Source of the DNA: Prasinococcaceae sp. CCMP 1430
Lineage: Eukaryota > Plantae > Prasinodermophyta
NCBI GenBank assembly: GCA_013416795.1
Contig: RQSC01000014.1
Location: 372,962 to 398,771 of the forward strand
Length of the DNA stretch: 25,810 nt
Direction of reading: 5' to 3'
The notes beneath the pieces are model-generated. The model was not told the DNA's origin. It did no database searches and saw only the letters and a list, made by a program, of their open reading frames with translations. Positions 1 to 25,810 of the stretch are shown in pieces. A program made the translations under genes and the position numbers. Within the stretch, counting starts at the first letter, position 1, and each line of letters begins with the position of its first letter.

Positions 1-399
1 AGTGGCGCGCGCGCCCCCTCCCTCGGTCGGTCGGTCGGCCGGCGCGCCCGCCCGACCGAGCGAGGTCCTCGCCCGCATCGGCCGAGCGATCGCGCTTTCG
101 AATCGGCGGGAAAGGAGCCCGCGAGCGCGCGCGCGGGCAGGCGGGCGCGGGCGGGCGAGGCAGCAGATTCTTCTTCCGAGCTGGATCTCTGGCTGGTTCC
201 ATGCATGGCTGGCGTTGGCTTGGCCTGTTGGTGGCGCGGCGCCGGCCGGCGAAGGGGCGGGGTGCGCACGGCTCGGATCCGACGAGAGGCCATACGGCAT
301 ACGGAAGGGAAGCGGAAACGGCAGTCAGGCAACAGGCAGGAGTGTCGCGCGCATCGTGCGCGCGATTCGGCAAGGAGCGCGCTCCGATGCGCCCGGCAT

Positions 400-576
400 C
401 TCGAGTTGGACGCAGACACCAGCGCCGTCTCGGTCGCACACGCGAGCGTCGTGCCGCTGCTCGAGGGACGCGCCGACGGCGGCGTGGCGTGCCTCAGGGA
501 CGACCCCGCGAACTTCGCCGCCGCGAGCGACTCCTCCGAGTACGCCTTCGAGGCCGCGCTCGCGGACCTCAGAGGC
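400..576 (+). CDS. Probable coding exon fragment, product not recognised (LELDADTSAVSVAHASVVPLLEGRADGGVACLRDDPANFAAASDSSEYAFEAALADLRG)
   Basis: Run of strongly G/C-ending codons giving a non-low-complexity peptide in the frame of ORF 205..1959. No start, stop or splice sites assigned and no family recognised. Confidence 0.35.
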
Positions 577-727
577 GCGAGGGAAGGGGAGGGGGGCGCG
601 GAGGCACCCAGCTCGTGTTGTGGGCGCGCCCCCCGCGCTCGCGATCGCATCACGAGACACGCGCGTTCGTCGCCTGGTACAGTACAGAGGTATGCTACAA
701 CAGAGACCGTGGCGGTGCGCGCCCCGG

Positions 728-850
728 TCACGTGGCCCTCCTCGCCTTGCGAATGGCATCGAGCACGGCGCTGCGCGCGACGTCCTTGGCGGTCCCGCGC
801 CCCTTGGCGACGCCGCCCGCGGCTCCGAGGGGTGCGCCGGCCCCGCCGCG
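728..850 (-). CDS. C-terminal exon of an unidentified gene running into the N gap (...GGVAKGRGTAKDVARSAVLDAIRKARRAT*)
   Basis: Mostly G/C-ending codons, TGA at 730-728, 5' part lost in gap 852-1638. Confidence 0.4.
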   Translation of the reverse strand, partial: RGGAGAPLGAAGGVAKGRGTAKDVARSAVLDAIRKARRAT

Positions 851-851
851 C

Positions 852-1638
852 NNNNNNNNNNNNNNNNNNNNNNNNNNNNNNNNNNNNNNNNNNNNNNNNN
901 NNNNNNNNNNNNNNNNNNNNNNNNNNNNNNNNNNNNNNNNNNNNNNNNNNNNNNNNNNNNNNNNNNNNNNNNNNNNNNNNNNNNNNNNNNNNNNNNNNNN
1001 NNNNNNNNNNNNNNNNNNNNNNNNNNNNNNNNNNNNNNNNNNNNNNNNNNNNNNNNNNNNNNNNNNNNNNNNNNNNNNNNNNNNNNNNNNNNNNNNNNNN
1101 NNNNNNNNNNNNNNNNNNNNNNNNNNNNNNNNNNNNNNNNNNNNNNNNNNNNNNNNNNNNNNNNNNNNNNNNNNNNNNNNNNNNNNNNNNNNNNNNNNNN
1201 NNNNNNNNNNNNNNNNNNNNNNNNNNNNNNNNNNNNNNNNNNNNNNNNNNNNNNNNNNNNNNNNNNNNNNNNNNNNNNNNNNNNNNNNNNNNNNNNNNNN
1301 NNNNNNNNNNNNNNNNNNNNNNNNNNNNNNNNNNNNNNNNNNNNNNNNNNNNNNNNNNNNNNNNNNNNNNNNNNNNNNNNNNNNNNNNNNNNNNNNNNNN
1401 NNNNNNNNNNNNNNNNNNNNNNNNNNNNNNNNNNNNNNNNNNNNNNNNNNNNNNNNNNNNNNNNNNNNNNNNNNNNNNNNNNNNNNNNNNNNNNNNNNNN
1501 NNNNNNNNNNNNNNNNNNNNNNNNNNNNNNNNNNNNNNNNNNNNNNNNNNNNNNNNNNNNNNNNNNNNNNNNNNNNNNNNNNNNNNNNNNNNNNNNNNNN
1601 NNNNNNNNNNNNNNNNNNNNNNNNNNNNNNNNNNNNNC
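852..1638. other. Assembly gap (787 N)
   Basis: Seen directly. Confidence 0.99.
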
Positions 1639-2445
1639 CCAGTGCCCCCACCCTCCCCCCTTACCCACCCCCACTGCGCATTGCCCGCGCGCGCTCCGAA
1701 AGCGGCGCGCCGCGCTCGCCCGCAGAATGAGTTAACCCTACAAACTTCGCACAAATTTAAAATCATATGGTGTTCATTCTACCCTAACTCAACCCAAACC
1801 CTTGTACCGTGCGAATTCGCATGCGCGCCTCTGCGTGGAGACTTCTGCCATCCTCATCTGACGCGCGCGCGCTCGGTCGGGGAACGCGGGCCCTTGCGGC
1901 GATGGGAGGGACGCGCGTGGGCGGGGTGGGGCGGGGGTGGCGCGGGGATGGCTGGCTGAGGGGGGGGAATGGGACGGGCCCGGAGCACGGGCAGGGAGCG
2001 GCGCAGTCGGTCCGGGCAGGGCGGATGCCCTGACCGGCCGAGCGCGCGCGCTCGCGCTGGCTGGCTGGTGCCCCCGCCCGGCCTGCGCTTGGAGGGGCAT
2101 ATGGCTGGCTGGCTGCTGCTGGCGGCTCGGAACTTGGGGAGCGTAGGGTGATGCCTGGCAGGGCATCGAGGTTCCCCTGGCTGGAAGTTTCTTTCACGTC
2201 CTTGGTTGGTTGGGGAACAGCCGGGGGGCGCCAGTTGTCGCGTTCCCCCGGGCGCGCGGAAGCGGCGCGCCGCCGAGCGCTCCGGCCGGGGGCCGAGGGC
2301 CGGGGGGACGCCACAGCGCGTGCGGGCGCGGGCGCGAGCGCGGCGGGCGCGCGGCGACGGCGAGCGGCGCGGGGAACCGTGTCGCGGTGACAAGGAAGGA
2401 GCGCGCGAGCGCGAGCGCGGGCGCAAGAACTGTCGCGCGACGGAG

Positions 2446-3008
2446 ATGCCGCCCCGCGCGGCGCCGTCGGGGTCGCCGCACGCCGACGCGATGCGCACGG
2501 CCCAGGCCTCGCGCAAGCGGGCGGCCCGCGTTGCCCTCGCCGGTGGGGACGGGCCGGGTTGCTGGTGCTGGCTTGTCACTGTTGAGGAGGCAGCACACTC
2601 GCGGCGGCAGCGGCTCGGCAGAGCTGAGAACACGGGCACGCTTGCGAGGCTCACGGCCGTTAACGGCGCGTACTACCGCTTCGCCTCGGAGGTGTGCGCG
2701 CCACGTCCACTGTGTTTGCGTGCGTACACATAAGGATGCGTGCGCTCCTGCGAGCGCGCTCGATGGCTCGCGCAAAATCGAGCTGTGAACGCGCTGCTGA
2801 CCCTCCTACCGCTCATCGGACGATCTTTCCCACGCAGACGCGTCCCAAAAAGAAGCGGCGGCAACGGCACCACTTGTTGCACGAGAACGAGTTCTTCCTC
2901 GGCTGGGTGCGCTCCGGTGAGGATGCGGACGGCGACGTCGTCACAGGCGACGTGCTCGAGCCTACCTGGCAGGAACTGAGCCACATCGACCTTGGTGTGG
3001 AGGAGTAA
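2446..3008 (+). CDS. Hypothetical 138-aa protein, join(2446..2691,2838..3008), with basic PKKKRRQR stretch
   Basis: ATG at 2446. Phase-0 intron GAG|GTGTGC (2692) to CCCACGCAG|ACG (2837) joins ...NGAYYRFASE to TRPKKKRRQRHHLLHENEFFLGWV...DLGVEE*. Family not recognised. Confidence 0.55.
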
Positions 3009-3103
3009 CATGCGGGGGAAGCGTGAGATATCTGAGCAGCGCAGCACCGACCGACGGCGACGACGCACACGCCGGCGCGCGCCTCGCGTAGTACTCTCAA
3101 TTA

Positions 3104-4988
3104 TTATTGCCATTTCTTCTGTGCCGCCGCTGATGACCCAGTGCAGTCATCATCGTCGGCATCACAACGAAGCTGCGCGAGCGTACCGCAGGCGAGCGCC
3201 ACCAGCACGTGAGCAGCGCTGTACGCCGAGCCTAGTGCGTCGTGCAGATACGGCAGTGCAGGCGGCGGGGCAACGAAGATGGCCAGAGCGTGTAACACTG
3301 CTACGCCGAGCAGAGACACGACGACGACCGGCCACATGAGGCAGGAGAAGTCCGTCAGGCGTGAACTCCGGACCCCACTGCCCTCGCCACCCTTCCATGC
3401 TCTGGTCTTGCTTTTGTCGTCGTCGACGCCCTGAATGCCCGCAGTCTCGGCGTGCCCCTTCGCACTCGCATCGCTGTGGTCCAGCGCACCGTAGAGCACC
3501 GCGTGCAGCAGCAGCAGCGCGGCGTACGCCACCGCCTGGCCGTCCTTGTGTAGCAGCGGCCACATCGAAAAAGCACCGATGGCCTGCGCCCAGCCAGCCA
3601 GGACCGGGTGCTCACCAGCCAAGAGAGTGAGTGGCAGCAGCGGCAAGAGGATAGACTTCTCGTGCACCTGTACGCGCGCGGCGCGCGTACGAGCCACGCG
3701 CGGGTGTCAGGCGGGCCGCCGCGCTTTGTGCGCGCCAACACGCGCACGCGCGTGCCGTCGAATATACGCCTGCCGGCGCTTGTGGCGCACCTGGAAAGAG
3801 AACAGGAAGAAGGCAAGCGAGCAGTTCATCAGGCACAGCAGGAAACCTCGGCGGCTAGGGCGCACCACCTGGTGGCATACCGCCGGCGCCATGGCTACGA
3901 GCGTCGCGAGCAGGCACAACACCGGCATGAGCTGTGGTGGCACCAAGCGCTTCCACTTGATGGCCAGGCTCGAGGCGCACCAGAAATTCGCCACGTAGTC
4001 CTCAAAGAGGCCGCGTGAGAAGGGAAATAACCTTCTGACGACCTGGGTCGCGGCGTCGGCAGAGCCCAACCATGGCGCCCACAAGAGAACAAAGACGCCA
4101 ATGACGGTCGCTCCAAGTCGGCACACCTGAGCAGCGACGCGCGCCGCGCCGGCGGCGCCGCTGCACTGGCCCTGCGGATGCGCCTTGCGTCAGCCTTGGG
4201 CTCTCACTCAGTTTGCTCCCTCGCTCTCGAACGCTCCAACACGCACAAGGGCAAGAGCGCTGGTTGCTCGTACGCACCTTCCCCCGTCGCAGCGCTTTGC
4301 CGAGCATGTATGCAAAAAAGGCCGGCGCGTAGTAGAGCGCCATCTGCTTGTGGTTAAGCGCCAGGGCAAACGCGACCGCGCCTGCGATGTCAGCACCTCT
4401 CATAGCGAGAGCTGCGCCTGCAATGCTCAGGCCCAGGCTCACGCCGTTGTACTGAAAGTGCCCGTGGTCGATGAGCAGCAGGCAAGGCTGCAGAGCGAGC
4501 GCGGCGAACGCGCGCAGGGCACGCTTCTCGCCTCGACCATCGCCTGGCTTCCTCCCGCCTTGGCGCGAGTAGTACGCCATCGCAGCAGCGTAACACGCAG
4601 GAAGGTAGCACATCACATCGCCAAGGATGACGCTCAAGCGCATGGCCGCCTTGCTCGCCTCCGACTCGAAGCCGCGGCTCCGCTTGCCGAGCGCGAGCGC
4701 CTCCGGCCCTGCGAGCGCCGCGACGAGCCCCCCGCACGCGCGCGAGTGGTACGCCGTCAGTGGCGGGTAATCGAGGCCCCAGTACTGCAGGTCGTTGTGC
4801 TCGCCCTGCTCGTACCACTCGCGCGCCGGCAGGTGCAGCGTGAGCTCCATCCAGTGGCGCTGCGCTTCGTAGTCGCCGTACATCGGCGGCGTGGATTCGC
4901 CCGAGTGTGGCCCGAGCCCGACGGCGGCGCGCGCCACAAGCGCAGCCACCGCCACGCACGGCGCGCCGAGCGCGCCGAGCGCGTCCAT
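3104..4988 (-). CDS. ALG6: Dolichyl-pyrophosphate Man9GlcNAc2 alpha-1,3-glucosyltransferase, exons 4988..4278, 4171..3791, 3667..3104
   Basis: ALG6 signatures YGDYEAQRHWMELT, NDLQYWGLDYPPLTAYHS, LIDHGHFQYN, LNHKQMALYY, RLFPFSRGLFEDYVANFWC, FSFQ|VHEKSILLP. Two phase-0 GT-AG introns (4277-4172, 3790-3668). Ends in KKWQ*, a dilysine ER-retrieval motif. Upstream in-frame starts (5090, 5114) are possible. Confidence 0.95.
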
Positions 4989-5341
4989 CGTGCCCGGCGT
5001 GGCGAAGCGGCGCGTTGGCGAGCGGGCCAGCGGGCCCGCCGGCGGGCCCCGGCAGACCACCGCAGGAGCCGCGCGGCTTGTGGCATCCATCCTGGAGCGA
5101 GGATGTTGAGCCATATCAAAATCAAATCACGGTGGTGAAGCCGATGCCGGCGGAACCTGCCGTGTGGAAGGTGCTGATCGCCCCCCCATCACCCCCACCC
5201 CCATCCACCCCTCCTCCCTCCCGTTGCACGCCAGCGCCTACCCGCGTGCCCATGGCGCGCGCACCAGCGCCCTGCAGGCGCGGCTGGAAGCGAACGTGGT
5301 GATTAGTGGCGTTAAAAATGAGGCGCACGAAAGCAGCCGGC

Positions 5342-7714
5342 CTACACCTCCGCTCCTGCCCACTCGATGGGGCCGAGGTCCTCGGCGAGCCACGGATGCT
5401 TCAGTGCCTCTGCCGCCGTCGGCCGCTCCTCAGGGTCGCGCGTAAGCAGGTGCTCCACGAAGGCGACCAGCCCCTTCGGGGCGCCGGGCATCTGCGACGC
5501 GAGAGTTGTGCGCTTGGGAACCAGGTAGCTGAAGCGTTCGTCCTCCCCACGCTCGAAGATCCTGCCCTGTCGCGTAAAGTACTTGTGCGCGTGTCGCGAG
5601 GGCTCCAGGACCGTTGGCGGGAAGGGGCCATTGAGCGCTACCACACGAGCCAGGAGTGAAGCAGGTCCATCGTTCTGGAATAGCACGACGCCGCTCCACA
5701 GCTCGGCGAGGATGCATCCCAGCGACCAAATGTCGATGCCCTGTGAGTACGGCGCGCCGATGATCACCTCCGGCGCGCGGTAGTTGCGACTCTGTACGTA
5801 GCTGCTTAGATGGTCCGTGAGGAAACAAGAACTTCCGAGGTCGATCACCTTGATGTCGCACGTTTTGGGGTCGCGGATGAGGATATTTTCGGGTTTCAGG
5901 TCGCAGTGGATCAGACCCAGAGAGTGGATGAACGCGAGTCCCTCGAGCACCTGACGAGCGATGCGCTGGAGCCGCGCGGGCACGAAATACGGCGCGTCGG
6001 TCCGCTCGCGCAGGCTCTTCTGCCACTCGTACAGATTGGACTGCAGCAGCTCGCACACTATGAACAGATGCTCGCGATGGTAGAAGTAGTCGAATAGCCG
6101 GAGGATGTGTTTCTCATCGGCAGGGTCGCATGAGTTCACGTACTGCGAGGAATGGCGCGCACGCAGCGCGATCGTCAGCTGTTGCTTGTCACTGATGCGC
6201 GACCACCGGGCAGAGAGCGCCCTTCAGCGCCGCACCTTGAGCAATTTGATCTCATCGAGGCTTTGGTCGAAGAAGTCCTTATTGTTCTTGATGATCTTCA
6301 TGCACACCATGGTGCCATTCTGCAAGTCCAGCGTCTGGATCGCAGTGCTGAACGCAGCCGAGCCAAGCTTGTCAATCACTTGGTATCTGCCTGCGATAAC
6401 CTCGCCAAGCTGCACGGGAAAGTCCTTGCATTCCTCGAAGCCGGTGTGCCGTCGCCGATGGATCACCCGCAGCGTAAATGTCTCGTACTCCTCGCCCATG
6501 GCCTCCATACTAGCGCTGTCAGGCCTTCCACCGTGCGCCCGGCCGCCGCCGAGATGTCCCCCAATGCCTAAGCTTCCGCGGCTGCCCATGCTACTGCGCG
6601 AGCCCAGCAGGCTGCGCAGCGCGTTCATGTCGTAGAAGCCGGCCTTTTGGCCCATCTCGCCATGCTGGTCACTTCCACGCGAGGGGGGTACCTCGTTGGT
6701 CCTCGCTGAGATCACCTCAGCCTCCGAGGTCGACGGCCGCATCTGATCCTCCCCAGCCCCGGCGCCGCCAGGCACGCCCGCATCCGAGAAGCTCGTCCTG
6801 CGCCGGCGCCGGCGCTGCCTGCGCGCCTGCCAATTTCCCACCTCGCTCTCGTCTCCGATTGTGTCGTCGCCTTCCTGCGGCTGCGCGCCGCCCTCCTCCA
6901 CCTCGTCCCCCGTCTCCGGATTCGACGGGAACAGCGCGTCGCCATCCATCGGCGGAGTCTCCGGGAGCACCGGGAAGGAAAATCCGCCACCACCGCCTCC
7001 ACCGCCGCCGTCGAGCCCGCCGGCCTCGCTGCGCTCTTCCTCTTTCAGGCCTCCGAGGACGTCCCCGATTTCGTTCCCACTGTCCAGGTCCAAGGAGATC
7101 TCCCTGCGGTGCTTCCCGCGCGGCGCCCGCTCGCGGCTGCTGCCGTCGGCCCCCTCGGCGCCCCCATCAGCACCCTCTTCGGAGCCTCCCTCCTCGGCGC
7201 CTCCGTCCTCGGCGCCCTCGTCGGCGCTGGCGAAGTCATCGCTCAGCGTCATGTCCCCCTCGTGAGTGCTGTCCAGCTCGTCCTCTTTGCTCCCGCTAGC
7301 GTTCCCGTCGCCGTCATCGTCCGTCTCCTCATCCGTGAGCGAACCAACCAGCTCTTCCCCGTAGAAGCGCTCCATGTCGTCGACTGGCACGCGGTAGTAG
7401 CCCAATTCGTCCTCCTCCCAGCTCTCGTCCATCTCGGGTGGGCACGAGTCAGCAGGGCTCAGCGGCGGGGCCGGACGCGAGCGAGCAGCAGAGCCAGACG
7501 CGCTGCTGCGCGTGGCGCTGCTCGCGCCACTGCTGGGCCGCGACGCCACGGCATCCTCATCGCGCGCATCCGATACCGCCACGCGCTCGGCTCCCGCTCC
7601 GACAGCGGTCCCCTTCCCTGCTTCCCCGGCACGCGCCAGCGCCGCCTCGAGGAGATTCGCCGAGCTGTCCTCGCCAGCCTGCCGCAACAACTCGATCGCC
7701 CACGCGGCCGACAT
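5342..7714 (-). CDS. DYRKP: Plant-type DYRK family kinase (DYRKP-like), exons 7714..6236 and 6142..5342
   Basis: LRVIHRRRHTGFEECKDF, LGSAAFS Gly-loop variant, KIIKNNKDFFDQSLDEIKLLK|YVN, HCDLKPENIL, DLGSSCF, SYVQSRNYRAPE. Phase-0 intron 6235-6143. Long acidic disordered N-terminus, ATG at 7714. Additional introns in the N-terminal part cannot be excluded. Confidence 0.9.
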
Positions 7715-8201
7715 CCTGGCGGAGGCTGAAGCAGCCGCGAGTGAGGCCGGGGCGAGCAGCCCGGGCGGGTGCAGGAGGGGCCAGCGACCCTTGCCGCGAG
7801 GGGACGCTCGCCGCCAGCAGGGCCGGGGGTCGCGGCCGCTCCCTGTGGCGCCCCCGCCCGGCAACGCCCAACACCCGCGCGCCAGCGCGCGCTTGTGCGG
7901 TCCGCCTCGACGAAATGCTTTTATTCCGCAAACGCTTCCATCTTTTCGAGTTGACCGCCCAAGAAAAGCGGCCGCGGAAAACGAGAGAGGATCGCGCGTT
8001 TGGCGCGCGCCACCGCGCCGCGCGGGGACGCGCATATGGGGTTTTAAAAAGGGTTTACAGTATACATGTGCTGTGTCTCTGTGTGCCTGTGTACCTGGGG
8101 CCACACGGCGCGCGGGCGCGGCGCGCCGCGAGGTGTGGGAGGGAGCGGGTGGGGGAAGGGCGGCGCGCGGTGCGGGGCCGGTGGGTGTTTGCTGCGGTGG
8201 T

Positions 8202-8253
8202 CGCGTGGGCGCGAGCGCGTGGGCGCGGGCGCGTGGGCGCGAGCGCGTGGGCG
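8202..8253 (+). repeat. 14-bp tandem repeat CGCGTGGGCGCG(A/G)G x3.7 just upstream of the SelS-like ATG
   Basis: Units start at 8202, 8216, 8230 and 8244. Confidence 0.85.
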
Positions 8254-8256
8254 GTG

Positions 8257-8499
8257 ATGGCGTTCCCCGGGGACGGCGCGCCGCATGGCACGGCGCCGTT
8301 CTACTCGTGGGCGCTTGCGTTCTTGCGCGACTTCCTCGCGGCGCACGGCTGGTCCATCGTGTTCGGCACGGTCGCGCTCGCGCTCGCGCTGCCGCCGCTG
8401 TGCGCCCGGCTGGGCGCCGTACGTGAGCGTCTCGAGGAGAGCGCAGACCCTGGCAGGCGGGATCGCCTCAACAACGGCGCGGCCGCCGCGCGCGCGCGT
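8257..8499 (+). CDS. Selenoprotein S (VIMP)-like membrane protein, N-terminal ~80 aa only
   Basis: FLAAHGWSIVFGTVALALALPPLCARLGAVRERLEESADPGRRDRLNNGAAAARAR resembles the SELENOS segment LATYGW-IVF-TM-ARLRALRQR...DP...ALAAAR (recalled from memory, not searched). GC3-rich codons. The coiled coil and Sec-containing C-terminus are absent. Confidence 0.55.
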
Positions 8500-9386
8500 C
8501 CGGGCAGCACAGGCCTGCCCAGCGCTTGCCGGCGGCGCAGCTTGGCGTTCTCGCGAGCACCGCCGCTGCCGAAAGCCACAGCGCTCGCGGCCGCTGCGTC
8601 CGAAGGGTCGCGCGCCAGCTGCGAGGTGTGTGTTGGGGTGGGGGGCGGGGATGGGTGTCAGCGCGGCGCGAGGATAGACACAGCCTCGGCGGCGACCGCA
8701 CGAGCGCGCGCGCCGAGTGCGCCGCGCACGCACCAGCGGCACGCCGACGCCCATCTGCCTCCCCTCCGACTCGAGCGCCTTCTCGGCCTTGCGCCGCGCG
8801 CGCATGTCCCTGCGGAGCGCGGCGTTGCTGGCGTAGTCGTCGCCAAAAGGCACCGCCGCCGAGTACAACTGCGCGCGTGCCGAATTGGGCGGGCGCCCCG
8901 TGCTGGTCAGCACCCGTGCGAGAGGGAAAGAGAGGCAGGGAGGGAGGGAGGCAGGCAGGGAGGGAGGGAGGGAGGGAGCCGCGGAGCACCACGCACCTCA
9001 TCCATCCTTTTGGTCGCCGCCTTGGCGATGCGCTCATCCTCCTGGGCGCGCTCCAGGGTGGCCATGGCGTCGCCCCCGGTCGTCCGCTCCCCTTCTCGCC
9101 TCCCTTGGCGCAGCTGGGCGCGCTCGCGCTCGGCGCGCTCGGCGGCCCTCTCGTCCGTCCCCGCCCAGTAGTCGCCCTCCTCGGCGCGCACCGGCGCGTT
9201 GCGCCGCGTGTGCCGGAAGCGCCCGCCGGAGACGAAGACGAAGCCCGCGCTCTGCGGGTCGGTGCGCACCACGAAGGTGGCCCCGCAGCAGGTCGCTTTC
9301 ATGGTGAACTGCCAAATGGGCGAGGAGAGGTACGCGCCCGCCCGCTCCTTGCGCGCGTTGAAGCGCACGCCGCGCCCGAGCGCCTC
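8490..9386 (-). CDS. CCDC130: CCDC130/YJU2B splicing factor, lacking its N-terminus; exons 9386..8997, 8868..8734, 8618..~8490
   Basis: LGRGVRFNARKERAGAYLSSPIWQFTMKATCC...VRTDPQSAGFVFVSG, GDAMATLE, DDYASNAALRRDMR, VPL|LARDPSDAAAASAVAF match the CCDC130 (CWC16 family) motif order. Two phase-0 GT-AG introns (8996-8869, 8733-8619). Confidence 0.85.
8934..8978 (+). repeat. (GGGA/GGCA)n tetranucleotide repeat in CCDC130 intron; potential G-quadruplex
   Basis: Five GGG runs with 1-nt loops at 8958-8976. Confidence 0.8.
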
Positions 9387-10494
9387 TGTGAGACCAGGCT
9401 TGCCGATGCCGAATGAGCGCAGCTCGTTGAATGCCACACACGGGGCGCTGCTGTCTTTCCCGGTGCTTGTGATGGCGCCGCTCTGGGCTGCAACGGTTGA
9501 GCCTCCCGCGACATCCGCCACTGTGACTCCGAAGGGGCGCACAACGCGCGTTTGCACCGCCATGGTGTCATGACATTGAGCCACGAGGCGGCGCGCGACG
9601 ATCTCGTTGCGCGCATCACCTTCTAATACGTCGATGCGCGCTTCCGCGACACGCTCGAGGCCGCGGCGCTGCAGCGCCTCGCGTGCCTCAAAGTCAACGA
9701 CGATCTCAGCACGGTCGATGCGCTCCAAATCCGACGCGGACTCATTGGTGCGCAAAATGTCCTGGAAGAGCGACCGCAGCTCCTGTAGCTCGACGCGTAG
9801 GCGGGCGCGATGATCACCAAGTTCACCAGCATCGTCGTTGGCTTCAAGAGTGAAATGCGAGAGCGACGCGCTTGCGTCGTCTGCACCCGAGCCGCCCTCG
9901 GCGGCGGACCCTATTGGCACCTCATCGTCGTTGTCTATGGCGTCCATGTCGTCGGCGGTGCCGCCGTCACCGCCTGCACCATTGCCGTCGTTCGTAATCC
10001 CGCACGTCTGCGACGACGACGTTGTGGCTGCTTGCGCACTGCGCGCTGCCAGGAGCAGAGCCTTTGCATCTGGCGAGCCCTCGCACGTGAGTGCGAGGAT
10101 GGAGCCGTCGACGCCGGCCGATACCAGAGCGCCACCCGTAACAAGCGTAACGCCTATGCCGCCACCCTGTGCGCTCGCGTGCAGCCGCTCCTTGACCAAG
10201 CTCGGCGCCGATGTCTCTAGCCTGCCCGTGGCGAGGGGTACTATCGTCACCGAGCCATCGCCCGCACTCACACACACGTACGCGCCATCTGCCGTAAGCG
10301 ATAGCGATGTGCCAGGTTTCTCAGCCACTGGTGGGGTGCGCTCGTCAGGCGAGCGCACGCGCGAGCCTGTGCCGCCCCAAGCCTGCTTGCGCTCCGACAG
10401 CACGTAGCGACAGAGCGTCTTCTCTTCGTCGAGTGCCAATATGGCACCCTTAGGAGACTCGACCAGCGAGGTCAACGCGCTCGCCACACGGAAC
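9387..10494 (-). CDS. CFAP43: Internal ~370-aa fragment of cilia/flagella-associated protein 43 (last WD40 repeats plus start of coiled coil)
   Basis: WD40-like strands (SLSLTADGAYVCVSAGDGSV, LVSAGVDGSI) followed by ELRSLFQDILRTNESASDLERIDRAEIVVD...QCHDTMAVQTRVVRPF, resembling the CFAP43 block ending ECWDSMAVKGR. Begins at the single N (10495). More A/T-ending codons than its neighbours. Confidence 0.7.
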
Positions 10495-10495
10495 N
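10495..10495. other. Single-N contig join between CFAP43 fragment and phosphorylase 5' region
   Basis: Seen directly. Unrelated genes on opposite strands abut it. Confidence 0.95.
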
Positions 10496-10636
10496 CCGGC
10501 GCCGGCGCCGAGGAGCGCCAAGCGCACGCACTTGCACCAGCGGGAGCGCAGGCAGGCCGCCGACGTGTCGCGCTCGCCACCCCAGCGCGTGCGGGGAGGG
10601 CACGCGCCGGCGGCCGAGACGCTCGTGGGCGGCGAG

Positions 10637-13600
10637 ATGTCCGCGGCCGCCGTGTCCGCCGTGCAGTCGATCGAGTACCACCACGCGTGCACGCTGGGCC
10701 GCCTGCCCCAGCAGCTCGACGCCGCGTCGGTGTACGCCGCGACTGCGCTCTCCGTGCGCGACGCGCTCGCGAGGCGCATGCTGGCCACCGAGCGTCGCGT
10801 CCGCGCGCAGCGGCCAAAGCGCCTGTGCTACTTGAGCGCCGAGTACCTGCCCGGGCGCGCGCTGCGCAACGCCGCGCAGTGCATGCGCCTCGAGGACGGC
10901 TACGCGCGCGCGGTGGCCGCCTTCGGGCTGAGCCTCGAGGAGGTGTGTGAGGAGGAGCGCGACCCGAGGCTGGGCACGGGCGGCCTCGGGCGCCTCGCGA
11001 GCTGCTTTCTGGACGCCCTGGCGACGCACGACTACCCGGCCGTGGGCTACGGCCTGCGCTACGCGTACGGTCAGTTCCGCCAGGCATTCACGGCGAGCGG
11101 CGAGCAGTGCGAGGCGGCCGACTGCTGGCTCGAGGGGCCGGGGCCCGCCGTCGTGCGCGTCGATGCGGCCGCGAATGGCGCCGCCAACGGCTCGGCCGAC
11201 GGCGCCGAAAGCGGCGCCGTCGGGGCCGCGAAAGGAAGCGGAGCGGGTGCCGCGAGCGCCGTCGAGGGTACGCACGGCAAGCACGGTGAGGGGGGCGAAC
11301 ACGCCGTGGTGCGGCGGCCGCCCCACCGCCCAGACCGCGCCGCTCGCGGGCCCGACAGGCCTCCCGCGCCGCGGATCGCTGGGGGTCGTGGGCAGCCGCG
11401 GCAGCGGCAGCGATGAGCACGTCCACCCCCGGCCCGCGCCGCTGCACCCGTGGGAATTCCGCCGCGACGACGTGGCGTACGTCGTGCGCTTCGGCGGCGA
11501 GGCGCGGCCGCGCGCGGACGGGAGCGGGGGCTACGAGTGGGTGGGCGGCGAGCGCGTGCTCGCGCGCGCGCACGACACGGTGGTGCCGGGCTACGCCACC
11601 ACCACCACGTCGCTCATGCGGCTCTGGTCCGCGGAGCCCGTGCGCGAGCTGGACTTTGCCGCATTCAGCGTCGGGGACTTCGAGGCGGCGATGGGCGACG
11701 CGCTGCGCGCGCGCTCGCTGACGGCGGTCGTGTACCCGGACGACTCGACGGACAGGGGGCGGAGGTTGCGCCTTCGCCAGCAGTACTTCTTCGTCAGCGC
11801 GTCGCTGCAGGACGCCGTCGGACGCTTCAAGGAGGAGGAGGAGGAGGCGCGGGGCGGCGCGGTGGGGCGGCGCGCGGGTTTGGACGGCGGTGCCGGCGCG
11901 CGCGGCGGCAGGGGCGGCGCCACGAGGGCGCGCGCCGCCGCCGAGGCGCTCTTCGCCGCCTTCCCCCAGCGCGTGGCCGTGCAGCTGAACGACACGCACC
12001 CGACCATCGCCATCCCCGAGCTGCTGCGCATCCTGCTGGACGAGGAGGGGCTCGGCTGGGACGCCGCGTGGGCGACGGTGTGCCGCACCTTCGGCTTCAC
12101 CAACCACACGGTGCTGCCCGAGGCGCTCGAGCGCTGGGCGGTGCCCACGCTGCAGGCGCTGCTCCCGCGGCACATGCAGCTCATCTACGAGATCAACCAC
12201 CGCTTCCTGGAGCTCGTGGCGGCCGTGTACCCCGGCGACACGGACAAGCTGTCGCGCATGTCCATCATCGAGGAGAGCGAGCCCAAGGCGGTGCGCATGG
12301 CCGTGCTCGCGCTGGTGGGCTCGCACACGGTCAACGGGGTGGCCAAGGTGCACTCCAACCTGGTGCGCTCCCGGCTCTTCCCGGACTTCGCCGAGCTGTG
12401 GCCGGAGCAGTTCACCAACGTCACCAACGGCATCACGCCGCGCCGGTGGCTGCTGGGGGCCAACCCCGAGCTGTCCGCCGTCATCACGCGGTGGCTCGGC
12501 ACGGACGCGTGGACCAAGGACCTGCGGCTCCTGAGGCGGCTGGAGGAGCACGCCTCCGACCCCGACCTGCACCAGCTGTGGGCGCGCGCCAAGCGGCGGG
12601 CCAAGGGGCGGCTCTGCGCCACCATCGGCAGGATCACCGAAGGGCGCCTGCAGGTGGAGGACGACTGCCTGTTCGACGTGCAGTGCAAGCGCATCCACGA
12701 GTACAAGCGCCAGCTGCTCAACGTGCTGGGCATCGCGCACCGCTGGCTCGCCATCCGCGCGTGCTCGCCCGCGGAGCGCTCCGCGCTCGTGCCGCGCGTG
12801 TGCGTGCTGGCGGGCAAGGCCGCGCGCGGCTACAGGCGGGCCAAGGACGTGCTGGCGCTCGCCAACGCCGTGGCCAACGTGGTGAACAACGACCCCGCCG
12901 TGCGGGGCCTGCTGACGGTGGCGGTGCTGCCGGACTACGGCGTGTCGCTCGCCGAGGCCATCGTCCCCGCCTCGGACATCAGCCAGCACATCTCGACGGC
13001 GGGCACGGAGGCGAGCGGCACGAGCAACATGAAGTTCGCGCTGAACGGGGGCCTGCTGCTGGGCACGCGGGACGGGGCGAACGTCGAGATCGCCGAGGCC
13101 GTGGGGGCCGATCAGATCTTCCTGTTCGGGCCGAAGGTGCGTTTCTTTTTTTTTTTTGGTGTGTGTGTGTGTGTGGAGGGGAGCGAGTTGCGCCGCGTGC
13201 CGCGTTTTCTGCGCGATGTCGCTGCCTCTGACACCGCCATGGCGACGCGCGCGCGTGCTCGCTCGCTCGCCCTGGCTCTCGCAACGACTTGCGCGACGAC
13301 TTGCGCAACGACTTGCAGGTGGGCGAGGTGGACGCCGCGCGCTCGGCGACCAAGGCGCGCAGCTCGGACGAGCGGCTGGACGCCGTCCTCCACCTGCTGC
13401 GCAGCGGGGCGTTCGGCAGGTACGAGCGCTTCAAGGCCCTCGTGGAGAGCTTCGAGGGCGCCAAGGACTACTACTTGGTGGGCCACGACTTCGGGGCGTA
13501 CCTGGACGCGATGCGCGCGGCCGACGTGCTGTACGCCAATCCGCGCGAGTGGACGCGGCGCTCGATCCTGTGCACGGCGCGCATGGGGCGGTTCTCGGCG

Positions 13601-13669
13601 GACAGGAGCGTCGAGAAGTACGTGCGGGAGATATGGGGGCTCGGCAAGCTCGCGCGCAATGGGGAGTGA
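10637..13669 (+). CDS. PHO: Alpha-1,4-glucan (starch/glycogen) phosphorylase, GT35; exons 10637..11285 (or ..11267), 11359..13136, 13319..13669; frame open back to the N at 10495
   Basis: YLSAEYLPGR, LGTGGLGRLASCFLD, RLRQQYFFVSASLQD, QLNDTHP, TNHTVLPEALE, TNGITPRRW, KRIHEYKRQLLN, PLP-lysine motif EASGTSNMKFALNG, RFSADRSVEKY. The frame change is explained by a phase-1 intron ending CCCGACAG|GC (11358). Phase-0 intron 13137-13318. Confidence 0.95.
13146..13174 (+). repeat. T12 + (GT)n microsatellite in phosphorylase last intron
   Basis: Seen directly. Confidence 0.8.
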
Positions 13670-13845
13670 ACGAACGTACAGCGACGGGGGCGGAGGACGC
13701 GCTGTGTCGCAGATGGCCCTCCAGAGGCGACGCTCGCGGCGGAGGCGCGCTCGGAGGCGCGCGTCAAGCCAGGCCGGGGGCGGCCTGTCTCTCCTGTTCG
13801 GTGTTGCGAGCGGAGGGAGCGGGTGGGGCGGGAGAGGGGGGGAGG

Positions 13846-16800
13846 AATGGGGACGCTGTGGTACACCTCGCTGTTCGCGTTCTGACGGACGTACGAAAAC
13901 ACTCAAAGCACTTTAACGATTTGTCGTATGCGGCCGCCCCTGCCGCGGGCACTGCGCGTGCGTGTCTCTGCGCGTCGCGCACGCGTAAGAGGGGTGCAAC
14001 TGGCGCACTACTGAGCTATCCGATTTATTTCAGGGTTCAGGGCTCGGGGCCGCGGTGTCGCCAGCAGCCCCCTCATCGACTTTTCCTTCATCCTCCTCGC
14101 CCTCGCCTGCCTTTTGGCTCGCGCTCCTCGCCACGCGCGCGCTCCTGAGCTTGGACAGCTTGGCGCGCGCCGCGCGCCGCACCGCCGCGCCGTGCGTGAG
14201 CACCGCCGACAGCACGGGCATCGCGAACACTATGCCCGAGGTGATAACCAACAGGGCGCCGATCACCAGCCGGTCGTTCGTGCCGCCGACGGTCTCTACC
14301 TTGACCAGCAGGCCGGCGAAGAGGATGAGCGCGATCTCGACGAGCGCCGCCTGTGCGGAGCGGTCCACCGCGGCGTCCGCGAACGGGCTGAGCGCCAGGT
14401 TGGCCACGAGAAAGAAGCAGGCGACGAGAAGCCCGACGGCAATCTGGCCGCTCCCGCCGGCGTCGACGAAGACCAGCGCGCCGGTCAGCACCAGCTTGCG
14501 CAGCAGCTCCACCAGCTCCCAATACCAGCACTCGGTGTGGTAGGAGGCGAAGAGCTGGCCGCAGTGGCGAATCGCGAGCGCCTCGTCCGAGTCGAGCGGC
14601 CCCGTGGTGCCGTCGGCGGGGCGGTCCTCCTCCGAGCCGCCAACTGGCCCGTCGGCCGACTCGGCCGCAGCGCCCCTCGCGCTGGCGCTCGACTTGGCGC
14701 CGAAGCAGAGCTCGCCGACCGGAGCGTGCGCAGCCGCCCACGCGACCAGCGCCTCGCGCGCCGTGCCGTCGTCGTCGGCGAAGGAGGCCGCTCGCGATGC
14801 CTTCCCCGACCGTGGCGACGTGGGGCCGTCCTCGCCCAGCTCGGCGGTCTTGGACTGCGGCGACGCGGGGGTGTCGCCGCCGGGTTGCTCGGCATCCTTC
14901 GACGCGTCGCCGGCGAGCGTTTGCGCGAGCTTCGTCCCGACGCGCACCTCGCCCTCGAAGAGCTGCTCGAGGGTGGCGCGCTCGCGCAGCAGGCGGCGCA
15001 TCTCCATGCCGAGCACGGCGTCCACCTCATCGGCGTCCTCGTTGAGCGCGATGCCCACCAGGAGGGCGTTGCGCGCCACGGCGCGGCTGTGGTGCCGGGC
15101 GGCGATGGCGCGCACGCCGTGGTGAAGCATGATCAGCCAGAAGAAGAGCGGGATGCCCACGACGTAGAGCGCAATGCCGATGGACGCAATCACCCGCGCT
15201 TCGTCGTGCGCGGCGGTGTCGCATCGCAGGCGCAGGTCGCTCGAGAGCCAGCGCACGCCGTCCACCTCGCGGCAGTGAAACGTCCTCAGCAGCGTGGCCG
15301 ACAGAATGGGGTAGACCAAGAAGAGGGCGAACAGCGAGTTGCGCCACACGTTGGCGCGGAAGCGCGCCAGGCGAGGGCGGCGGGCCTCGTCGCCCCTGGC
15401 GTAGAGGCGACCAACCACGAACAGCAGGAGCGTCACGACGCCAAAGGCCGCCGGAGCGCAACACCACAGCCGCAGCTTGTCGAAGAAGTTCCACCTTTCC
15501 AGAGAGCAGCGTACGCTGGGCAGCGCCAGCACGTCCAGGTTGATCACCTTGAGCGCCTTTACCATGTCAAGGAACGACCTCGGCCAGCGAATGTCAAAGG
15601 TGACATCCACCGTCGCGACGACCTGCACGAAGGCGATCAGCACGCGCGCGTGCGCCGCGAAGCTGCTGCGCTCGAGGCGACTCTCGACAGACTCTGCGGT
15701 CTCCGCGACGCCCTTGGCGACGGCTTCGGACGCCTTGCGACTCAGCGTCCGACCCAGCTGCGTCGTTTTTGTCAACAACAGAAACCGCTTACGACGTCTC
15801 GTTGATCGCTACGGAAAGTTGGCACGCTCTTGTGAGAACTACGCAAAGTCCTGCGGCGGGTGGTCCCGTAGCTCCGCGCCGAGGAATGGCAGCCAGTAGA
15901 GCAGCACCACGACGAGCGCGAGCGCGAGCGCTCCAGCCATCGCGCCGACCCACACGCTTCCACTCGCCTGGCACGACGAGCAGCCATCGCCCTCCGAGTA
16001 GCCATACCCCCCGAGCGTGTGGCGCGTGTCGTACGGCAGCATCGGCATCAGCGTCGCGGTGCTGCAGTCGGTCGCGTCCTCGAGGCCGGCCTCCAGCAGC
16101 GCGCGGCGGCTCCCACTAGCGCGAGCTCCATCCCCTCCACCTCCGTGCCCGCGCGGCGCGTGCTCGGGGAGGCACGCGGTGGGAAAGGGGCACGAGTAGA
16201 ACACGGGCGAGCAGTACAAAAGCGCGGTCATCGGGCGGTACGGCGAGCCGCGCGGCGGGCTCGACGTTAACCGCGGGCAGCCTGTGCTGCTCGTTCTGTG
16301 GTCGCCTCCTCCCGCGGTCCGTTCGGGATAGCTGCCGGGCAGGCACGCGCAATCGTCGACCGACGTGCTCCCCACCGCTCTCGTGGTTGCGCCGACGGGG
16401 CACGATGTGCAGCTGGTTGCGGCGGCGCCATCGGAGAACTTGCCCTGCTCGCACACGGCGCTAATGGGGACGCTGTGGTACACCTCGCTGTTCGCGTTCT
16501 GACGGACGTACGAAAACGAAAACACTCAAAGCACTTTAACGATTTTTCGTATGCAGCCGCCGCTGCCACGGGCGCTGCGCGTGCGCGTCTCTGCGCGTCG
16601 CGCACACGTAAAAGGGGTGCAACTGGCGCACTGCTGAGCTATCCGATTTCAAAGTCCCAAGTCCCGAGCCCCGGCGCCACAGCGGTCGTCGGGGGAGTAG
16701 CTGAATTCCTTCATCCTCCTCGCCCTCGCCTGCCTTTTGGCTCGCGCTCCTCGCCACGCGCGCGCTCCTGAGCTTGGACAGCTTGGCGCGCGCCGCGCGC

Positions 16801-19146
16801 CGCGCCGCCGCGCCGTGCTCGAGCACCGCCGACAGCACGGGAATTGGCTTGTGGTACGGGCTCCACTGGTGGTCGTCCCGCGGCTAGTGGGCGGCCAGCA
16901 AGCACGGCGGCTGCCAGAGTACCTTGACCAGCAGGCCGGCGAAGAGGATGAGCGCGATCTCGACGAGCGCCGTTCTACCTTGACCAGCAGGCCGGCGAAG
17001 AGGATGAGCGCGATCTCGACGAGCGCCGTCTGTGCGGAGAAGTCAACCGCATTGTCCGCGTGTGGGCTGAATGCAACGTTAGCCACGAGGAAGACGCAGG
17101 CGACGAGAAGCCCGACGGCGACCTGGCCGCTCCCGCCGGCGTCGACGAAGACCAGCGCGCCGGTGAGCACAAACTTGCGAATCATCTCCACCAGCTCCCA
17201 GTACCAGCATCGGGTGTGGTAGGAGGCGAAGAGCTGGCCGCAGTGGCGAATCGCAAGCGCCTCGTCCGCATCGAGCGGACCCGCGGTGCCGTCGGCGAGG
17301 ATGTCCTCCTCCGCGCGGCCAGCCGGCCCTACGGCCGATCCGGCCACACCGCCCCTTGCGCTGGCGCTCGAGTTGGCGCCGAAGCAGAGCTCGCCGATCG
17401 GGGCGTGCGCAGCCGCCCACGCGACGAGCGCCTCGTGCGCCGCGCCGTCGTCGTCGGCGAAGGAGGCTGCTCGCGATGCCTTCCCCGACCCTGGCGACGC
17501 TGGGCCGTCCTCGCCCTGCTCGGCGGCCTTGGACTCCGGCGACGCAGAGGTGTCACCGCCGGGCCGCTGGGCATTCTTCGTCTCGTCGCCGACGAGCGTT
17601 TGCGCGAGCCTCGTCCCGACGCGCACCTCGCCCTCGAACAGCTGCTCGAGGGTGGCGCGCTCGCGCAGCAGGCGGCGCATCTCCATGCCGAGCACGGCGT
17701 CCACCTCGTCTGCGTCCTCGTTGAGCGCGATGCCTACCAGAAGGGCGTTGCGCGCCACGGCGCGGCTGTGGTGCCGGGCGGCGATGGCGCGCACGCCGTG
17801 GTGAAGCATGATCAGCCAGAAGAAGAGCGGGATGCCCACGACGTAGAGCGCAATGCCGATGGACGCAATCACCCGCGCTTCGTCGTGCGCGGCGGTGTCG
17901 CATCGCAGGCGCAGGTCGCTCGAGAGCCAGCGCACGCCGTCCACCTCGCGGCAGTGAAACGTCCTCAGCAGCGTGGCCGACAGAATGGGGTAGACCAAGA
18001 AGAGGGCGAACAGCGAGTTGCGCCACACGTTGGCGCGGAAGCGCGCCAGGCGAGGGCGGCGGGCCTCGTCGCCCCTGGCGTAGAGGCGACCAACCACGAA
18101 CAGCAGGAGCGTCGCGACGCCGTTCCGGCGGCCTCGCGTTGTGGTGTCGGCGTCGAACAGCTTCTTCAAGGTGGAAACCAGAGAGCAGCGTACGCTGGGC
18201 AGCGCCAGCACGTCCAGGTTGATCACCTTGAGCGCCTTTACCATGTCAAGGAACGACCTCGGCCAGCGAATGTCAAAGGTGACATCCACCGTCGCGACGA
18301 CCTGCACGAAGGCGATCAGCACTGTCAAAGGTCACATCCACCGTTGCGACGACCTGCACGAAGGCGATCAGCACGCGCGCGTGCGCCGCGGCGCTGCTGC
18401 GCTCGAGGCGACGCTCGACAGACTCAGCAGTCGCCGCGACGGCCTCGGAGGCCTTGCGGCCCTGCTGCGCCTTCTTTGTGTGGTCGACTTTGGTGCACGC
18501 AACAAAGCGCTTCGCGACGCGTTCCAGAACGCCGCCCACCCGGGCGTCGAGGCTCGGCAGGAATGGCAGCCAGTAGAGCAGCACCACGACGAGCGCGAGC
18601 GCGAGAAATGCAGCCACCGCGCCGACCCACACGCTTCCACTCGCCTGGCACGACGTGCAGCCATCGCCCTCCGAGTAGCCATACCCAGGCTCGCACACCG
18701 CGCACAGCATGCCGTCGTAGCCGTAGTCGCAGCGCCACGACGAGTCGGCCGCGTCCTCAAGGCCGGCCTCCAACAGCGCGCGGCGGCTCCCACTCGAGCT
18801 TGGAGCGCGAGCGCCATCCCCGCCACCCCCGTGCCCGCGCGGCGCGTGCTCGGGGAGGCACGCGGTGGGAAAGGGGCACGAATAGAACACGGGCGCGCTC
18901 ATGTTTTCGCGCCAGTAGCCCGCCATGCCGCTCGGTGCCCCGCCCGAGCTGCAGTTGCCGCCCGTCGGGCACGACGAGCAAGACACCTCGTCTTCTCCCG
19001 CGGTCCGTTCGGGATAGCTGCCGGGCAAGCACTGGCAATTGTCGACCGACGTGCTCCCCACCGTTCTCGTGGTTGCGCCGACGGGGCACGACGTGCAGCT
19101 GGTTGCGGCGGCGCCATCGGAGAACTTGCCCTGCTCGCACACGGCG
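13846..19146. repeat. Head-to-tail tandem segmental duplication, unit A 13846..16460, unit B 16463..19146 (3' half of receptor gene plus 3' flank)
   Basis: Both units start AATGGGGACGCTGTGGTACACC and end GCTCGCACACGGCG. They are colinear with alternating identical and diverged blocks, roughly 90% identical by eye. Confidence 0.92.
14030..16460 (-). CDS. Receptor copy A: last Cys-rich repeats plus ~9-TM membrane domain, 5'-truncated
   Basis: Intact 582-codon ORF 14030..15778 (VLIAFVQV, FLVYPILS...FHC, YWELVELLRKLVLTG). Upstream 15779-16460 is colinear with copy B and becomes one open frame with the ORF once three in-place complemented segments are complemented back. Confidence 0.75.
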
Positions 19147-21689
19147 CAGCTAAGCCCGTCGACCTCAGTGCCGGCGGGACATGCGCACACCGTCGAGCCG
19201 CTTACCACGAGAGCCGTCATCAGCGGGTCGCTGCACGCGCATGCCGACGCCGCGGTGGAGCCAGCGGGGCTGTTCGCGCCCGCGGGGCAGTCGGTGCACG
19301 ACACCGCGCCGTCGCCGTCGCTGAAGGTGTTGGCGGGGCAAGGCTCGCACTCGGGGTTGATGCCGCTGGGGCCGTACGTGCCGGCCGCGCAGTCGGTGCA
19401 CGCGCTCGCGCCGGCCACGCTGGTGCGCCCGCTGCCGCACGCCGCGCAGTCGCCCGCGGAGGTGCTGCCGGCGCCGGCGACGAAGGTACCTGCGGGGCAC
19501 TCGGTGCACTGCGCCGCGCCCACGGCATCCGCGTACGTGCCTGCGCCGCAGGGCGAGCAGGCGGTCGCGTCGGTGGCGTTGGTCGCCGAGCCCTTGGCGC
19601 ACTGCGCGCACGCGGCGCCCCACGTCTGCGTCGCCGAGGCGCCATCGAGGCGATACCAGCCGCCGCCCTGCAGCGCGCCGCACGCGTAGCACTGCTCGCC
19701 CGCCTGGGGCGTGAAGGCGTTGGCGGGGCAGTCGTCGCAGGACGTTTGGCCCGTCGAGGCGGTGGTCGTGCCGATGGCGCACGTGTCGCAGGTGGAATGG
19801 CCAGCCGAGGGCTGGTAAAGGCCCTTGGCGCACGGCTCGCACGTCGACGAGGCGGTGGCGCCTATCAGGGCAGAAGAGGTGCCGGCGGGGCACTCCTTGC
19901 AGCCCTCGCCCGCGGCGTCGGCGTAGGTCCCGGCGGGGCAGTCAGAGCACGCTTTTGAGCCAATGTCTGAGCCTTGGCCCGCCGGGCAGGCGAGGCAGTC
20001 CGCCGAGGTTGCGGAGAACGTGGCGGCGTTGTATGTGTTGGCGCCGCACGGTTCGCACTGCCTCGCGTCGCCGCCGTACGAGGCCACGTACATGCCGGGC
20101 GGGCACGCGTAGCAGGAGGAGGTGTCGATCGTGCCGGCCGCGCATATCGAAAGCTGGACGGCGAGGGCGTCTACAGAGCCACCGACGTACGAGCCGAGCG
20201 CGCTCCACGCCGCGCCGTCCCACTTGGCGATGTAGGACGTGCCCGACACGCCGCCGGCCGAGTAGAAGCCGCCGCCGACGTACAGCGAGCCCGACGAGGC
20301 GTCCCACGCGAGGGCGCGTACATAGCCGGCACCGACGCCCGAGCCGAGCGCGCTCCACGCCGCGCCGTCCCACTTGGCGATGTAGGAGAAGCCGCCCACG
20401 TACAGCGAGCCCGACGAGGCGTCCCACGCGAGGGCGCGGACAGTGTCTTCCCACGCGACGGCGCGGACAGTGTCATCGACGCCCGAGCCGAGCGCGCTCC
20501 ACGCCGCGCCGTTCCACTTGGCGATCTCTGACGTGCCCGACACGCCGCCGGCCGAGTCGAAGGAGCCGCCGACGTACAGCGAGCCCGACGACGCGTCCCA
20601 CGCGAGGGCGCGTACCAGATCGCCATAGACGCCCGAGCCGAGCGCGCTCCACGCCGCGCCGTCCCACTTGGCGATATTGGACCTGCCCGACACGCCGCCG
20701 GCCGAGCCGAAGTCGCCGCCGACGTACAGCGAGCCCGACGAAGCGTCCCACGCGAGGGCATAAACACTGTAACCATCGACGCCCGAGCCGAGCGCGCTCC
20801 ACGCCGCGCCGTCCCACTTGGCGATCCCTGACGTGCCCGACACGCCGCCGGCCGAGTCGAAGGAGCCGCCGACGTACACCGAGCCCGACGAAGCGTCCCA
20901 CGCGAGGGCGTTAACTGTGCTATCGACGCCCGAGCCGAGGGCGCTCCACGCCGCGCCGTCCCACTTGGCGATGCCGGACGTGCCCGACACGCCGCCGGCC
21001 GAGTCGAAGTCGCCGCCGACGTACAGCGAGCCCGACGATGCGTCCCACGCGAGGGCGTACACATAAGCACCATTGACGCCCGCGCCGAACGCCGCCGTCC
21101 ACGCGTCCCCTTCATGCAGCATCGCGCCTTCGTATCCACCAACCGCGAGCCGTGAGCCGCTCGAGACCGTTCGCACGTTCGCGTTAGCGGAGAGAACAAC
21201 CTCCGCGTCCATGCCATCGTCGGCAAAGCCCATCTCGCCGGCGTACGCGCCGGCCGCGCCGAGGCCCGAGCCGAGCGTCAGCGCAATGGACACCGACGCG
21301 CCGCCTGAGAGCGTTCCCAGGGCGGGCGAGGCCGACAGCCACGCGTCCGAGGGCGCAGCCGCCCACTCCATCGCGCTGGCCGCATCGTTGGTGAGCGTGA
21401 CCGTCGCGGTCGTGGTTGTGCTATACGCCATCGTCTCGGACACGCTCACGGGCGACACGATGAGGGGCGGCGACACGGTGAGCTGCAGCGGCAGCCGGAT
21501 GGCGTCGCCGCCGCTCGAGCCCACCACCAGCACTGCCGAGTGCGCGCCCTGCGCCAGCCCCGACGCGTTCATCCGCACCGTCACGCTGGCGCTGGCGCCA
21601 GCCGCGAGGCCGCTTCCAGCGTTGGCGCCCACCACGCTCGCCCACGCCTCGCTGACGGTGGCGAACCAGTCGAGAGTGGCCGAGCCATC
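16653..21689 (-). CDS. Receptor copy B: ~1,600-aa surface protein, 2 BACON-like domains + beta-propeller + GCC2/GCC3 (ephrin-receptor-like) Cys repeats + ~9 TM helices
   Basis: ORF 18273..21635 extends in frame to acceptor CACCTCGTAG|GAT at 21690. ORF 16649..18328 supplies the TM part. The breaks correspond to two short tandem duplications and three complemented segments. First exon and signal peptide not located. Confidence 0.85.
20160..21100 (-). repeat. Six ~147-150 bp coding tandem repeats (ALAWDASSGSLYVGGxFxSAGGVSGTSxIAKWDGAAWSALGSGV), beta-propeller blades
   Basis: Six near-identical units read directly in ORF 18273..21635. Unit 5 is shortened and carries a 27-nt internal duplication (20422-20475). 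Confidence 0.95.
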
Positions 21690-22021
21690 CTACGAGGTGC
21701 GCGGGACGGGTCCAATGGAGGGGTCAGCGCGGGGCGGCGCGCGAAACAACTGCGGCTCGCTCGCTCCACCCACGAGTGCTGCCGCCCTTACGCGCGCCGC
21801 GGGACCCCGCGCTTTTTAAGGCCCCCATCGTTGCCCCACGCAAGCGCGGCGCCTCTCCTCGTGCCCGGCCGCGCCGCCACGCACCGCGTCCGCGACGAAC
21901 GCCACCGCCGCCTCGGCCGCGTCGGGCCGGTGGGCCTCACGCCAGCGCCGCCCCGCCCCCGCGCGTGCCGGGCGCGCGCGCTGTGGCGTGTGCGACGCGT
22001 CGCGCGCGCGTCAACCTCGCA

Positions 22022-22184
22022 TCGCATGTCGGATCGCACCCGACATTTCGCCCCATCGAAACGCATTCGCATTTCGAATCGCAGGTCGGATCGCACCCGC
22101 CTTTTTGCACTATCACAATGCATTTAATCGTCGAATCGCAGGTCGAATGGCATGCGACTTGTGTCCCCATCGAAACGCGTTCGC
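22022..22184 (+). repeat. Degenerate 57-bp tandem repeat, ~3 units
   Basis: TCGCA(T/G)GTCG core at 22022, 22079 and 22136. CCCCATCGAAACGC at 22051 and 22165 (2x57). Confidence 0.8.
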
Positions 22185-22455
22185 GTGCGGGCGCCCCCGC
22201 GCGCGCGAAAATCGGGCGCGTTCGAAAAAAAGCGGCGGGGCGACGACTCCGATTCGAAGGCGCCCCGCTTTTCGCGTGGGTTTTGACCTCAGCGCTCGCG
22301 GAGCGGTGACGTGCCGCCAGGGCCGGGTGTGGATTCGGATGTGAGGCCGGGACCCGCCCCCGGAGGGCTCGGTGTGCGTTGTGAAAACCCAGAGATTGAT
22401 CCGAGACCCGCCCGCCCTCGGTCCCTTTCGGAAACCCCGAACAGGCGGGTTTATT

Positions 22456-22746
22456 CTGGCAGGGAGCTCTGCCGACCTGGCAGGGAGAGCTGAAACATGG
22501 CAGGGAGGCCTTTAAACACGGCAGGGAGAAGGTTTTCGTCAGATAAATTTTTTGAGGCGCCAGGGTTCAGCGGACGTGACGGCGGCGACCCACAGTGGCC
22601 GTCGGCGGCCGGGAGTCCTATATCAAAATGCACCTACCTCCCAGAAACCCTGATTACATCAAAATGCAACTTACAATGCGTGCATGGCTTTTGCAGCTCC
22701 CTGCCAGCGGCATGTCTCCCGTTTTTATTGTGAGAAACGGGAGACA
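22456..22746. mobile_element. Candidate DNA-transposon terminal/subterminal region (phased GGCAGGGAG motifs, inverted copy, hairpin)
   Basis: Four GGCAGGGAG at 22458, 22479, 22499, 22520. 13-bp inverted pair CTGGCAGGGAGCT (22456-22468) / AGCTCCCTGCCAG (22695-22707). 12-bp-stem hairpin at 22713-22746. No transposase or TSD seen. Confidence 0.3.
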
Positions 22747-23203
22747 CTCCCTTGGAAAACTCACGGTTTGATATACAAATGCATGCAATATGTAGAATGC
22801 AATTTGATGTGAAAGTGGCGGAGCTGAGCAGCCAGCGAGAGCTCCTGTGCACGCATTTGATCGTACGCGCGCAAATTCTTCGCCGGCCAGGCGGGGGCAG
22901 CCTAACAGCCATCACAGGCAGGGGGGCGCCATCGCTGCTGCCTGCGGTGGCACAAGGCGCGCGCGGCGCGCGGCGCCGCCGGCGCGCGCCTGCGGGGCGG
23001 GCGGCACCGCTCGTGCGACCGTCGGCGCAGTGGGGGGAGGGGTGCTCGCTGCGCTGGCCGTCTCCGCCCATCCCTTGCCAGTGTGGCGCGCGGCCGGCAG
23101 GGTGGCTGGCCTGTTCAGTCTTTGCGGCGGGGCCTGCTGTTGCAAGGCCGCCACAGGCGCCCCTCATTTTGCCCTTGCGTCAGGCGCCGTGGCGCCGGGC
23201 GCG

Positions 23204-23619
23204 ATGGCCGCTCTGCTTCGACACGAGAGCGCCCGAGAGCATAGTACGCGCGCCGCGCGGGCCCTCGTGTTCCTGCCGCTAGGCTTCGTGCTGTGGACGG
23301 CGCTTACGCTATGGGCCGCCTTCGTTCGCAACTCAATGTCACTCAACCAAAGCGATGGCGGCATGACCACCCACGCCGGCCGCATCGACATCACTGCGGA
23401 GGCTGCTACGTCCGCGACCACTCGCGGCGGCGGCAACAGTAGCAGGGCACGGCACCTGCGAGATGAGGCGGGCCTGCACCGCGCGCGTTCGCAAAGGGAG
23501 GCCGAGCTCGGTCCAGGGACGCTGCGAGCGCTGGTGAACGGCCTCACGGTGGTGCGAATGGCCGAGAGGCAGCAGCTGTGGCAGAGACCCCCGCGCGATG
23601 ACAGTGATTCGACCAATGC
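23204..23619 (+). CDS. Hypothetical type II membrane protein, 5' part, runs into gap
   Basis: MAALLRHESAREHSTRAARALVFLPLGFVLWTALTLWAAFVRNS...: short basic tail, one hydrophobic segment, then a polar stem. Codon bias is weaker than in host genes. Confidence 0.4.
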
Positions 23620-24135
23620 NNNNNNNNNNNNNNNNNNNNNNNNNNNNNNNNNNNNNNNNNNNNNNNNNNNNNNNNNNNNNNNNNNNNNNNNNNNNNNNNN
23701 NNNNNNNNNNNNNNNNNNNNNNNNNNNNNNNNNNNNNNNNNNNNNNNNNNNNNNNNNNNNNNNNNNNNNNNNNNNNNNNNNNNNNNNNNNNNNNNNNNNN
23801 NNNNNNNNNNNNNNNNNNNNNNNNNNNNNNNNNNNNNNNNNNNNNNNNNNNNNNNNNNNNNNNNNNNNNNNNNNNNNNNNNNNNNNNNNNNNNNNNNNNN
23901 NNNNNNNNNNNNNNNNNNNNNNNNNNNNNNNNNNNNNNNNNNNNNNNNNNNNNNNNNNNNNNNNNNNNNNNNNNNNNNNNNNNNNNNNNNNNNNNNNNNN
24001 NNNNNNNNNNNNNNNNNNNNNNNNNNNNNNNNNNNNNNNNNNNNNNNNNNNNNNNNNNNNNNNNNNNNNNNNNNNNNNNNNNNNNNNNNNNNNNNNNNNN
24101 NNNNNNNNNNNNNNNNNNNNNNNNNNNNNNNNNNN
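23620..24135. other. Assembly gap (516 N)
   Basis: Seen directly. Confidence 0.99.
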
Positions 24136-24319
24136 GGCGGGGATCTCGGCTGCATGGCACACCGGCGCCGCGACGAGCGTCGCCTGCTCGGGCGCGTGCC
24201 GTCGCGCGGCGCGCCACGGCGGCGCTGGTGGCGCCTGCCATCGTGATGGTGCAGTTGTAACCGCGCATTTTGCGATCGGAAAATATCTTTCGTGTCGAGG
24301 ACTGTACTAAAATGACGTA

Positions 24320-24536
24320 AGGCCGTTTCTTAGGCCGTTTCTTATTATAGGGATCTGCAGGTAGGTTAAATGCATGCAAAAAGTGCAGGCAGCCGGCGCG
24401 GGATTGGGATCTGGGGGGCGGCATTTAGGCCGTTGCTTAATAGCATCCATAAATTTTGTACGTAAATTCTGGCGTCGGCAGAGGATTTATGTACAAAATT
24501 TATGGACGGGGGGGCTTGCTTAATAGCTTCCATAAA
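24320..24536. repeat. AT-rich structured block: 12-bp direct repeats, 25-bp-arm inverted repeat, 21-bp direct repeat
   Basis: AGGCCGTTTCTT x2 (24320-24343) plus a variant at 24427. Arms 24446-24470 / 24482-24506. TTGCTTAATAGC(A/T)TCCATAAA at 24433 and 24516. Confidence 0.8.
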
Positions 24537-24637
24537 CTTAAATTTTTACATGCATTTTTATATGCATTTTTTATGTCGGTGCCCTTCATTTTTGGGGTTT
24601 GGGGTCACGGACCCGGAAGCCGACATTTCGGTTTCAA

Positions 24638-25810
24638 GGGTTTATTCTGGCAGGGAGCTCTGCCGACCTGGCAGGGAGAGCTGAAACATGGCAGGGAGGC
24701 CTTTAAACACGGCAGGGAGAAGGTTTTCGTCAGATAAATTTTTTGAGGCGCCAGGGTTCAGCGGACGTGACGGCGGCGACCCACAGTGGCCGTCGGCGGC
24801 CGGGAGTCCTATATCAAAATGCACCTACCTCCCAGAAACCCTGATTACATCAAAATGCAACTTACAATGCGTGCATGGCTTTTGCAGCTCCCTGCCAGCG
24901 GCATGTCTCCCGTTTTTATTGTGAGAAACGGGAGACACTCCCTTGGAAAACTCACGGTTTGATATACAAATGCATGCAATATGTAGAATGCAATTTGATG
25001 TGAAAGTGGCGGAGCTGAGCAGCCAGCGAGAGCTCCTGTGCACGCATTTGATCGTACGCGCGCAAATTCTTCGCCGGCCAGGCGGGGGCAGCCTAACAGC
25101 CATCACAGGCAGGGGGGCGCCATCGCTGCTGCCTGCGGTGGCACAAGGCGCGCGCGGCGCGCGGCGCCGCCGGCGCGCGCCTGCGGGGCGGGCGGCACCG
25201 CTCGTGCGACCGTCGGCGCAGTGGGGGGAGGGGTGCTCGCTGCGCTGGCCGTCTCCGCCCATCCCTTGCCAGTGTGGCGCGCGGCCGGCAGGGTGGCTGG
25301 CCTGTTCAGTCTTTGCGGCGGGGCCTGCTGTTGCAAGGCCGCCACAGGCGCCCCTCATTTTGCCCTTGCGTCAGGCGCCGTGGCGCCGGGCGCGATGGCC
25401 GCTCTGCTTCGACACGAGAGCGCCCGAGAGCATAGTACGCGCGCCGCGCGGGCCCTCGTGTTCCTGCCGCTAGGCTTCGTGCTGTGGACGGCGCTTACGC
25501 TATGGGCCGCCTTCGTTCGCAACTCAATGTCACTCAACCAAAGCGATGGCGGCATGACCACCCACGCCGGCCGCATCGACATCACTGCGGAGGCTGCTAC
25601 GTCCGCGACCACTCGCGGCGGCGGCAACAGTAGCAGGGCACGGCACCTGCGAGATGAGGCGGGCCTGCACCGCGCGCGTTCGCAAAGGGAGGCCGAGCTC
25701 GGTCCAGGGACGCTGCGAGCGCTGGTGAACGGCCTCACGGTGGTGCGAATGGCCGAGAGGCAGCAGCTGTGGCAGAGACCCCCGCGCGATGACAGTGATT
25801 CGACCAATGC
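24638..25810 (+). repeat. 1,173-bp direct repeat, copy 2
   Basis: Appears identical to 22447..23619 and stops at the same base (GACCAATGC). Confidence 0.93.
25395..25810 (+). CDS. Second identical copy of the hypothetical type II membrane protein 5' part
   Basis: Same sequence as 23204..23619, truncated by window end. Confidence 0.4.
   Translation, partial: MAALLRHESAREHSTRAARALVFLPLGFVLWTALTLWAAFVRNSMSLNQSDGGMTTHAGRIDITAEAATSATTRGGGNSSRARHLRDEAGLHRARSQREAELGPGTLRALVNGLTVVRMAERQQLWQRPPRDDSDSTN

Follow-up and report, generated by a model that had tools for sequence, protein, structure and literature searches.

The stretch of DNA analyzed here (the window) comprises 25,810 nucleotides of contig RQSC01000014.1 from Prasinococcaceae sp. 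CCMP 1430, and it carries a tandem pair of receptor-like genes together with phosphorylase, ALG6/8, kinase and Saf4/Yju2-like genes. The G+C content of the window is ~70%. Because it contains three runs of N, at positions 852-1637 (786 nt), 10495 (1 nt) and 23620-24135 (516 nt), the window appears to be a gapped scaffold. The lengths of the two long runs (786 and 516 nt) are multiples of 3, and the runs may be scaffold gaps or masked sequence. The single-copy phosphorylase and ALG6/8 genes have a normal reading as written, introns aside. For the kinase, a Pfam search of the ORF as written yields one contiguous match.

The two receptor copies are both on the minus strand and align with one another in register:

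13846-16461, minus strand: copy A, the last ~830 codons of a receptor plus 3' flank, delimited by chains of direct repeats.
16463-21635, minus strand: copy B, a full-length receptor gene that as written is broken at codon 1120, recognized by Pfam matches.

The 5' part of copy B is a 1120-codon ORF that includes a BACON-like domain, a Rax2-type beta-propeller and seven Ephrin_rec_like (GCC2/GCC3) Cys-rich modules. In a Pfam search, the 1120-aa ORF matches PF07699 in seven stretches (E = 3.1e-34) and likewise matches PF23091, PF12768 and PF19190. Copy A contains the end of the Cys-rich region, the first transmembrane (TM) segment and a multi-pass C-terminal domain. In the C-terminal part that is common to both copies, the Cys-rich region is followed by one TM segment and then by about eight more hydrophobic segments (~8-9 in all). 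With PF07699 repeated in this way, copies A and B are, by their predicted domain content, members of the Ephrin_rec_like (GCC2/GCC3) receptor-like family.

In the public protein collection, the closest matches to A and B come from Prasinoderma coloniale (PRCOL_* proteins). PRCOL_00003280, PRCOL_00006417, PRCOL_00005509 and PRCOL_00007229 belong to the same paralog family as A and B, with 72-83% identity over the region searched, and PRCOL_00003280 has long stretches that are 100% identical to A and B, which places the origin of the window in P. coloniale or in a strain nearly identical to it. Unlike these relatives, both copies in the window are disrupted as written, which we attribute to the record and not to the gene. 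PRCOL_00003280 is a mosaic when compared with the window: residues 581-1039 and 1252-1339 are A-type, whereas residues 1040-1252 are identical to B, and the N-terminal part that precedes its A-like C-terminal part is a different one. The mosaic means either that paralog variants have been mixed in one of the two assemblies or that there is a third paralog, from which PRCOL_00003280 may then derive instead of from the same locus. The tandem arrangement of A and B may itself be an artefact of the path taken through an assembly graph.

Six blocks within the two copies match the other copy or relatives only when A is exchanged with T and C with G, without reversal. Three of these blocks are in copy A, and three are in copy B. 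The comparisons listed below include L002, an ENA SPAdes metagenome contig (sample ERZ28548065, record chicken_3__NODE_49175) that has ~88% nucleotide identity to A, and the complement-only string, which is the window after this exchange:

15772-15881, minus strand: block A1, 110 nt (2 x 55); in tblastn against the complement-only string, residues 724-759 of PRCOL_00003280 are 100% identical over 15881-15773; complement run against L002 across 15773-15881 (73/80).
16011-16065, minus strand: block A2, exactly 55 nt; 55/55 complement to B 18688-18742 and 55/55 to L002.
16213-16301, minus strand: block A3, 89 nt; complement run against B 18899-18987, with 83-84 complement positions; 83/89 to L002.
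16651-16705, minus strand: block B1, exactly 55 nt; 55/55 complement to A 14028-14082 and 55/55 to L002.
16847-16919, minus strand: block B2, 73 nt; 73/73 complement to L002; complement run against A 14224-14296, with 5 true variants.
18123-18177, minus strand: block B3, exactly 55 nt; 55/55 complement to A 15444-15498; 51/54 to L002.

In this analysis, 12-mers of the window were chained against the window's own complement-only string. Five block pairs (A2, A3, B1, B2 and B3) fall exactly on the diagonals defined by the direct A/B matches on either side, and base-by-base alignments reveal unbroken runs of complement positions within the blocks. To control for chance, the window was subjected to each of the 23 base permutations other than the identity. 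Between-copy chains of at least 22 nt resulted only from the exchange of A with T and C with G (5 pairs). Three other permutations gave a few hits, which are self-matches at the same coordinates within runs of bases that the permutation leaves unchanged. The permutation control thus excludes chance as the source of the blocks. A reverse-complement search of the window detected low-complexity sequence only, with nothing at the block sites, and reverse-only chains of at least 20 nt in the window are limited to four low-complexity self-matches near 8371-8977.

The blocks have clear consequences for the encoded proteins. Block A1 as written specifies a garbled peptide with stops at 15839-15841 and 15809-15811. 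The lower boundary of A1 lies inside a codon that encodes Ser, as in PRCOL_00003280, only if position 15772 is complemented and position 15771 is not. When complemented back, A3 encodes VSCSSCPTGANCSSGGAPSGMAGYWRENM, and the sole difference from PRCOL_00003280 is the first residue (V for M). Block B1 masks the C-terminus and stop of copy B, and block B3, when complemented back, is a 94% match to residues 851-868 of PRCOL_00003280. The original prediction was that three segments of copy A are in-place complements of the paralog. All three are real, and two have the predicted limits (16011-16065 and 16213-16301), but the Ser codon shared with PRCOL_00003280 places the start of the third at 15772 and not at ~15782. 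Both peptides that had been obtained by complementing back were reproduced, and the stop at 15839 is eliminated by complementing the block in A, as had been proposed. However, blocks had been recognized only in copy A, and the three in copy B were missed.

Seven family members were compared by tblastn with the window and with the complement-only string. High-identity matches of the family proteins to the complement-only string coincide exactly with the six blocks and occur nowhere else. Within the blocks of A, PRCOL_00003280 matches only the complemented-back reading and not the reading as written. This match covers 36 A-specific residues, PRLDALVGGVLKRIKSVLARLKGIASCSAAFAKDNN, and because these residues are absent from copy B, the blocks are local sequence that has been complemented, not copies of B. 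L002 matches the window as written outside the six blocks. The un-complemented form is therefore carried at all six blocks by both the PRCOL_00003280 protein and the L002 DNA. A Prasinoderma-like receptor gene in a chicken-labeled assembly is odd for a marine picoalga, and the occurrence of L002 in this sample may reflect contamination or feed.

Complementing the blocks also restores the reading frames. When the three blocks in A are complemented, both internal stops are lost, an 831-codon open frame results, and identity to PRCOL_00003280 rises from 665/790 as written to 737/809. Copy B becomes a single 1624-codon ORF only if its three blocks are complemented and one copy of each of two tandem duplications (see below) is dropped. 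The corrected ORF of B has the same terminus, ...GDTAAPSPEP, as A and PRCOL_00003280. When 5.8 billion proteins were searched with the garbled 228-aa ORF from copy A, no relative was detected, which implies that the product as written has no counterpart in the protein collection, and the search did not return short fragments of the true type either. A metagenome scan that used an S/W-coded pattern, which matches the 16010/16011 junction both as written and complemented back, gave 0 hits, and a protein-based metagenome scan recovered just one relative, with 30% identity.

The block lengths, in the order A1 to A3 and B1 to B3, are 110, 55, 89, 55, 73 and 55 nt. Each 55-nt block occurs directly after an A/B variant, at 16010 for A2 and at 18122 for B3, and each, when complemented back, occupies the start of a maximal exact A/B match, which is 61 nt long for A2, 153 nt for B1 and 200 nt for B3. 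All three 55-nt blocks are thus at boundaries of exact repeats that are at least as long as the characteristic size of 55 nt. The blocks numbered 2 and 6 start 2-3 nt past a variant, not 1 nt. A single fixed size parameter is matched by the three 55-nt blocks and the 110-nt block, whereas the 73- and 89-nt blocks do not correspond to one k-mer. Features of similar size are found at the boundary between the copies and inside copy B:

16407-16517: junction of A and the 3' flank of B, composed of an exact 55-nt repeat (= 19093-19147), a T at 16462 and an exact 55-nt repeat (= 13846-13900).
16918-17029: tandem duplication in copy B, two copies of a 56-nt unit (55-mer plus T), which shifts the frame.
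18271-18374: tandem duplication in copy B, two copies of a 52-nt unit with 2 mismatches, which shifts the frame.

The 56-nt duplication adjoins block B2 and is missing in A and in L002, in which bases 3807-3861 (55 nt) align to both units. In the 52-nt duplication, the first unit is A-type and the second is B-type, and the duplication is missing in A. PRCOL_00003280 aligns without either duplication. Both resemble the result of a failure to merge the overlap of two successive assembly pieces. All eight defects, the six blocks and the two duplications, are located within 15772-18374, where the paralogs have common exact repeats of at least 55 nt.

These observations suggest, with a probability of roughly 0.94, that the blocks are an artefact of assembly or post-assembly software and not a property of the DNA. 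Judged by the sequence comparisons, the complement blocks are not a real biological feature. The original proposal of a software step that mishandles the opposite strand is supported by the normal form of the independent sequences, by the 55-nt quantized lengths at exact-repeat boundaries, by the adjoining duplications that resemble unmerged overlaps, and by the fact that both copies are hit. The near-identical receptor paralogs of this fragmented, N-gapped assembly could have been assembled along paths in a k-mer graph or overlap graph whose characteristic overlap is 55 nt, such that the sequence would be a series of short-read graph pieces connected where they overlap. At some joins, the overlap would have been written as a plain complement, which is the opposite strand reversed without complementing, instead of the reverse complement. 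This overlap would be exactly 55 nt for graph neighbors and longer for other joins. Still other joins might have left the overlap unmerged, and each of these would leave a tandem duplication of about 55 nt. The opening 55 nt of an exact match would, in a de Bruijn graph built with k=55, be the shared k-mer at which the paths of the two paralogs come together, and we infer that the specific step was the mishandling of strands when pieces of such a graph were joined. A single k-mer does not account for the 73-, 89- and 110-nt blocks.

Known artefacts of de Bruijn and overlap joins resemble the defects in the window in several respects. The defects are found at the boundaries of exact repeats shared by paralogs, their size corresponds to one fixed parameter (55 nt), they occur beside duplications of about 55 nt and N gaps, and they are absent from independent sequences. 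However, the usual products of such joins are duplications, collapses, chimeric joins and true inversions, whereas here the overlap is a complement without reversal. A literature search for an assembly bug that complements without reversal found no description of one. The published P. coloniale genome is based on PacBio data processed with NextDenovo, Arrow and NextPolish, and is described as 22 gap-free chromosomes. An origin of the blocks in this pipeline seems unlikely, as it would account neither for the N gaps of the window nor for its signature of a k=55 graph.

The record could instead have been altered after assembly by a file-handling or patching script, by polishing or by gap-closing, with the graph assembler not at fault. 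Such an alteration, which we consider improbable, would be consistent with blocks that are exact and in place. It is also consistent with the normal form of the annotated P. coloniale protein, which implies that at least one block-free version of the genome exists or existed. However, random or coordinate-based editing would not place three 55-nt blocks at the starts of maximal matches directly after variants, and the co-occurrence of blocks with overlap-sized tandem duplications is not expected of it. A post-assembly step would need knowledge of the paralog variants to position the blocks. It is possible that a variant-aware polisher or gap-closer has this knowledge, but this scenario overlaps the explanation by a faulty join.

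A decoding error in color space (SOLiD-type data) is very improbable. In such data, complementation is one of three base relabelings that leave the di-base color string unchanged. A stretch decoded from a wrong-strand anchor base could therefore appear as an in-place complement without reversal, and blocks that are short and exact agree with this. However, all three relabelings would be expected among such errors, and the other two (A<->C with G<->T, and A<->G with C<->T) give 0 chains, compared with 5 complement pairs. Moreover, the published data for the species are PacBio and Illumina, and SOLiD reads do not have a length of 55 nt, so neither platform nor lengths fit. Mis-decoding also does not predict a link between the blocks and the starts of exact repeats.

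It is scarcely credible that the blocks are real genomic DNA, in which short stretches of about 55 nt were copied in parallel, not antiparallel, orientation at paralog boundaries by a process not previously described. This idea draws on nothing beyond the sequence as written, with its garbled ORF present in the record. To our knowledge, no polymerase or repair pathway makes a parallel complement, as is established biochemistry. Six such events would have occurred within 2.4 kb of one gene pair, with 55-nt quantized sizes, exact-repeat boundaries and adjoining duplications of the overlap type, while independent sequences have the normal form. Furthermore, the blocks destroy a frame that is otherwise open, and only ordinary paralog differences remain when they are complemented back.

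Two recognized kinds of DNA rearrangement or symmetry were rejected. A biological inversion likewise replaces a segment in place from the opposite strand with sharp boundaries, but it gives the reverse complement, whereas the blocks in the window pair base i with base i, match in register after complementing only, and are at sites where the reverse-complement search was blank. Mirror repeats (of the H-DNA type) and the 'complement repeats' of repeat typologies are likewise non-canonical symmetry classes of DNA repeats. Mirror repeats have a reverse-only symmetry on one strand and usually consist of purine or pyrimidine tracts. In contrast, the blocks in the window are complex coding sequence related to the paralog by complement only, and the reverse-only matches in the window are restricted to low-complexity sequence.

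Because the complement blocks are almost certainly a software error, the receptor gene only looks broken, and the organism very probably has intact receptor genes. The assembly would then carry a systematic error in which coding stretches of 55-110 nt are scrambled, creating false stops and false pseudogenes. This kind of error is invisible to ordinary alignment tools, and gene models, pseudogene calls and paralog comparisons that are based on the record are likely to be wrong wherever such blocks fall. Blocks could be flagged genome-wide by their signature, which is an in-register, complement-only match with a modal length of 55 nt at the start of an exact repeat. The value of the finding therefore lies in a data-quality warning and a recipe for locating the remaining blocks, and it has no biological significance.

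Elsewhere in the window, codon usage was scanned for complement-only coding potential. The scan recovered just 1-2 of the six known blocks and is thus too insensitive for stretches of 55-110 nt, so it was not used to claim further blocks. The Saf4/Yju2-like domain is encoded at 8990-9380 on the minus strand. Its Pfam match starts at profile position 42, and the usual Cys pairs are missing as written. A complement-only reading that restores these Cys pairs was sought in this gene, and none was found.

An independent metagenome contig (ENA ERZ17099871 NODE_203125) has 99.2% identity to the window across the phosphorylase gene (11311-13822), and diverges completely before 11311 and after 13822. 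The latter divergence point is just ahead of 13846, where the repeated unit begins. At 22447-25810, a sequence is repeated in tandem every 2191 nt, and the G+C content of this region is about 43-45%, versus 70% elsewhere. Rfam searches of the region gave no matches, and its 177-aa ORF has no Pfam match. The bases of the repeat at 22447-23619 and 24638-25810 are identical, and the 516-nt run of N begins exactly at the point where the end of the window cuts the second copy.

Follow-up and report, generated by a model that had tools for sequence, protein, structure and literature searches.

In the tandemly duplicated 3' part of a receptor-like gene, six short blocks each read as the unreversed complement of the sister copy, and we regard them with high confidence as errors of the assembly, not DNA of the alga. 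An earlier note on this DNA had suggested an assembly or orientation artefact for the three blocks that lie in one copy. This reading is borne out by three independent metagenome contigs (L001-L003), by read contigs and by homologous proteins, all of which carry the unscrambled form.

The affected gene belongs to a Prasinoderma-type green alga and is encoded on the minus strand of the window, the whole 25,810-nt stretch of DNA that was analysed. Its duplicate is arranged in tandem with a unit size of 2.6-2.7 kb, and a repeat search shows direct repeats at a spacing of 2617-2686 nt, and the two units, A and B, align with each other. Unit A (13846-16462) is a partial gene copy comprising the last Cys-rich repeat, the membrane anchor, a C-terminal multi-helix domain and the 3' flank, with minus-strand ORFs at 14030-15778 and 15839-16525. 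Unit B (16463-19147) belongs to the full-length gene and forms its 3' part; upstream, the gene extends to 21635 at least. The ORF at 18273-21635 contains the Pfam domains BACON_2, a Rax2-like propeller and seven copies of Ephrin_rec_like (117 bits over the 7 stretches); BACON_2 and Rax2 also exceed the curated Pfam cut-offs. A match to the TRP family PF06011 stays below threshold, with 16 bits against a cut-off of 28.5, which makes a channel-like assignment weak. PF06011 is present in the distant relative P0005. At 15351-15529, the read-contig variant nearest to the window is about twice as deep as a single copy would be, which fits A and B being two real copies. Among the assembled read-contig pieces listed, a minority of the total, no bridge over the A/B junction (16462/16463) was seen.

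Three of the blocks lie in B, where the earlier note had placed them. Block 1 (16651-16705, 55 nt) is the unreversed complement of A 14028-14082 and spans the stop codon together with the 17 codons before it. At an offset of 2623 the complement agrees at 55/55 positions and plain identity is 0/55. Block 2 (16847-16919, 73 nt) corresponds at the same offset to A 14224-14296 and encodes the last membrane helix; here the complement agrees at 68/73 positions and plain identity is again 0. The five remaining positions reflect ordinary variation specific to B: over 25/25 residues, the peptide obtained on restoration is identical to the reference Prasinoderma protein P0001, and A differs there. Since the restored block keeps B-specific variants common to P0001, block 2 is a transformed stretch of B itself and was not pasted in from A. 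Block 3 (18123-18177, 55 nt) is the complement of A 15444-15498 (offset 2679; 55/55, plain identity 0) and turns ERWNFFDKLRLWCCAPAAF into VSTLKKLFDADTTTRGRRN. The flanks of the three blocks show 93-100% A/B identity, and the bases just before blocks 1 and 3 (16650 and 18122) are A/B variants.

Complementing the blocks back yields ERWNFFDKLRLWCCAPAAF, ETVGGTNDRRVIGALLVVTSGMVFAIPVLSAVL and KVDEGAAGDTAAPSPEP, followed by a TGA at 16655-16653, the true stop codon, which is hidden in the written sequence as its own complement. The restored reading terminates in DTAAPSPEP, the same as the end of A at 14032-14030. As the earlier note had proposed, restoration thus recovers the conserved peptide, the last TM helix and the stop. 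Complementing alone does not, however, give a single continuous frame in B, because a 56-nt stutter shifts the frame between the gene body and the last two blocks. In this stutter, 16918-16973 is repeated as 16974-17029, and the first 2 nt overlap the end of block 2. A second stutter of 52 nt repeats 18271-18322 at 18323-18374 with 2 mismatches and shifts the frame as well, between the ORF at 18273-21635 and the one at 16649-18328; L003 2380-2329 is matched twice by B at this place. Neither stutter is present in A, nor in the independent contigs L001 and L003.

The remaining blocks lie in A, so that, as the earlier note had maintained, both copies are affected, at different places. A 16011-16065 (55 nt) is complemented, and its correct version is B 18688-18742, which as written matches L002 at 55/55 and L003 at 50/55 positions. 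A 16213-16301 (89 nt, 84/89 complementary) corresponds to B 18899-18987. The latter as written matches L002 at 82/89 positions, and the complement of the A block matches the same contig at 94%. A further stretch that was absent from the earlier list spans approximately 15770-15881 (about 112 nt, with the left edge placed to within a few nt), and possibly consists of two adjoining 55-nt blocks. When it is complemented back, two in-frame stops vanish and LPFLPRLDALVGGVLKRIK appears as in P0001.

Could the written blocks be real DNA, through true small inversions or an unfamiliar copying process? An inversion produces the reverse complement of a sequence. Like a small inversion, or an inverted contig within a scaffold, each block disagrees with its paralogue and homologues while its flanks agree; the difference is that the blocks keep the bases in order and exchange each for its complement. 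Reverse-complement matches amount to 15/55, 20/73 and 11/55 for blocks 1, 2 and 3, and to 11-22 of 55-89 positions overall, which is background, as are the 16-22 reverse matches across the three B blocks. Biological inversion was rejected on these grounds, and inverted repeats that reach 40 nt are absent from the window. Chance was likewise rejected: 55/55 in register has a probability of about 1e-30 at roughly 0.29 per site. For the 28-mer A/B pair quoted in the earlier note the complement is exact (0/100 shuffles), and beyond the A/B pair no unreversed-complement match in the window is longer than a GC-rich, low-complexity one of 19 nt. Neither replication nor repair is known to copy a strand in parallel. 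Moreover, the written blocks ruin conserved residues, a membrane helix and a stop codon, and the independent contigs, read contigs and proteins are all unscrambled. No observation in favour of real DNA emerged, and we therefore consider it extremely unlikely that the blocks are real DNA of either kind. That 55-nt stretches were copied in parallel beside paralogue variants has in our judgement next to no probability; if true, it would imply an unrecognised templated repair or conversion process.

Independent DNA points to the restored sequence. In blastn, the complemented window gives matches to L001-L003 that are collinear with those of the flanks as written. In B they cover 16847-16919 and 18122-18177, and in A 16011-16065, 16213-16299 and, with L002, 15824-15881. 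The complement of block 2 matches L001 956-884 at 93%, and that of block 3 matches L002 at 89% and L003 at 84%. A's correct counterparts, as written, agree with L001 at 63/73 positions for block 2, and with L002 and L003 at 49/55 and 44/55 positions for block 3. For both blocks, L001-L003 and four homologous proteins carry A's version, not B's.

The proteins tell the same story. The scrambled peptides are absent from all 5 homologous proteins found (P0001-P0005), and the restored peptides agree with P0001-P0004. Restoring block 3 raises its BLOSUM62 score from 26 to 113 against P0001, from 24 to 88 against P0002 and from 19 to 82 against P0004. For block 1 the independent contigs give no homologue support, their protein tail having diverged too far. 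A local DNA alignment of this C-terminal tail, which is also partly palindromic, with L001 gave insignificant scores of 17 and 22, and a 39-mer of block 1, written or restored, had no exact match in JGI metagenome contigs, a blank result that favours neither form. For block 1 we thus infer the error from the read contigs and from reading-frame logic.

The read evidence consists of assembled contigs of public runs, not raw reads, and of the minority of their pieces that was listed. In three runs, read contigs agree with A over 13871-14052, 14134-14297 and 15351-15529, which supports A's version at all three B blocks. The first of these intervals, which bears on block 1, is found in error-free contigs of X1, X2 and X5, and an X2 contig over the second carries A's version of block 2 with 0 differences. 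B's version is carried by read contigs at 18555-18935. In X2, loose ends before 16066 and before 16302 spell B-like letters, and a loose end behind 15764 spells the complement of A as written. Contigs of X1, X2, X5 and X16 carry unscrambled versions, and in this contig evidence the depth bins over the B blocks are low or zero.

How might an assembler write such blocks? Pieces of k-mer scale would have been set down with each base complemented and the left-to-right order kept, either because a piece of the opposite strand was reversed without complementing or because a piece was complemented without reversing. Such errors would arise where near-identical paralogues branch the assembly graph. 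Of the six blocks in the A/B pair, three are exactly 55 nt long and the rest measure 73, 89 and about 112 nt. Each 55-nt block begins one base past an A/B difference; the 89-nt block in A begins three bases, not one, past the nearest variant. The 52-nt and 56-nt stutters resemble unmerged overlaps of contig ends, as known from short-read scaffolds. They are about the size of the blocks, but repeat the sequence correctly, whereas the blocks transform it. The responsible step would be a de Bruijn-graph or gap-closing step with a k of about 55-56. No single k accounts for all of the lengths, which are 73, 89 and about 112 nt in the longer blocks and 52 and 56 nt in the stutters.

Database records are sometimes deposited as complement-only or reverse-only strings through an error of submission. 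These are alike in that half of the reverse-complement operation has been applied, but there whole records are affected, and here the blocks are k-mer-sized and lie within correct sequence. A literature search on complement-without-reversal artefacts returned nothing relevant.

Local patching after assembly, by polishing, gap filling or manual editing, could also have inserted short filler or consensus pieces with wrong strand handling. The blocks are short and sharp-edged and adjoin stutters, and the window holds N gaps as well as an exact redundancy of 1173 nt that spans one of them, all of which would suit patching. This explanation is a sub-case of an assembly artefact more than a true rival, and the repeated length of exactly 55 nt, together with the link to paralogue variants, favours an automatic k-mer step over editing by hand; as a separate account we rate it as very improbable. 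At the single N at 10495, a test for a stutter found no overlap.

In two-base encoding, a sequence and its complement share one colour string. A SOLiD-type decoding error, in which decoding restarts with a wrong anchor base, would accordingly produce the complement up to the point of correction. Just two colours, one at each block edge, separate an in-place complement from the true sequence, and the three 55-nt blocks start straight after a variant base, where decoding could slip. SOLiD errors resemble the blocks in that they permute the bases of a stretch downstream of a given position; three permutations are possible, the complement among them. With random errors, however, the A<->C/G<->T and A<->G/C<->T exchanges would be expected as often as the complement, and 6/6 blocks are pure complement. 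Re-registering after exactly 55 nt, three times, would in addition need a second compensating error each time. The earlier note had argued against colour-space errors from the lack of any other permutation, and this argument holds, given that no other transform occurs, that the block length is fixed and that register is regained. Published Prasinoderma data come from PacBio and Illumina sequencing, and nothing points to colour-space sequencing. Taken together, colour-space decoding is a very unlikely source of the blocks, and a k-mer step of the assembly stays the preferred one.

The published P. coloniale genome was produced with NextDenovo, Arrow and NextPolish and comprises 22 chromosomes. 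As a product of long-read tools it should lack gaps such as those in the window, and how it would fit with an assembly that has gaps and many pieces is not obvious.

Biologically the blocks carry no meaning, but they are a real quality warning for users of the assembly. Each one swaps about 18 codons for nonsense, which in a GC-rich genome often stays open. Because such nonsense is silent, gene models, orthology calls, pseudogene counts and variant or mutation calls near paralogous families will be wrong. In the A/B pair, the six blocks together with the two stutters leave a conserved loop and the last membrane helix scrambled, hide the stop and make an intact gene look frameshifted. A codon log-odds scan of the rest of the window for more blocks in single-copy genes left even the known blocks unrecovered; the scan is powerless because reversed codons are equally coding-like at 70% GC. 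The signature of the blocks is simple, exactly 55 nt of pure complement that often begins one base past a paralogue variant, and would allow automatic screening and correction across the entire assembly.

The minus-strand receptor gene carries a tandem duplicate of ~2.6–2.7 kb, defined by repeat search and pairwise alignment (unit A, 13846-16462; unit B, 16463-19147). Do the segments in which one copy reads as the unreversed complement of the other belong to the genome, or to its assembly? An all-against-all comparison of the window with its own unreversed complement returned five collinear A/B blocks, all other matches being GC-rich and no longer than 19 nt. A 14028-14082 is the complement of B 16651-16705 (block 1, 55/55), A 14224-14296 of B 16847-16919 (block 2, 68/73), A 15444-15498 of B 18123-18177 (block 3, 55/55), A 16011-16065 of B 18688-18742 (55/55) and A 16213-16301 of B 18899-18987 (84/89). 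The coordinates that the earlier note had assigned to blocks 1 to 3 in copy B, and its quoted 28-mers, are exact. Plain A/B identity is confined to 0–2 positions within the five blocks and amounts to 93–100% in their flanks. Reverse and reverse-complement matches (11–30 positions) stay at background, and the blocks are therefore not inversions, a source ruled out by the reverse-complement comparison. All three 55-nt blocks begin one base past an ordinary A/B difference (14027/16650, 15443/18122 and 16010/18687); the 89-nt block begins three bases past the nearest one, and for the 73-nt block the start can be placed only to within one base. A further stretch of copy A, ~112 nt or about two 55-mers at ~15770-15881, is likewise complemented and not reversed. 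When it is complemented back in place, two in-frame stops disappear and the frame encodes LPFLPRLDALVGGVLKRIK, which P0001, the homologous protein of Prasinoderma coloniale, also has; the A-versus-B comparison misses this stretch because the two copies genuinely differ there.

Which copy is written correctly at each block? We compared both with three independent contigs that code for relatives, two of them SPAdes-style NODE contigs in ENA (L001 and L002) and the third a MEGAHIT contig from Tara Oceans (L003). Over blocks 2 and 3, copy A as written matches L001 at 63/73, L002 at 49/55 and L003 at 44/55 positions, whereas copy B as written reaches only the background of 28–38 matches. At 18688-18742 and 18899-18987 it is B as written that matches L002 (55/55 and 82/89), and A fails to match. 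A blastn search of the complemented window against L001–L003 gave matches only at 15824-15881, 16011-16065, 16213-16299, 16847-16919 and 18122-18177, all collinear with the flanking alignments as written. The unscrambled peptides occur in all four homologous proteins (P0001–P0004). The five in-register blocks and these collinear matches confirm the in-place complementation described in the earlier note. Its claim that both copies are garbled at different places also holds: by the independent contigs, A is wrong at 16011-16065 and 16213-16301, and B at blocks 2 and 3. For block 1, exact metagenome scans with the written and restored forms gave no match and no homologue lends support, the C-terminal tail having diverged; its polarity is predicted from read contigs and the in-frame stop.

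Read-level evidence came from Logan contigs, assembled from public runs. In three runs, contigs without errors extend over A 13871-14052 and so carry, in the A form, the stop codon together with the initial 25 nt of block 1; a contig of run X2 covers A 14134-14297 with no differences, including the whole of block 2 in the A form. Contigs from four runs carry the A form at 15351-15529; contigs of runs X1, X5 and X16 carry the B form over 18555-18748 or 18555-18935. Loose ends in X2 show B-like letters preceding 16066 and 16302, and the complement of A behind 15764. Depth bins over the B blocks are low at 16515-16695 and, in two runs, zero at 18144-18324, of which multi-mapping could explain part.

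The three blocks of copy B were then complemented by script. This turned VSTLKKLFDADTTTRGRRN into ERWNFFDKLRLWCCAPAAF, replaced a stretch containing a stop with ETVGGTNDRRVIGALLVVTSGMVFAIPVLSAVL, and gave the tail KVDEGAAGDTAAPSPEP, followed by a TGA at 16655-16653. BLOSUM62 scores of blocks 2 and 3 against relatives rose from 19–31 to 82–121. Restored block 2 agrees with P0001 at 25/25 residues, including where A departs from it, which shows that B's own sequence was transformed and not a copy of A. Restoration, as proposed earlier, thus recovers the conserved peptides and the stop codon, but complementing alone does not yield one continuous frame, owing to two short tandem repeats, or stutters. 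One of 56 nt (16918-16973) recurs exactly at 16974-17029, and one of 52 nt (18271-18322) recurs at 18323-18374 with two mismatches. Each shifts the frame, neither has a counterpart in A, L001 or L003, and both look like contig-end overlaps joined end to end.

Because DNA strands are antiparallel, we know of no biological process that makes an in-place complement. Four features suggest that the blocks arose in an automatic step of assembly software working with k-mers (an assembler, scaffolder or gap closer; k ~55–56): their fixed 55-nt length, their position directly past paralogue variants (graph branch points), the unmerged-overlap stutters accompanying them, and the N gaps, one of which lies between two exact copies of a 1173-nt sequence. 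In such a step, a piece from the opposite strand would be reversed without being complemented, or a piece complemented without being reversed. Random colour-space errors are an unlikely source: of the three base permutations that such errors allow, only the complement occurs, as the earlier note had argued, and register returns after exactly 55 nt. The analysis thus supports its reading of an assembly artefact. The complemented blocks are not a real genome feature and their biological interest is low; their practical value is as a warning of systematic scrambled blocks in this assembly, for which screening is possible. We found no paper describing an in-place complement artefact. The published P. 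coloniale assembly, with 22 chromosomes, was produced with NextDenovo, Arrow and NextPolish.

An ORF at 18273-21635 encodes BACON_2, a Rax2-like propeller and seven Ephrin_rec_like repeats. Beyond it the receptor gene runs on into unit B, with a membrane anchor and then a C-terminal multi-helix domain that matches TRP (PF06011) only below threshold; unit A is limited to the final Cys-rich repeat plus the anchor and C-terminal domain. The nearest named protein is PRCOL_00007229 (P0001; 90% identity), and three further relatives come from marine metagenome assemblies. At the tandem junction (16462/16463) the full gene's 3' flank runs straight into the partial copy, midway through a Cys-rich repeat; no bridging contig was seen among the read contigs, and the tandem arrangement is putative. 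The two copies show 100% identity over 15100-15443 plus 15499-15643 versus 17779-18122 plus 18178-18322, and only 89–95% elsewhere, a mosaic that could reflect gene conversion or paralogues threaded chimerically by the assembler. Read contigs suggest ~6–7 family copies in the genome, ~2 of which belong to the variant nearest the window. A starch/glycogen phosphorylase-like gene (10947-13916, plus strand) is convergent with the receptor copies; its conserved core reads through, with no scrambled block visible there.

The window has ~70% G+C and N runs at 852-1637, 10495 and 23620-24135. The N at 10495 stands alone within otherwise continuous sequence, and its flanks do not overlap, directly or as complement. 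The 1173-nt redundancy (22447-23619 and 24638-25810) is 100% identical, with the copies offset by 2191 nt, the first to the left of the N gap at 23620-24135 and the second reaching the window end; it is either scaffold redundancy around the gap or a very young repeat. At 43–45% G+C, this region is unusually AT-rich for the genome.
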